Part shown: positions 1-43,856 of the stretch, one piece after another | Layout of the letters: the number at the start of each line of letters is the position of its first letter | Position numbering within the stretch: position 1 is the first letter of the stretch | Source of the DNA: Candidatus Altiarchaeota archaeon | GTDB taxonomy: Archaea > Altiarchaeota > Altiarchaeia > IMC4 > QMZM01 | Direction: 5' to 3' | DNA: 43,856 nt | NCBI GenBank assembly: GCA_018897475.1 | Contig: JAHIKS010000093.1 | Span: forward strand, 1-43,856 | Made by a program: the position numbers and the translations under genes | Notes under the pieces: model-generated | Told to the model about the DNA's origin: nothing | Databases searched by the model: none | What the model saw: the letters and a program-made list of their open reading frames with translations, nothing else

Positions 1-1098
1 ATTTCCGGAATAATCCTCATATTGTTAATCTCTTCCTACTCGGAAGAATATGAGTGGGTCCCGGTCGGGGCCTTTGGGGGGCAGGAGTATGGTGATGATG
101 CTGAGGATGGAAAATTCTACGACCCAAAAGGTATAGATATCGGCTTTAATGGAACCATTTATGTCGTAGATACAGAGAATGATAGGTTCCAGGTATTTGA
201 TTCAAACTTTACGCATATTGAAACGGTGCGTGGATCGGATTATAATGGAATTGGAGAGCTTGATGATCCAGAAGGGATAGCGGTTAAGGTCATAAACAGC
301 AATATTACCTATGTGTATATAGCAGATACAAAAAATCATAGAATTGGAGTCAGGCTCCAGAATTACAGCTTCAACAACGAAACTAACAAAACCGAGGTGA
401 ATGATTCGTGGGTCGAGTTCGGTCAGAGATGTGACGACCCCGTCGATTGTAATTACGATAAGTATCACTACTTCGAGGCTCCTAAAAGCATCGAGGTTGA
501 TGCTGAGGGTACAGTGTATGTTGCAGATACAGATGAGGACAGAATCCAAATAATAGATTCTGACTTTGAAGCCCCATCCTTCAACTTCAGCGGCTCGGAC
601 TCCGTGGATGGTGAATTGAATGCACCTGAGGGAATCGCCATTGACTCCTCTGGGAATATCTATGTTGCTGATACAGGCAACAACAAGATAAGGATTTTCG
701 ACCCAAACGGCGTGCAGCTGAGGTCCTTCGGTAGCTTTGGTTCAGGTCAGAAGGAATTCAACGAACCCTCTGGAATAGAGGTCGACGATGAGGGCCGTAT
801 ATTCGTTGCCGACCGGGGCAATCACAGGATTCAAATCTTTGGTGTTTCAGGAAATTATATGACCGAGTTTGGAACAGAGAATTGCTCCACAGACATATAT
901 TATGATTCGAATATCTCCAAGGGGAAATTCTGCGACCCAAATGATGTCAAGGTAGTTGACGATAAGATTTATGTTGCAGATACAGGTACCCACAGGATAC
1001 AGGTCTTCCAAGTACCGGCGCTTCCCTCAGCAAATGTTACTGTAGATATAAAACTGAGGTATGGCTGGAACCTCTTTTCCATCCCCTTCGAACCCTAA
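1..1098 (+). CDS. NHL-repeat beta-propeller protein (N-terminus lies outside the window)
   Basis: ORF track 22..1098 (TTG-called start), but the frame is open back to base 1, so the 5' end is missing. At least five NHL-type blades of the form 'G.iYVADt.N.RIQ.F': IYVVDTENDRFQVF, VYVADTDEDRIQII, IYVADTGNNKIRIF, IFVADRGNHRIQIF, IYVADTGTHRIQVF. Confidence 0.75.
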   Translation: MSGIILILLISSYSEEYEWVPVGAFGGQEYGDDAEDGKFYDPKGIDIGFNGTIYVVDTENDRFQVFDSNFTHIETVRGSDYNGIGELDDPEGIAVKVINSNITYVYIADTKNHRIGVRLQNYSFNNETNKTEVNDSWVEFGQRCDDPVDCNYDKYHYFEAPKSIEVDAEGTVYVADTDEDRIQIIDSDFEAPSFNFSGSDSVDGELNAPEGIAIDSSGNIYVADTGNNKIRIFDPNGVQLRSFGSFGSGQKEFNEPSGIEVDDEGRIFVADRGNHRIQIFGVSGNYMTEFGTENCSTDIYYDSNISKGKFCDPNDVKVVDDKIYVADTGTHRIQVFQVPALPSANVTVDIKLRYGWNLFSIPFEP

Positions 1099-1099
1099 A

Positions 1100-2002
1100 A
1101 TGGATGTTACATCTATCGGCGACATAAATCTTGATGCCATAACGTCAAAGCTCAAAGAGCTGCCGGAGAAGGACTCGCAGAGAGTGGTATCAGACCTGTC
1201 CCTGAGCTCCGGGGGCTGTGCCGCAAATTTTGCGAAGGCGATAAGCAAGCTGGGACTTGAGACAAGGTTTATTGGAAAGATGGGGGATGACGTAATTGGG
1301 GAATTTCTAAGGAATTCCATGGAGGGTGTTGACCTTGTTCTGTCAAAAGGCAGTAAGAGTGGAATCACCTTCGCAATGGTCTTTGAGGATGACACCCGCT
1401 CCTTCGTAACATATCCGGGTTCAAATGGTGAATTCACAATTGGTGATATAAATCTCGACCTCATAGAGGGCAAATATCTCCACGTGGGCTCCTTCTTTCT
1501 CCAGGGGCTGAGAGAGGACACAAAGAAGGTCCTTGACCATGCGCACGGGAGGGGGATGAGCACTTCCTTCGATACCGGCTGGGATCCCGCGGGCTGGTGT
1601 AAAGAGGATATAACGCTCGTGAGAGAAATTCTGAAAGGTGTTGATATATTCTTCCCGAATCTGAAGGAGGGAGAGGCGATAACTGGGGCCAAAGGAAGGG
1701 AAAAGGTGTGCGAGGAGCTGCTTGCTCTTGGTCCTCAGATAATTGCCCTTAAGCTCGGTTCTGAAGGGAGTTATATTGCAAACGGGAAGGAGAGAATCTC
1801 CATTCCCCCAACCAAGGTCGACGTTGTCGACACAACCGGGGCAGGGGACGTCTTCGACGCCTCATTTGTCTACGGGCATTCGAAGGGCTGGGATTTAGAG
1901 AAGGTCGGAAAATTCGCAAATGCAGCTGCGGCTCTCTCGACGAGAGATTACGGGAGTAATGGCTATCCAGCCCCCGATGATGTGAATAGTATCTTGCAAT
2001 GA
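1100..2002 (+). CDS. PfkB/ribokinase-family carbohydrate kinase
   Basis: ORF track 1061..2002. The first ATG after the upstream stop is 1100 (MDVTSIGDINLD...). Contains a Gly-rich 'SSGGCAANFA' motif and the C-terminal PfkB signature 'DTTGAGDVFDASF'. Confidence 0.85.
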   Translation: MDVTSIGDINLDAITSKLKELPEKDSQRVVSDLSLSSGGCAANFAKAISKLGLETRFIGKMGDDVIGEFLRNSMEGVDLVLSKGSKSGITFAMVFEDDTRSFVTYPGSNGEFTIGDINLDLIEGKYLHVGSFFLQGLREDTKKVLDHAHGRGMSTSFDTGWDPAGWCKEDITLVREILKGVDIFFPNLKEGEAITGAKGREKVCEELLALGPQIIALKLGSEGSYIANGKERISIPPTKVDVVDTTGAGDVFDASFVYGHSKGWDLEKVGKFANAAAALSTRDYGSNGYPAPDDVNSILQ

Positions 2003-3048
2003 CCCTCTCATTCAAACCGGTCTGGTTCGACTCCATGGGTGCAAAGTCTTCTTCAACTCTTGTTGAGACTCCCGATGTTAGAATTCTTATAGACCCTGGC
2101 GTCTCAATCATGCAAAAAAGCTTCCCTGCCTCCATGAACAAAAAGATGGGGTGGCTGAAGCAGGGTGAAAAAGCGGTTCTGGATGCTAGCAGAGAGGCCG
2201 ATGTCGTCATAATTTCTCATTACCACTATGACCATTTTACAGACTTCGATGCGCGGCTCTATAAGGGAAAGAGGCTGTTTGTAAAGAACCCGAACGAATT
2301 CATAAATTATTCTCAAAGAGGGAGAGCTGAGAATTTCCTGGGGAATATTTGCAAAGAATTCGGGGAAATTAAATTTAAATCCATTTTAGAAAAAAATAAA
2401 GAAAAGAATTACCCGGACCCGATGAGCGATATACCGCTTGCGGCTGAGCAGGACTTCGGGGACTATAACAAGAGAAGGAGAGAATTGCTCGAGGAGGGTA
2501 GGGAGCGTTTTACTGGGCTGGCGAATTCATGGAACAAAAACAGAAGGATTCCTGAATTGGAATTCGAAGATATTAAAGTTGAATTTCCTGAGGGGAAAAA
2601 TTTTAGGTTTGGAAAAACGAAGTTAAAATTCTCGCAGCCTTTGTTCCATGGCATTGAGTACTCGCGGCTGGGCTGGGTCTCTGCGACGATGGTTGAGTCC
2701 GGGGGGAAGCGGCTGATGCACTCCTCGGATTTGTGCGGCGTCTATATCGAGGACTATGCTGAGATGATTGTTAAGGAGAATCCCGACATCCTTGTCCTTG
2801 ACGGGCCCCCAACCTACCTTTTGCCATACATGATGAATTCTATAAATCTTGATAGATGTATCAGGAATATTTGCAATATTATTAAAAATGTAGATTCTGA
2901 ATTAATCCTTCTTGACCATCATCTCCCGAGGGATTCTAAGTACAGGGAAAGGCTGGAAGAGGTCTATGCTCTTGCAGCAAAGGAGAATAAAGAAGTCACG
3001 ACCGCTGCGGAATGCCTTGGGCGGGAGGTTGCTGTCTCCGCTCCATGA
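1999..3048 (+). CDS. Metallo-beta-lactamase-fold hydrolase (UPF0282-like)
   Basis: 349-aa ORF with the HxHxDH motif as 'ISHYHYDHF'. Its start overlaps the kinase stop in an ATGA (1999-2002), suggesting co-transcription. Confidence 0.65.
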   Translation: MTLSFKPVWFDSMGAKSSSTLVETPDVRILIDPGVSIMQKSFPASMNKKMGWLKQGEKAVLDASREADVVIISHYHYDHFTDFDARLYKGKRLFVKNPNEFINYSQRGRAENFLGNICKEFGEIKFKSILEKNKEKNYPDPMSDIPLAAEQDFGDYNKRRRELLEEGRERFTGLANSWNKNRRIPELEFEDIKVEFPEGKNFRFGKTKLKFSQPLFHGIEYSRLGWVSATMVESGGKRLMHSSDLCGVYIEDYAEMIVKENPDILVLDGPPTYLLPYMMNSINLDRCIRNICNIIKNVDSELILLDHHLPRDSKYRERLEEVYALAAKENKEVTTAAECLGREVAVSAP

Positions 3049-4852
3049 CGTCCTCGAAATAGGACCTTGTCAGCTCTGCTACAGCCGGGGCGTGGGATAT
3101 GTTCCCGGATGGTTTGAGGCCCTCGCCGGAGAAGAACTCTGATATCGTTCCTATTCCTGCCTCCTTGGTGTGCTTCTCGAAGATATTTTCCAGAATCCCC
3201 TTGGCGTGGAGCCTCTTGTCAGAGACCCTCATCAGGAGCTTAGTGTAGGGCCCGAGGAGCCACGGGAATGCCGCTCCGTTGAACCGGTCATCGGGATTGT
3301 AGTTCCCGCTCTTCGGGTCAAGGGTCCTGATACCGGATTCCGTAACCAAGTCCTCGACGGAATTAAGAACCTTTTTCTGTAGTGTTTCATTAAGAGGAGA
3401 GAATTCCAACGTTAGTGCTATGAGCTGGTTCGGTCTCAGCGAGTCGTCGTCAAGGGTGTCCTTTAGATGGCTCCCATTCCAGAATTCCTCAGGGAAATTC
3501 TCCTCGAAGGCGAGGTATATTCCCCGGAAGTCAATCTCTTTATCCTCCATGAGTCCTGAGAGATTCTCCATTATTTTTAGTGAATTATACCATAAGCCTT
3601 GAACCTCGACCGCGTTGTCCCTATTCGGCATCCATGTCCCGCCCTTGTGCATGAGGAGGCCGTTCTTCTCCATGTCTATGTATCCCTTTACCATGTCCTT
3701 CATGTCCCACCAGTAGGTATGCAGCAGCCCCTTGAGCCTCTCCATGCCTGCCGCTTTCCCGTATTTGTAGAGGCGGTCAATGAGCCAGAGGGTCGTGTCG
3801 ATGCTGTCATATACTGGCTCTCCGTCGATGATGCTGCCCGGGACTCCGTTCCGGGTAGAGCTGTTGAGAATCCTCTCGAAGACCGGCTCAGCGTCGTCGA
3901 ATCTTTGGTTGATTAGAGTCAGGCCGGGCAGGGCTATCATCGCCTCCCTTACGTTTTCTCCGGAAAACGGATAGGAGATGATGCTTTTCTTTGAGTCTAT
4001 GTCGACTATGAAGGTCTCGGCTATTTTCAGGAGAGCGAAAATCGAGGAGCCCATGTCGGAGGAAAGGATTCTGCTCTTTTTCTCCCTCAGCTGTGACAAA
4101 TCCTTGAATGCGCTAGCGGTCTTTTCCTCTGTTTCGTAAGCAAGGGCCGAGAGGGTGAAGTCATGTGTCGAGTTTCCATTAACGAAGAACTCAAAGAATG
4201 CAGGGATATGATGAAAATTCTCTTTATTATCAGAATAAATAAAAGAATCCCATCTTTCGCCTTCGTTCTCCCTGCAGATTGCCTTGTCGGAGTAGATTGT
4301 CAGGTAGCCAAGCTCTGAGCTGACTCCCAGAATCTTGTCTGTGAAGAATTTTGATTGGAATTCAATGCCCTTGGACCCGATAGCGTTCGCTTCTCTTGAA
4401 TTAGCAAGGACTTTAACCCTGATTTTGAGGGGGACGGGGTTTTTGTTCTCAGCATTATAGAGAACGACAACGCCGTTCTTGTCCTGCATGGGGTTTATCG
4501 TCTTGGTGAGGGAGAATTCATCAAAGTGATGGTAATAGGAAACGGAATTGTGGTTAAAGTCGAATTTCCCTGGGCCTTTGTAGCAGGGGTCTTTCAGGTT
4601 TATAACCCTGTCCTCAAGATGAATCCCCTCCTCCAGGCCCTCGAGATATACCCTTCTTTTCAGATTATCGCAAGCAGAAACAAGGAGCGCCTGATGTCTG
4701 TTTGTAGGCAAATCGAGAATGGTCGAGGCGCAGTAGCCGCCAAGTCTGTTGGGAATCAGCCACTCCAGCCCTCTGGACCTTTCCTGGCCGAGGGCGTTTG
4801 GATTGAATGTAGCGAAGGGGGTTTCACTCATCTTGCTATCTGAATACCTCAT
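2996..4852 (-). CDS. Glycogen-debranching-enzyme family protein (amylo-alpha-1,6-glucosidase-like)
   Basis: 618-aa ORF. The N-terminal 'LEWLIPNRLGGYCASTI...NRHQALLV' resembles the GDE N-terminal domain. The C-terminal half ('GGTWMPNRDNAVEVQGLWYNSL', 'NGAAFPWLLGPY') resembles the (alpha/alpha)6 GDE_C domain. The start may be M1 (4852) or M8 (4831). Confidence 0.7.
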   Translation of the reverse strand: MRYSDSKMSETPFATFNPNALGQERSRGLEWLIPNRLGGYCASTILDLPTNRHQALLVSACDNLKRRVYLEGLEEGIHLEDRVINLKDPCYKGPGKFDFNHNSVSYYHHFDEFSLTKTINPMQDKNGVVVLYNAENKNPVPLKIRVKVLANSREANAIGSKGIEFQSKFFTDKILGVSSELGYLTIYSDKAICRENEGERWDSFIYSDNKENFHHIPAFFEFFVNGNSTHDFTLSALAYETEEKTASAFKDLSQLREKKSRILSSDMGSSIFALLKIAETFIVDIDSKKSIISYPFSGENVREAMIALPGLTLINQRFDDAEPVFERILNSSTRNGVPGSIIDGEPVYDSIDTTLWLIDRLYKYGKAAGMERLKGLLHTYWWDMKDMVKGYIDMEKNGLLMHKGGTWMPNRDNAVEVQGLWYNSLKIMENLSGLMEDKEIDFRGIYLAFEENFPEEFWNGSHLKDTLDDDSLRPNQLIALTLEFSPLNETLQKKVLNSVEDLVTESGIRTLDPKSGNYNPDDRFNGAAFPWLLGPYTKLLMRVSDKRLHAKGILENIFEKHTKEAGIGTISEFFSGEGLKPSGNISHAPAVAELTRSYFEDVMERRQQPPAQGIPQRS

Positions 4853-5282
4853 TGTCTAGGACTAGGTGACTGAAAAAGCCGATAATGGCAAATCCAACGT
4901 AGTAGAGGTCTATTAGATATAGGGGAAGCGAGAGTAAAATTCCAATGATTGGCGTATGGAAGAGCCCCCTGTGCCTTGAGAACCATAACAGGTAGAGGAA
5001 CAGGATTAGCATCAGCGGGATATAGATTAGCTCCATCCTCCGCAGGAACACGAATGCCAGAAGGCAGATAATCGATGCGGCAAGAAAGAGCCTGCCGAGA
5101 ATCTTCCGCATCTTCGATGAGGGGGTATCCATGTCCGGCAGAATTGAATAGAGGATTCCGATTATGTTTCCAAAGATGAGGGTTTCTATTGAAAGATGAA
5201 AATTCAGAAGTTTATCCGATAATAATAGCAGGATTCCCACCATTACCAGATAGCCGAAGATGTGGACTTTGTAGCTGGGCAT
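4836..5282 (-). CDS. Small polytopic membrane protein, DUF457/YdjM-like putative metal-dependent hydrolase
   Basis: 148-aa ORF, strongly hydrophobic with several predicted TM helices and His-containing motifs (KVHIFGY, HRGLFHTP, SHLVLD). The family assignment is tentative. Confidence 0.45.
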   Translation of the reverse strand: MPSYKVHIFGYLVMVGILLLLSDKLLNFHLSIETLIFGNIIGILYSILPDMDTPSSKMRKILGRLFLAASIICLLAFVFLRRMELIYIPLMLILFLYLLWFSRHRGLFHTPIIGILLSLPLYLIDLYYVGFAIIGFFSHLVLDNEVFR

Positions 5283-5319
5283 GGTATAATATTTCTACTT
5301 GGAGCATATAATCTATCAT

Positions 5320-7254
5320 ATGGCATTTATTGAATTCGTTACTCCATTGGCTCTGGCAGGGGTCCTCCTCCTGGCTCCAATCATAATCCTCTATCTACTG
5401 AAACCAAAGCCGAAACACATAAAGCTGCCAACCCTGATGTTCGTAATTTCAAAGAGGAGGAGAAAGAGGTTTGCGTCCTTCTTCAACAGGTTCATAAGGG
5501 ACCCGTTGCTTCTTCTGCAGCTCCTGATAATAATGCTCCTTGTCCTTACGGTGGCGAATCCCTTCATGATGCTGTTTGAGGAAAGGAGCGAAAAGGAGGC
5601 CGTAGTATTTGTCATTGATGCTTCGGCAAGCATGCAGTCAACAGATGTAAGCCCAAGCAGATTCGAAAAGGCCAAGGAGCTTGCGATGCAGGTTCTTAAC
5701 TACCAGAATCCCGAAAGCCCGATAAGTCTTGTTCTGGCCGAAAACGTTCCGATACTCCTTCTGAGGGATGGGAGACAGGAGGATGTCGGTGGAATTCTAT
5801 CCGTCATTGGCGCCGCAGACACCGGCTCCAACATAGGGGATTCGGTTCTCTTCGGAAAGGACCTTCTATCAGGTTCCAGTATGAATAAGAGAATCTATGT
5901 GTTTTCTGATTTCTCGAAGAGCCAGGAATCCGAGCTGGAATTCTCAAGGAAGGTTGCATCAATGGGCAATGTTGCGGTTGAATTTGTAAGGGTCTCAGGC
6001 GAGGGAGAGAATTTAGGCGTAATAGAGATGGGCGTGAAGCGCTTTATCACGGAACCGGAAAAATGCTCCATAACATTCACTGTAAAGAATTTCGGTCAGA
6101 TGGAGCAGGGGCCGTCCGTGGATGTCCTTGTTGATGGCGGGGGTGTGGACACGATAACAAGCTACATCAAAGGGGGGGAGCAGTTCCTATACCACCTCGA
6201 GCCGGACATTACGGAAGATGAGCACACAATAAAGGTCATGATAAATGCAAACGACGCCCTGGCTGTTGATAATACGGCCTTTGCCTTTCTCCCCAAGGTA
6301 AGGAAATACGGGGTTTTGCTGATTACGAAGGAGGGCTCGGGCAACTATCTGAAATATGCCCTTGAAGCATCATCGAATGTTGAACTCGAGGTTTCCATTC
6401 TTCCAATCGTTCCAGAATTTCACGATTTTGATACAGTAATATTTGGAGACCTGAACCCGGAACTTGTTCTTCCCGGAACGTTTAAGAAGCTTGATGAATA
6501 CGCTAGGGGTGGTGGGAGCGTTGTATTCCTGGCCTCATCAGGCCTGGAGGGGATAAACAATGAAAATCTGGGATCCCTTCTTCCGGTCATGCTTATCGGT
6601 CTCAGGGAGGGGGATGAAAGGATAATGGTGGAACAGAACCATGAAATCATATCCAGTGTAACGCTTCAGAATCTAATCACAAAGAGGCATATGCGATGTG
6701 TGGCAAAGAACCAGAGCAGCGTAATAGCAACCATAGATGAGAGCCCCGCACTTGCCTATCATAGCTACGGGAATGGGAAGGTTGCCTTTGTTGGAATAAA
6801 TCCGGATGAGGAATGGAGCAACTTCTACTACAGCTCCTCCCACCCCATATTCTGGTTCCAGTTACTGCAATGGATAAATAGGGGTGAAAATTCACTGGTT
6901 ATCAACAACTTCAAGACGGGAGAGTCGCTGCCTGTAAATGGTAGAATTAATGTTGTAACTCCATCCGGGAAGTCCCTTGATACAGGAAACGTAATACTGG
7001 ACGAGGTCGGAATCTATGGTATAAGATTCGATGATTTGGACGATAAGATAGCCGTTTCCCTTCTCGATGAGTCGGAATCCGCAATCTCCGAATCCATTCC
7101 TAGCCTGAATACAATAAATGATGAGAATTTTGTAATCTCCGGGGAGAAGGTTCAGACAAAGAGGGAGCTCTGGTTCTATATCCTCGCTCTCGGATTGCTC
7201 TTCCTTTTTATTGAAATTCTGGTTTACAAGAGGAGAGGGCTTCTTGAGGAATAG
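5320..7254 (+). CDS. Membrane-anchored von Willebrand factor A (VWA) domain protein, BatA-like N-terminus
   Basis: ORF track 5299..7254; ATG at 5320 (MAFIEF...). Two N-terminal TM helices, the VWA MIDAS motif 'VFVIDASASMQSTD' (DxSxS), and a C-terminal TM helix 'LWFYILALGLLFLFIEILVY'. Confidence 0.6.
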   Translation: MAFIEFVTPLALAGVLLLAPIIILYLLKPKPKHIKLPTLMFVISKRRRKRFASFFNRFIRDPLLLLQLLIIMLLVLTVANPFMMLFEERSEKEAVVFVIDASASMQSTDVSPSRFEKAKELAMQVLNYQNPESPISLVLAENVPILLLRDGRQEDVGGILSVIGAADTGSNIGDSVLFGKDLLSGSSMNKRIYVFSDFSKSQESELEFSRKVASMGNVAVEFVRVSGEGENLGVIEMGVKRFITEPEKCSITFTVKNFGQMEQGPSVDVLVDGGGVDTITSYIKGGEQFLYHLEPDITEDEHTIKVMINANDALAVDNTAFAFLPKVRKYGVLLITKEGSGNYLKYALEASSNVELEVSILPIVPEFHDFDTVIFGDLNPELVLPGTFKKLDEYARGGGSVVFLASSGLEGINNENLGSLLPVMLIGLREGDERIMVEQNHEIISSVTLQNLITKRHMRCVAKNQSSVIATIDESPALAYHSYGNGKVAFVGINPDEEWSNFYYSSSHPIFWFQLLQWINRGENSLVINNFKTGESLPVNGRINVVTPSGKSLDTGNVILDEVGIYGIRFDDLDDKIAVSLLDESESAISESIPSLNTINDENFVISGEKVQTKRELWFYILALGLLFLFIEILVYKRRGLLEE

Positions 7255-7300
7255 TTTCCGATATTTATGTGTCTCTTACCCAATAAAAGACACCCAGAGA

Positions 7301-8221
7301 ATGAAAACCAAGTGGAAGGTCCTTATCCTGGTATCTTTGATTATCTTTGTTACTCTCGGCATCATCGGAATTATAGCTCTCGTTGGAGAGTTCAATGAGA
7401 ACGAGATGCCCTTTTTTGGGAACAAGATTGCCATAGTTCCCATAAAGGGTTATATAACGACGGAGAGCTGCGGGCCCAGCATGATTGGTGGGGCACAGTG
7501 CGCCGAGGTGGCAGTGATAGAGAGTAGGATACATGGCGCTGAAAGCGACCCCTCGATAAGGGCCATCGTCCTTGACATAAATTCCGGTGGTGGCAGTGTC
7601 GTTGCTACAGGCGAGATTGAGAAGGCTGTACGGGATTGTAACAAGCCCGTTGTTGCCTGGGTTGAAGAAGTGGGAGCTTCGGGAGCCTACTACATCGCCT
7701 CGGCAGCAGATGTCGTTGTCGCTGACAAGAATTCAATGGTCGGGAACATAGGCGTTATAATGACGGTCCCCCACTATTACGGCCTGATGGGAATGATTGG
7801 CGTTAACATGACAGTGATTAAGGCAGGGAACAGCAAGGATATAGGAAGCCCCTACAGAGAGATGACCGAGGAAGAGGAGGGTGATCTTCAGGGAATGGTG
7901 AATAAAATCTACTATGATTTTGTTTCAGGGGTGGCAGAAAACAGGGGCCTTTCAGTGGAGTATGTGGAGAACGTATCCGATGGTAGCATATATCTGGGTA
8001 GTGAGGCGCAGGAGCTTGGGCTGGTTGATGTCCTTGGAGGAAGGTCAGTTGCCATAGAGATTGCAGCAGAGCTCGGAGGGATTGAAGGGGCTCCAGGCAT
8101 AGTCGAGGTAAGGCCAAAGAGAACCCTTGTGGACCTGTTGTCGGAAATGTCAACACATATGGGCTATGGAATAGGTAAAGGTATAATAAGCGAATACGGA
8201 GGTCAAAAATGGGCAGAATAA
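7301..8221 (+). CDS. sppA: Signal peptide peptidase SppA (36K type)
   Basis: ORF track 7211..8221; likely ATG at 7301 (MKTKWKVLILV..., an N-terminal TM anchor). ClpP/crotonase-like motifs 'VLDINSGGGSV' and 'GASGAYYIASAAD' (catalytic Ser region). Confidence 0.8.
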   Translation: MKTKWKVLILVSLIIFVTLGIIGIIALVGEFNENEMPFFGNKIAIVPIKGYITTESCGPSMIGGAQCAEVAVIESRIHGAESDPSIRAIVLDINSGGGSVVATGEIEKAVRDCNKPVVAWVEEVGASGAYYIASAADVVVADKNSMVGNIGVIMTVPHYYGLMGMIGVNMTVIKAGNSKDIGSPYREMTEEEEGDLQGMVNKIYYDFVSGVAENRGLSVEYVENVSDGSIYLGSEAQELGLVDVLGGRSVAIEIAAELGGIEGAPGIVEVRPKRTLVDLLSEMSTHMGYGIGKGIISEYGGQKWAE

Positions 8222-8409
8222 AACAAACGTATCTGAAGAGGATTGCCAACGAGCTCCTTGAGAAATACAAGGTGGAATTCAGCAAGGACTTTCAGAAGAA
8301 CAAGGAGAAGGTACAAGAGCTAAGTACTGTAAAGAGCAAATCCATAAGAAACAAGATTGCAGGCTACATAACGAAGGTTATGAAGAGGGACGCGACAGAG
8401 GTAATCTAG
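8209..8409 (+). CDS. rps17e: 30S ribosomal protein S17e (eS17)
   Basis: 66-aa ORF 'MGRIKQTYLKRIANELLEKY...', the characteristic eS17 N-terminus (GRIRTK/IKR pattern), with typical size. Confidence 0.85.
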   Translation: MGRIKQTYLKRIANELLEKYKVEFSKDFQKNKEKVQELSTVKSKSIRNKIAGYITKVMKRDATEVI

Positions 8410-9197
8410 ATTTCATAACACCTCTCTTTGTAGCCGCAGGCCTCGCATTTCTTACCGGAGCCGTGGGGGCAGATTTCTGGGATTTTTCCCTGAAGGATTT
8501 CTATTATTGCATCCCTTGTATTGATTACCTCACGTCTCAGTTTCTCCGTCGTCATTACCGGCCGTCTCTCCTGGATTCTGGTGTATTCGACGAAGCCATA
8601 GGATATGGGTTCTTTAAGGCCGAATTTGTCCTCAAGGAGCATTGCATAGGCGCACGTCTGGAGGCGGTCGCCTTCCCACACGCCGTCTGACGGCTGGCCC
8701 GTCTTTATCTCTACCGGAACGTATGTCTCATCGAGCATTATCTTGTCGACTCTGCCAGTAATTCCAATGCTGTCTGACCTTATGTAGTACTCGACCTTCC
8801 AGGGAGTTACAAGCTGCAGAGCCTTTTCGATACCAATCTCCTCGACAATAATTCCCAACTTGGTGTTTATGGTTCCAATTTCAGAGAGCACTTCTGCCTT
8901 TATATCCGGAACAAGCGTCTCATAACTGGCGTCCTTCAGCATGTTCTTGTAGATGTGCGGGAAATCCTGCATGATTTGCTCCAATTCCTGTAGAAGGAGC
9001 GCCTCCAGCTCGTGCGGGTGCTGAATTTTCCCGAGAAGCTTCGCCTGCCTCATGCTGAGCTCCTTTCTCACGGCATGCCCAAGGAGGCCTTTGGTCTGCT
9101 CAAGGGTCGGCGCGGCCCTTATTTTCAATACTTTTGAAAAGTAGATGCTTCTGGGACAAAAGGTGTACTGATTCAAAGTAGAGGCATTGACATTCAT
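8406..9197 (-). CDS. Cas4-family (DUF83) PD-(D/E)xK exonuclease with 4-Cys cluster, stand-alone
   Basis: N-terminal Cys in 'YTFCPRSIYF'. Nuclease motif 'GRVDKI...VPVEIKTG' (D...ExK) and 'QTCAYAMLLE' (QxxxY). C-terminal Cys-rich tail 'CPHGSGKKCEACGYKERC', whose last three Cys form CX2CX5C. No CRISPR array or other cas genes are in the window. Confidence 0.75.
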   Translation of the reverse strand: MNVNASTLNQYTFCPRSIYFSKVLKIRAAPTLEQTKGLLGHAVRKELSMRQAKLLGKIQHPHELEALLLQELEQIMQDFPHIYKNMLKDASYETLVPDIKAEVLSEIGTINTKLGIIVEEIGIEKALQLVTPWKVEYYIRSDSIGITGRVDKIMLDETYVPVEIKTGQPSDGVWEGDRLQTCAYAMLLEDKFGLKEPISYGFVEYTRIQERRPVMTTEKLRREVINTRDAIIEILQGKIPEICPHGSGKKCEACGYKERCYEI

Positions 9198-9245
9198 CTT
9201 ACAGAACTGATATTCTTAGAAGTAAGATGAGATAAGGGATTAACC

Positions 9246-9404
9246 TTAGACTGATGCCTTAGCAGCCATCTTCTTGTTCTTTCTCCTTATCTTGTCGGTC
9301 TTCCCGCATTTCCTGCACTTTGTTGCCCCCAGTGGGTTCTTTGCGTTGCATTCCATGCAGATTCCCTTGAAGATTCTAATCTCTGCTTCCTTGAATCGTG
9401 CCAT
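9246..9404 (-). CDS. rpl40e: 50S ribosomal protein L40e (eL40)
   Basis: Not in the ORF track because it is only 52 aa. My hand translation of the minus strand is [52 protein letters not shown]. This shows the eL40 pattern (MARF.EAE...IC..C.A.N......CRKCG) with a C4 zinc ribbon. Confidence 0.8.
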
Positions 9405-9475
9405 TTCAGATATAATTACTATAAAGGGAAGGCATAAAAATGCAGAATTTAAGCCCTCTATCTTAATTTCTTAGG

Positions 9476-10891
9476 ATGGAGAAGCTGGATAAGATACTCA
9501 TCATAGGCTCCGGGCCGATACAGATTGGGCAGGCTGCGGAATTCGACTACAGTGGGAGCCAAGCCTGCCTCTCGCTGAGAGAGGAGGGAAAGACGGTAGT
9601 TCTTGTGAATTCAAACCCCGCCACAATAATGACGGAGCCGGACATTGCAGACATAATCTATATCGAGCCCCTCATCCCCGAGGTGGTTGCTAAGATTATA
9701 GCAAAGGAGAAGCCCGACGGGGTTCTGCCCACGATGGGGGGACAGACCGGCCTGAACCTTGCTTCTGCTCTGGCTGTCATGGGCGTCTTTGACAAGCACA
9801 ATGTAAAGGTTCTTGGAACGCCCATAGAGGCCATAAAGAACGGCGAGGACAGGGACTCATTTGCTAACCTTATGAGGGGGATTAATGAACCAGTGCCCCC
9901 AAGCAAGGCGGTAAATTCGTTCATTGAAGCGAAAGAGGCAGCGGATGAGATTGGCTATCCCGTCATTGTCAGGCCCGCCTACACTCTTGGCGGAGGAGGG
10001 GGCGGCATCGCTGAAAATGAGGAGGAGCTCGGGAGGATAGCGAGACACGGCCTGCAGCTGAGTATGATAAACCAGGTTCTGATTGAGCAGTCGCTCATCG
10101 GCTGGTATGAGTTCGAGTACGAGGTGATGAGAGATTCCGCAGATAACTGTATAACCATATGCTCGATGGAAAACATCGATCCAATGGGTATCCATACCGG
10201 TGAGAGCATAGTCGTTGCTCCAGCCCAAACGCTGAGCGATGTGGACAACCAGATGCTCAGGAGCGCTTCTTTAAAGATTATAAGGGCTCTGGGTGTTGAA
10301 GGGGGCTGCAACATACAGTTTGCCCTGCATCCCGAAACCAGGGAGTATATGGTGATAGAGGTCAATCCCCGGGTTTCAAGATCCTCTGCCTTGGCTTCCA
10401 AGGCAACCGGCTATCCAATAGCGAGAGTCGCAGCAAAGGTTGCCATAGGAAAAACGCTGGACGAGATTCCGAACGAGGTTACCAAGAAGACACCCTCTTC
10501 TTTCGAGCCGTCAATAGACTATATCGTGCTGAAGATCCCGAGATGGCCCTTTGACAAGTTCAGGGACATTGACAGAACAATAGAGACGCAGATGAAAGCC
10601 ACTGGAGAGGTTATGTCCATAGGCAGAACATTCGAGGAGGCGCTGCAGAAGGCGATAAATTCCCTAGACATAGGAAGAGTGGGACTCGGCGGCATGGGCG
10701 AAGAGGACATTGACAGGATTAAGGCAAAGATTGAGGTCCCCAACGACGAGAGGCTTTTCTACATCGTTGATGGCTTCAAGGCAGGGATGACTGTCGATGA
10801 GATTAACCAGCTTTCCCACATCAGCCCATTCTTCCTGGAGAAGATTAAGGGGCTGGTTGATGTTGCTAAGAAGTTCAAAATTGCTATTTAA
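9476..10891 (+). CDS. carB: Carbamoyl-phosphate synthase large subunit, N-terminal portion only (471 aa)
   Basis: '[25 protein letters not shown]', '[19 protein letters not shown]' and '[23 protein letters not shown]' are hallmark CarB N-terminal ATP-grasp motifs. The ORF ends at '...[23 protein letters not shown]', inside what is the oligomerisation domain of full-length (~1050-1100 aa) CarB. Confidence 0.85.
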
Positions 10892-10950
10892 CGCCTTGTT
10901 CTGAAAATATTATACGCGAGGTTGCTGTTCACCATAGCGAATTTGTATTA

Positions 10951-11140
10951 TATAGCGGGGTTGAGCAGCCAGGAGTGCTCGTCGGACGTATAGAGGTGTT
11001 AAACATGCTCGTGCGGGCGAAGCTCATATGAGGGTTTAAACCAATCGTGAGAAAAAGCGCTTCTGAGAGACCCGAAGGTCCGAGGTTCAAAATAAGATAA
11101 GGTGAAAGCCATATTTTAGGAAAATCCTCGCCCCGCTATA
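10951..11140. other. ~190-bp element bounded by a perfect 10-bp inverted repeat (candidate structured ncRNA or MITE-like element)
   Basis: TATAGCGGGG (10951-10960) is the exact reverse complement of CCCCGCTATA (11131-11140). The interior looks GC-richer than the AT-rich flanks. An AT-rich TATA-like tract lies upstream (10904-10914) and a T5CT5 tract immediately downstream. Confidence 0.35.
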
Positions 11141-11151
11141 TTTTTCTTTTT
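11141..11151 (+). terminator. Oligo-T tract (TTTTTCTTTTT), archaeal terminator-like
   Basis: It directly follows the right arm of the inverted repeat. The same TTTTTCTTTT signal directly follows the bona fide tRNA-Arg at 27905-27914. Confidence 0.4.
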
Positions 11152-11241
11152 ATTTAACTGGATTTATGCTTGTTTCGCTTAGTTAAACCCGCTACTTTTT
11201 TATTATACCCGCTATTTATGGATTGAATAAGATATATAACT

Positions 11242-12021
11242 ATGAAGAATGGTGATTACACGCAAGAGGAAGATGTCATTATCACAAGAATGAGGTCAGA
11301 AGGGAATAAGAACCATGGGATCGCCCTAAGACTTGATAGAAGCCTGGATAGCATAAAGGGAAGGGCTCGATACCTGATAAAGAAGGGATTAATAAAATCA
11401 CGGGGTACAGCTAATGGTAGGTATCCGGAAGGTCGAAAATTGCGCAAATGGACAGATGAAGATATCAAGAAATTTAAGCAATTAAGAGGTTCTGGAAAAC
11501 CGTATGCAGAGATTGCTAAAGAACTTGGTAGAACGGTTGATGCCATACAGCAAACTGCTATTAGATTGATGAGGAAGGATGATACTCTATCCAGCCGAAA
11601 TACTCCAACGGATACAAAAATCTATAATCTTAACTCAGAGTTGGCCAAAATAGGCCTTATGTTGTGGTGGGCCGAAGGAACAAAGGGAGGACACAGTGTT
11701 CAGTTTGTTAATTCCTCTCCAGACATGATTAAAGTCTACATGCGTTTCTTGCGCGAGATTGGTGCAGATATCAGCAGATTGAGAGTAAGGATTAAGGTCA
11801 TGAACTCGTCGCAGGTTGAAGAATGTCAAGGGTACTGGTCAAAGGTAGCAAAAATACCAATAAATAACTTTACGAAACCAATAGTTCGAGGTAAAAAGAT
11901 AGATGATGCCTACAAAGAGCATAAGGGATGTCTCACCATAACATACTTCTCAAGCAATCTCAAGAGGCAGATGGAAGCGAAGATAGATGAGATTAAGGAG
12001 GAGATATTGAAACAAAGTTAG
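11242..12021 (+). CDS. Hypothetical protein: two Myb/SANT-like HTH repeats fused to a LAGLIDADG-like domain
   Basis: Two similar ~45-aa repeats: 'YTQEEDVIITRMRSEG.KNHGIALRLDRSLDSIKGRARYL' and 'WTDEDIKKFKQLRGSGKPYAEIAKELGRTVDAIQQTAIRL'. The C-terminal part, 'LAKIGLMLWWAEGTKGG.SVQFVNSSPDMIKVYMRFLREIG', resembles a single LAGLIDADG motif plus the following beta strands. Confidence 0.45.
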   Translation: MKNGDYTQEEDVIITRMRSEGNKNHGIALRLDRSLDSIKGRARYLIKKGLIKSRGTANGRYPEGRKLRKWTDEDIKKFKQLRGSGKPYAEIAKELGRTVDAIQQTAIRLMRKDDTLSSRNTPTDTKIYNLNSELAKIGLMLWWAEGTKGGHSVQFVNSSPDMIKVYMRFLREIGADISRLRVRIKVMNSSQVEECQGYWSKVAKIPINNFTKPIVRGKKIDDAYKEHKGCLTITYFSSNLKRQMEAKIDEIKEEILKQS

Positions 12022-12024
12022 ACA

Positions 12025-12819
12025 CTACAAAACCATCAAGCTAACCCCAAACCCCACAATCAGCCCCGCGCAGATTGGGGGCAATGCTGGAAGAGCGCAC
12101 TCCTTCTTGTTCAGGATGTAGACGAAGAGAAGAGCTATGCCGATTAATCCCCCGGCTGCTGTAATAATGGCGTTCGTGAAGGAGTAATCTCTCAGCACAG
12201 AGACCGAGAAGATGAGTGGAACTGCCAGGTCTCCTGTTCCAAGACCGAGGAACCTGTCGCCGAAAGGGATTGCGAACATCAGCGGTATTTTATCCTTTGC
12301 TCCCTCAGCCAGGGTTATCATGTGCTTCGTGCCGAATACAGCAACGAGGTCGTAGGCTGAGAGGATTAGGATGAGTATGAGAGCAGGAATGAATGCGATT
12401 GAGGACCCAAAGAGCGCCCCGATGCCCGGAATCGTGAAGATAAGGACTATGTTCATGACTGCCGGGTTCTTGCTCTTCCAGATTGAGAGGATAAAGAGAG
12501 CTGCCGCCAGAAGCAGGCCAATAACGCCGAATAGAAACCAGAGCGTGAAGGAAAGACCGATTAGCAGAAAAAAGAACGACATGATTCTTATGATAAAATA
12601 GAGCCCGAATTTCAGCAGCAGGAGAAGTATTCCTGTCCCGATGAGGATGTAGACGAAGATGGTCAATGAGGTGAGGGGGTTTTCTGGTTCCTCTACCACA
12701 GGGAGAATCTCCCCAGACTCTATCTTCTCTATCAGCTCGTGGCCTATCTGCAGGCCCATCAGCTGAATGGAAACATAAAGAAGGATTATCAGTATCAGAG
12801 GCTCGTATTTCATTCTCAT
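12025..12819 (-). CDS. Presenilin/signal-peptide-peptidase-family (A22) intramembrane aspartyl protease homologue
   Basis: Polytopic membrane ORF with the family triad in order: 'YD' (LSAYDLVAVF), 'GxGD' (GLGTGDLAVP) and 'PAL' (LPALPPI). Its ATG overlaps the mcm stop in an ATGA (12816-12819). Confidence 0.75.
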   Translation of the reverse strand: MRMKYEPLILIILLYVSIQLMGLQIGHELIEKIESGEILPVVEEPENPLTSLTIFVYILIGTGILLLLLKFGLYFIIRIMSFFFLLIGLSFTLWFLFGVIGLLLAAALFILSIWKSKNPAVMNIVLIFTIPGIGALFGSSIAFIPALILILILSAYDLVAVFGTKHMITLAEGAKDKIPLMFAIPFGDRFLGLGTGDLAVPLIFSVSVLRDYSFTNAIITAAGGLIGIALLFVYILNKKECALPALPPICAGLIVGFGVSLMVL

Positions 12820-14840
12820 CTATGTTCTGTGAACATGAACCTGCCGTGCCTTGGCTCATATATTATTCCCTTATTTTTCAGCTCATTTATTATCTTCTCT
12901 GCCTTGAACTTGTCTATCTCCTTGCCTTCTGCCTCTCTCAGAACGTCATCCATATGAGCAGAGCCGTCGCCGCTTTCGGCAAGAAGCCCCCTTATGATGT
13001 CCTCCATCAGCTTTATCTTGTCCCTGTCTGATTTTGGATATTCCGCGCCGATTCTGTCGATGTCTATCTCTCCTGTTGCGGCATCATAGGCAACTTCCCT
13101 CAACACAAAGTTTGTGAGCCTTATTGCCCTGTCCGCGTCGCTGACCGTTACCGTATCACTCAACCTTATCTTTGCTGATGCCTCTGCCAGCCTTACCAGT
13201 GCTTCCAGTTGCCTTGGGGTTGCCCTTACTGTTTCCTGGCTCCCGCCCCTCAAATCCACATAGTACGCCTTTATCTTCTCCGCCGCATCATCTGTCATGA
13301 CGGGACGTATGTTCTTGCGTGAATATGCTATGTACTTCATGAACAGTTCCGTGTTGATCGCCGGCTGTATTTCTGCGGCTTCCTCCGGCGTCTTGTGCAT
13401 CTTGAGCATGTGGTCTGCTATCTCTGCGTCCTTCTCCTTGTCGACTATGTCGCGGATTGGGAAAATGAGGTCAAATCTGCTTAGTAGGGTTGGGGGGATA
13501 TCGAACTGCTCGCCCAGCGGCTTGTAGCTGTCAAACCTGCTGAATTTTGGATTCGATGCTGCAAGGACCGCAGTATTTGCAATGAATCGTGTAACCATCC
13601 CTGCCTTCGCCACTGAGATTGTCTGCTGCTCCATTGCCTCGTGCATAGCACTTCTGTCTTCCTTGTCCATCTTGTCGAACTCGTCGATGCAAACCACGCC
13701 GCCCCCGGCCAACACAAGGGCCCCTGCCTTCAGGGTCCATCCACCCTCACCGAAGTCGTCCTTCTCTGCCGTGGCTGTGAGACCCGCCCCGGTTGTGCCT
13801 TTGCCGGTAACATAGATGCTCTTTGGTGCTACCTGGTTAACATACTGGAGAAGTCTCGACTTTGCAACTCCGGGGTCTCCCACAAGGAGCAGATGTATAT
13901 CGGGTCTTAGTGCGGTTCCATCTGGAAGCCTCTTCCTTCCCCTTCCGCCAAAGAGCTGTAATGCGATGGCTTCCTTGACCTCGTTGTAGCCCCAGATTCC
14001 GGGGGCGATTGATGCTATTACATGGTCATGAATCTTGGGGTCCTTGGCAAGCTTCTTAATCTCCCTCTCTTCTTTCTTGCTAATTTCAATGTCCTCGAAC
14101 TCCCTGGCTATTCCCTCGATGTTGTTGCCTTCAATATATTTGAGGTAGACCGAACCGCCTTTCTTCGGGGGGAGGAGTCTCATGATGCCGGTAACTACAA
14201 CCCGGTCTCCTGCACAGACCGCATCGGTCAAATCATCCTCCACCCACACCTCTATCCTTCTCGCTTCCGCCCCTCCCTTGAGCATCTCCAGGGGCTCCTG
14301 AATCTCCAGCTTCTGAATGTCTGTAAGTTTTGACTCCTCAGGTACAAAACGAAATTCCCGTCTTTTACAGTTATTGCAGAACGGGGGCTGCTGCAGAAAT
14401 CTTGTCACCTGCGGCTCATCGTGCGATTCATTGCATTTGTTGCAGTAGAATCTGCCGATTTCAATCTTCGGGAAGATATCGGTAATCTTGTTCACGAGGC
14501 CATCGAGGGCCATCATAGCCCCTACATTTTTGGACCTGAGTTCTCTAACGAGAATAGTATAGCCCTTCTCCTTGGGGATGTTATAGAAACGGACGTTTAT
14601 CCTGAGGTCGTCCATTAGTTCTGGCGCAACCGAGATTTTTTCCTTCAGAAAAGTCTGGAGGATTTCTAGTGTATCGTCGGGTTTCGCGATGAGCCCCTCA
14701 GCAAGCCCGTGGTCGAATTTCTCAAGCTCTTCGTAATTGATGAGGAGGCTTTTTACTTCAGGGTAAATCTCAGCAACCTTGTTTATGTCATTGGACTTCT
14801 TGTTCAGAAACTCTCCGAGTTTCTCGCTGGCTTTTTCCAT
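12816..14840 (-). CDS. mcm: Minichromosome maintenance (MCM) replicative helicase
   Basis: 674 aa. Zn motif 'CNKCNES...CNNCKRR', Walker A 'LLVGDPGVAKS', Walker B 'VVCIDEFDKM', arginine finger 'SRFDLIF', and a C-terminal winged-helix region. Confidence 0.95.
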   Translation of the reverse strand: MEKASEKLGEFLNKKSNDINKVAEIYPEVKSLLINYEELEKFDHGLAEGLIAKPDDTLEILQTFLKEKISVAPELMDDLRINVRFYNIPKEKGYTILVRELRSKNVGAMMALDGLVNKITDIFPKIEIGRFYCNKCNESHDEPQVTRFLQQPPFCNNCKRREFRFVPEESKLTDIQKLEIQEPLEMLKGGAEARRIEVWVEDDLTDAVCAGDRVVVTGIMRLLPPKKGGSVYLKYIEGNNIEGIAREFEDIEISKKEEREIKKLAKDPKIHDHVIASIAPGIWGYNEVKEAIALQLFGGRGRKRLPDGTALRPDIHLLLVGDPGVAKSRLLQYVNQVAPKSIYVTGKGTTGAGLTATAEKDDFGEGGWTLKAGALVLAGGGVVCIDEFDKMDKEDRSAMHEAMEQQTISVAKAGMVTRFIANTAVLAASNPKFSRFDSYKPLGEQFDIPPTLLSRFDLIFPIRDIVDKEKDAEIADHMLKMHKTPEEAAEIQPAINTELFMKYIAYSRKNIRPVMTDDAAEKIKAYYVDLRGGSQETVRATPRQLEALVRLAEASAKIRLSDTVTVSDADRAIRLTNFVLREVAYDAATGEIDIDRIGAEYPKSDRDKIKLMEDIIRGLLAESGDGSAHMDDVLREAEGKEIDKFKAEKIINELKNKGIIYEPRHGRFMFTEHR

Positions 14841-14987
14841 CTTGCTGAAATTTCAGGAGGATTAAGATAATAGGGTCACTTGGTAAAAAGGCAATTCAGA
14901 GTTCCCTGGGGTTTTCATCCTTGTAGACAATTGTCGATTTTTATCCAAGTAGGTATTTATACATCTGCGGATAATTAATGCTATGAA

Positions 14988-15686
14988 TTGGACTCCAAAA
15001 GCGAAATTACAAGAAAAATAGCCGGCGAGATTGTGCTGGCAGATGCGCCAGGGAAGTCGATGAGGAAGTGGCGCGAGATCTTCGGTATCAAGCAAAATAG
15101 CCTTGCGCAAAAGCTTGGGATCTCAGCCTCGGTAATCTCGGACTACGAGTCCGGGAGGAGGAAATCCCCCGGTATTGGATTCGTAAGGAGGTTCATAAAC
15201 GCTTTGATTCAGGAGGACATTAAGGGCAGAGGGGGGTTAACTAAGATGCTCTCCCCAACCAAGAAATCGGAGGCAATTCTCGACCTGCGGGAATTCTTGA
15301 CTCCGCTCCCAATAAAAAAGTTTATAAAGGCGGTAGATGGCAGAGTCATTGTAAGGGGAAATATGAAGGGAAGTGCAATATGGGGGTATACCGTTATTGA
15401 TTCGATAAAGGCAATACTTGAGCTCTCCGAGACGGATTTCATGGACCTCTATGGAGCAAACACGGAAAGAGCGTTAGTATTCACAAAGGTTCATACGGGA
15501 AGGTCACCTATGATAGCGATAAAGGTAACCTCGCCTAAGCCCTCGTTGGTAATACTCCACGGCCTGAAGGCCGGAAACGTGGACAAGCTAGCGGCGGGAA
15601 TAGCAAAGAATGAGGACATACCACTTGTCGTTTCGAATATTGACTCAGAGGAGGAATTGACTAATAAACTGAGAAAGCTCGCATAA
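14988..15686 (+). CDS. XRE-type HTH transcriptional regulator with C-terminal domain of unknown function
   Basis: HTH_3-like '[37 protein letters not shown]'. The start is TTG-called and uncertain. It lies directly upstream of the mevalonate-entry operon. Confidence 0.6.
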
Positions 15687-15687
15687 A

Positions 15688-16740
15688 ATGGCTGTTGGAA
15701 TTGTTGGCTATGGCACATATCTCCCGAAGTACAGGATAAAGGCAGAGGAGATTGCAAGAGTATGGGGCAAAGACCCGGAAGCTATGAAGAAGGGTCTTGG
15801 AATTTATGAGAAGACGGTCCCTAACCTGGATGAGGATGCTGCAACTATTGCTGTTGAAGCAGCCAGAAGTGCGCTGAGGCATTCTGGAATTAAGCCGGCA
15901 GATATAGGGGCAATCTATGTAGGCTCTGAGTCACATCCCTATGCAGTAAAGCCAACTGCGACTATTGTGGGGGCCGCCATAGAGGCAACCCCCGAATTGA
16001 CTGCTGCAGACCTTGAATTCGCATGTAAGGCAGGGACTGCAGCAATTCAATGCTGCATGGGTCTGGTCGAGGCAGGAAGGATTAAATATGGATTAGCAAT
16101 CGGCTCTGATACGTCACAGGGAATGCCCGGAGACGTATTAGAGTATACGGCCTCAGCAGGGGGTGCTGCTTTCATTATAGGAGAGAGAAATCTGATTGCG
16201 CAAATCAAAGACACCTATTCCTTTACCACAGACACGCCGGACTTCTGGAGGAGGGAGGGCCAAGAATTCCCGAGGCACGGGGCAAGGTTTACCGGAGAGC
16301 CAGCCTACTTCAAGCACGTAATTAATTGCTCGAATAAAATAATGGAAAGGAATGAACTGAAACCAAAAGACTTCCAGTATGCTGTGTTTCATCAGCCCAA
16401 TGGAAGATTCCCGGTAAAGGCTGCAAAACTACTTGGCTTCGACCAGGAACAGATAAAGCTGGGGTTGTTGACGCCCTGGATCGGTAATACCTATTCCGGA
16501 TCCACTCCGCTGGGCCTTGCGAGAATTCTCGACGAGGCGAAGGGGGGCGATTTGATTCTTGCCACGTCCTATGGCTCTGGTGCGGGCTCAGATTCATTCA
16601 TAATTGAGGTAACAAAGGAGAATGAAAGGAGGAGGAACCCAACGCCGCTCCAGTGTTTCATAGACAGGAAGGAGTACGTTGATTATGCGATATATGCAAA
16701 GCTGAAGGGTAAGATTAAGGGGGTTGTTCTGGAGAAATGA
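15688..16740 (+). CDS. Hydroxymethylglutaryl-CoA synthase (archaeal type)
   Basis: 350 aa. '[14 protein letters not shown]', '[12 protein letters not shown]', catalytic Cys context '[11 protein letters not shown]', and 'FHQPNGRFP'. Its TGA overlaps the next ATG (16737-16740). Confidence 0.9.
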
Positions 16741-17903
16741 GTTCAAAGGTCGGGATTATAGGCGTCGGTATGACAAAGTTCGGCGAGCTCTGGGATAGGA
16801 GATACAGAGACTTGATTGTCGATGCGGGGGTCGATGCAATCAAGGATGCAGGGATTGAAGGAAATCAGATTGGGGGTATGTATGTGGGCTCCATGTCACC
16901 GGGCCTTTTTGCCGAACAGGAACATGTTTCGGCTTTGGTTGCTGACTATTCGGGGCTTGCTGGAATTCCCGCCACCAGAGTAGAGGCCGCATGTGCCTCT
17001 GGGGGCGTTGCATTGAGAGAGGCCTATCTAGCGGTTAAATCCGGCGAGATGGATATCGTTGTCGCTGGCGGGGTTGAGAAGATGACCGATGTCCCTACAG
17101 GCTCTGCTGCTGTCGCTCTTATGGGAGCAGGCGACCAGGAGTGGGAGGCCTTTAAGGGAGCGACCTTCCCGAGTTTGTATGCATTGATGGCAAGGAGGCA
17201 TATGGTTGAGTATGGCACCACTATTGAGCAGATTTCCCAGGTGGCTGTTAAGAGCCACGATAATGCCTCGCTTAACGAGAATGCTCACTACGGCTTCAAG
17301 GTCACTCTAGAGCAGGTCATGAATTCAAGCATGGTTGCCGACCCCTTGAGAATTCTTCATTGTTCTGGAATTACTGACGGCGCAGCGACGGTAATTCTTG
17401 CATCTGAAGAGAAGGCCAAGGAGCTGGTTGATGACCCGGTATGGATTAAAGCATCGGCCCTGGCTACCGACACCATAGCGCTACATGACAGGAAGTCTCT
17501 ATCGAAAACTGAAGCCACGGTTCTTGCTGCAAGGAAGGCCTACAAAGATGCAGAAATCAAACCAGAAGACGTTGATTTTGCAGAGGTCCATGACGCCTTT
17601 TCCATTGCCGAGATTCTAGCAATAGAGGCATTGGATTTCTGTGATTTTGGAGAGGGTGGGAAGCTGACGCAACAGGGGGAGACGGCGCTTAAGGGCAGAA
17701 TTCCCATCAACCCCTCGGGCGGGCTGAAAGGAAAGGGTCACCCTGTCGGAGCCACAGGAATCGCCCAGGCAATCGAGGCGGTGCTGCAGATAAGAGGTAA
17801 GGCCGGGGACAGGCAGGTCAAGGGTGCTGAAACGGGTTTGATTCACAATGTTGGTGGCTCGGGGGCCACCTGTGTTATTCATATATTGAGCATGGAAAAA
17901 TGA
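16737..17903 (+). CDS. Acetyl-CoA C-acetyltransferase (archaeal thiolase)
   Basis: 388 aa. Active-site Cys context '[13 protein letters not shown]' and C-terminal '[17 protein letters not shown]' and 'NVGGSGAT'. ATGA overlap with the downstream DUF35 gene (17900-17903). Confidence 0.9.
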
Positions 17904-18301
17904 CAAAGGGTTTGGCGACGCACTGGAGGCTGATGCCACAGAGGTACAACCTGATTGGAACCCACTGCAAGAATTGCAAGAGTAAGTTCTTCCCGCAGAG
18001 GAAGATATGCCCCAAGTGCAGGAGAACCGGAAGTATCGAGGAGTTCAAGTTCTCAGGTAAAGGGGAGATTTACAGCTACACGACTGTCTGCGCCCCGCCA
18101 CAGGGCTTTGAGTATCAGGCACCCTACGTCCTGGCCATAGTGAAGATGAAAGAGGGGCCGTTCATTACAGCACAGATTGTCGACTGTAAGCCTGAAGAGA
18201 TCGAGATTGGTAAGAAGGTCGAGACCGTGTTCAGGAAGGTTATTGCCGATGGGAGCTCAGGAATAATAAGGTATGGGTATAAGTTTAAACTGAGGGACTG
18301 A
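17900..18301 (+). CDS. DUF35 OB-fold/zinc-ribbon protein (scaffold of the archaeal thiolase/HMG-CoA synthase complex)
   Basis: 133 aa. Rubredoxin-like 'CKNCKSKFFPQRKICPKCRR' followed by an OB-fold segment. This is the conserved third gene of this archaeal operon. Confidence 0.85.
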   Translation: MTKGLATHWRLMPQRYNLIGTHCKNCKSKFFPQRKICPKCRRTGSIEEFKFSGKGEIYSYTTVCAPPQGFEYQAPYVLAIVKMKEGPFITAQIVDCKPEEIEIGKKVETVFRKVIADGSSGIIRYGYKFKLRD

Positions 18302-18303
18302 TC

Positions 18304-19479
18304 TCAAAAGGTACACACAACCCCATCCAGGCACATCTGCGTGACGTCGGTGACCTTCTCCAGCCACCTGTCGGTAATTTCTCTCGCCTTGTTCTCTATG
18401 CCCTTGTCCCCTATAATCTGGACCGATGCCATGAGTGGCTGGTCAATGGGCTTTCCAATCTGGCTCATTAGTCTGACATATACCTGCTCGGCTCCTTCCC
18501 CCGCTATCTCCTCTGCGATTTTGTTGGAGAGGATATTGTAGAGCTTGCCCACGTGGTTTACCGGGTTCTTTCCTGCCGTTGCCTCCATGGACATGGGCCT
18601 GTATGGAGTGATGAGGCCGTTGGCCCTGTTGCCCCTGCCCACGGAACCGTCGTCACCGTGCTCTGCAGAGGTTCCGGTAACAGTTAAAAAGAGCGAACCC
18701 TTCTCATAATCATCTCCTGTGTTTATATGAATTTCCACGTCCTTGTCTGTAATTCCTGCGATGAAGTCCTTGAGCTTTGTGTTCATGTCTCCGATTGCTG
18801 ACTTGTAGTGGTCGAGATCATCCAGATATTTTGAAACCATTGCAGCAGCAATAGTGAGGGTAATCTTGTCGTTGTTCCTGACGCCCATCACCTTGATGTC
18901 CTGCCCAACCTCTTTCATTCCCATCTTTCCAGTGATGTATTTCTCTGACTCAAGAACTAGTTTCTCCGTGAGAGACAGTGGAGCAAAGCTCACTCCAAAG
19001 GAGGTGTCGTTGGAATTTGGAACCCCCTTCTGCGCAAAGACGTGCCTGAGGTCCGAAGAGCCGTGACCCAGCTTCTCCTCAATCTCGACATGAGAGTTAA
19101 TGTCAATGTTTGGGAAATGCTCACTGATGTATTTTTTGGCTGCTTCTATTGCTATTGTTCCGACTGGAATCTCTTCATTCTCAACAATGGTGGTTGCCCG
19201 CCCGCTTAATAGTATGTATATGGGCCGTGTTATTTCTCCGGCGCCGAACTCGGGCTTTGCGCCGCCGCCAACAAGCTCCACCTGGTCGGTATTGTGGTGA
19301 AGAATCTCGTTGTGCCTTTGCATATACTCCTTCGAAAGGGCCCTTGAGATTGACTCTGCAATTCCGTCGCAGATGGAATCCGGGTGCCCTATACCCTTTC
19401 TTTCAACGAGCTCCACAGATTGTTTCTCCAGTGGGACCTCGTCAGGGAATTCAAGAACGATGTTTCTCATTTTAATCAA
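18304..19479 (-). CDS. metK: S-adenosylmethionine synthetase, archaeal type
   Basis: The N-terminus '[27 protein letters not shown]' is the hallmark of the archaeal MAT family. ~390 aa. Confidence 0.9.
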
Positions 19480-19510
19480 GAGATAAGATATTTGATTTTT
19501 TATTAAAAAG

Positions 19511-20155
19511 TTAAAGAAGTGTTGCCTTCAGCACGTTCGGGTGGGGGAGGTCCATGGTTCCGGCACCGTGGCCGCTTCTTCCCCCGGGCGAGATGTTGCT
19601 GAATTCGTTGGCCACTGCTGCAAGAATCGCCATTCCTGTTGGGGTTGCAATCTCCTTATCGATTAGAAATTTTGTAGGGAATGAGTTGTTTTTTATTATA
19701 TCATGGGTTGCGGGAGCGATGGTCCCTATTGATATCATAGAGTAGGATATCTGCGATTCCAGAAGTCCTAAGCCCTCCAGAGCCATGGAGAAAGCAACCG
19801 CATCGACTATGCTGTCCCTTGCTTCATGAAGGTGAACCTGTTCAAGGGGGGTCTTGTGAACCCTTGATTCGGCCATTGCAAGGCTGTGGAGGATTTTTTT
19901 GGAGAGGGTTTTTGCCTGGTTGGAAATGTCTAGGTCGTCTATCTCCTTCAGCAGCTCTGTGTAGCTTCTGGAATCAGAAACAAATTTTACATCGAACTTC
20001 TTGGCCTGAATTCCGGCCTTTGTTACTTGCCTGAGAGAGAGCTTGGCTATGCCTGAGAGGGTTTCCTTCATGGGTTTGAAATCGGCACCCAGATCTATAA
20101 GGGCGCCGACCAGCATGTCTCCGCTCACGCCGTGGGAGCAGTCTAGATGGAGCAT
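19511..20155 (-). CDS. larC: LarC-like (DUF111) nickel-insertion protein, N-terminal domain only
   Basis: ORF track 19511..20227. The plausible ATG at 20153-20155 gives '[25 protein letters not shown]...', the canonical DUF111 N-terminus. It is only ~214 aa against ~400 aa for full LarC. It overlaps the larB 3' end by 13 nt. Confidence 0.65.
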
Positions 20156-20805
20156 TTTAGAATCTTGCAGGCAAGGACTGCTGCGCCATAGCCGTTGTCT
20201 ATGTTTACTACAGCAACGGGGGAGCATGAATTCAGCATTGCGTTCAGGGCTGCTTTGCCCCTTACTCCAGTCCCGTAGCCGACTGATGTTGGAACGCCTA
20301 TCACCGGGGCAGAAACCAGGCCGGAAACTATGGATGGGAGGGCACCCTCCATCCCTGCGATTACTATCAGGGCTCTTGCGTCCTTCATCTTATCCAGAGC
20401 AGGGAAGAGGCGGTGGATTCCTGCGATGCCGACGTCGTATGAAGTAATTACCTTACCGCCCAGCTCCTCAGCAACCGCCTTTGCCTCCTCGGCTACAGGA
20501 ATGTCAGAGGTTCCTGCAGTGACGATTCCTATGGTTCCAATGGGTTTTGTCCTGAGCTTCTTTTTCTTGATTACAAGAACGCTGCCCTTCCGGTTGTGGA
20601 TGATGGTGAGATTCTTTATTTTTAATTTTTTTAGAATCTTCTTTGTCTTCTTCTCATCAACCTTGGTGATGATAATTCTGCCTGAGGTGCTGAGGAATTC
20701 GTCCGTGATTTTTACCATATCCTCTGCGGTCTTTCCGAGGCCGAAGACCACCTCGGGGATGCCGCAGCGCTTCTCCCTTCCCTTGTCGTGATTCAGGATT
20801 TCCAT
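20143..20805 (-). CDS. larB: LarB-like (PurE/NCAIR-mutase-related) pyridinium-3,5-biscarboxylic acid mononucleotide synthase
   Basis: '[12 protein letters not shown]', '[17 protein letters not shown]', '[29 protein letters not shown]' and '[13 protein letters not shown]' are typical of the LarB branch of the PurE fold. Confidence 0.8.
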
Positions 20806-20806
20806 T

Positions 20807-21466
20807 CTATCCGATTATGTTGAGTACCCTCTTTAGCTCCTCCACTGTTAATTGCCCGGGGGCTGATTCTCTGCCCTTGCCTGTTGAGGCATAGGTGAGG
20901 TATGACCCTAGGGCAGGGCCGAGGATTCTTGAAGCCTTTCCGAGCTCGCCCATTGCTATGGCGATTACAGGAATCTTGGTGGGGTTCTCAGTTACTGCCG
21001 CAAGGATGTTGAGGACGTCTGCATGGTTTTTTGGCATGAATGCCACCTTTGCTATGTCTGCCCCGGCCTCTTCTTCCTGCTTCAGAACGGAGAGGATTTC
21101 CTCTTTGCCGGGGGTTGAGTTGAAGTCGTGGTGGGAGATGATGACCTTGACTCCCTTACCCCTGGCCTCTCTGATGAGGGGGTCTCTGAGATTGGTTTCT
21201 GTTTTTAGTTCTATTGTTACATGGCTTGAGAACTCGAGTGCCTTTCTCAGGATGTCGATTCTCTCCTCCTCTGGGCCTGCAAAATTGCCGCCCTCGAATT
21301 TGGGCATGCATGTTGCAATTGCCGGCTTTTGGATTTTAGTTAGTTCATCAATACCGGAAAATTCCGTCAGATAATCAAGTCTCAACTCTACCGAATCTGC
21401 CTTTGTCGAATTTGCAGTTTCTATCATTGAATTCAATTCTTTTTCGATTATTGGGGCGCAAATCAT
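20807..21466 (-). CDS. aroD: 3-dehydroquinate dehydratase, type I
   Basis: 219 aa. '[11 protein letters not shown]', '[11 protein letters not shown]' and the Schiff-base Lys context 'ADIAKVAFM'. Confidence 0.85.
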
Positions 21467-21510
21467 TTTTGCTTGGGAGATATTTATATATTGAAGCTAC
21501 TATAATTACT

Positions 21511-22272
21511 ATGGTCAGGGTAATAGGTGTTCTTTCGGGGAAGGGTGGTGTAGGAAAGACGACTCTCGTTTCTAATCTCGGTGTATCATTGGCTCAAGAG
21601 GGTAAGAATGTCGCCATTGTTGATGCAAACCTTACCGGCGCTAATCTGGGGCTTCATTTTGGTCTGCTTAGTTATCCTGTTTCCATTCACGACGTCATGA
21701 ATGGTGGGGCTCTGATAACGGATGCCATGTACAAGCATCCATCGGGCGTTGATATAATCCCGGCTTCTCTCTCCATTGAACATATAGATACCGAACCAAA
21801 AAACCTGAGGAGCTCGATTGATGAATTTCTTGGCGATAAGGATTTCGTTCTGATTGATGCCGCAACCGGTCTGGACAGGGAGACGTTAAATGCGATAGAC
21901 ATGTCCGATGAGGTACTTATTGTGACTCACCCGGAGCTTCCTACGATTTCAGATGCGTTAAGAACGAAGACCATAGCAGAGAAGTACGGTAAGGACGTTA
22001 TAGGTATCGTTCTTAACAGAGTGAACAGGAAGGACGATCTGAATAAGGATAACGTGTCATCATTCTTTGAGCTTCCCGTTATCGGGGCAATTCCAGACGA
22101 CCCCGTGGTTAGGAAATCCATCGAGGCCAAAAACCCAGTTGTCCTGAGTCATCCAAATCACAGAGTAAGCCAAGAGGTAAGGAGAGTATCAAGCCATATC
22201 TTGGGCAAGAAGTACGTGTCAAAGAACAATGGCGGCCTCATGGACCGGCTCCTGGCTATGTTTAAATGGTGA
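21511..22272 (+). CDS. minD: MinD/ParA-family P-loop ATPase
   Basis: ORF track 21403..22272; ATG at 21511 gives 'MVRVIGVLSGKGGVGKTTLVSNLG' (deviant Walker A). 'VLIDAATGL' is the Walker B region. Confidence 0.85.
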   Translation: MVRVIGVLSGKGGVGKTTLVSNLGVSLAQEGKNVAIVDANLTGANLGLHFGLLSYPVSIHDVMNGGALITDAMYKHPSGVDIIPASLSIEHIDTEPKNLRSSIDEFLGDKDFVLIDAATGLDRETLNAIDMSDEVLIVTHPELPTISDALRTKTIAEKYGKDVIGIVLNRVNRKDDLNKDNVSSFFELPVIGAIPDDPVVRKSIEAKNPVVLSHPNHRVSQEVRRVSSHILGKKYVSKNNGGLMDRLLAMFKW

Positions 22273-22655
22273 TTCAGGTTCTCAACAAGAGCAGGGGTTT
22301 TGTCATAAGCGAATCCTGTGATGTAGCTGATTCTTTCTTCTCCAGGTTCAGGGGTCTGATGCTTTCAGGGCCGAAGGACTTGGTTCTTGTTTCCCCTAGA
22401 GAGGACATAAAGTCCTCGACGATTCACATGCTGTTTATGAGGTTTCCGATAGATGTGATTTGGGTGGATTCAGATATGGTTGTTATAGAAATTAAAAAAG
22501 GAATTAAACCCAACTCCCTTAAAATCTTCAAGCCAAAGAAGCCGGCTAAGTTTGTTGTAGAGCTGGGAATAGGAAAGTTAGGCACTACAGATGTTGGCGA
22601 TAGAATTGAGTTCTCACATCCCGACCCCGCCAAGCCGCTTCATCAGCCGCTTTAG
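22266..22655 (+). CDS. DUF192 (COG1430) family protein
   Basis: 129 aa. 'RFRGLM', 'MLFMRFPIDVIWVD' and 'VVELGIGK...GDRIEF' fit the DUF192 pattern. It contains an in-frame copy of the dispersed 12-nt motif (22577-22588). Its 3' end overlaps the srp54 3' end by 42 nt. Confidence 0.6.
   Translation: MVIQVLNKSRGFVISESCDVADSFFSRFRGLMLSGPKDLVLVSPREDIKSSTIHMLFMRFPIDVIWVDSDMVVIEIKKGIKPNSLKIFKPKKPAKFVVELGIGKLGTTDVGDRIEFSHPDPAKPLHQPL
22577..22588 (-). repeat. Intragenic copy of the dispersed motif (reads GTTAGGCACTAC on +)
   Basis: Exact 12/12. The coding frame is aag TTA GGC ACT ACa, giving K-L-G-T-T. With its flank (22572-22588) it is the exact reverse complement of 40749-40765 (17 nt). Confidence 0.9.
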
Positions 22656-23930
22656 CTTTCTCTCGTCGCCGAACATGCGCATCATCTTCTTCATCTTCTT
22701 GTGATAGTTGATTAGCTCTCTCACATCCTCTGGCTTGGTTCCTGAGCCCGAGGAGATTCTGCCGATGCGCTCTCTTTTGATTAGGGTGGGGTCTTCTCTC
22801 TCGTCGGGAGTCATCGAATCCATTATGTAGATGAACTTCTCAAGCTTTTCTTCTTGCATATCCAGCATGTCCTTGGGAATCTTTGCACCGAATGGCAGCA
22901 TTCCCGCAACCTGTTTCATGGGACCCATCTTCTTCATCTGCTGAATTTGAGAGTAGATGTCGTTCATGTTGAATTTGCCACTCATCATTCTTTCAGCGGC
23001 CTTTTCGTCAAAGTCTACCTCCTTTGCCTTCTCGAGCAGTCCCTCCAGGTCGCCGAAACCGATAAGCCTTGATACAAACCCCTCGGGGTTGAATTCCTCG
23101 AAGTCGTTGATGTGCTCTCCCGTCCCTATGAAATTCACCCCGGAGCCGGTTGCGGAACATGCAGAAATCGCGCCACCGCCCTTTGCCGTGCCGTCGAGCT
23201 TCGTGAGAATTATCCCATCCACCTGGGATGAGTTCTTGAATGCTTCGGCTTCCTTTCCTGCCTGCTGGCCAGTGGTTCCGTCGAGGATTAGAAGAACTCT
23301 CTCGGGCTTTATCTCCTTGTAGATTTTGTTTATGTCCTTCATCAGCTCCTTGTCCAGTTTATGCCGGCCCTCGGAGTCTATCAGAATCAGGCCCTCGTTC
23401 TTGAATTCCTTGATTCCTTCTTTTATTATGTTGAGCGCGTTTTTCTCCCCTGGGTTTCCGTAGAATGGCAGCTTAATCTCTTCGGAGAGCTGCTTCAGCT
23501 GCTCATAGGCCGCAGGCCTGAATGTATCCGCGCAGATAAGTTTTGGGTGCATGCCCTTTTTCTTGAAGTATCGGCCAAGCTTTGCCACGGTGGTTGTCTT
23601 GCCGCTTCCCTGGGTTCCGACGAGGAGGAGCTTCTGTCCATCCTGTATCTCGACCGGTTCTCCCTTCCCAAGTAAATTCACCAGCTCTTCGTAGGTTATC
23701 CGTATAAGGTTCTCCTTTCTGGAGAGCATCCCCGGGGGCTTCTCGAGAAGACCCCTATCCTCAATCCTCTTGGACAGCTCAAAAACCTGCTCTATCTGAA
23801 CGTCAGCCGAGAGGAGGGTCTTCTGAATCTCCTTTGTGTAATTCTTTACCGTCTTCTTGTCAACCACTACCGCTTTCCTCAGGTTCGTGATGGAGCTCTG
23901 CAGGCCCTCCGATAGCTTTTCAAAAACCAT
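22614..23930 (-). CDS. srp54: Signal recognition particle protein SRP54
   Basis: 438 aa. NG domain 'LLVGTQGSGKTTTVAKL', 'DTFRPAAYEQL' and 'LILDGTTGQ', 'TKLDGTAKGG'. Met-rich M domain (MQQMKKMGPM..., MKKMMRMF). Confidence 0.95.
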   Translation of the reverse strand: MVFEKLSEGLQSSITNLRKAVVVDKKTVKNYTKEIQKTLLSADVQIEQVFELSKRIEDRGLLEKPPGMLSRKENLIRITYEELVNLLGKGEPVEIQDGQKLLLVGTQGSGKTTTVAKLGRYFKKKGMHPKLICADTFRPAAYEQLKQLSEEIKLPFYGNPGEKNALNIIKEGIKEFKNEGLILIDSEGRHKLDKELMKDINKIYKEIKPERVLLILDGTTGQQAGKEAEAFKNSSQVDGIILTKLDGTAKGGGAISACSATGSGVNFIGTGEHINDFEEFNPEGFVSRLIGFGDLEGLLEKAKEVDFDEKAAERMMSGKFNMNDIYSQIQQMKKMGPMKQVAGMLPFGAKIPKDMLDMQEEKLEKFIYIMDSMTPDEREDPTLIKRERIGRISSGSGTKPEDVRELINYHKKMKKMMRMFGDERKLKRLMKRLGGVGM

Positions 23931-23931
23931 T

Positions 23932-24615
23932 CTATTGAATCTCCTCCGAGATTATCCTCGTGAGGTTATCTTCTGGGATTAAGCCCTTGTAAGTCCGGTC
24001 GCCTATGACTACCGCAGGGGTTTCAGTCACATTGTGGCTCCTCTTCAGCAGATTCACTATGGGTTCGTCAAGGTCGGAATTGAGAACAAACACTATGATT
24101 CTGTCCTTGAATTCTCCATCATATAGGTTGTCAAGTATGTGGCCCTGCTCAACGCATTCCTGGCACGGAACGGAATAGAAATAGAGGATTACCGCAACCT
24201 CCCGGTTGCATCTTTCCTTCACGTAGTTGTTGAGAATCCATGCTTTTGTGGATAAAAGAGCATAGTCTCTCCTGAGCGAGTCGAATTCCTTCCCTTGAGC
24301 ATTTTCGAGGTCCACTCCCAGCCCCCTTACCTTCTTTGTCGTGTCATCGACTAACGCTGATAAGGAGCCGCAAGAGAGATTCTGGCCTATAATGCTGAGG
24401 TATGCATACTCCAGCTGAAGGTTTTCGGTCCTTCTCTGCAGCGATGCATACTCCTCCTCGGATGGAAGGCGGTCTATCCTGCTCTGGAGTATACTAAGTT
24501 TTCCGTCAGTATATTCAATCAGATTTCCCTCTATGAAAAGCCCGGACATCACGCCAATCAGATAAAAGAACATGGATAGAACTGCTGCTGCCAGGTATAC
24601 TTTCTTGTTTTGCAT
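23932..24615 (-). CDS. Membrane-anchored hypothetical protein with C-terminal thioredoxin-like CxxC region
   Basis: N-terminal TM helix (LAAAVLSMFFYLIGVMSGLFI), a coiled-coil-like middle, then 'YFYSVPCQECVEQG' (CxxC). Function unknown. Confidence 0.4.
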   Translation of the reverse strand: MQNKKVYLAAAVLSMFFYLIGVMSGLFIEGNLIEYTDGKLSILQSRIDRLPSEEEYASLQRRTENLQLEYAYLSIIGQNLSCGSLSALVDDTTKKVRGLGVDLENAQGKEFDSLRRDYALLSTKAWILNNYVKERCNREVAVILYFYSVPCQECVEQGHILDNLYDGEFKDRIIVFVLNSDLDEPIVNLLKRSHNVTETPAVVIGDRTYKGLIPEDNLTRIISEEIQ

Positions 24616-24659
24616 ATTTTAACGTATTTACGAAATATTAATAAAAAGCAGAGTATAAT

Positions 24660-25937
24660 ATGGATTTTGTCCACTCTACGAGTTTGATGTTGTATAATGC
24701 CTTTTTAATCCCGGTGGCTTTCTTTTCGTTCATCTATTATATCGTGGCGCTGAGAACCATCCTGGTTAAAGAGGAGAAGGATGAGGCCGACATGGCAGAG
24801 ATAGATTGGCCCAGAGTAACCGTTCAGATTCCCACGTTTAATGAGCCCGTTGCCATAAGGTGCGCAAGAAGCTGCTTGAATTTTGACTATCCGAAAGGGG
24901 GGTTTGAGATAATAATTGGCGATGATAGCACCAATCCCGATGTGTCAGAGGCCATTAATGAGTTTGCAGAGGAGAACAAAGGGATGGTGAGAGTGACAAG
25001 ACGGGGGCACAACAGAGGATTCAAGGCAGGCAATCTAAATCACATGTTGAAATTCTCAGAGGGGGACATTGTTGTAATATTCGATTCCGACTTCACGGCC
25101 CAGAGGGATTTTCTGAAGCGGGTTGTGATGCCCTTTATCAAAGATGATAAGGTTGGGTGTGTCCAGGCGGAGTGGGACTTCCTGAATTCAGGGAAGAATT
25201 ATATCTCAAAGCTCTCAACGACGCTTTTGATGTTTTATTATTCCCTCATAGTCCCCATAAACAAAATGCTCGGTGTACCTTTCCTTTTTGGTTCAGGGGA
25301 GGCCATAAGAAAGGACCTGTTGCTGGAGATGGGTGGCTGGCACGAGGGCAGCCTTACAGAGGATACGGAATTCTCACTCAGGTTATTCAAAAAGGGCTAC
25401 AGGATAGTCTATCTGGATGAGGTCAAGGTCAGGGGGGAGGTGCCCTACACGTGGGGGGGGCTTATGAGCCAGCAGAGGAGATGGGCCTACGGGAACACAA
25501 AGGCGTTTTTGGTTCATGCCCGCTCAATCCTCTTTGGTCAGTTTTCCGTCTTGCAAAAAACGATGATAGCCTATACCACCTCCATAGGTTATCTATCGAA
25601 TCTGTTTCTTTTGCTGTTCCTGCTTGCGGGAATGGCCTCGTTTTTTTCACAACCGGCCGCCCCAATAGATATACCAAAGTTCGTAAACCAGACAATGAGC
25701 GTGTTTTTAATTACCTCCGGTTTCCTTTTGGGAGGAATTGCCGCACTCTATAAGAAGAATAAACTCAATATTCTGCTTCCTTCCCTTGTCTCTGTTTTAA
25801 CCGTCGGTTTTTTGGTTTCCTTTAATATCTGTGTTGGCTTTTTCAAGGCCGTTTCTGGCAAGGAGATGGTCTGGTCCGCGGTAAACAAGGAGGGTAATTT
25901 CGATATCATCCCCCAAGAACGACTGGGGGAGATGTAA
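24660..25937 (+). CDS. Family-2 glycosyltransferase, processive beta-glycan-synthase-like, membrane-integrated
   Basis: D,D,D,QxxRW signature: 'IIGDDSTNPD', 'VIFDSDF', 'TEDTEFSLRL', 'QQRRWAYG'. Flanking TM helices. Confidence 0.8.
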   Translation: MDFVHSTSLMLYNAFLIPVAFFSFIYYIVALRTILVKEEKDEADMAEIDWPRVTVQIPTFNEPVAIRCARSCLNFDYPKGGFEIIIGDDSTNPDVSEAINEFAEENKGMVRVTRRGHNRGFKAGNLNHMLKFSEGDIVVIFDSDFTAQRDFLKRVVMPFIKDDKVGCVQAEWDFLNSGKNYISKLSTTLLMFYYSLIVPINKMLGVPFLFGSGEAIRKDLLLEMGGWHEGSLTEDTEFSLRLFKKGYRIVYLDEVKVRGEVPYTWGGLMSQQRRWAYGNTKAFLVHARSILFGQFSVLQKTMIAYTTSIGYLSNLFLLLFLLAGMASFFSQPAAPIDIPKFVNQTMSVFLITSGFLLGGIAALYKKNKLNILLPSLVSVLTVGFLVSFNICVGFFKAVSGKEMVWSAVNKEGNFDIIPQERLGEM

Positions 25938-27200
25938 ATGATTGACCTAATCCTTATAGTAATATTTTCGGTACTGATTGTTCTTCACGGTTCCTGGATT
26001 TTTCTTCTCCTCTATCCTGAAAGAAAGAAATATGACGAGATTTCGCCGGACATCTCCATAATCATGCCCGCCCACAATGAGGAGGGGATAATAGAATCCA
26101 CAATAAATAGCGTTCTTGAAGCAGAGTATTCCGGGAAGAGAGAGATTATCGTGGTAAATGACGGCTCAAGTGATAGGACCGCAGAAATAGTCAGAGGTCT
26201 GGCAGAAAAAGACGAGAGAATTCGCCTGTATGAGACCAATCACGTGGGGAAGGCAAAGGCGATAAACAGGGGAGTTGAAAATGCAACCAATGAAATTGTT
26301 GTTGTGCTTGATGCCGACTCGATGCTGGATTCCGAGGCGTTGGTCAAGATTGTGAAGCCCTTCTCCGACAAGAGAGTGGGGGGCGTTTCTGGAATAATCC
26401 GGGCAATTCAGACAAATAATCCGTTGACCTGGTTTCAGGACCTGGAATATATTGTAACATCTGGATGGAGATACACCTGCAACAGACTGGATAGCACATA
26501 CATTTTTCCAGGGTTTGCAGCATTCAGGAAAGGTGCCCTTTTGGAGACGGGCGGTTTTTCAAGCGACACTCTCTCCGAGGACTTTGAGATTGGTTTGAGG
26601 CTGAGGAAAGAGGGCCATGTTTTGGTTATGTCGTGGGCGACAATCTATACGAAGGTTCCTGAGACGTTTTCCGGCCTGATGAAACAGAGAATTCGCTGGG
26701 GACGAGGCACTATTCAAGTGATAAGGAAGCACTTTGATGTGCCATTCAACAAGAAGTACGGTGCTATTGGCTTCTATGGGATTCCAACACAGATGTACTG
26801 GTTCATTCACGGCCTGACCTATCTGCCTGTCGTTTTTTACCAGATATTAAGCGGTTATCTGAAGTATTTTGTCGCATCTGATAATTCCCTCTCCCTGGAG
26901 GCAGCGGCGTACTTCTTCAGGTGGTTCTCGTTTTATGGGATGGTTGATTTCACCTACAAGACCTTCATCGGAGAGTATGAGATGTCCCTGGTCTTTGTTC
27001 TGACACTTGTGATGTTCTGCCTCTACATCCTATATGATGCCCTTGTGATAACAAAGATAGGAAAACCGTCGGTTCGCTTCCTCTTTGTTATTTTTTTCCT
27101 CTTTCCATATTCTTTATTCGTATTGTCGCTTCATGTGGTCCCGCTCTTCTATGAGCTGTTAAAACCAGGAAGCGCCAATGTCTGGGAAAAGAATAAATAA
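25938..27200 (+). CDS. Family-2 glycosyltransferase, PgaC/IcaA-like processive synthase, membrane-integrated
   Basis: 'VVNDGSSDRT', 'VVLDADSM', 'SEDFEIGLRL' and 'QRIRWGRG', with multiple C-terminal TM helices. It starts 1 nt after the previous GT2 stop. Confidence 0.8.
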   Translation: MIDLILIVIFSVLIVLHGSWIFLLLYPERKKYDEISPDISIIMPAHNEEGIIESTINSVLEAEYSGKREIIVVNDGSSDRTAEIVRGLAEKDERIRLYETNHVGKAKAINRGVENATNEIVVVLDADSMLDSEALVKIVKPFSDKRVGGVSGIIRAIQTNNPLTWFQDLEYIVTSGWRYTCNRLDSTYIFPGFAAFRKGALLETGGFSSDTLSEDFEIGLRLRKEGHVLVMSWATIYTKVPETFSGLMKQRIRWGRGTIQVIRKHFDVPFNKKYGAIGFYGIPTQMYWFIHGLTYLPVVFYQILSGYLKYFVASDNSLSLEAAAYFFRWFSFYGMVDFTYKTFIGEYEMSLVFVLTLVMFCLYILYDALVITKIGKPSVRFLFVIFFLFPYSLFVLSLHVVPLFYELLKPGSANVWEKNK

Positions 27201-27201
27201 A

Positions 27202-27807
27202 ATGACAACGAAGGAGCACCCGGATTTTTTGCTGGAGCTGAAGAGGCAGCTTGTCCATCTATTTATGGGCATATTGATTTCTCTCTCAGTCTACTTTTTA
27301 GATCCGTTTATGGGTAGGTGGGTGCTCCTGCCATTAATCGTTATGCTGTTGTTCATCTTTACCCTACCAAGGCTGATAACGGACATATGGCTGTTCAATC
27401 ACCTCTTCCTGCACTTCGAGAGGGAGGACGACATAATGAATTTCCCGTTCAGGGGCGCGTTCTGGTACGGGGTGGGGATAATTCCCCCGATTCTGTTCCT
27501 GCCGCTGAATCCCGCCTGTGCAGTGATTGCTGTTCTGTCTGCAGGGGATTCCATGTCAACAATAGTCGGGAAATTCCTGGGTAAGAGAAGATACGGCCAT
27601 AAGAGCGTCGAGGGCTTCCTGTCCTTTTTCGTCTTCGGCTTCCTTGCTGCCGCGGTGTTTGTAAGCCCGGAACTGGCCCTTATGTTTGCCTTTCTGGGAG
27701 CAGTGATGGAGTTCCTCTCCTTTATAGACGATAACCTTTTAATCCCCCTGAGCCTGAGCGTTTTTTATGTCCTGGCTTCGAACATAATTAGGTTGAATCT
27801 AATGTGA
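27202..27807 (+). CDS. Dolichol/polyprenol kinase-like (CTP-transferase 1 family) membrane protein
   Basis: ORF track 27178..27807; ATG at 27202. Polytopic, with 'GDSMSTIVGKFLGKRRYG.KSVEGFLSFFVFGFL' as in dolichol kinase / CdsA-like enzymes. Confidence 0.55.
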   Translation: MTTKEHPDFLLELKRQLVHLFMGILISLSVYFLDPFMGRWVLLPLIVMLLFIFTLPRLITDIWLFNHLFLHFEREDDIMNFPFRGAFWYGVGIIPPILFLPLNPACAVIAVLSAGDSMSTIVGKFLGKRRYGHKSVEGFLSFFVFGFLAAAVFVSPELALMFAFLGAVMEFLSFIDDNLLIPLSLSVFYVLASNIIRLNLM

Positions 27808-27824
27808 TTATTCAATCATTAGTT

Positions 27825-27899
27825 GGGCCCGTAGCCTAGCCTGGATAGGGCACCGGACTTCTAATCCGGAGACCACGGGTTCGAATCCCGTCGGGTCCG
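27825..27899 (+). tRNA. tRNA-Arg (anticodon TCT)
   Basis: Hand-folded cloverleaf. Acceptor GGGCCCG/CGGGTCC (one G-U pair) plus discriminator G. Anticodon stem CCGGA/TCCGG with loop C-T-TCT-A-A. T arm ACGGG-TTCGAAT-CCCGT. 75 nt, no intron, CCA not encoded. Confidence 0.9.
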
Positions 27900-27904
27900 T
27901 TCGG

Positions 27905-27914
27905 TTTTTCTTTT
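27905..27914 (+). terminator. Oligo-T terminator (TTTTTCTTTT) after tRNA-Arg
   Basis: T-rich tract 5 nt after the tRNA 3' end, the usual archaeal termination signal. Confidence 0.5.
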
Positions 27915-27935
27915 AGAAAAACCAAAAGATTAAAA

Positions 27936-28184
27936 ATGACGAGTAACTCTGAGGAGGGAAGGGTCAGCATCAGGCTTGATGTGATAAAGAACGTCATAGA
28001 GGACATTAACAGGAACCACGAACTGCAGAAAATTTTTGGTTCTCCGGTCTCTGAATCCCTGGTTATTGTTGCGGACAACAACGACATCAGGATAGAGGAG
28101 GGCGGAGCAATAAAGCTGACAAAGGCCGAGTGCAAGAGGTTTGCTGATGTTCTTAATGGGATTATAGAGAACAGTACGCTGTGA
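27936..28184 (+). CDS. Hypothetical 82-aa protein (orphan)
   Basis: ORF with balanced, protein-like composition, but I recognise no motif. It lies between tRNA-Arg and the tnpB 3' end, so part of it may instead be IS right-end/omega-RNA sequence. Confidence 0.3.
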   Translation: MTSNSEEGRVSIRLDVIKNVIEDINRNHELQKIFGSPVSESLVIVADNNDIRIEEGGAIKLTKAECKRFADVLNGIIENSTL

Positions 28185-28330
28185 ACTACTCCCACCAAAA
28201 ACCTACGGTTTTTGGAAGGAGCTTCCTGTTTCATTGACGAGACTTGCAGCAGAACCGAAGTCCTGAAGTAGAGGTTTCATCTCCGCAGGCGTTGGTTCGG
28301 GTCGCACCGACCCTACCTCTTTGAGAGCCT
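28150..28330 (-). ncRNA. Candidate omega-RNA (reRNA) scaffold of TnpB
   Basis: In characterised TnpB systems the guide RNA overlaps the tnpB 3' end and the right end of the element. Here that region carries three clean hairpins: GGGTCG-CAC-CGACCC (28299-28313), a 6-bp stem with a UUCG loop on the minus strand (28250-28265), and CCAAAAACC-TAC-GGTTTTTGG (28195-28215). Confidence 0.35.
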
Positions 28331-29393
28331 TATTCAATATGTTTATCGCAGCATTAGGGTCTCTGTCCATTACCAAGCCGCAATGCGGACACCTATGTTC
28401 TCTTACCCAAATTGGCTTGTAGACATATTTTCCACATTCTGGGTTGCTGCAGTTTTGTGTTGTGTTTTTTGGATCTACCTTCGCAAGCGTCCTACCAGCT
28501 CCCTCCGCCTTGTAGGACAGCATCTGAATGAAGGTTGACCATGAAGAGTCTGCTGTATTCTGGGCATTATAAGAGGATTCCATCATCTCCTTTACCGCCA
28601 GGTCCTCTACACCTATAATGTCGTAGTTATTTATGTAGTAGCGTGAAAGCTTGTGCAGGAAGTCCCTTCGCCCATCAGTTATTCTTTCATATACTCTCGC
28701 CGTCTTTATCCTCTGCTTCAGTCTGTTCTTTGAACCCTTCTCTTTCTTTGCCAGGTTTCTCTGCTCTCTGGCAAGTTTCTCTTCCAGTTTAAGAAGATTA
28801 TGAGGGTGTTCTATCCACTCCCCATTGCTGTCGGTCAGGTAGTTCTCTATGTTCAGGTCCAGTCCGATTGCTTTCCCTGTAGTGCCTAATTTTTCTGCTT
28901 TGGTTTCTACAGAAAAGATTGCGAACCACCTCCCTGATTGCTCTCTCTTGATGTGGACTTGCTTTATACTCCCCTTTATCTTCCTGTGCAGTTTTATCGG
29001 AATTGGTCCTATCTTAGACAAACGTAGTCTGTTGTCGATGATTGCGAAACCTGTCTGATTGTAGACAAAGGATTTCATCCGAGTGTATTTCTTGAACCTG
29101 AGTCTGCCGACCTTCCTTCCTTTTGCTTTCAATCCCCTGAGCCCCCGCAGGTTGGAATATAGTTGCCATAAAACATACTGCCTTGTTTTAGAGTGGCTGT
29201 TTTCCAACTCAGGCCACTGCCGGACAAGATAAGGTATCTGGGCCTGTAAATCATATTTTGGAGGAACTTTATCTGATTCCTTCCACTTTCTGAGGAAGTA
29301 GTTGTAGAGTTTCCTGCAACTATCAAGGACTTCCAGCATCCCCATCTCCTGGGCCTTGCTTGGATAGAGCCTAAACCTTAGATTTCTTTGCAT
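28203..29393 (-). CDS. tnpB: TnpB (IS200/IS605-family OrfB) RNA-guided nuclease-type transposon protein
   Basis: 396 aa. N-terminal 'LRFRLYPSKAQE'. RuvC-I 'AIGLDLN'. RuvC-II 'IIGVEDL'. Zinc finger 'CSNPECGKY...HRCPHCG'. RuvC-III 'DRDPNAAINI'. No tnpA (Y1 transposase) is adjacent. Confidence 0.9.
   Translation of the reverse strand: MQRNLRFRLYPSKAQEMGMLEVLDSCRKLYNYFLRKWKESDKVPPKYDLQAQIPYLVRQWPELENSHSKTRQYVLWQLYSNLRGLRGLKAKGRKVGRLRFKKYTRMKSFVYNQTGFAIIDNRLRLSKIGPIPIKLHRKIKGSIKQVHIKREQSGRWFAIFSVETKAEKLGTTGKAIGLDLNIENYLTDSNGEWIEHPHNLLKLEEKLAREQRNLAKKEKGSKNRLKQRIKTARVYERITDGRRDFLHKLSRYYINNYDIIGVEDLAVKEMMESSYNAQNTADSSWSTFIQMLSYKAEGAGRTLAKVDPKNTTQNCSNPECGKYVYKPIWVREHRCPHCGLVMDRDPNAAINILNKALKEVGSVRPEPTPAEMKPLLQDFGSAASLVNETGSSFQKP
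28879..28890 (+). repeat. Near copy (11/12, GTAGTGCCTAAT) of the dispersed motif inside tnpB, antisense
   Basis: On the coding (minus) strand it reads aaa TTA GGC ACT ACa, giving K-L-G-T-T. This is the same frame and codons as the two exact intragenic copies. Confidence 0.7.
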
Positions 29394-29579
29394 TTTCTCC
29401 TTTGCGTTAGATATTTGGGGGCAGAGGAAGTTATACAGACGCGGTGTTTATTTTGTTTATTTCGTATATTTTGATGTGGTGATCCGTATATTCGGCTTTG
29501 CGTCGAAATAAATCACCTGGCAAAGCAACGTCATTTCCCTCCCTAAGGGGGAGAGGACTTAGACCACATTCAAGTTAAG

Positions 29580-29870
29580 ATGTTCGAGTGCATGAGAGAG
29601 AGCAAAGACGGAGTCATTATAGAAATCCATGTGGTTCCCGGTTCTAAGAGCGACGGGTTTTCCTATGACTCCTGGGAAAAACGACTGAAAGTAAGGGTTT
29701 CTTCCCCCGCCGTTAATGGAAAGGCAACCCGGGGGGTTGTTGCTATCTTCTCCAATCGGTTTGGTAATTGTGAACTCGTTTCGGGGGCGAAATCTAGAAA
29801 GAAGAGTTTGTTGGTTAGGGGCAAGAACATGGAGGAGGTAAGTGAAATTCTGGGTTCTCTGGTGAATTAA
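29580..29870 (+). CDS. DUF167 (YggU-like) protein
   Basis: 96 aa. 'IEIHVVPGSKSDGF', 'LKVRVSSPAVNGKAT' and 'LVSGAKSRKKSLLV' match the YggU/DUF167 pattern. Confidence 0.7.
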   Translation: MFECMRESKDGVIIEIHVVPGSKSDGFSYDSWEKRLKVRVSSPAVNGKATRGVVAIFSNRFGNCELVSGAKSRKKSLLVRGKNMEEVSEILGSLVN

Positions 29871-30051
29871 GCATATTTATTGATTGAATTCCAAGAAATA
29901 TGAGAATTGTTTCAGATTCACTCGTCAAGAATATAACGCGTTCACGCTCATAGTTGTTTGCCTTAATGAGAAGGATACCGAGGGTTAGCACTATTTCTTG
30001 GCTGTGATGCCTGAATAATTCCAAACACAATTAAATTTTGAGGTGATTGAT

Positions 30052-31221
30052 ATGGCAAAAGCGCCAGCAGATACGGTAAAATACAACATATACGCGGACA
30101 TTATCATAGACGGCGTGGTTGAGAAACCAGACGTTGTCGGAGCGATTTTCGGACAGTCCGAAGGCCTGCTCGGAGAAGAGCTTGAACTGAGAGACTTGCA
30201 GAAGACCGGGAGGATAGGTCGGATAGAGGTTGATGTTTCAACAAAGGCAGGAAAGTCGACAGGGAAGGTTACTGTGCCCTCCAGCCTGGATATGGTCGAG
30301 ACGTCAATTATCGCTGCTGCAATAGAGGGGGTCGATAGAGTGGGCCCCTGTAACGCGAAAATAACAGTAAAGGACGTTGAGGACGCACGAACCGCAAAGA
30401 GGAAGTCTGTAATTGATAGAGCAAAGGAGCTCCTGAAAAAGTTGATGGATGAGGAGATACCTGAAAGCGGTGCGCTGACTGAAGAGGTCAAGAAGGCGGT
30501 TCAGTTGAGTGAAATTGGTGATTATAGGGGGCTTCCTGCGGGGCCGGCGATAAGCGGTGCTGAGAGCATCATTCTTGTCGAGGGCAGAGCAGACGTGATA
30601 ACTCTGTTAAAGGCAGGGATAAAGAATGCCGTTGCTGTTGGCGGAACAAACATTCCAAAGACAGTTGTGGACCTAAGTAAGGAAAAAACGACCATTGCCT
30701 TTCTAGATGGTGACCGTGGCGGTGAAATGATATTGAAGGAGCTGTCACAGGTTGCGGAGATTGATTTTGTAGCTAGGGCGCCGAGGGGGAAAGAGGTGGA
30801 AGAGCTGGGTAAGAAAGAGATAATAATGGCTCTGAGAAGGAAGACCCCCCTAAGCCAGGTAAAGGGGAGCAATAATAGAGCACCCGAAAGGGGGAGCAAT
30901 AATAGAGCACCCGAAAGGGCCCAAGTAAAATCGAAAGACGATAAAGACAACGGGTTCCTGTCTCTTTTGGAGGACGTAAAGGGAAAATTAACCGCAAGGT
31001 TATATGACAACAACCTGACCCAGATTACGGAGATTGAGATTAAGGACCTTATAGACTCCCTTGGCGGGGTGCAGCCATATTGTGTCGTCTTTGATGGTAT
31101 TGTTACCCAAAGACTCATAGATGCTGCTGCATCAAGCAAGGTTACGTGTGTTGTAGGTATAAACAAGTCCTCAATCTCCAACACACGGGGAGTTCAGATT
31201 GTTACCGAGAGGGATAAATAA
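30052..31221 (+). CDS. dnaG: Archaeal DnaG primase-like protein (Toprim; exosome-associated)
   Basis: ORF track 30043..31221; ATG at 30052. Conserved archaeal DnaG N-terminus 'IIDGVVEKPDVVGAIFGQSEGLLG...LQKTGRIGRI'. Toprim motifs 'ILVEGRADVITL' and 'FLDGDRGG'. Confidence 0.9.
   Translation: MAKAPADTVKYNIYADIIIDGVVEKPDVVGAIFGQSEGLLGEELELRDLQKTGRIGRIEVDVSTKAGKSTGKVTVPSSLDMVETSIIAAAIEGVDRVGPCNAKITVKDVEDARTAKRKSVIDRAKELLKKLMDEEIPESGALTEEVKKAVQLSEIGDYRGLPAGPAISGAESIILVEGRADVITLLKAGIKNAVAVGGTNIPKTVVDLSKEKTTIAFLDGDRGGEMILKELSQVAEIDFVARAPRGKEVEELGKKEIIMALRRKTPLSQVKGSNNRAPERGSNNRAPERAQVKSKDDKDNGFLSLLEDVKGKLTARLYDNNLTQITEIEIKDLIDSLGGVQPYCVVFDGIVTQRLIDAAASSKVTCVVGINKSSISNTRGVQIVTERDK
30864..30917 (+). 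repeat. Perfect 27-bp tandem duplication inside dnaG
   Basis: GGGGAGCAATAATAGAGCACCCGAAAG occurs at 30864-30890 and again at 30891-30917. It is in frame and gives GSNNRAPER twice. Confidence 0.95.
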
Positions 31222-31280
31222 TCCCTCTTCTTTTTTTCTATTTTTATCCGTCTGAATCTAACTTAATAGTGGGTTCAAAC

Positions 31281-32744
31281 ATGCGCCTTGAGAGCATAGA
31301 TAGCACTAGAGACATTGAAATTGTAAGAGACCCAATGGCCAGGATTATTGGGCAGGGTGGTGCTATAGAGCGGGTCAAGGTTGCCATAAAACAGAGGAGA
31401 CATCTGCTTCTTGTTGGTCCCCCCGGAATCGGGAAGTCTATGGTTGCTCAGGCGATTGCCCTTTCACTTCCAGAGCCGGGGAAGGAGATTCGCGTTCTCC
31501 ATAACCCAGAGAACCCGGAGAGGCCGGTTCTTAAGGTTGTATCTCGGGAGGAGGTCGAAGAGAAAGAGGCGCCGCCGTCTGTTGATGACGGAGTCGTTAG
31601 CCCGCGGTCTGTTCCGTCCTTTGTTGCGGAGCGCCTTGGCTTCCGGTGCTTTGTTTGTGGGGCAATAAGCGGCGCACGGGAGCGGGCGTGTCCCTCCTGC
31701 GGGGCAAACAAATACAAGAAATTCGCATGGGACCAGCAGAGCTCGCCCCTAGGGGAGATAATAACTGAGGTCTTTGGGATTGGGGGGGAGGGCCCCGAAC
31801 TGGAGGTGAAGACAGTAACTACTGAGCCCTCTGGGGAGGAGCGTGTTGTGGTCTACCGCAGGATAGATGACGGGAGGATTGTGGTTCTGCAGAAGGGTGG
31901 TTTAGAGGAACCGGCTCAAGAAAAGGCCCCCCAGGCAATGAAGGTGTTAGTTCCACTTGGCAGGATCCCGTTCGTTCGCGCCACCGGCGCCTCAGAGACC
32001 GAGCTTTTGGGAGATGTAAGGCACGACCCGTATGGGGGCCACCCAGAGATTGGGGCTCCAGCATATCAGAGAGTTATTCCGGGTGCGATACATGATGCCC
32101 ATGAGGGCGTTCTCTTCATAGACGAGCTGCCCTCCATGGAACACCTACAAAGCTTCATCCTGACCGCGATGCAGGAAAAGAAGTTTCCAATTATTGGTAG
32201 AAACCCGCACTCCTCCGGGGCCTCAGTAAAGGTCGAGGACGTGCCCTGCGATTTTGTTTTTGTGGGTGCATGTAACACGCGGGAGCTTGCCGGGATGCTT
32301 CCGGCCCTGCGCTCCAGGATTGTTGGTTCGGGTTATGAGATTTTATTGGAAACAACAATGCCTGATTGTGAGGAGAACCAAATGGCGTTAATCAGGTTTA
32401 TTGCACAGGAAATTGAACTCGATGGTAAAATCCCCCACGCCAGTAGGGGGGCCGTTGAGGAGGCAATAAAGGTTGCTAGAAAGCGGGCACTAGAGATAGA
32501 CGGTGCGAGAAATTCCCTCACCCTTCGCCTTAGAGAGCTCGGGGGCCTGATACGGCTTGCGGGAGACATTGCCGTGTCTGAGGGCGCGGAATTTATAGAA
32601 GGAAAGCACGTTAAGAAGGGTATCAAGGAAACGCGGCCCATAGAACACCAGTTAAAGGACAAATACGGCTCTGTTTGGAAGGGGTTGGAGCGCGATAGTT
32701 ATATTGAGTCCACCCAAGACTCCCGGCTTGAGGGTTATGGGTGA
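31281..32744 (+). CDS. LonB-like AAA+ ATPase lacking the protease domain and the membrane insertion; Cys4 zinc-ribbon insert
   Basis: 'IIGQGGAIERVKVAIKQRRHLLLVGPPGIGKSM' (Walker A), 'GVLFIDELPSM' (Walker B) and 'LTAMQEKKFPIIGRNPHSSGASVKVEDVPCDFVFVGACN' align by eye with archaeal LonB. The insert between the Walker motifs has 'CFVCG...CPSCG' and no TM helices. The ORF ends where the LonB protease domain would begin. Confidence 0.75.
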   Translation: MRLESIDSTRDIEIVRDPMARIIGQGGAIERVKVAIKQRRHLLLVGPPGIGKSMVAQAIALSLPEPGKEIRVLHNPENPERPVLKVVSREEVEEKEAPPSVDDGVVSPRSVPSFVAERLGFRCFVCGAISGARERACPSCGANKYKKFAWDQQSSPLGEIITEVFGIGGEGPELEVKTVTTEPSGEERVVVYRRIDDGRIVVLQKGGLEEPAQEKAPQAMKVLVPLGRIPFVRATGASETELLGDVRHDPYGGHPEIGAPAYQRVIPGAIHDAHEGVLFIDELPSMEHLQSFILTAMQEKKFPIIGRNPHSSGASVKVEDVPCDFVFVGACNTRELAGMLPALRSRIVGSGYEILLETTMPDCEENQMALIRFIAQEIELDGKIPHASRGAVEEAIKVARKRALEIDGARNSLTLRLRELGGLIRLAGDIAVSEGAEFIEGKHVKKGIKETRPIEHQLKDKYGSVWKGLERDSYIESTQDSRLEGYG

Positions 32745-32790
32745 GGGGGGTCATTTCCGGTATTCTACTATGTCTTTGTTATGAGTAAGG

Positions 32791-32935
32791 GTTAGGCACT
32801 ACAATGCATCAGTAAATTGTTGGACATTATGAGAACTAAGAGTAGAAGGAGTTAGGCACTACGCAGAAAGAGAAAATTATATAAAAACATAATAGATGGA
32901 GTGTTGTATGGAGGTATTAAATGGTTAGGCACTAC
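32791..32935 (-). repeat. Cluster of three copies of the dispersed 12-nt motif (GTTAGGCACTAC on +)
   Basis: Exact copies at 32791-32802, 32851-32862 and 32924-32935, in the AT-rich gap between the convergent lonB-like and ssb-like genes. Confidence 0.9.
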
Positions 32936-32949
32936 ATACACTAACTCAA

Positions 32950-33282
32950 TTATTCCTCAACTACTATTTCCTCATCATCAGCCACGGCTTCCTCGCTACC
33001 AGCCACTATCAATTTACCGAATTTTCCTGTGCTTACCTGCATCTCACCACGATATTCTTTAGCCCATCCGTTCTCTATCACTATCTTATCGTTTGCCTTT
33101 ACCTGGTCTGCCTGCTCGTTCCAGAGGGTTAGGTTTATCTCGCCAGTTTCATCCTTTGCCTTGGCGTTTGCTACTCGGCCGGTGCCTCTAAAATTGGTAA
33201 ACTCCCTGGGTTCCTCAACCTCAACTACCTCCACTTCAAGTACATCAACTGACTTATTTGGCTGAACGTCTTTTATCTGCAT
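32950..33282 (-). CDS. Single-OB-fold ssDNA-binding (SSB/RPA-like) protein with acidic C-terminal tail
   Basis: 110 aa. 'VANAKAKDETGEINLTLWNEQAD' and 'IENGWAKEYRGEMQVSTGKFG' fit an OB-fold nucleic-acid-binding domain. Acidic tail 'EEAVADDEEIVVEE'. Confidence 0.6.
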   Translation of the reverse strand: MQIKDVQPNKSVDVLEVEVVEVEEPREFTNFRGTGRVANAKAKDETGEINLTLWNEQADQVKANDKIVIENGWAKEYRGEMQVSTGKFGKLIVAGSEEAVADDEEIVVEE

Positions 33283-33344
33283 TTTATATACCTCATGAAA
33301 TGATAGTTTATGATTTAGATGGGGAACTATATAAATGGGGAAGA

Positions 33345-34121
33345 TTAAGTCCCCAATTGAATGGCGCTATTAATCTCCTTTAGAGTAGCAATGGTGGACA
33401 TGGCAGCAAGATAGCTTGTTTTTGGGTTGTTGGGAGATGGAAGGTTCTCCATTTTAATATTAAATTCCCCAAACATCCCAACAACACGAATCTCATGCAC
33501 ATTTCTATTTACATCGGGATCTGCAATTATTCTTAGTTTCGTTTTATCAAATCCCATACCTACCAAAGAGAGGGTGGCGGCAACATTGACGTTTTTTGGG
33601 AATTTTTTGATTCCTTCTCTTGCAGTGCCTTCATAGACTATGGTTTCTTTATCTGTCGTAGTGCCTAACTCTGCCGGGGGCTTCCTTGTTGTCAATTCAA
33701 CCGAGTCGATTCCTTTGGTCTTGGCCGCCTTTATTCCATCCAAACCCGCAATCGCTCCGGACGGAACGTAAATCCTGCGGCCGGTTTTATTAATGAGTTG
33801 CGTTAATTCGTTAAAGAGGGCCTCATCAGCGAGGGCACCAACACTCATTATAAGGATGTCCTTTCCAGAGTCCAGGACCTTAACCCCATAGTCCCTTACT
33901 GCGTCCTGCGACGCGGCCTCCACCACCAAATCTGTGTCTTGAAGCAGGCCTTCAATGGAATCTGCGACGTCTGGTTTCCTACGTAGTTGGGTGGCCAGTT
34001 CTCTGGCCCGTTCAATGTCCTGGTCAAAGACAGCAACCAGGCTGCAATCAACCTCCTCCCTATCAATTGCATCGGCCAGAATTCTGCCGATGTTCCCGCA
34101 CCCCAGGAGACCAATTCTCAT
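33345..34121 (-). CDS. nadX: L-aspartate dehydrogenase
   Basis: ORF track 33345..34169; the likely ATG at 34119-34121 gives 'MRIGLLGCGNIGR' (Rossmann GxGxxG). The C-terminal 'ENLPSPNNPKTSYLAAMSTIATLK' is typical of the family. It contains an antisense copy of the 12-nt motif. Confidence 0.8.
   Translation of the reverse strand: MRIGLLGCGNIGRILADAIDREEVDCSLVAVFDQDIERARELATQLRRKPDVADSIEGLLQDTDLVVEAASQDAVRDYGVKVLDSGKDILIMSVGALADEALFNELTQLINKTGRRIYVPSGAIAGLDGIKAAKTKGIDSVELTTRKPPAELGTTTDKETIVYEGTAREGIKKFPKNVNVAATLSLVGMGFDKTKLRIIADPDVNRNVHEIRVVGMFGEFNIKMENLPSPNNPKTSYLAAMSTIATLKEINSAIQLGT
33658..33669 (+). repeat. Intragenic copy of the dispersed motif (GTAGTGCCTAAC on +, antisense to nadX)
   Basis: Exact 12/12. 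The coding strand reads gag TTA GGC ACT ACg, giving E-L-G-T-T. Extended to 33658-33672 (GTAGTGCCTAACTCT) it is identical to 37072-37086. Confidence 0.9.
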
Positions 34122-34153
34122 TTTCTTACCCTCTCCCCTTTTCTTACCTCCAC

Positions 34154-34969
34154 TCATCTTCTTACCCATAATTGCACCCTGATTAGAATATACAAGAGGA
34201 AAAAGATAAAAGAGAGCGCCAGGACACGTAGTTTGGACACCGGCCGCGCACGAGTCAAACCACCAACATCAAAAAACTTCCCCTTTTCAATATCCTCGAC
34301 ATACCTGAGAATTCCCTTCTTATGTCCTGCACCAACAACAGCCAGGATATTCTTCTCTGGGTTATTCGCCTGGAGATTATGGAGTGAGAGGGCCATATAT
34401 CTATCTCTTTCATCAACCAGCGCGCTGTAAAGGCAGGGCAGCCGTTTTCTAACAACACCCATAATCTTGTCAATATTCTCCTCCTCAAGGATGCTGCTCA
34501 AATCATTCCCGAATAGGTCACCAAAAACCAGGGCATCCTCCTTACCGAGACGCAACATCCTTAGAATCTCCCTAAATGGAATATTGACAAGCCGGCTGAT
34601 GGTAACCTCGATGTCCCTATCAATCAGTGCTATCCCTGCACCGGTTTCCTTGGAGAACTGAGTGGCTGCGAACATGTCTGAGCCCGGCGGAAGCCCATAC
34701 CTCTTTCCAAGGTTCTGCTGAATCAAAGCGAGAATTCCCCCCAGGAATACAAGAAACGACCCCCCCCTCACCGCCTCGGAGAGGGTGCTACCTGCGCTTT
34801 TCTGTGCCCCGCCCTGGTAAAAATCGGCACCCTGCGATTCCATTACACGGAATCTCTTCTCACACAGCTCAAGAGCAACGATATCCGGCCTCTCATCAAA
34901 GACGGCCTCCCTAACGCCCTCAACACTCCTCTCCAGAATGTGCCCCGTCCCGACGATTTTTATATTCAT
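34154..34969 (-). CDS. TraB/PrgY-family protein
   Basis: 'IKIVGTGHILERSVEGV', 'PDIVALELCEKR', 'IALIDRDIEVT' and 'LAVVGAGHKKGI', plus a C-terminal TM helix, match the TraB family pattern. Confidence 0.7.
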   Translation of the reverse strand: MNIKIVGTGHILERSVEGVREAVFDERPDIVALELCEKRFRVMESQGADFYQGGAQKSAGSTLSEAVRGGSFLVFLGGILALIQQNLGKRYGLPPGSDMFAATQFSKETGAGIALIDRDIEVTISRLVNIPFREILRMLRLGKEDALVFGDLFGNDLSSILEEENIDKIMGVVRKRLPCLYSALVDERDRYMALSLHNLQANNPEKNILAVVGAGHKKGILRYVEDIEKGKFFDVGGLTRARPVSKLRVLALSFIFFLLYILIRVQLWVRR

Positions 34970-35033
34970 CCTTACATAATTAAATACACGAAATTTAAAT
35001 GGTTGGATAAAATCAACTAATTGGAGGGATAAA

Positions 35034-35327
35034 ATGAGCAGGAGACTATCACAATTCTATGGGATGGACATATATACGGAACAGGCAGAGTACGTGGGTA
35101 AGGTGGAGGATGTTATTCTAAATCTGGACAAGGGCGAGATTATGCGTCTCACGCTTCGGTCCTTCAAGACGAGAAGGCTACCGAGCGAGGACGTGAGGAA
35201 GATTCTCCAGGAAGAGAGCATTGGATATCCCGATATAGAGCGGGTCGCTGACATAATAATATGTAAAAAAGACCCCCGGAAGTCAAAGAAGAGGGAGAAG
35301 ATTCCAACCCTAGAGGCGGCAGAATAA
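35034..35327 (+). CDS. PRC-barrel domain protein
   Basis: 97 aa. 'FYGMDIYTEQAEYVGKVEDVILNLDKGEI' fits the PRC-barrel N-terminal pattern. Confidence 0.55.
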   Translation: MSRRLSQFYGMDIYTEQAEYVGKVEDVILNLDKGEIMRLTLRSFKTRRLPSEDVRKILQEESIGYPDIERVADIIICKKDPRKSKKREKIPTLEAAE

Positions 35328-35342
35328 CCCCGCCAAATCAGG

Positions 35343-35891
35343 ATGAATATAACCTCCTTGAGAGAAAACCTTCTAAATCTGATTAAGAAAGAGGCCCTCT
35401 CCAAACAACCAGTCAAACTTTCTTCTGGAAAAGAGAGCAGCTACTATATCGACTGCCGGCTCGTTACTTTGAGCCCGGCAGGCTCGCTGGCGATTACTGA
35501 GATTCTTTTCGACATGCTAAAGGACGACGAGATTGATGCCTTTGGGGGCCCGACGCTTGGAGCGGACCCAATATGTGGCTCTCTGGCAGCAGTAAGCCAG
35601 CAGAAAGGAAAACCGCTTCCCTCATTCATTATACGGAAAGAGCCGAAGGCCCACGGCAAGGGTAAATGGATTGAGGGCCCGCTGAAACCCGGCACTATAG
35701 TCGCAATCTTCGACGACGTTGCAACAAGCGGCGGCTCCCTACTGAAGGCGATAAAGGCAGTAGAGGGGATGGGCTGCAAGGTAGCGAGAGTCATTGTTCT
35801 GGTGGACCGGGGGGAGGGGGCGAAAGAGAAGCTGGCCGAAGAAGGCCACTGCCTTGAGGCAATATTCACAAAAGAAGACCTCGGGGTCTGA
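35343..35891 (+). CDS. pyrE: Orotate phosphoribosyltransferase
   Basis: 182 aa. 'KLSSGKESSYYIDCR' and the PRPP-binding motif 'VAIFDDVATSGGS'. Confidence 0.85.
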   Translation: MNITSLRENLLNLIKKEALSKQPVKLSSGKESSYYIDCRLVTLSPAGSLAITEILFDMLKDDEIDAFGGPTLGADPICGSLAAVSQQKGKPLPSFIIRKEPKAHGKGKWIEGPLKPGTIVAIFDDVATSGGSLLKAIKAVEGMGCKVARVIVLVDRGEGAKEKLAEEGHCLEAIFTKEDLGV

Positions 35892-35893
35892 AA

Positions 35894-36733
35894 ATGAACC
35901 ACGCTGCTCTGAAGAAACGACTTCGGGAGATGGTCCGCGAGGATGTGGGGGCAAAGGACATAACAACGGCACTCACCCCCAACAAGAAAGTCAGGGCAGA
36001 GATTATAGCAAAGGAGCCCTGCACGGTGGCAGGAATCAAGGAACTGGATTCATTATTTTCTTTATTTAACATAAAAATTACGAATTCTGCCCGAGATGGC
36101 ACGGCGGTAAAGAAGAACCAGAGAACTCTTTCTCTTTCCGGAAACTCCCACGACATCCTTGTTGTTGAAAGAACGGCACTCAATATTCTATCAAGAATGA
36201 GCGGAATAGCCACCCTGACATCGGAGATTCTAAAAGAGGCAAGGAAGAGCAGCCCGAAGATAAGGATTGCGGCGACAAGAAAGACAACCCCCCTCTTCGG
36301 ATATTTCGAGAAGAAAGCAGTAAAGGTTGCCGGGGGAGAAACACACCGCATGGGCCTGTGGGACATGGTTCTTATCAAGGACAACCACCTCAAACTCTTC
36401 AGCAGTATAACTCAGGCAGTGAAGAAGGCAAAAGAGAAGACGCCCAACGGCATCCAGATAGAGATAGAGGTCACAGCTCCGGAGGGGGCACTGGAAGCGG
36501 CAAAGGCAGGGGCAGACATAATCCTGCTCGACAACTTCACACCGAAGAGGATAGAGAAAGCAATAGCACTGCTGGAGAAAAGCGGCCTGAGGACGGGCGC
36601 TGTCCTTGAGGCCTCCGGCGGCATAAGAAAGGAAAACATCAAGGACTATGCAAAGACCGGCGTTGATGTAATCTCGCTCGGAATGTTAACTCACTCAGCA
36701 AAAGCGAAGGACTTCTCGCTGAAAATAATATAA
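35894..36733 (+). CDS. nadC: Nicotinate-nucleotide pyrophosphorylase (quinolinate phosphoribosyltransferase)
   Basis: 279 aa. 'VVERTALNILSRMSGIAT', 'IAATRKTTP', 'HRMGLWDMVLIKDNH', 'IEIEV' and 'DIILLDNF', 'EASGGI' are hallmark NadC motifs. Confidence 0.9.
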   Translation: MNHAALKKRLREMVREDVGAKDITTALTPNKKVRAEIIAKEPCTVAGIKELDSLFSLFNIKITNSARDGTAVKKNQRTLSLSGNSHDILVVERTALNILSRMSGIATLTSEILKEARKSSPKIRIAATRKTTPLFGYFEKKAVKVAGGETHRMGLWDMVLIKDNHLKLFSSITQAVKKAKEKTPNGIQIEIEVTAPEGALEAAKAGADIILLDNFTPKRIEKAIALLEKSGLRTGAVLEASGGIRKENIKDYAKTGVDVISLGMLTHSAKAKDFSLKII

Positions 36734-36734
36734 A

Positions 36735-37043
36735 ATGTTCTGTCTTGCGTACATAACCTGTGGAAACAGGGAGGAAGCGGAAAGGATTTCGGATGCTCTA
36801 GTTAAAGAGAAGCTCGCAGCGTGCGTAAATTTCTTTCCAATAAATTCCGTATTTGAATGGGGCGGGGAAATAAAACAGGAAAAGGAGTTCGCCCTGCTGT
36901 GCAAAACGATGGAGGACAAAATCCCCCACCTAAAGAAAAAGGTAAAGGAAATTCACAGCTACGAGATTCCTGCAATCCTCGTCATGGAAATAAAAGAGGG
37001 AAACGAGGAATTCCTTGGGTGGGTTGAGAAGTCTCTGGAATAA
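36735..37043 (+). CDS. cutA: Divalent-cation tolerance protein CutA
   Basis: 102 aa. 'AACVNFFPINSVFEWGGEI' and 'HSYEIPAI' match the CutA1 pattern. Confidence 0.8.
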   Translation: MFCLAYITCGNREEAERISDALVKEKLAACVNFFPINSVFEWGGEIKQEKEFALLCKTMEDKIPHLKKKVKEIHSYEIPAILVMEIKEGNEEFLGWVEKSLE

Positions 37044-37044
37044 T

Positions 37045-37182
37045 GTAGTGCCTAACCCTTGGTGCTGTTTTGTAGTGCCTAACTCTATGGGGGCGTAGTG
37101 CCTAACTTTCTAGAACCGCAGTGCCTAACTCTATTGTGCTGTGGCGTAGTGCCTAACTTACCCCCCAAACGTAGTGCCTAAC
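37045..37182 (+). repeat. Array of six spaced copies of the 12-nt motif GTAGTGCCTAAC
   Basis: Copies at 37045-37056, 37072-37083, 37095-37106, 37118-37129 (GCAGTGCCTAAC), 37146-37157 and 37171-37182. Spacers are 15, 11, 11, 16 and 13 nt. The array occupies the complete cutA/tsaC convergent gap. Confidence 0.95.
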
Positions 37183-37760
37183 TACTCCCTGAGAACCTTC
37201 CCGGAGCGCAAATCAATAACCTTCGACGGCTTCCCTATTCTACATGGCCCGGAGTCGATAACGAGGTCTACTGCATCCTTTATCTCGTCAGAAATCTCAT
37301 CCACGCTTGCCGGGGGCGCATTGCCCGAGACGTTCGCGGATGTTGTTATAATCGGGACTCCCACTTTCTCGACAAAACCCCCCACCACCGCGTGGTTGGG
37401 AATCCTCACCCCCACATCGTCCTTGCCAGCAGTGACGACATCGGGAATTCCCTCTTTTTTCTCTAGAATGAATGTGTATGGTTCATCAATATTATCAAGT
37501 ATGAATCTCCTCTCCTCGTCCCCGACAACCGCATACTCCTCAACCATCTCGATGCTGGAAAAGGCAACGGACAACGGCATGTCTCTACCCCTCTTCTTAA
37601 TATCAAAAATTCTCTCCACGTTGGGGGAATCTATGGAGCAACCGAGCCCATAGACGGTGTCTGTTGGGTATATAAGAACTCTGCCATCCCTCAAAAAATC
37701 CGCGGCGCATAGAATCTTATCCCCTTCAGGATTATCTGGAGAAATTCTTAGAATCTTCAT
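37182..37760 (-). CDS. tsaC: L-threonylcarbamoyladenylate synthase (YrdC/TsaC-type, Sua5 N-domain only)
   Basis: 192 aa. 'YPTDTVYGLGC', 'KKRGRDMPLSV' and 'TTSANVSG' are YrdC-domain hallmarks. Confidence 0.85.
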   Translation of the reverse strand: MKILRISPDNPEGDKILCAADFLRDGRVLIYPTDTVYGLGCSIDSPNVERIFDIKKRGRDMPLSVAFSSIEMVEEYAVVGDEERRFILDNIDEPYTFILEKKEGIPDVVTAGKDDVGVRIPNHAVVGGFVEKVGVPIITTSANVSGNAPPASVDEISDEIKDAVDLVIDSGPCRIGKPSKVIDLRSGKVLRE

Positions 37761-37783
37761 GTTGACTGTGGCAAACCAATAGT

Positions 37784-37942
37784 CTACGGCCCTTTAAAGC
37801 CGCACTTTTCGCACACATACGGTGTACCAAGCCCCCTGCATGACCCACACCTTATCATCTCAGTCTCGCCGCACTGGGGGCACTTAAATTCAACAAACTT
37901 CTGCCTTACCTCTGTTCCGCAACTGCTACATAATTTGACCAT
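37784..37942 (-). CDS. Small double zinc-ribbon protein (COG2888-like)
   Basis: Not in the ORF track (52 aa). My hand translation is MVKLCSSCGTEVRQKFVEFKCPQCGETEMIRCGSCRGLGTPYVCEKCGFKGP*. It has four CxxC pairs. Confidence 0.55.
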   Translation of the reverse strand: MVKLCSSCGTEVRQKFVEFKCPQCGETEMIRCGSCRGLGTPYVCEKCGFKGP

Positions 37943-37986
37943 TTCTGGATATTTGTATTCGATTGAATATTAATATAATATAGAGA

Positions 37987-39261
37987 ATGCGAAAACCCAT
38001 CCCAAAACCAGGAACCTCGGTAGAGATAAAAACTAAGGAGAAGACATACGAGGGGATTCTGATGGAAAGGCCCGCCTTAGCCAAGGACAAGTGCGTGGTA
38101 ATAAAACTGGAGAGCGGGTACAACATGGGCATAAAGGAGGGGAAAATCGATAGTATCAAACCCCTCAAGAAGAAACCCAAAGCTGAGGAATTCAAACCCA
38201 CCAAGCACAGAAAAGACCCGAAAAAGCCAAACATCTCCGTCCTGGCGACGGGGGGCACCATAGCCAGCAGGGTTGACTATCTTACCGGGGGCGTGCATTC
38301 GGCCTTTTCAGCAGAGGAACTAATATCTGCCGTGCCTGAGCTGGAGGAGATTGCAAACCTCTCTGGAAGGCAGCTCTTCAACAAGTTCTCGGAGAACATG
38401 CAACCAGAGGACTGGATTAAAATTGCAGAGGAAACGGCAAAGGAGATAAAGAAGAAATCTGCTGGAGTGGTCATCACCCATGGAACAGACACCATGCACT
38501 ATACCTCAGCGGCACTGGCATTCATGCTGAAAACCCCAGTTCCTGTAGTGATTACAGGGGCACAAAGGAGCTCCGACAGGGGCTCGAGCGATGCTGCGTT
38601 CAATCTGATAAATTCTGCAAGGGTTGCTGCCAACGGAAAATTCGGAGAGGTCTGCGTTGTCATGCATGCGGAGCCTTCCGATTCCCACTGCCTAATCCAT
38701 CCTGCAACCAAGGTAAGAAAGATGCACTCCAGCAGGAGAGACGCCTTCAGGAGCGTGAATTCGAAACCCCTTGGAAAGGTTTCAGAAGAAGGGATAGGAT
38801 TCTTCCAGGAGATGAATAAAGGAAATAAACTGGAACTGGATACAAAACTGGAGGAAAAAGTATCCTTATTGAAATACCATCCAGGAACGAATTCTAAAAT
38901 AATCGATAATTTAGTGAAGGAAAACTACAAGGGAATTGTCTTTGAGGGCACGGGCCTGGGGCACGTATCCGAGGCCATTTTCGATTCAATAGAAAACGCA
39001 ATAAACTCCGGGGCTGCTGTTGCAATGACCTCCCAGACGATATTCGGCACCGTAAACATGAACGTCTACTCCACGGGCAGGAAGCTCCTCGACATGGGAG
39101 TAATTGCGTGTGGAGACATGCTCAGCGAAACAGCCTACGTAAAGCTGATGTTCGTTCTCGGCCACACCAAGAAACAGGAAAAGGCAAGGGAGATGATGCT
39201 AACGAATTACGCGAGGGAACTCACAGAGGGGTGTGGGGTCGACCCCCCGGACCTATACTAA
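37987..39261 (+). CDS. gatD: Glutamyl-tRNA(Gln) amidotransferase subunit D
   Basis: 424 aa. Small N-terminal domain, then asparaginase-like 'ISVLATGGTIAS', 'VVITHGTDTMHYT' and 'VVITGAQRS'. Confidence 0.9.
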   Translation: MRKPIPKPGTSVEIKTKEKTYEGILMERPALAKDKCVVIKLESGYNMGIKEGKIDSIKPLKKKPKAEEFKPTKHRKDPKKPNISVLATGGTIASRVDYLTGGVHSAFSAEELISAVPELEEIANLSGRQLFNKFSENMQPEDWIKIAEETAKEIKKKSAGVVITHGTDTMHYTSAALAFMLKTPVPVVITGAQRSSDRGSSDAAFNLINSARVAANGKFGEVCVVMHAEPSDSHCLIHPATKVRKMHSSRRDAFRSVNSKPLGKVSEEGIGFFQEMNKGNKLELDTKLEEKVSLLKYHPGTNSKIIDNLVKENYKGIVFEGTGLGHVSEAIFDSIENAINSGAAVAMTSQTIFGTVNMNVYSTGRKLLDMGVIACGDMLSETAYVKLMFVLGHTKKQEKAREMMLTNYARELTEGCGVDPPDLY

Positions 39262-39465
39262 TTCCTTTATCACAACATCGCACGCTGCAAGAATAACCAG
39301 CCCTATAACGGCAGAGAGAACAAGACTCAGCCCCACGTCATTCGGCAGGAAATAGACGTCCAGCAGACCCCAGATTCCGCGCCAGAACATAATCACTGCA
39401 ACACCGATTATAAGGGCAAAGAGCTTCTGGTGGTTTGTCTCCAACTTTTTAAACGCCTTTAGCAT
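39253..39465 (-). CDS. Small two-TM membrane protein, hypothetical
   Basis: 70-aa ORF with two hydrophobic helices. It overlaps the gatD 3' end by 9 nt. No motif recognised. Confidence 0.35.
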   Translation of the reverse strand: MLKAFKKLETNHQKLFALIIGVAVIMFWRGIWGLLDVYFLPNDVGLSLVLSAVIGLVILAACDVVIKELV

Positions 39466-39492
39466 ATTTATCTATTACCTGTTTGTTAAAAA

Positions 39493-40752
39493 ATGTTTAT
39501 CGGTTTGGATGATACGGACTCCCTGAAGGGGGGATGCACTACATACTTAGCAGCGCTGCTATGCAGGGAGCTGGGCACTACAAAAAACCCGAAACTAATC
39601 CGGCTCAATCCGAACATCCCTTACAAGACAAGGGGCAACGGCGCAGTCGCAATTGAGGTGGATGGAAACCCCGCTAGAATAAAGGAAGTGGCCCTGAATC
39701 TGGTCAAGGAACACGCCCACACCAAGGACAAGAGAACAAACCCCGGCGTGGCATTCATTGATAATCTAAATTCAAAAAATAAAAAGAGCCTCAATGAATT
39801 CTACCAGAGAGCGGTCTCGGAACTCGTCACAATCGAGGAAGCCGAGGAGACCGCAGCCAAAACCAATGCAGAAATTCACAAATTCAACAACGGTAGAGGC
39901 ATCATCGGCGCGCTGGCAGCAATTGGTGCGGGTCTCGATGACAGGACCTATGAGCTAATTGCCTACAGGAAGAAGGAGAACTGTGGAAAGCCCAAAGGGA
40001 TAGATGAGGATTCTGTATTTGCGATGCACGAACGGCTCCACCCTCAGGTATTCAATTCCATAGACCCAGAGACAGGACAGATTCTCATAACCCCGCACGG
40101 CTACGACCCGGTCTTCTGCGGAATCAGGGGCGAGTCTCCGGAGGCAGTTCTGGAGGCATGGAAGTCCATAAAACCGCTGGAAGAGATAGAATTCATCCAA
40201 ATATTCGAGACAAACCAGGGGACCGACGCCCACCTCAGGGAGAATAAAATATCCGAGCTAAAGCCCTATGACTGTGCCATCCTGGAAGGCGCCGTTGCCA
40301 GCAACTCAAGAACAATCGAGGGCGGCCACGTTTTCTTTTCAATTGCTGACGGCACAGGAGAGATTGACTGCGCGGCCTACGAGCCAACAGGGAGATTCAG
40401 GGAGATAACAAGGAAACTATTAACTGGGGACAGAATTCGCGCCCACGGAGGAATTGGAAGATATATCAATACCCTAAACCTTGAAAAGATTGAAATTTTA
40501 GAATTGATTAAGGCACATAAAAAAGAATCTCCTGCCTGCTGCGGCCGGACTATGACATCAGCAGGAAAAGACAAGGGCTTCAAGTGCAGGAAGTGCGGCA
40601 AGAGAAAGGATTCGAACTCTGCAGTAATCCAGGAAATTCCCAGAGGGCTGAAAGACGGATTTTATGAGGCGCCCCCAAGGGCGATGAGGCACCTGAGCAA
40701 GCCGATAATAAGGGCGCAGCAGCGAATTTCAACAGACAAAACCGATATGTAG
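39493..40752 (+). CDS. tiaS: tRNA(Ile2) 2-agmatinylcytidine synthetase TiaS
   Basis: 'MFIGLDDTDSLKGGCTTYLAA' and 'LIRLNPNIPYKTRGNGAVAI' form the TiaS N-terminal hallmark. C-terminal OB region and zinc ribbon 'CCGRTMTSAGKDKGFKCRKCG'. Confidence 0.85.
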   Translation: MFIGLDDTDSLKGGCTTYLAALLCRELGTTKNPKLIRLNPNIPYKTRGNGAVAIEVDGNPARIKEVALNLVKEHAHTKDKRTNPGVAFIDNLNSKNKKSLNEFYQRAVSELVTIEEAEETAAKTNAEIHKFNNGRGIIGALAAIGAGLDDRTYELIAYRKKENCGKPKGIDEDSVFAMHERLHPQVFNSIDPETGQILITPHGYDPVFCGIRGESPEAVLEAWKSIKPLEEIEFIQIFETNQGTDAHLRENKISELKPYDCAILEGAVASNSRTIEGGHVFFSIADGTGEIDCAAYEPTGRFREITRKLLTGDRIRAHGGIGRYINTLNLEKIEILELIKAHKKESPACCGRTMTSAGKDKGFKCRKCGKRKDSNSAVIQEIPRGLKDGFYEAPPRAMRHLSKPIIRAQQRISTDKTDM

Positions 40753-40760
40753 TGCCTAAC
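40749..40760 (+). repeat. Solitary copy of the 12-nt motif overlapping the tiaS stop codon
   Basis: GTAGTGCCTAAC exact. Its internal TAG (40750-40752) is the tiaS stop codon. Confidence 0.9.
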
Positions 40761-40812
40761 TTTCCCCCAACCTATTTAATCCTCCATTCCTAATTCTATT
40801 ACACTCCCAGAG

Positions 40813-42954
40813 ATGGAAAACAACTACAAATCCAAGGTCAAGGTAAGGACGTCCAAGACAACATTTGAGGTATTTGACAGCGAGAAGATAACAAAATCTC
40901 TGGTGAGGGAGACTGGCCTTGACGAGAAGAAATCAAGAGAGGTAGCACAGGCGGTTGAGAAGGAGCTCCAGGGACTCAAGCTCGAATACGTTACTGCTCC
41001 ATTAATCAGGGAGATAGCAAACGTAAAGCTGCTCGAGCACGGCCTTGAGGACATAAGGGCCAAGTACACTCGGCTCGGAATGCCGGTCTATGACGTAAAA
41101 AACCTGATAGAGCTCCCCTCAAAGGAGAACGCAAACCTGCAGTACAATCCTGAATCCATTCATAAGCTTCTTGCAGACCAGGTTTCCAAGGAATATACTC
41201 TGATAAACGTGCTTCCTCTGGAGCTGGCAGACGCTCACATGGCCGGGGAAATTCATATCCACGACCTGGACTACTTCATAAGGCCCTTCTGCTTCTCCCA
41301 CGACATAAGATTCTTCCTGAAGAACGGCTTCAAGGCCGATGGAATCGGCAACCACACAGCAATTGCGGGGCCCGCAAAGCGCCCTGAAGTAGCCTTCCTA
41401 CACGCAGCAAAGGTCCTTGCGGCATCACAGACAAACTGCGCTGGCGGCCAGGGCTTCAGCTTTTTCAATACATTTCTTGCACCCTTCATAACGGGTCTTG
41501 ACTACAAGAAGATAAAACAGCTGGCCCAGATGTTCATCTACGAGCTGTCGCAGATGTATGTTGCAAGGGGCGGCCAGGTAGTTTTCAGCTCAATAGACTG
41601 CGACATGTCGGTCCCGAAGCAGTTCAGGGACATCCCCGCAATCTTGCCCGGGGGGGAGATTAAGGACTCCGTAACATACGCGGACTTCGAGGACGAAACA
41701 AGAAACCTATTTAATGCAATCCTTGATGTCTATCTTGAGGGGGACTACATAGGAAAGCCCTTCAATTTCCCCAAATTCGAGGTACAGATTCATCCTGATG
41801 AACTAAAAAACGGCAAGAACTCCGAAGAATTGATGAAGGTCTCGGAACTAGCTGCAAAATTCGGAACCCCCTACTACATAATAAACCAGCCATATATGCC
41901 TGAGTTTGCGTGTTACCAGTGTTGCAGTTTCCTTATGCCGTTAGACGAATCATCAACAGACGACGACATAAGGAACGGAACCATAAGGGGTGGGGGCTTA
42001 CAGGTAATTACAACAAACCTACCTCAAATTGCATACGAGGCCAATGGCAATGATGACAGATTCTTCGAGATACTCCGAGACAGGATGGAGAAGGCAAAGA
42101 AGACACTCCTGCTGAAAAGGCAGACCATAAAAAGAAACCTTGATAACAACCTTCTTCCATTCATGGGTCAGCCAGTAAACGACAAGGAAAGATACCTCGA
42201 GGTTGACAAACAAAGCTACATAATCGGGCTAGTCGGTATGAACGAGGCTGTAAAAGCACACACGGGGGAGGAGCTACACGAGTCAGATAACGCATGGAAA
42301 TTCGGTCTCAAGGCAATGAAGGCGATGAAGGACACGGTAGCAGAATTCAGAGAGGAAACGAAGCTCAACTTCACCCTTGCTAGAACCCCCGCGGAATCAT
42401 CCGCCTACAGGCTTGCTCAGATAGACCTCAGGAAATACGGGGACCGGGCGGTAGTGAACGGCGAAAACGAATCAGCCTACTATTCCAATTCATTCCACAC
42501 GAGGCCATCAGCGGATATTCCCCTGTGGAAGAAGCTCACGATAGAAGGGGCCTTCCACCCCCTCACGGACGGGGGAGCAATGAGCCACGTTTATCTGTCA
42601 GAGAAGAACCCCAGCCCCGAGGGCATATATGAACTGACAAAGAAGATTGCAACAAAGACGGCAATCCAGTACTTCGCGTTTACAAAGGATCTGTCTGTCT
42701 GCAGCAAATGCAACTTCACCTCTGGGGGGCTGGTCGATGAGTGCCCGAACTGCAGCTCCAAGAACATTGACTGGTGGTCCAGAATCACAGGATACTATCA
42801 GAACGTTGCAGGCTGGAACAAAGGCAAACTGGCAGAGCTTAGCGAAAGGAGAAGGTATGGCCTTTCCGACGGCTCAGGGGAACTCCCATCAAACGTAAAG
42901 AAGAAGCTCAGCAAGGAGGGCAAAGCCGGCTGGGACGGAAACTTTGACTTTTAA
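40813..42954 (+). CDS. nrdD: Anaerobic (class III) ribonucleoside-triphosphate reductase
   Basis: 713 aa. N-terminal ATP-cone-like region, C-terminal zinc site 'CSKCNF...CPNC', and the glycyl-radical motif 'SRITGYYQNV'. Confidence 0.9.
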   Translation: MENNYKSKVKVRTSKTTFEVFDSEKITKSLVRETGLDEKKSREVAQAVEKELQGLKLEYVTAPLIREIANVKLLEHGLEDIRAKYTRLGMPVYDVKNLIELPSKENANLQYNPESIHKLLADQVSKEYTLINVLPLELADAHMAGEIHIHDLDYFIRPFCFSHDIRFFLKNGFKADGIGNHTAIAGPAKRPEVAFLHAAKVLAASQTNCAGGQGFSFFNTFLAPFITGLDYKKIKQLAQMFIYELSQMYVARGGQVVFSSIDCDMSVPKQFRDIPAILPGGEIKDSVTYADFEDETRNLFNAILDVYLEGDYIGKPFNFPKFEVQIHPDELKNGKNSEELMKVSELAAKFGTPYYIINQPYMPEFACYQCCSFLMPLDESSTDDDIRNGTIRGGGLQVITTNLPQIAYEANGNDDRFFEILRDRMEKAKKTLLLKRQTIKRNLDNNLLPFMGQPVNDKERYLEVDKQSYIIGLVGMNEAVKAHTGEELHESDNAWKFGLKAMKAMKDTVAEFREETKLNFTLARTPAESSAYRLAQIDLRKYGDRAVVNGENESAYYSNSFHTRPSADIPLWKKLTIEGAFHPLTDGGAMSHVYLSEKNPSPEGIYELTKKIATKTAIQYFAFTKDLSVCSKCNFTSGGLVDECPNCSSKNIDWWSRITGYYQNVAGWNKGKLAELSERRRYGLSDGSGELPSNVKKKLSKEGKAGWDGNFDF

Positions 42955-42955
42955 A

Positions 42956-43204
42956 ATGGCCAGGCTAAAACTCTTCACAGCGACCAAATGCCCAAAATGC
43001 CCTGAGGCAAAGAGGGTTGTGGAGGAAGTAGCAAAGGATTTAAACCTAGAGTATGAAATTGTTAACATAGACGAGGGAGATAACCTCATCAATGCGTTAC
43101 AGTATCAGATTGCCTCCACCCCCTCGATAGTAATAGACGAGCAGGCGGAATTCATCGGGGTTGTTCCGACCAAGGAGGAACTGGTACAAAAACTAAACAA
43201 ATAG
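42956..43204 (+). CDS. Glutaredoxin/thioredoxin-like small redox protein
   Basis: ORF track 42944..43204; ATG at 42956. 'LFTATKCPKCPEAK' (CPxC) in a thioredoxin-fold-sized protein (~82 aa). Confidence 0.7.
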   Translation: MARLKLFTATKCPKCPEAKRVVEEVAKDLNLEYEIVNIDEGDNLINALQYQIASTPSIVIDEQAEFIGVVPTKEELVQKLNK

Positions 43205-43208
43205 CAGA

Positions 43209-43727
43209 ATGTATCATATAGCTGCTTACTCCCCGAACGATTCTGAAATCCACAAAGCAACGGACATATCAGAGGTCAAGAAATTTCTCGGCAAACACCC
43301 GGTTACATGGCTTCACATTTCTCATCCAAAAGAAAAGGACATCGAGTCCCTTGCTGAGATATTTGGTTTTCACCACCTTCCACTGGAAGACATCATAAAA
43401 TTCAAGCAGAGGCCAAAATTTGAGGACTATGATGACCACTTCTTTCTGACAATAAACATAATCGAATACTCCAAGGCGGTTGAGGCCCATCAGCTTGCGA
43501 TGTTCGTCGGCGACGACTATGTTGTTACAATCTGCGAAAAGGAAAACAACTGCATAGACGAAGTCCTGAAAAGGATAGAATCAAAGAACCCGAGAATTCT
43601 TGCCAACAAGACCGGATTCCTCTGCTACCTCATTCTCGATACGGTAACAAACAACTATTTCCCGACCCTTGACGCGGTCGAGGGGGAAATCGAGAGCATT
43701 GAGAAGGAGATAATAACCCAAGTTTGA
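43209..43727 (+). pseudogene. corA: CorA-type Mg2+/Co2+ transporter, N-terminal cytoplasmic domain only (truncated)
   Basis: 'WLHISHPKEKDIESLAEIFGFHHLPLEDI' and 'FEDYDDHFFLTINII' fit the CorA N-domain. The ORF stops at 172 aa, before the long stalk helix, the two TM helices and the GMN motif. The stop lies within the first copy of the repeat-rich tract (43723-). Confidence 0.6.
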
Positions 43728-43856
43728 CAGTTTGACGGCGTTTCCACTATTTTGACAGGAATTACTATTTGACAGATACGCAAATCAACTGGTTTTTGTC
43801 ATGAAATCGCCTGGTTTTTGACAAAAATCAGCCTGTTTATGGGGTTGAAGTTGGAG
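43723..43856 (+). repeat. Repeat-rich tract: TTTGACAG/TTGACA copies followed by ~21-22-bp degenerate direct repeats; runs off the window
   Basis: TTTGACAG at 43723, 43751 and 43768, and TTTGACGG at 43731. AAATCAACTGGTTTTTGTCA (43783-), AAATCGCCTGGTTTTTGACA (43804-) and AAATCAGCCTGTTT (43826-) are tandem units. Confidence 0.7.

Follow-up and report, generated by a model that had tools for sequence, protein, structure and literature searches.

The 12-mer GTAGTGCCTAAC is conserved as double-stranded DNA in the Altiarchaeota genome analysed here and, where it lies in coding DNA, imposes the peptide LGTT and the rare leucine codon TTA, rather than the reverse. The grounds for this are that the same codons recur in a DUF192 gene and genome-wide, and that copies of the word remain identical although their flanks have diverged. 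The best overall explanation, held here with moderate confidence, is that the word is the box of a small basic protein, multiplied from an ancestral operator, and that the copy in the DUF192 gene is one instance of it. (Throughout, the window is the whole 43,856-nt stretch of DNA that was analysed; it is contig C27 of genome G000, which comprises 1.41 Mb in 151 contigs and has 47.5% G+C.)

The focal copy is part of the + strand sequence GGAAAGTTAGGCACTAC at 22572-22588, which the original prediction had identified as the exact reverse complement of GTAGTGCCTAACTTTCC at 40749-40765, a site that contains the stop codon of tiaS. The match is indeed perfect and, with the neighbouring T included (22572-22589), extends to 18 nt. 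The reading of the site as K-L-G-T-T in the frame of the surrounding gene is also correct: ORF 22266-22655 codes for a DUF192 protein (Pfam PF02643) and reads GGA AAG TTA GGC ACT ACA, that is, G-K-L-G-T-T, in the peptide context ...G-I-G-K-L-G-T-T-D-V-G-D... The length of the match between the DUF192 and tiaS sites carries no extra meaning, since 166 of the 2415 pairs of word copies in the genome (7%) share at least 17 nt and the flanks of the copies have a biased consensus. The focal copy, its surroundings and the other copies in the window are as follows.

22266-22655, + strand: DUF192 gene (PF02643), 129 aa, host of the focal copy, which lies 67 nt before the 3' end of the gene.
22577-22588, - strand: focal GTAGTGCCTAAC copy; on the coding (+) strand it is GTTAGGCACTAC, which specifies (K)LGTT of DUF192.
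22614-23930, - strand: SRP54 (ffh) gene, with Pfam SRP54 domains, convergent with the DUF192 gene and overlapping it by 42 nt.
40749-40760, + strand: word copy whose internal TAG is the tiaS stop codon; partner in the 17-nt match.
37045-37182, + strand: tandem array with a period of 23-28 nt and six copies, of which five are exact and one is GCAGTGCCTAAC; it lies between cutA and tsaC/yrdC, which are convergent.
32791-32935, - strand: three exact copies at spacings of 60 and 73 nt, behind an Ssb-like OB-fold gene.
33658-33669, + strand: exact copy, read as LGTT, inside the aspartate dehydrogenase gene (33345-34169, - strand); conserved in the sister genome G002.
28879-28890, + strand: 11/12 copy GTAGTGCCTAAT, encoding LGTT, inside tnpB (28203-29393, - strand), just before the RuvC-I GxDLG motif.
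12017-12028, - strand: 11/12 copy GTAGTGTCTAAC, spanning the abutting 3' ends of the convergent ORFs 11242-12021 (+) and 12025-12819 (-).

The core GTAGTGCCTAAC is matched 14 times in the window at no more than one mismatch, against 0.03 expected from shuffled sequence. The copy at 28879 occupies the same position as in the other tnpB paralogues of the genome. It had been claimed that intragenic copies in the window lie antisense to their genes, and this holds: GTTAGGCACTAC is on the coding strand at 22577 and 33658 (exact) and at 28879 (11/12). The copies that follow cutA, tiaS and the Ssb-like gene are, as was also stated, sense to those genes, with the qualification that behind cutA and the Ssb-like gene the next gene is convergent, so that the copies there are antisense to it. 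The focal copy, for its part, is sense to SRP54 and starts 25 nt past the SRP54 stop codon (a distance taken from the coordinates). Because the convergent DUF192/SRP54 junction has no spacer, a word located there must lie in coding DNA; the DUF192 site is the same kind of place as that of the intergenic copies, minus the spacer. A CRISPR-like reading of the copies spaced by 60-73 nt was rejected, as nothing beyond the 12-mer is repeated, and an Rfam scan of the window returned one tRNA and nothing else.

The whole of G000 has 71 exact copies of the word where 0.17 are expected (a more than 400-fold over-representation), split 30 to 41 between the strands and at a density of about one per 20 kb; about 17 of the 71 are members of a single tnpB transposon family and do not count as independent. 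The word is sharply defined. One-mismatch variants number 18 (6 expected), and variants with two and three mismatches are found 51 and 510 times, against 99 and 995 expected. The copies share the consensus T-GTAGTGCCTAAC-T-(T/C)-T; the information content of the flanks falls to zero beyond 3 nt on either side. A literature search turned up no paper containing either strand of the 12-mer.

By crude gene calling, which gave 1469 ORFs over 86% of the genome, 40 of the exact copies are in intergenic DNA, 7 cross a gene end and 24 are inside genes. Three of the six reading frames of the word (two sense, one antisense) contain TAG or TAA, and the 24 intragenic copies are distributed over the three open frames as 19 LGTT, 4 VRHY and 1 VVPN, in agreement with the original prediction that the element is tolerated in essentially one frame. 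Near-matches that arise by chance (3-4 mismatches) are more often in the VRHY and VVPN frames, so that LGTT is preferred beyond the effect of stop codons; the preference is probably explained by LGTT being the mildest of the three peptides.

The tetrapeptide LGTT occurs 29 times in G000, against 6.7 expected, and is spelled TTA-GGC-ACT-AC in 20 of these cases (69%); the nine others match the background expectation. The only thing that speaks for LGTT being merely a common peptide written in the preferred codons of the genome is that L-G is ancestral at this DUF192 position. TTA makes up just 6.7% of leucine codons, and codon usage assigns TTA-GGC-ACT-AC a probability of 0.0034 per LGTT, so that an expected share of 0.34% stands against the observed 69%. 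With 71 exact copies of the word besides, where chance would provide 0.17, the codon-bias explanation is already refuted and its probability is practically nil.

Comparison of DUF192 orthologues leads to the same conclusion at a single site. Among 30 orthologues the four residues vary as (L/I)-G-x-T (LGTT, IGNS, LGET, IGNT, IDEV, MGET, IGKT, IKNT, LPPA and others); what they have in common is L or I at the first position, often G at the second, and T at the last. LGTT is found in five of the 30, namely in G000, G001 and G002 of the same genus, in G006 of another genus and in G036 of another family. All five spell it TTA GGC ACT AC, and the neighbouring codons differ synonymously. An ancestral LGTT with ordinary synonymous variation, named beforehand as the outcome that would refute the prediction, is the opposite of what is seen: LGTT is not ancestral in DUF192, the residues of the site are variable, and the exact codons accompany LGTT in five orthologues of five. 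In a maximum-likelihood tree of DUF192, G000, G001 and G002 group together (support 100/99), G036 has as its sister group (95/89) two genomes without the word at the site, and G006 falls separately, in a part of the tree without resolution. Since the LGTT orthologues belong to separate clades, the word has arisen at the DUF192 site at least twice, and probably three times.

The exact word is found in 33 of 41 relatives of the same order, in numbers ranging from 1 to 71, with the maximum in G000; a reversed control word is matched 0-1 times per genome. Thirty copies in G002 were examined, 17 of which have an alignment to G000 that spans the word. The word is identical in G000 in 14 of these 17, although the surrounding 500 nt are only 75-92% identical, and at neutral rates about 7-28% of aligned copies would be expected to be so. 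The word evolves much more slowly than its flanks. The arrays behave in the same way: behind cutA there are six units in G000 and three in G002, with exact 12-mers and spacers that are loosely alike, and behind the Ssb-like gene three to four copies are kept in both genomes with unrelated DNA between them.

Exact tandem pairs of the word are also present in Altiarchaeota, Micrarchaeota, Iainarchaeum, Woesearchaeota and Methanosarcinales-labelled MAGs. The word is identical over archaeal phyla that otherwise share almost no non-coding sequence. Two bacterial genomes also have exact pairs, and these genomes lack the small protein that is described below. Neither a tandem pair of the word nor a relative of the small protein was found in viral contigs.

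Convergent intergenic regions account for 14.6% of intergenic bases, yet for 10 of the 27 word-bearing intergenic regions; divergent (promoter-only) regions account for 21% of the bases, yet for one of the 27. Copies flank toxin-antitoxin pairs, nucleotidyltransferase/HEPN pairs, genes for secreted proteins and a Fic/Doc-type gene (the type being read from the translation), and consecutive accessory genes on contigs C75 and C43 are separated by copies of the word. One family of tnpB-type transposon genes has a pair of copies immediately ahead of a TATA-like box, oriented oppositely to the gene, and the tnpB members of this family also carry one intragenic copy, which specifies LGTT before the RuvC-I motif and is always spelled with TTA.

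Promoter copies occur in both orientations relative to the downstream gene, and orientation at 3' ends is mixed as well. Intergenic copies between same-direction genes are antisense in 24 cases and sense in 6, a bias that is disregarded because about ten of the 24 represent one transposon promoter and each array is counted more than once. Avoidance of divergent promoters, preference for convergent 3' ends and indifference to orientation are together consistent with a site that is bound as double-stranded DNA and does harm in promoters. Many copies at 3' ends, and the 24 of 71 inside genes, are not where a classical regulator acts. Whether the copies behind genes are useful (as roadblock, insulator or anchor) or are merely tolerated is a matter for speculation, and some of the dispersed copies may be neutral passengers.

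The candidate reader of the word is a basic protein of about 53 aa. Its gene in G000 is outside the window, at 15860-16018 (- strand) of contig C101, next to what is presumably an aIF5A-like gene (read from the translation); an 11/12 copy of the word is situated 46 nt upstream of the small gene and is followed directly by TTTTATAC. Among loci picked solely for two exact word copies 8-38 nt apart, four, in Methanosarcinales-labelled, Micrarchaeota and unclassified archaeal MAGs, have a gene of 49-61 aa directly downstream of the pair, and the proteins conform to the consensus MxFxRxKxxKGxxYYYLVxSxRxxGxVxQxxLxYLG. In 10 of 30 Altiarchaeota relatives a copy (with no more than one mismatch) is located 12-51 nt upstream of the start of the small gene, in several of them directly abutting a TTTTATA-type box. 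In another order, three to five direct copies of GTAGTGCCTAA[N] surround a TTTATATA-type box upstream of the small gene, one of them 14-21 nt from the start codon, and this holds with A, T or G as the 12th base.

Where there are only one or two exact copies in all, they are at the small gene: two of two in G041 and in G090, one of one in G071 and in G030 (the last in reverse orientation). Gene and word also tend to occur together. In a Micrarchaeota order the stand-alone gene is present in 8 of 9 genomes with two or more copies and in 2 of 59 with one or none, these genomes being related and not independent; the corresponding figures for the Altiarchaeota relatives are 26 of 30 and 4 of 11, again for related genomes that are not independent samples. 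The pattern repeats in three distant lineages. There are exceptions of both kinds: no stand-alone gene was found in the word-rich but incomplete MAGs G039 (33 copies), G036 (10) and G147 (15), and G022 and G032 have the small gene without an exact word.

The protein has 17 K/R in 53 residues and is modelled with confidence by AlphaFold2 (pLDDT 91.7) as three long antiparallel strands followed by a C-terminal helix. A Foldseek search of the PDB and a profile search of PDB sequences gave nothing significant for it, so the fold provides no independent indication of DNA binding. Scans of family members against Pfam, NCBIfam and PHROGs assigned them to no family; the small-protein family has at least 758 members, and "hypothetical protein" is the name that the sources give to all of them, apart from two records listed as BamE in one source. 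Fic-domain proteins have this same domain at their N-terminus (two of them are in G000, one with the word directly behind its stop codon), and so does a multi-copy IS1634-family transposase in G022. In transposases, the N-terminal position is usually the one that binds the ends of the element.

Adjacency and co-occurrence thus make a well-supported, if inferred, case for the word as the operator or binding box of this small basic protein. In more explicit form, T-GTAGTGCCTAAC-T would be bound by a free-standing protein related to the N-terminal domain found in IS1634-family transposases and some Fic proteins, and because the boxes are beside or around the TATA box of the small gene, the protein most likely represses its own promoter. 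The ancestral operator box would then have been multiplied in some lineages and have spread to positions upstream of the tnpB-type TATA box, into tnpB-type genes, to the neighbourhood of toxin-antitoxin and accessory genes and, chiefly, to convergent 3' ends. New copies appear to come about by point substitution at tolerant sites that already nearly match (as in DUF192), by tandem duplication (in the arrays) and together with inserted DNA. A more speculative idea is that the bound protein might be a roadblock or insulator between convergent transcripts, or a chromosome-organising anchor.

An autoregulated archaeal repressor is the known kind of system that this arrangement resembles at the small gene itself: there are direct copies around the TATA box, some of them within about 20 nt of the start codon, and these promoter boxes are conserved over distant lineages in which all other sequence has diverged. 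The resemblance does not extend to the multiplication of the word, in several lineages, to tens of copies, mostly outside promoters (at 3' ends, in coding DNA, in arrays), or to the protein, for which neither a DNA-binding fold nor a Pfam family is recognised. REP elements and their RAYT proteins (IS200-like Y1 transposases) are likewise dispersed short repeats, mainly behind genes, with a transposase-related protein and a GTAG head. In contrast to them, the word has no palindromic hairpin after its GTAG (there is no conserved inverted repeat beside the word, given the lack of flank information beyond 3 nt), about a third of its copies are inside genes, and its protein is a 53-aa domain resembling the N-terminus of IS1634 transposases, without a catalytic part. 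The Y1_Tnp gene of the genome, at C103:145-504, is on a contig that has no copy of the word at one mismatch or fewer. A REP/RAYT system was rejected on the grounds of the missing hairpin and of this wordless transposase contig.

Three other accounts of the word have to be weighed against a protein-binding box. The word might be an uptake or recombination signal spread by molecular drive, preferred by the machinery of uptake, repair or gene conversion and with no copy locally functional, which is conceivable but improbable. The obvious precedents are the uptake sequences of Haemophilus (USS, a 9-mer core) and Neisseria (DUS, 12 nt), which are present at about one per kb and form inverted pairs as terminators. 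Like these, the word is short, exact and over-represented on both strands, with exact copies far outnumbering near-misses; its coding copies are confined to tolerant frames and peptides, it is enriched behind genes, at their 3' ends, and avoids divergent promoters, and it is common to related species and arises convergently at the same DUF192 site. Its identity across phyla would fit a common currency for exchanged DNA; USS and DUS themselves are genus- or family-level dialects. On the other hand, the density of the word is about 20 times below that of USS and DUS, its arrays are direct and tandem instead of inverted, and its candidate reader is a small cytoplasmic basic protein and not a pilin. 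These archaea are not known to have a competence system. Nor does pure drive predict that in several genomes the sole copies should sit at one specific small gene. Pairing of RNA in trans, which had been suggested as a way for a transcript carrying GUAGUGCCUAACUUUCC (for example, from the tiaS 3' end) to act on DUF192 mRNA, is very improbable. The perfect complementarity over 17-18 nt is real, and sense copies do follow several stop codons closely. The word is, however, on both strands (30 and 41 copies), so that a 17-nt duplex has no specificity for DUF192, and matches of at least that length are shared by 7% of copy pairs (the 166 of 2415 referred to above). Orientation to neighbouring genes is mixed both in promoters and at 3' ends, conservation is limited to a core of 12-14 nt, the flanks that would extend the duplex are not conserved in the orthologues, and the one tRNA is the only Rfam match in the window.

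The remaining account makes the word a recombination or insertion site that borders mobile cassettes in the manner of integrons or transposon ends, the DUF192 copy being a potential or former landing site; this is unlikely. Four indels between G000 and G002 (892 nt, 736 nt, 390 nt, and about 820 versus 190 nt) have the word at or near a border, the 736-nt one carrying a nucleotidyltransferase/HEPN pair. DNA between conserved copies has been replaced, copies are found between accessory genes (C75, C43) and beside toxin-antitoxin pairs, and one of the two tyrosine recombinase genes of G000 (on C111; the other is on C18) is about 650 nt from a pair of copies. The integron core-site consensus is GTTRRRY, which the GTTAGGC at the start of the reverse complement GTTAGGCACTAC fits, a 7-nt resemblance that is weak by itself. 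An attC site, moreover, is an imperfect inverted repeat (R''-L''/L'-R') of 55-140 nt that folds as single-stranded DNA, and beside the word there is no such conserved hairpin or second arm, the array periods being 23-28 nt. Enrichment of the word at breakpoints is weak (3 of 37 alignment ends are within 15 nt of it, and 13 of 25 word sites are spanned by an alignment, compared with about 17 of 25 control positions); empty sites are without the word, and at an insert it may mark one end or the other, without consistent polarity. Copies mostly stay where they are (14 of 17), and in every relative DUF192 is an intact gene in a syntenic position. The two tyrosine recombinase genes are not identified as integron integrases. 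The archaeal integrons that have been published come mainly from Asgard archaea and have ordinary attC sites, and the paper describing them does not report any in Altiarchaeota (PMC9668308). Both this enrichment in Asgardarchaeota (PMC9668308) and the absence of attC structure led to an integron being set aside as the main reading.

A bolder reading is that the word serves as the shared address of a gene-exchange system that spans Altiarchaeota, several DPANN lineages and the Methanosarcinales-labelled MAGs. The small protein would mark the copies or recruit recombination to them, accessory-gene cassettes would enter and leave where the word occurs, with intragenic copies such as that in DUF192 as selected or tolerated docking points. 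This, too, has only a slight chance of being correct.

What is new here is proof at the level of codons and orthologues that the DNA drives the peptide, the convergent origin of the word in DUF192, the conservation of the word measured against a sister genome, the location at the small gene of the copies of few-copy genomes, and the co-occurrence counts, with the same pattern in three lineages. The word is a clear example of selection on DNA sequence prevailing over codon choice and even shaping a protein; in DUF192, a housekeeping gene, it did so more than once at one and the same site. A practical corollary for annotation is that an LGTT in these genomes should be read as the mark of a DNA element, not as a protein motif. 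The candidate reader is concrete and testable: it represents a 53-aa family of at least 758 members, without Pfam or NCBIfam matches in the proteins tested and without a solved relative. If the protein does bind the word, it would constitute a new small DNA-binding fold and a new genome-wide system of binding sites in poorly known archaea, with a connection to how tnpB transposons and accessory genes are controlled.

Copies of the 12-base word that is dispersed through the Altiarchaeota genome (G000) accompany two clean indels between that genome and its sister, G002. One is a segment of 892 nt with a secreted-protein gene (G002 L170:1497-2388 versus G000 C49:3232) and the other a segment of 736 nt with a nucleotidyltransferase/HEPN pair (G002 L184:790-1525 versus G000 C9:6872-6889); the word lies at one end of each, and the empty sites are without it.

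Within G000, alignment of contigs C9, C51, C86, C101, C142, C69, C82 and C124 delineates a conserved promoter block, consisting of two copies of the word, TATAAT/TATAAA and CACTTTTCCGGTGCTCTCGCACAA, which stands upstream of at least two different kinds of gene: tnpB and an unrelated ORF whose product starts MQLTLRG.... A block resembling an integrated element occupies G000 C111:1-2464: after an unknown gene comes a pair of copies of the word (26 nt apart), next a small gene of winged-helix-like type and finally, on the opposite strand, a tyrosine recombinase of 418 aa. No copy of the word is found near the paralogous recombinase on G000 C18.

Exact tandem pairs of this archaeal word also occur in two bacterial genomes that do not contain the small basic protein regarded as its candidate reader (chance expectation for such pairs, ~0.13 over the whole collection):

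L040:3450-3492, Aeromicrobium MAG
L071:6243-6290, Leptolyngbyaceae

The pair in the Aeromicrobium MAG, which is flanked by an acetyltransferase-like ORF on one side and a ctaB-like ORF on the other, provides the sole two copies of the word in 5 Mb.

Two Fic-domain proteins of G000 have at their N-terminus a domain (MxYLxxKxINGxxYxYLxKSxRLPDG...) akin to the small protein; they are encoded at:

C1:1441-2416, Fic-domain protein gene
C122:8543-9520, Fic-domain protein gene

An exact copy of the word lies one base past the stop codon of the C1 gene.

A second short motif, GG(G/T)GAATTC, is often found in G000 at a distance of 4-16 nt before or after the word:

C16:134-200
C43:4995-5023
C75:1237-1270 and C75:6741-6775
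C94:1365-1400
C97:4790-4820
C112:906-1010

The 4.3 kb of non-coding flanking sequence contain 20 instances of GAATTC, whereas its frequency in the genome predicts ~5.6. The motif may be a partner site, or else a coding feature of the adjoining genes.

The word is also present in coding DNA. The DUF192 gene, which holds one copy, is convergent with SRP54, and their 3' ends overlap by 42 nt (window 22614-22655); the last 13 C-terminal residues of DUF192 are absent from most orthologues, whose ends come earlier. On G000 C13 a single ORF (127-996) contains two exact copies 24 nt apart (651-686), each of which encodes LGTT within a Thr-rich segment (...GLGTTTVRELGTTALPTT...). The pair looks like a miniature array of the word, tolerated within coding DNA.

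Follow-up and report, generated by a model that had tools for sequence, protein, structure and literature searches.

Archaeal repressors such as MDR1, LrpA, Phr and members of the TrmB family act via operators that overlap the TATA box or the transcription start, and repressors sitting between the TATA box and the start block RNA polymerase recruitment. Omega of pSM19035, with its 7-bp heptads, and ParG, with its parH sites, belong to the small proteins that bind centromeres and serve as global repressors; they are ribbon-helix-helix dimers that work at few plasmid loci beside parA. REP/BIME, associated with RAYT transposases of the Y1 type (IS200-like TnpA), whose gene is flanked by the repeats, and the Neisseria NIME/dRS3 elements are extragenic repeats; in a REP, a GTAG or CTAC tetranucleotide adjoins an imperfect palindrome that folds into a hairpin. 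The arm-type sites of lambda-type integrases are read by three-stranded beta-sheet arm-binding domains. Among eukaryotes, TTF-I/Sal-box and Reb1 provide examples of arrays acting as protein-bound roadblocks, while Neisseria DUS and Haemophilus USS are the known uptake tags. To our knowledge, almost nothing has been described on gene regulation or chromosome organisation in the largely uncultivated Altiarchaeota and DPANN archaea.

We have analysed a window of 43.9 kb, by which we mean the whole stretch of DNA under study, with a focus on three copies of a 12-mer situated between a LonB-like and an SSB-like gene. We would give even chances to the reading in which this focal cluster represents three head-to-tail duplex-DNA sites for a putative protein of the YYYL family. 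The core site is most likely TTAGGCACTAC bordered by purine-rich flanks, with an uncharacterised family as candidate binder. A full-text literature search for the 12-mer in both orientations, as DNA or as RNA, returned no paper containing it, and the literature on repeats in Altiarchaeota and on small transcription factors of DPANN archaea offered nothing relevant. From sequence comparison, we rate the element as a putative protein-binding repeat family, in which both the word and the candidate binder are undescribed.

The array in the LonB-like/SSB-like gap

An earlier note on this DNA had placed three exact copies of the 12-mer, separated by AT-rich spacers of 48 and 61 nt, in a convergent gap, the nearest copy lying just beyond the end of the SSB-like gene. 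All of this was recovered at the positions given there (Table 1). The three copies share one orientation, and the 48-nt and 61-nt spacers have a GC content of 33% and 28%, respectively, against 48% for the window. The LonB-like protein matches TIGR00764 at 357 bits, below the cutoff, and only through its ATPase part. Copy 1 starts 2 nt past the TAA that ends a 15-codon reading frame overlapping the LonB-like stop.

Table 1. Features of the focal gap and further copies of the 12-mer in the window.
Feature	Position	Strand	Remark
LonB-like AAA ATPase gene, without protease domain	31269..32744	+	left flank of the gap
Second conserved non-coding element GGGGGTCATTTCCGGTATTC	32746..32765	+	just past the LonB-like stop, upstream of the array
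Motif copy 1 (GTTAGGCACTAC)	32791..32802	+	exact match
Motif copy 2 (GTTAGGCACTAC)	32851..32862	+	exact match
TATA-box-like AT-rich run AAATTATATAAA	32875..32886		within the 61-nt spacer, read from sequence
Motif copy 3 (GTTAGGCACTAC)	32924..32935	+	exact match; 14 nt from the SSB-like stop
SSB/RPA-like OB-fold gene	32950..33282	-	right flank of the gap
Copy in DUF192 coding sequence	22577..22588	+
Copy in aspartate dehydrogenase coding sequence	33658..33669	-	encodes LGTT
Sister array, CutA/Sua5 convergent gap	37045..37182	-	5 exact copies, plus one with a single mismatch (37118)
Single copy overlapping the TiaS stop codon	40749..40760	-

Two further features of the gap deserve mention. The 20-nt element GGGGGTCATTTCCGGTATTC is kept at the nucleotide level after the orthologous gene in six other loci (L020, L031, L036, L039, L049 and L154; L numbers designate our loci), and a 3-mismatch copy of it occurs at 34745-34764 on the minus strand. 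Its interpretation as a micro-ORF was rejected on inspection of the sequences, since the frame differs between orthologues. The AT-rich run AAATTATATAAA resembles a TATA box, and it is absent from the orthologous gap of L031. No gene start was found after this run, and the focal gap is without any adjacent gene start.

In the window as a whole the 12-mer occurs in 11 exact copies, while 100 dinucleotide-preserving shuffles produced none; it also has three one-mismatch copies, at 12017, 28879 and 37118. Nine of the 11 exact copies are intergenic and the other two lie within the DUF192 and aspartate dehydrogenase (AspDH) coding sequences, the AspDH gene bearing the motif at two different positions in different lineages. 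The first 22 kb contain no exact copy, and several clusters fall within 18 kb. In the sister array, exact copies start at 37045, 37072, 37095, 37146 and 37171, one copy being 2 nt from the CutA stop. The TiaS copy precedes a TATTTAAT box by 12 nt and the nrdD start by 52 nt. Both arrays of the window, which were not ascertained by the pair scan described below, are uniformly oriented.

The gene content of the window is archaeal (TiaS, GatD, DnaG-type primase, NrdD), and by synteny its closest labelled relatives are Altiarchaeota MAGs. Its proteins were found exact in three NCBI MAG assemblies (GCA_022013775.1, GCA_018898515.1 and GCA_018896055.1). A TnpB gene was identified, and no Y1 transposase was seen among the ORFs scanned.

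The earlier note had also pointed to a 17-mer, AAGGGTTAGGCACTACA (32787-32803), as the exact reverse complement of 37044-37060, and had taken the two clusters to be related by copying. The match is real and the two clusters do belong to one motif family. However, all copies carry a purine-rich stretch from -5 to -1 and a purine at +1 (RRARA-motif-R). Among the 55 possible pairs of copies in the window, extended matches reach 18 nt once, 17 nt twice and 16 nt twice, and one such match pairs a coding-sequence copy with the TiaS copy. Because this common flank consensus explains the extended matches, the 17-nt identity is no evidence of copying between the clusters. When the GTAGTG strand is read, T or a run of pyrimidines usually comes after the motif.

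Orthologous gaps in relatives, with synteny established by all-against-all ORF comparison of the loci, were informative. The motif is found downstream of the orthologous LonB-like gene in six of seven loci, in the same orientation, at 56-88% protein identity. These six loci (GC 40-50%) have one to three exact copies each, with one-mismatch copies in some; in the seventh, L020 (GC 56%), the gene is not directly followed by an array. The four loci of closest layout (L031, L036, L039 and L154) have their first copy at an orthologous position, about 45-65 nt past the stop and after the 20-nt element. The spacers of these gaps are unalignable and copy numbers differ. In the CutA/Sua5 array, units have similarly been gained, lost or have decayed among the window, L031 and L009. 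The variation in copy number that the earlier note proposed to look for is thus present in L031, L009 and the LonB-like relatives; near-identical strains (L043-L048) are invariant, being 100% identical in both gaps and hence uninformative. Exact 12-mers within diverged non-coding DNA would imply selection on the sites or their continual regeneration. Moreover, the gene downstream of the array is co-directional in L039, where it is the SSB-like gene, and in L049, so that the array does not depend on convergence as such.

Distribution of the 12-mer across archaea and around genes

The public-data scans covered direct pairs of exact copies spaced 8-38 nt, single copies and inverted pairs being outside their scope. 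With one genome per GTDB species, the reference scan returned 42 loci of 31-63% GC, labelled Altiarchaeota, Micrarchaeota, Iainarchaeota, Woesearchaeota or "uncultured archaeon", together with a few doubtful bins. The same pair scan added 117 loci from metagenome contigs and gave no match in viral contigs. Arrays are distributed patchily among DPANN and Altiarchaeota genomes, and within single MAGs they occur on many contigs.

Counted over the window and the first 42 loci, 169 copies are exact and 15 have one mismatch, position 1 being the most variable. Such a ratio is unusually high for a transcription-factor site, and a copying process fits it as well. Common to all genomes are the 12-mer and about five flanking purines; the spacers are genome-specific. 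Multi-copy clusters are arranged head to tail in 166 of 167 cases, in a scan that itself demanded direct pairs. The spacers in the loci examined are irregular, the shortest being 4 nt and the longest over 100 nt, and centre-to-centre distances show loose peaks at 22-25, 31-35, 39-41 and 44-45 nt, in which no clean helical periodicity was seen. Perfect tandem expansions also occur, with an 18-nt unit in L122 and L133 and with a 24-nt unit, beside an assembly gap, in L028.

Position statistics were derived with a crude ORF caller over about 157 loci and the window. Of 134 convergent gaps, 51 contain an array, compared with 53 of 412 for tandem and 14 of 143 for divergent ones, an enrichment of about 3-fold for convergent gaps. 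In tandem gaps, the array is nearer the upstream stop in 31 cases versus 14. The preference for gene 3′ ends that had been supposed from the window is therefore borne out in the fetched loci. By contrast with position, orientation relative to transcription is random: the GTTAGG and GTAGTG strands are in sense 27 and 26 times, respectively, in tandem gaps, 16 and 15 times for the arrays nearest a 3′ end in these gaps, and 33 and 26 times relative to the nearer gene in convergent gaps.

The YYYL domain as candidate binder

The commonest neighbours of arrays are proteins that share just an N-terminal segment of about 40 aa, the YYYL domain, with the consensus MAFxRxKxIKGxxYYYLVESxRxGGKVxQxVLxYLG followed by a basic tail. 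A YYYL HMM matched 38 ORFs in the 159 motif-selected loci. Most of them are tiny basic proteins of 45-76 aa; the segment is likewise N-terminal in a glycyl-tRNA synthetase (GlyRS) of about 550 aa, in Fic-domain proteins, in a C2H2 zinc-finger protein and in a DDE_Tnp_1 transposase. No Pfam model or PDB sequence relative was found for the domain, and a profile search yielded 1,038 clusters, every one annotated hypothetical. In the AlphaFold2 model, residues 1-36 form a three-stranded antiparallel beta-sheet (pLDDT >90), followed by a disordered basic tail. Foldseek searches with this model gave nothing significant (best E = 0.73), the arm-binding domains of integrases (3jtz, 3rmp) appearing only at E >1.

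About 30 YYYL genes have the motif within 45 nt of their start, in the order motif, TATA-like spacer, motif, 2 to 17 nt and ATG. Two or three copies bracket the TATA box in these independent loci, the proximal one lying between the TATA box and the start codon; placement relative to the probably leaderless start is our own count from the usual TATA-to-start distance. At the GlyRS promoter, the arrangement is motif, AAAACA TTTAAATA TCTAAAT, motif, TT and ATG, and it is kept among contigs that range from 26 to 42% GC, at 30-60% identity of their proteins. Looked at from the motif, 30 ORFs have a forward-oriented copy within 45 nt upstream; 21 of them encode YYYL proteins, and the remaining nine include several spurious short ORFs. 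Since arrays cover about 2% of the sequence, we estimate that less than one such adjacency would be expected by chance. The motif is reversed at the same promoter position in L075, L113, L165, L098 and L065, and its occurrence in both orientations fits DNA recognition and not an mRNA leader. Variants of the operator occupy this position in L013 (GTGGTGCCTAAC), L166 (GTAATGCCTAAC) and L172 (GTAATGCCCATT). From these promoters, YYYL genes look autoregulated. A tRNA-Gly anticodon or T-box-like explanation of the GlyRS loci was rejected, as the same architecture precedes YYYL genes other than GlyRS, in both orientations.

Not all members of the family follow this rule. Four YYYL genes were picked regardless of the motif: one has a one-mismatch copy 7 nt before its start, one a diverged site and two none, the diverged variants sitting behind the TATA box. 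This mixed sample indicates that the exact 12-mer is tied to a YYYL subfamily only. L032, the only member seen in an Altiarchaeota-labelled MAG, has no exact motif upstream. A MinD/ParA-like gene is near YYYL or array loci only sometimes.

A further link between domain and site comes from the insertion sequences (IS) in L154 and L141, whose DDE transposase begins with the YYYL domain. Their terminal inverted repeats, TTATACACTACA and TGTAGTGTATAA, correspond to the motif TTAGGCACTACA with GG changed to TA, at two positions. This suggests that the YYYL domain may read sites of the motif type. GlyRS-type contigs display the motif only at that promoter within the 10-14 kb visible, whereas Altiarchaeota-like, Iainarchaeota and Micrarchaeota loci have it in dispersed arrays, which suggests that the operator was multiplied in some lineages.

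The conservation of the 12-mer between phyla and its fixed place in YYYL promoters point to a protein that recognises duplex DNA. These observations can be assembled into the following mechanism. A YYYL protein encoded elsewhere in the genome would bind the three sites at 32791-32935, one 12-mer on duplex DNA being one monomer-sized binding unit, a size proposed because spacers can be as short as 4 nt. The protein would repress its own promoter, and the operator would have been multiplied into dispersed arrays in Altiarchaeota-like and some DPANN genomes. Convergent gaps and the vicinity of 3′ ends would be the main places where arrays persist, as promoters are left undisturbed there. Arrays occupied by the protein may mark or insulate the limits of transcription units, or buffer the concentration of free protein. 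The role of the array in the focal convergent gap is the weakest step of this scheme: it may be a boundary or roadblock, a reservoir or a tolerated by-product of site multiplication. The lack of polarity argues against a classical polar roadblock, and maintenance at an orthologous position argues against pure junk.

Several points weaken the binding-site reading: the L032 member, the mixed sample of family members, the absence of a significant structural match and the high ratio of exact to mismatched copies, to which two more can be added. The HMM found no YYYL gene in the window, and all available contigs of this region stop just after the CorA gene at the right end. In addition, the operator architecture is found for the motif family, at about 30 loci, and is not seen at the focal cluster, so that operator logic is not directly transferable to a gap devoid of gene starts.

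In a broader version, a transposase beta-sheet head would have been domesticated by Altiarchaeota and DPANN archaea as an autoregulated, site-specific protein of genome architecture, hundreds of head-to-tail arrays of its invariant 12-bp site would mark the ends of transcription units, and the GlyRS fusion, confined to one lineage, would be a transcriptional autoregulator. We regard this full scenario as unlikely. The transposase in question is IS4/IS1634-like.

Alternative readings and comparison with known systems

The foremost rival, which we likewise hold to be unlikely but to be taken seriously, is a selfish or mobile short repeat of REP/BIME, NIME or MITE type that spreads by copying or transposition, is harmless in convergent gaps and has no host function. 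Its driver could be a transposase with the same N-terminal domain, as in the IS of L154 and L141 with their motif-like terminal repeats. The large excess of exact over mismatched copies speaks for it, as do the gain and loss of units between close relatives, the perfect tandem expansions in L122, L133 and L028, the approximately 3-fold enrichment in convergent gaps and the patchy occurrence among DPANN and Altiarchaeota. Yet the repeat is without palindrome, hairpin, inverted-repeat pairing or target-site duplication. Clusters are head to tail in nearly all cases (as far as a scan requiring direct pairs can tell), conservation is limited to 12-13 nt with flanks that differ between genomes, and viral contigs had no copy. 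Exact copies at orthologous positions behind proteins 56-88% identical and the fixed promoter architecture point to selection on the sites. This rival is compatible with sites that also bind a protein. A MITE or solo IS terminal repeat in the strict sense was set aside, as the copies are direct repeats with no inverted partners and their only similarity is to the terminal repeat of the L154 IS.

A protein-bound roadblock that terminates transcription or forms a boundary against convergent read-through would be a specific functional version of the binding-site reading. We consider it improbable in this narrow form. Convergent-gap and 3′-end enrichment fits it, as does the maintenance of arrays at orthologous gene ends. 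Both window gaps, read from sequence, lack long T-tracts; a sigma-70 and terminator scan detected nothing in 32745-32949 and one weak terminator-like match overlapping the CutA array. On the other hand, known roadblocks are polar while no polarity relative to transcription is apparent here, and arrays are also present in divergent gaps (14 clusters) and in promoters.

It is very unlikely that the element works as RNA, as GUAGUGCCUAAC within the 3′ UTRs of SSB-like, CutA and TiaS mRNAs, in termination, stability or binding of an RNA-binding protein. Copies near stops (14 nt for SSB-like, 2 nt for CutA, overlapping for TiaS), the bias of arrays to 3′ ends and the loosely terminator-like T or pyrimidine run after the GTAGTG-strand motif agree with such a role, and the earlier note had indeed described a common sense-in-3′-UTR geometry for these three genes. 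This geometry did not survive the wider comparison, in which neither orientation is preferred. Six orthologous gaps carry the motif in the LonB-like sense and not in the SSB-like sense, and the SSB-like gene of L039 lies downstream and runs in the direction of the LonB-like gene. Neither strand of the gap gave a folding signal against shuffles (z = +1.25 and -0.05). At gathering and E-value thresholds, the sole Rfam match was a tRNA-Arg at 27.8 kb, none coinciding with the motif. Given random orientation and the absence of a fold signal and of an Rfam match, a strand-specific RNA role is unlikely. Moreover, the TATA box of YYYL promoters lies between copies, of which at least the distal one would be outside the transcript. 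A C/D-box sRNA guide or target was also rejected, as the flank profile has no C/D box consensus beside the motif.

The least probable of the rivals that we weighed is a tag for DNA uptake or self-recognition, maintained by biased uptake or recombination. A 12-nt site, exact copies far exceeding near-matches, occurrence on both strands and occasional coding-sequence copies in permissive frames, with AspDH marked at two positions according to lineage, would all suit such a tag. However, instead of being spread evenly, copies are packed in head-to-tail clusters, and the window has none over its first 22 kb. In some genomes the motif is seen at the YYYL promoter only, within the 10-14 kb visible, and the word is identical across several phyla, unlike the dialects of known uptake sequences.

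Other candidates can be dismissed briefly: a replication origin (ORB or mini-ORB) or iterons, typically one or a few loci per replicon with inverted sites around an AT-rich unwinding element and an orc1/cdc6 gene alongside, because several clusters fall within 18 kb and on many contigs per MAG with co-oriented copies (the scanned window proteins include no Orc1/Cdc6, although DnaG and SSB-like genes lie close by); an origin or terminus suggested by the orientation switch at about 33 kb, for which GC skew was uninformative; and a CRISPR array, because the repeat has 12 nt and the spacers are irregular, while CRISPR repeats measure about 23-50 nt and alternate with spacers of regular size, about 26-72 nt.

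We return to the sites for a putative YYYL protein. A 12-bp word kept exact across phyla, together with a candidate cognate family, constitutes a concrete putative protein-DNA recognition pair. If this is true, the YYYL proteins would be a new family of DNA-binding fold and probably an archaeal domestication of the DNA-binding head of a transposase. A 6-kDa protein would then offer an experimental way into the delimitation of transcription units in these compact genomes. The GlyRS fusion, whose TATA box is surrounded by operators, would rank among the rare aminoacyl-tRNA synthetases that autoregulate their transcription.

Compared with the operators of archaeal repressors, the motif similarly brackets, in about 30 loci, a TATA-like box in front of the gene for the putative binder itself, and its proximal copy occupies the interval up to the start codon, as is classical for autorepression. 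The candidate differs in being a beta-sheet of about 40 aa and neither a helix-turn-helix nor a ribbon-helix-helix protein; the site is asymmetric and head to tail, and most window copies are far from promoters. With omega and ParG, the system shares a proposed tiny autoregulated DNA-binding protein and arrays of a short asymmetric repeat in variable number, whereas the arrays here are chromosomal, at many loci, and no partition role is indicated. As for the arm-type sites of integrases, we find asymmetric direct arrays of about 10-12 bp and a beta-sheet at the head of an enzyme, in this case a DDE transposase; unlike the integrase domains, which the YYYL model resembles only at E >1, stand-alone YYYL proteins have no recombinase partner. 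In contrast to REP/BIME, the motif, although it includes GTAG, forms no hairpin or palindrome, its copies are direct and not alternating, and it is identical across phyla where REPs are species-specific. It nevertheless has in common with REP/BIME and NIME/dRS3 the location of short repeats at gene 3′ ends and in convergent gaps, as conserved units with variable segments in between and, as for REP and RAYT, an evolutionary link to the DNA-binding function of a transposase is possible.

Motif copies within and outside genes

The motif, an exact 12-mer, is not confined to intergenic arrays. Aspartate dehydrogenase genes carry it in their coding sequence at two positions and in two reading frames, which differ by lineage (see table; L-numbers denote other reference-genome or metagenome loci, fetched mostly by a scan for motif pairs), and its frequency in these genes is far above chance for a 12-mer. 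In locus L142 (857-1690), a 277-aa protein displays an acidic linker region with three in-frame copies, each encoding LGTT; this protein is also found in L061, L153 and L162. Thus, arrays can occupy real coding sequence.

Of the window copies, just one occupies a plausible promoter-upstream position: it overlaps the stop of TiaS and is followed, 12 nt downstream, by a TATTTAAT box that precedes nrdD (40749-40812).

Elsewhere the motif occurs in perfect arrays of short period (L028 1323-1382; L022 1363-1398; L122 and L133), with a 24-nt unit or four repeats of an 18-nt unit; the 24-nt array of L028 adjoins an assembly gap. It is also present in two long tandem satellites (L137 310-2060; L086 1-440), one built of a 29-nt unit with over 36 exact copies, the other of a 15-nt unit. 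Both may have no connection with the motif arrays of archaea.

A second conserved element, GGGGGTCATTTCCGGTATTC, is found downstream of the stop of the LonB-like AAA ATPase gene, L020, L031, L039 and L049 being among the orthologous loci with it. Among those compared, conservation is observed at the nucleotide level and not at the peptide level. Related sequence lies within the TraB coding sequence of the window and of the TraB orthologues in L021 and L155.

Table. Coordinates of coding-sequence motif copies, the second conserved element and transposon-related genes
Feature	Location	Strand	Remark
12-mer in aspartate dehydrogenase gene	window 33658-33669	-	encodes LGTT
12-mer in aspartate dehydrogenase gene	L031 2348		encodes LGTT
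12-mer in aspartate dehydrogenase gene	L022 756		encodes VRHY
Conserved 20-nt element GGGGGTCATTTCCGGTATTC	window 32746-32765	+	3' of LonB-like stop, conserved in orthologous loci
Copy of GGGGGTCATTTCCGGTATTC, 3 mismatches	window 34745-34764	-	
TnpB gene, IS200/IS605-family RNA-guided endonuclease	window 28203-29393	-	NCBIfam guided_TnpB, 264 bits
IS element, DDE_Tnp_1 transposase with YYYL domain at start	L154 5292-6685
IS element, DDE_Tnp_1 transposase with YYYL domain at start	L141 18-1439

Genes carrying the YYYL domain

The small gene encoding the YYYL domain, the proposed motif binder, recurs together with an array in the order Trm56 - TFE - (array + YYYL gene) - PRC-barrel (L015, L024, L027, L066, L077, L115 and L157). 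The contigs concerned, of 42-59% GC, are three MAGs labelled Micrarchaeota, Iainarchaeota and unclassified archaeon, and four unlabelled metagenome contigs. Given this recurring order, the gene looks vertically inherited and not mobile.

The domain also forms the N-terminus of glycyl-tRNA synthetases (L058, L073, L079, L082, L084, L092, L106, L108, L126 and L158), whose genes have their own BRE/TATA bracketed by two or three motif copies. Together, these features suggest that this aminoacyl-tRNA synthetase may repress transcription of its own gene.

Mobile elements

All public contigs with the CorA-like gene, the last of the window, stop at most about 130 nt past it (window, about 43727-43856; L043; L175-L177), which suggests an assembly-breaking repeat or mobile element just beyond the right end.

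The TnpB gene includes a one-mismatch motif copy (28879-28890), and no TnpA partner was identified among the window proteins scanned. The IS element of L154 and L141 is bordered by terminal inverted repeats, TTATACACTACA / TGTAGTGTATAA, that match the motif except at two positions.

Follow-up and report, generated by a model that had tools for sequence, protein, structure and literature searches.

An exact DNA word of 12–14 bases arrayed between cutA and tsaC in an Altiarchaeota contig recurs across several archaeal phyla

In a contig from a Candidatus Altiarchaeota archaeon, the gap between the convergent genes cutA and tsaC is filled by spaced copies of a 12-mer. What kind of element is this, and is it confined to this gap? 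We analyzed the array within the window, i.e., the whole stretch of 43,856 nucleotides, and across genomes and metagenomes, and found it to be one locus of an undescribed family of an exact 12–14-base DNA word. The locus is laid out as follows:

36735..37043, + strand: cutA (CutA1), with its TAA 1 nt (T) ahead of the first copy of the array
37045..37182, + strand: head-to-tail array of six copies, filling the convergent cutA/tsaC gap
37182..37760, - strand: tsaC/Sua5-YrdC, with a stop codon that has one base in common with the last copy

Exact copies of GTAGTGCCTAAC start at 37045, 37072, 37095, 37146 and 37171 on the + strand, and the sole variant, GCAGTGCCTAAC, at 37118 (+). The start-to-start spacings are 27, 23, 23, 28 and 25 nt, leaving spacers of 15, 11, 11, 16 and 13 nt, and only the final C of copy 6 falls in the tsaC stop codon (37182). 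The preliminary description of this DNA had given these positions, spacings and edges correctly in every detail, and also the GTGCTGT common to spacers 1 and 4, i.e., those before copies 2 and 5. It had further raised the possibility of an assembly artefact, which is refuted by four independently assembled sequences, from one NCBI MAG and three Logan SRA runs, that agree on the array base for base. Its statement that the motif is not a hairpin agrees with the lack of self-complementarity and with the folding of the array, which is slightly better than shuffles on the + strand (z = -2.1, via G-U pairs between motif and spacer) and no better on the - strand (z = -0.4). The syntenic arrays that it proposed to seek in relatives are present: the equivalent gap holds three copies in L171, three exact and two decayed copies in L038, and two in L016.

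Beyond this gap, the word is strongly over-represented in the window, with 11 exact copies versus 0.005 expected (2 x 43856 / 4^12), as had been claimed at the outset. Allowing up to two mismatches, there are 16 matches versus 1.3 in shuffles, a count reached by 0 of 100 shuffles. Every exact copy in the window has a pyrimidine on either side, again as first described. Copies outside the cutA/tsaC gap include:

12017..12028, - strand: one-mismatch copy GTAGTGTCTAAC, which gives both convergent genes their stop codons
22577..22588, - strand: exact copy in the 3' end of a DUF192 gene, in the LGTT frame
28879..28890, + strand: one-mismatch copy GTAGTGCCTAAT within tnpB (IS605 OrfB), in the coding-strand LGTT frame
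32791..32935, - strand: second array, with its three exact copies at 32791, 32851 and 32924, in the gap where a LonB-like AAA+ gene and an SSB-like OB-fold gene converge
33658..33669, + strand: exact copy within the aspartate dehydrogenase (Asp-DH) gene, in a variable loop
40749..40760, + strand: exact copy whose TAG is the TiaS stop codon

The convergent genes ending in GTAGTGTCTAAC lie at 11242..12021 (+) and 12025..12819 (-), and the SRP54 gene, which converges on the DUF192 gene and overlaps it, has its stop 26 nt short of the copy there. The TiaS copy is 12 nt upstream of a TATA-like TATTTAAT preceding nrdD, and the TiaS/nrdD gap of L171 contains two copies. Arrays syntenic to the second array are present in L038, L043 and L171, and the copy inside the Asp-DH gene, which reads G TTA GGC ACT AC (LGTT) on the coding strand, is also found in L038 and L171. 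For the tnpB copy, the reading frame was derived from the coordinates; we rejected a link to TnpB/IS605, as there is a single degenerate copy in tnpB and none at the element ends. The copies in the window change strand where the GC/AT skew changes, at about 33 kb. A replication-polar word (Chi, KOPS or architecture-imparting sequences), which would be oriented along the direction of replication and change strand only at the origin and terminus, was nevertheless rejected: across loci, 14 of 43 neighbouring distinct sites are opposed, mostly less than 5 kb apart, and the match between strand switch and skew in the window is therefore probably coincidental.

The preliminary description treated the array as a feature of one gap or genome, which proved too narrow. 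Arrays of GTAGTGCCTAAC occur at 42 genome loci and 116 metagenome loci (~170 non-redundant sites), in contigs labelled Altiarchaeota, Micrarchaeota, Iainarchaeota and Woesearchaeota. Across these contigs, spanning 26-65% G+C, the 12-mer and its T/T flanks are unchanged, and near arrays more than 90% of the copies match it exactly. Extended by its flanks, the consensus reads wwT-GTAGTGCCTAAC-TTTT, with U-runs after the motif in 32% of the sites. The sites are chromosomal and dispersed at about 1 per 4-20 kb, with many per genome; isolated copies are also found throughout the fetched loci, and loci picked by tsaC similarity alone contain 9, 6, 2 and 1 copies. With respect to phyletic distribution, the word occurs in relatives with a tsaC at least 59% identical and in other phyla, but six Altiarchaeales loci at greater distance lack it. 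Two loci (L172 and L173) show motif relics only, and a sister Altiarchaeales locus (L176) has three occurrences of a possible dialect, CTACTACCTAAC. The viral contigs searched yielded no arrays. There are also two bacterial matches: the one in Aeromicrobium (L017), with its atypical flanks, resembles a chance occurrence of the 12-mer within a local duplication, and the one in a cyanobacterial culture contig (L048) fits the consensus. Three metagenome loci (L138, L087 and L135) are unrelated satellites in which the 12-mer is fortuitous, and were left out of the statistics.

The preliminary description knew of no described element of this form, and our searches concur. An Rfam scan of the window and seven loci returned only tRNAs at the gathering score, a permissive scan of 32.6-37.4 kb gave two sub-threshold matches, both outside the arrays, and a literature search did not find the sequence of GTAGTGCCTAAC in any paper.

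We then considered where the sites lie, with m for GTAGTGCCTAAC read in the sense of the flanking genes and R for the reverse complement, GTTAGGCACTAC, read likewise. Stop codons are close by, and convergent gaps are over-represented: sites occur in 34 of the 173 convergent gaps, compared to 47 of 541 tandem and 11 of 163 divergent ones. In tandem gaps, the survey of the ~170 non-redundant sites gave 25 R-sense and 22 m-sense sites, and the median distance to the upstream stop is ~23 nt for both alike. This random orientation relative to the flanking genes argues against a role in RNA or the 3' UTR. Within arrays, the order is strictly head-to-tail, with opposite-orientation neighbours in just 1 of ~250 pairs. 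Most sites have 2-3 copies, the largest arrays reach six, and the spacers are 2-33 nt long, with as little as 2-6 nt in some arrays. Spacings of 22-25, 33-34 and 44-45 bp are the commonest and fit best to a period of ~10.5 bp, a periodicity that depends on lineage-specific, non-independent unit lengths.

The genes flanking the arrays are ordinary housekeeping genes. Two rounds of clustering and Pfam comparison for a recurrent gene family beside the arrays brought out only syntenic housekeeping genes, namely Asp-DH, SerB, the SSB-like OB fold, a PRC barrel, TFE-alpha/Trm56 and an aminoacyl-tRNA synthetase (aaRS). Transposases and recombinases are not enriched beside the arrays, neither the 89 ORFs flanking arrays nor the recurrent clusters include a Y1 transposase, and no Cas1/casposase gene was found near any array. 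An association with tRNAs or integration sites was likewise rejected: 11 of 168 sites are near a tRNA, and 8 of these 11 represent the same aaRS locus.

Some sites are conserved over considerable protein divergence. At the promoter of a class-II aaRS, ten contigs keep the arrangement m-(10-21 nt)-m-BRE-TATA-7 nt-m-TT-ATG, and the aaRS proteins downstream are only 35-41% identical between subgroups. The word is not a general promoter element; the preferred distances of 2 and 35 nt to a downstream start codon stem from this one orthologous locus, apart from which the motif has no association with TATA. In the 3' flank of Asp-DH, copies lie just past the stop and are R-sense in all 5 genomes, with proteins showing 44-56% identity to that of the window where compared. 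Inside genes, 36 sites were found, in LGTT, VRHY or VVPN frames. Dph2 has a 3-copy in-frame insertion, where a copy overlies I-G-L-x-T-T, and a decarboxylase gene contains a 45-nt unit in duplicate; at some in-gene positions, a pre-existing L-x-T-T sequence was converted into the word.

At the same time, the arrays turn over, with units gained, lost and degraded between close relatives. In the altiarchaeote CSMAG_1619, motif-bounded units of ~190 and ~240 nt recur at unrelated loci; Iainarchaeum has a 44-45-nt unit both in intergenic regions and within two genes; and a Micrarchaeota-like population has a 37-nt doublet at at least 15 loci, the 13-nt spacer of which occurs in both orientations between direct repeats. 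The decayed copies in L038, the relics in L172 and L173 and the motif-free sister Altiarchaeales indicate that individual copies and the whole system are dispensable.

None of the Rfam, CRISPR, REP, MITE or integron definitions fits the family, and the early exclusion of CRISPR, REP and a T-rich terminator stands. With CRISPR it shares direct repeats in one orientation with variable spacers between them. However, CRISPR repeats are ~23-55 nt long with unique spacers of ~21-72 nt and one or few arrays per genome, whereas here a 12-nt repeat (14 with flanks) alternates with 2-33-nt spacers, mostly in 2-6 copies at many sites per genome, the spacers recur between loci, and there is neither a leader nor adjacent cas genes; the only Cas4-like nuclease in the window (8406..9197) is 28 kb off. 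MITEs have terminal inverted repeats and a target-site duplication around a defined element; here, direct copies delimit the units, and we detected no terminal inverted repeats. The string GCCTAAC/GTTAGGC prompted a comparison with integron attC sites, in which an inverse core RYYYAAC and a core GTTRRRY stand inverted, 50-140 bp apart, bounding gene cassettes. [quoted passage not shown] The archaeal HSR1/Phr operator, CTAAC-N5-GTTAG (PMC9133787), is a palindromic pair of half-sites 5 nt apart that overlaps a promoter, with which only the half-site CTAAC is held in common, inverted pairs being essentially absent from the family.

Conservation of the word suggests a matching protein, and our tentative reading is that GTAGTGCCTAAC is the DNA recognition word of a putative sequence-specific protein, serving as a gene-boundary or operator element. 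The array would then represent one of many sites, spread over the genome, of the word T-GTAGTGCCTAAC-T followed by T-rich sequence on its 3' side, recognized in its double-stranded form by the putative protein, with one protomer per copy presumably bound head to tail. Sites would be tolerated or selected chiefly just past stops and between convergent genes, and a bound array at gene ends may form a boundary element, i.e., a roadblock, insulator or termination aid; at a few promoters, the word would be an operator around the BRE/TATA box. The arrays would change size as motif-plus-spacer units are duplicated or lost, and units may be copied between sites.

Several features count for recognition by a protein: the exactness across G+C, the conservation at the aaRS and Asp-DH loci, the boundary position, the head-to-tail geometry, the balance of orientations (pointing to the DNA level) and the lack of adjoining mobile-element genes. 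Against it count the in-frame arrays inside housekeeping genes, which are awkward for a roadblock, the mobility-like recurrence of genome-specific motif-bounded modules at many unrelated loci, the dispensable copies, the non-independence of the spacing periodicity and the fact that no cognate protein was found. One candidate was tested for the latter role, the tandem-HTH protein encoded at 11242..12021, whose fold is like that of the CRISPR-repeat-binding protein Cbp1; it was dropped because its homologues occur in motif-free contigs and its gene accompanies another repeat, ATAGCGGGG.

Comparable arrangements are known for roadblock or general regulatory factors (the mouse TTF-I Sal-box arrays T1-T10, yeast Reb1 and mitochondrial mTERF/DmTTF), in which short asymmetric sites likewise recur past the ends of genes or where convergent gene blocks meet, with promoter-adjacent sites and a T-rich tract beside the site; those systems, however, are eukaryotic or organellar with known Myb-like or mTERF proteins, whereas ours is seen in sequence alone. 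Iteron and centromere arrays (R1 parC/ParR, omega-repressor heptads) and the Sulfolobus Cbp1-CRISPR system share the head-to-tail order with roughly helical spacing, the arrays flanking a core promoter and, as we would predict for our family, one protomer per repeat, but here the sites are chromosomal, dispersed and without a link to partition, replication or cas genes. Of the DNA-binding-protein array proposed in the preliminary description, the DNA-level array of protein sites is still the best reading, but a plasmid-type iteron or a single centromere is ruled out by a genome-wide word, with many sites amid housekeeping genes in several phyla and with in-gene and conserved-promoter copies. 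The broader picture, in which horizontal transfer between subsurface archaea living together (Altiarchaeota and DPANN lineages) has distributed one protein and hundreds of copies of its exact 14-bp word, which punctuate their compact genomes at gene boundaries, is more doubtful.

Alternatively, though we consider it somewhat unlikely, the family could be a selfish short dispersed repeat of the REP/BIME, MITE or RPE type, with an enzyme encoded elsewhere copying or inserting motif-bounded units that accumulate where they do least harm, any host function being secondary. REP/BIME with RAYT, Rickettsia RPE and M. jannaschii MJRE are also short extragenic repeats after genes or between convergent genes, with mosaic clusters, fast gain and loss and occasional in-frame insertion into genes, as known for RPE and MJRE. 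The motif-bounded modules of CSMAG_1619, Iainarchaeum and the Micrarchaeota-like population, the in-frame gene insertions, the unit turnover between close relatives, the patchy distribution and the permissive sites right after stops all accord with such an origin, and the start of the motif with GTAG, a defining feature of REPs, offers a lead in that direction. Yet transposon features such as hairpins and terminal inverted repeats are missing in and around most copies, and the repeats are direct rather than alternating. Nor is any transposase or Y1/RAYT-type gene enriched beside the arrays. The shared core is just 12-14 conserved nt, identical across phyla and 26-65% G+C, whereas REP and MITE sequences are normally species-specific, and one promoter keeps its copies at 35-41% protein identity.

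A DNA uptake or self-recognition word, which we regard as improbable, would involve a receptor or nuclease-control protein that favours word-bearing DNA, such that biased uptake or recombination makes the word accumulate. The DUS of Neisseria and the USS of Pasteurellaceae are exact, non-palindromic words of 9-12 nt with preferred flanking bases and a hundred- to thousand-fold over-representation. The family matches them in its short exact word, strongly over-represented on both strands, its independence of gene orientation and its enrichment at gene 3' ends. The match extends to in-gene copies in permissive frames, variable loops and converted L-x-T-T sequences, and to a word shared by several taxa with possible dialects, such as CTACTACCTAAC. 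However, DUS/USS form neither tight head-to-tail arrays, which here reach six copies, nor genome-specific composite modules, and the inverted pairs typical of DUS terminators are almost lacking (1/~250). The hosts here are archaea of several phyla, in which no competence machinery was seen; we know of none in these organisms, and one uptake word common to several phyla would be unprecedented to our knowledge. Further, the fixed positions around the aaRS promoter suggest a local function.

The preliminary description had also offered a multi-copy RNA element or sponge in the cutA 3' UTR. More generally, this would be a repeated binding site for a protein or small RNA, or a sponge, in 3' UTRs, which we find very unlikely: copies do lie directly after stops, the + strand of the array folds at z = -2.1 and U-runs follow the motif in 32% of sites, but the proposal fails on the 25:22 orientation in tandem gaps and the stop proximity regardless of direction, and further on the aaRS promoter copies lying upstream of transcription start sites and on the lack of an Rfam match. 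Pairing with rRNA is weakened by a comparison with the E. coli rrnH operon alone, the sole (and bacterial, not archaeal) rRNA operon compared, which gave only 3-mismatch chance matches. Finally, a proto-CRISPR-like process, in which each insertion of short DNA by a Cas1/casposase-type integrase would duplicate a target of 12-14 bp, recalls the repeat-spacer layout with variable, mostly unrelated spacers, the Micrarchaeota-like doublet spacer found in both orientations and the 14-15 bp target duplications of casposons, but can hardly be credited given ~170 sites of mostly 2-3 copies, spacers down to 2-6 nt, identical spacers at many loci, no Cas1/casposase gene near the arrays and viral contigs devoid of them.

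A 12-mer that is letter-perfect at 26-65% G+C in several phyla implies strong constraint, which a protein reader of the word, or perhaps an RNA one, would impose. If recognition by a protein is correct, a horizontally spread protein-word system would give archaea their first counterpart to genomic words of the DUS/REP/Reb1 class, and one whose arrays expand in the manner of minisatellites and can even enter coding sequences. The finding is directly testable, and presence and absence contrast clearly within Altiarchaeales. In practical terms, the word can serve as a marker for binning and for tracing horizontal exchange between hosts and episymbionts, and can flag tandem arrays prone to collapse in assembly. 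The identity of the reader would give insight into how gene boundaries are marked in the uncultivated Altiarchaeota and DPANN, and into transcription termination and insulation in very compact genomes, or into DNA recognition and exchange.

The convergent genes cutA (open reading frame ending at 37043) and tsaC (minus strand, ending at 37182) enclose a gap that is wholly occupied by six spaced copies of the 12-mer GTAGTGCCTAAC (hereafter, the motif), five of them exact and one in the form GCAGTGCCTAAC, with spacers of 15, 11, 11, 16 and 13 nt. Only the last C of the sixth copy overlaps the tsaC stop codon. The positions and spacers in the preliminary description are borne out, as are its claims of over-representation and of a pyrimidine on either side of every exact copy in the window: 11 exact copies are observed against 0.005 expected, and 16 matches with at most two mismatches against 1.3 in dinucleotide shuffles. 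The assembly artefact that it considered is contradicted by four independent assemblies, among which no base of the array differs. The array is real and highly non-random, far beyond chance.

Motif copies in gaps and at stop codons of the window
37045, 37072, 37095, 37118, 37146 and 37171, plus strand: cutA/tsaC array
32791, 32851 and 32924, minus strand: three copies filling a second convergent gap
40749: copy supplying the TAG stop of TiaS, 12 nt upstream of a TATA-like box ahead of nrdD
12017: one-mismatch copy providing the stop codons of both convergent neighbor genes

Two exact copies and one with a single mismatch lie within genes (DUF192, aspartate dehydrogenase and tnpB), and the coding strand of all three reads G TTA GGC ACT AC, encoding LGTT; copy density is therefore roughly 40-fold higher in non-coding than in coding DNA. 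The DUF192 copy lies just past the stop of the convergent SRP54 gene, the two genes overlapping by 42 nt at their 3' ends (22614-22655). The one-mismatch copy is in a TnpB/IS605 OrfB gene (28203-29393, minus strand) that has a Cas12f-like TNB domain, occurs without a tnpA and adjoins a tRNA-Arg(TCT) (27824-27900, plus strand).

When each GTDB species, represented by one genome, was searched for pairs of exact copies 8-36 nt apart, 42 loci emerged in about 25 MAGs labeled Altiarchaeota, Micrarchaeota, Iainarchaeota, Woesearchaeota, 'Methanosarcinales' or unclassified archaea, with bacterial labels on two contigs. The same criterion yielded 116 additional loci in JGI metagenomes and no motif arrays in viral contigs. 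The array stands as first described, and its reach, extending over several phyla, is much larger than could be seen from the window. The host contigs span 26 to 65% G+C. With three unrelated satellites excluded and near-identical loci merged, about 170 non-redundant sites gave the extended consensus w-w-T-GTAGTGCCTAAC-T-T/C-T-T, with T at 87% of the -1 and 79% of the +1 positions; near arrays over 90% of copies are exact, positions 12 and 3 being the most variable. None of the papers in the searchable library has the word in either orientation, as DNA or as RNA, and the Rfam comparison proposed in the preliminary description matched no model; the word fits none of the known families tested. 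The satellites, on metagenome contigs L138 (about 2 kb), L087 and L135, have long runs of 29-, 15- and 29-nt units, respectively, that contain the 12-mer with 3' flanks off consensus; they are probably unrelated, perhaps eukaryotic. A Leptolyngbyaceae culture contig (L048, coverage 473), which also encodes a cyanobacterial-type Uma2 nuclease, has two copies at 6243-6290 with consensus-type flanks, T before and TTT after; horizontal transfer, contamination or chance may account for them.

Motif sites by gene arrangement
Convergent gaps: 34 sites; 173 background gaps
Tandem gaps: 47 sites; 541 background gaps
Divergent gaps: 11 sites; 163 background gaps
Inside ORFs: 36 sites; background not applicable

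In tandem gaps, 25 sites read as the reverse complement GTTAGGCACTAC in the sense of the genes and 22 as the motif itself; in either sense, they lie at a median of about 23 nt past the upstream stop and leave the downstream promoter region free. The RNA or 3'UTR role that had been offered as an alternative is unlikely, because orientation is independent of the genes, copies occur upstream of transcription starts, and there is no RNA-family or structural signal. Within arrays the copies are strictly head-to-tail (one opposite pair among about 250 neighbor pairs within 120 nt), with a minimum spacing of 14 nt (the motif plus TT) and peaks at 22-25, 33-34 and 44-45 nt. The peak at about 10.5 bp in a Fourier scan of the spacings is suggestive only, since lineages have their own preferred unit lengths. 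Neighboring distinct sites are co-oriented in 29 cases and opposed in 14, which rules out a replication-polar word of the Chi or KOPS type. Arrays are flanked by ordinary housekeeping genes, among which transposases, recombinases and cas genes are not enriched.

Within the window, the baselines of both GC and AT skew shift near 33 kb (in the region of about 31-35 kb), where the motif copies also switch strand and genes for a DnaG-like Toprim, a LonB-like AAA+ and an SSB-like OB-fold protein are clustered. This could mark a replication origin or terminus; motif orientation in general is not replication-polar. The Toprim gene has a near-perfect (96%) 27-nt tandem duplication at 30861-30914 that would insert nine residues in frame. 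The adjacent gene (31269-32744, plus strand), an arrangement conserved in several Altiarchaeales loci, encodes a 491-aa AAA+ protein matching LonB in its ATPase part (TIGR00764, positions 170-403 of the 608 in the profile) at 357 bits, under the 516.6-bit cut-off, with the protease part of the profile unmatched. A Cas4/Csa1-like PD-(D/E)XK nuclease gene lies at 8406-9197 (minus strand); neither a CRISPR array nor further cas genes were found anywhere in the window.

Evidence of selection comes from orthologous sites. On ten low-G+C contigs, the region upstream of a class-II aminoacyl-tRNA synthetase has the architecture m-(10-21 nt)-m-AAAACA-TTTAWATA-7 nt-m-TT-ATG (m, motif), so that one copy abuts the BRE/TATA box and a further copy follows the TATA box ahead of the start codon; from these spacings we infer a leaderless mRNA. 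The proteins share only 35-41% identity between subgroups, a divergence at which neutral intergenic DNA is expected to be randomized. Likewise, five genomes have copies in constant orientation just 3' of the stop of aspartate dehydrogenase, with 44-56% identity to the window's protein where compared.

There is also evidence of turnover and spread. The cutA/tsaC or nadC/tsaC gap has six copies in the window, three in L171 (tsaC 81% identical), three exact and two decayed in L038 (80%), where the spacers are shuffled though recognizably homologous, and two in L016 (67%). Individual genomes also have motif-bounded composite units of their own. In Altiarchaeota CSMAG_1619, several loci have modules of about 190 and 240 nt that are rich in hairpins: the 12-mer stands at both ends, and the hairpins are short, of several kinds and all built as AAAA-N4-loop-N4-TTTT. 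One module type opens with a perfect TATA box (TTTTTATAAAG) 15 nt past the motif and is thus possibly a small transcribed unit.

Repeated intergenic modules of CSMAG_1619
L043: 461-651 and 2366-2608
L036: 6769-6907
L044: 1-177
L030: 182-343

Iainarchaeum UBA10036 has a 44-45-nt unit both between genes and in frame within two, a PLP-dependent decarboxylase and Dph2, whose insertion, about 50 residues long when compared with solved Dph2 structures, contains three motif copies. A Micrarchaeota-like population has a 37-nt doublet, m-TTACGAGGGAAAT-m, at at least 15 unrelated loci, its spacer found in both orientations and often followed by a T-run and hairpin. At the Micrarchaeota-like loci L111, L125, L139/L032, L149 and L151, T-runs and a conserved hairpin with a 9-bp stem (GAACCTTTT...AAAAGGTTC) often come after the m-13 nt-m doublet, a composite that looks like a bidirectional terminator. 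At L035 (1323-1400), at least four 24-nt units (GTAGTGCCTAACTCTTGTAGTCGT) form a perfect tandem array that runs up to a stretch of N; such arrays can make assemblies collapse or break. Some in-gene copies are conversions of existing codons rather than insertions: I-G-L-G-T-T lies over a conserved I-x-L-x-T-T in Dph2, and the aspartate dehydrogenase copy falls within a variable loop.

Altiarchaeales relatives were picked by tsaC similarity alone, making the choice of loci independent of the motif.

Exact motif copies by tsaC identity to the window
81%: 9 copies in 16.3 kb
62%: 1 copy in 20.6 kb
60%: 6 copies in 18.8 kb
59%: 2 copies in 20.6 kb
56%: 0 copies in 20.6 kb
53%: 0 copies in 20.6 kb
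48%: 0 copies in 20.5 kb
43%: 0 copies in 20.6 kb

Exact copies are also absent from L167 (20.8 kb, tsaC 45% identical) and L169 (12 kb), obtained through homologs of a tandem-HTH protein rather than tsaC. The two low-density tsaC loci have relics with one or two mismatches where relatives have exact copies. Thus, within one order the word is limited to one clade and is decaying in parts of it; as other phyla have it too, either a maintaining factor has probably spread horizontally or the word has been lost repeatedly. In L176, a relative that lacks the motif, CTACTACCTAAC occurs in three exact copies (9199, 11068 and 20435, minus strand), two of them within genes (GatD and nadC). This word agrees with the motif at 9 of 12 positions, is absent from the other 177 loci and may be a dialect.

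The core is exact across a 40-point G+C span and several phyla, its flanks are fixed, the copies run head-to-tail and a promoter architecture is conserved, all of which points to a predicted sequence-specific reader of double-stranded DNA; many sites for one reader would freeze the word. No cognate protein was found. The only plausible candidate in the window was a 259-residue protein (11242..12021, plus strand) with a pair of HTH repeats and, at the C terminus, a strongly conserved alpha/beta domain, whose model best matches the CRISPR-repeat-binding protein Cbp1 (2lvs) in Foldseek, and for which a profile search gives 4097 relatives. It was rejected: homologs occur in motif-free contigs, and the gene accompanies another repeat, ATAGCGGGG, with four copies upstream (10950-11218). 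In L167, copies of a perfect 17-bp inverted repeat, AATAGCGGGGGTGGGAT, lie on both sides of the homologous gene (9714-10793), and the genes in L169 and L170 adjoin an IS110 transposase; gene and repeats look like a small mobile or autoregulated unit. Testing also led us to drop the integron, rRNA-pairing, tRNA, general-promoter, TnpB and HSR1-operator leads.

We tentatively favor, as the most likely role, a boundary element that doubles as an operator at a few promoters: bound arrays just past stop codons and between convergent genes would form a block or an insulator to transcription, and a few promoter-flanking copies would serve as operators. In function, the closest analogs would be the Reb1 and TTF-I sites of eukaryotes and the mTERF sites of mitochondria; in geometry, they would be ParR/parC iterons and CRISPR repeats bound by Cbp1. 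A selfish repeat of the REP or MITE type, from which the modules, in-frame insertions, decay and patchy distribution are equally expected, appears rather unlikely. A DNA uptake word, which the exactness, in-gene conversions and possible dialect resemble, is improbable. A boundary element, a selfish repeat and an uptake word are not mutually exclusive (REPs, for example, are both mobile and co-opted), and each of the three would be a variant of a genomic word of a kind already known. That the motif is the word of a new system of protein and word spreading horizontally among archaea is possible, if doubtful.
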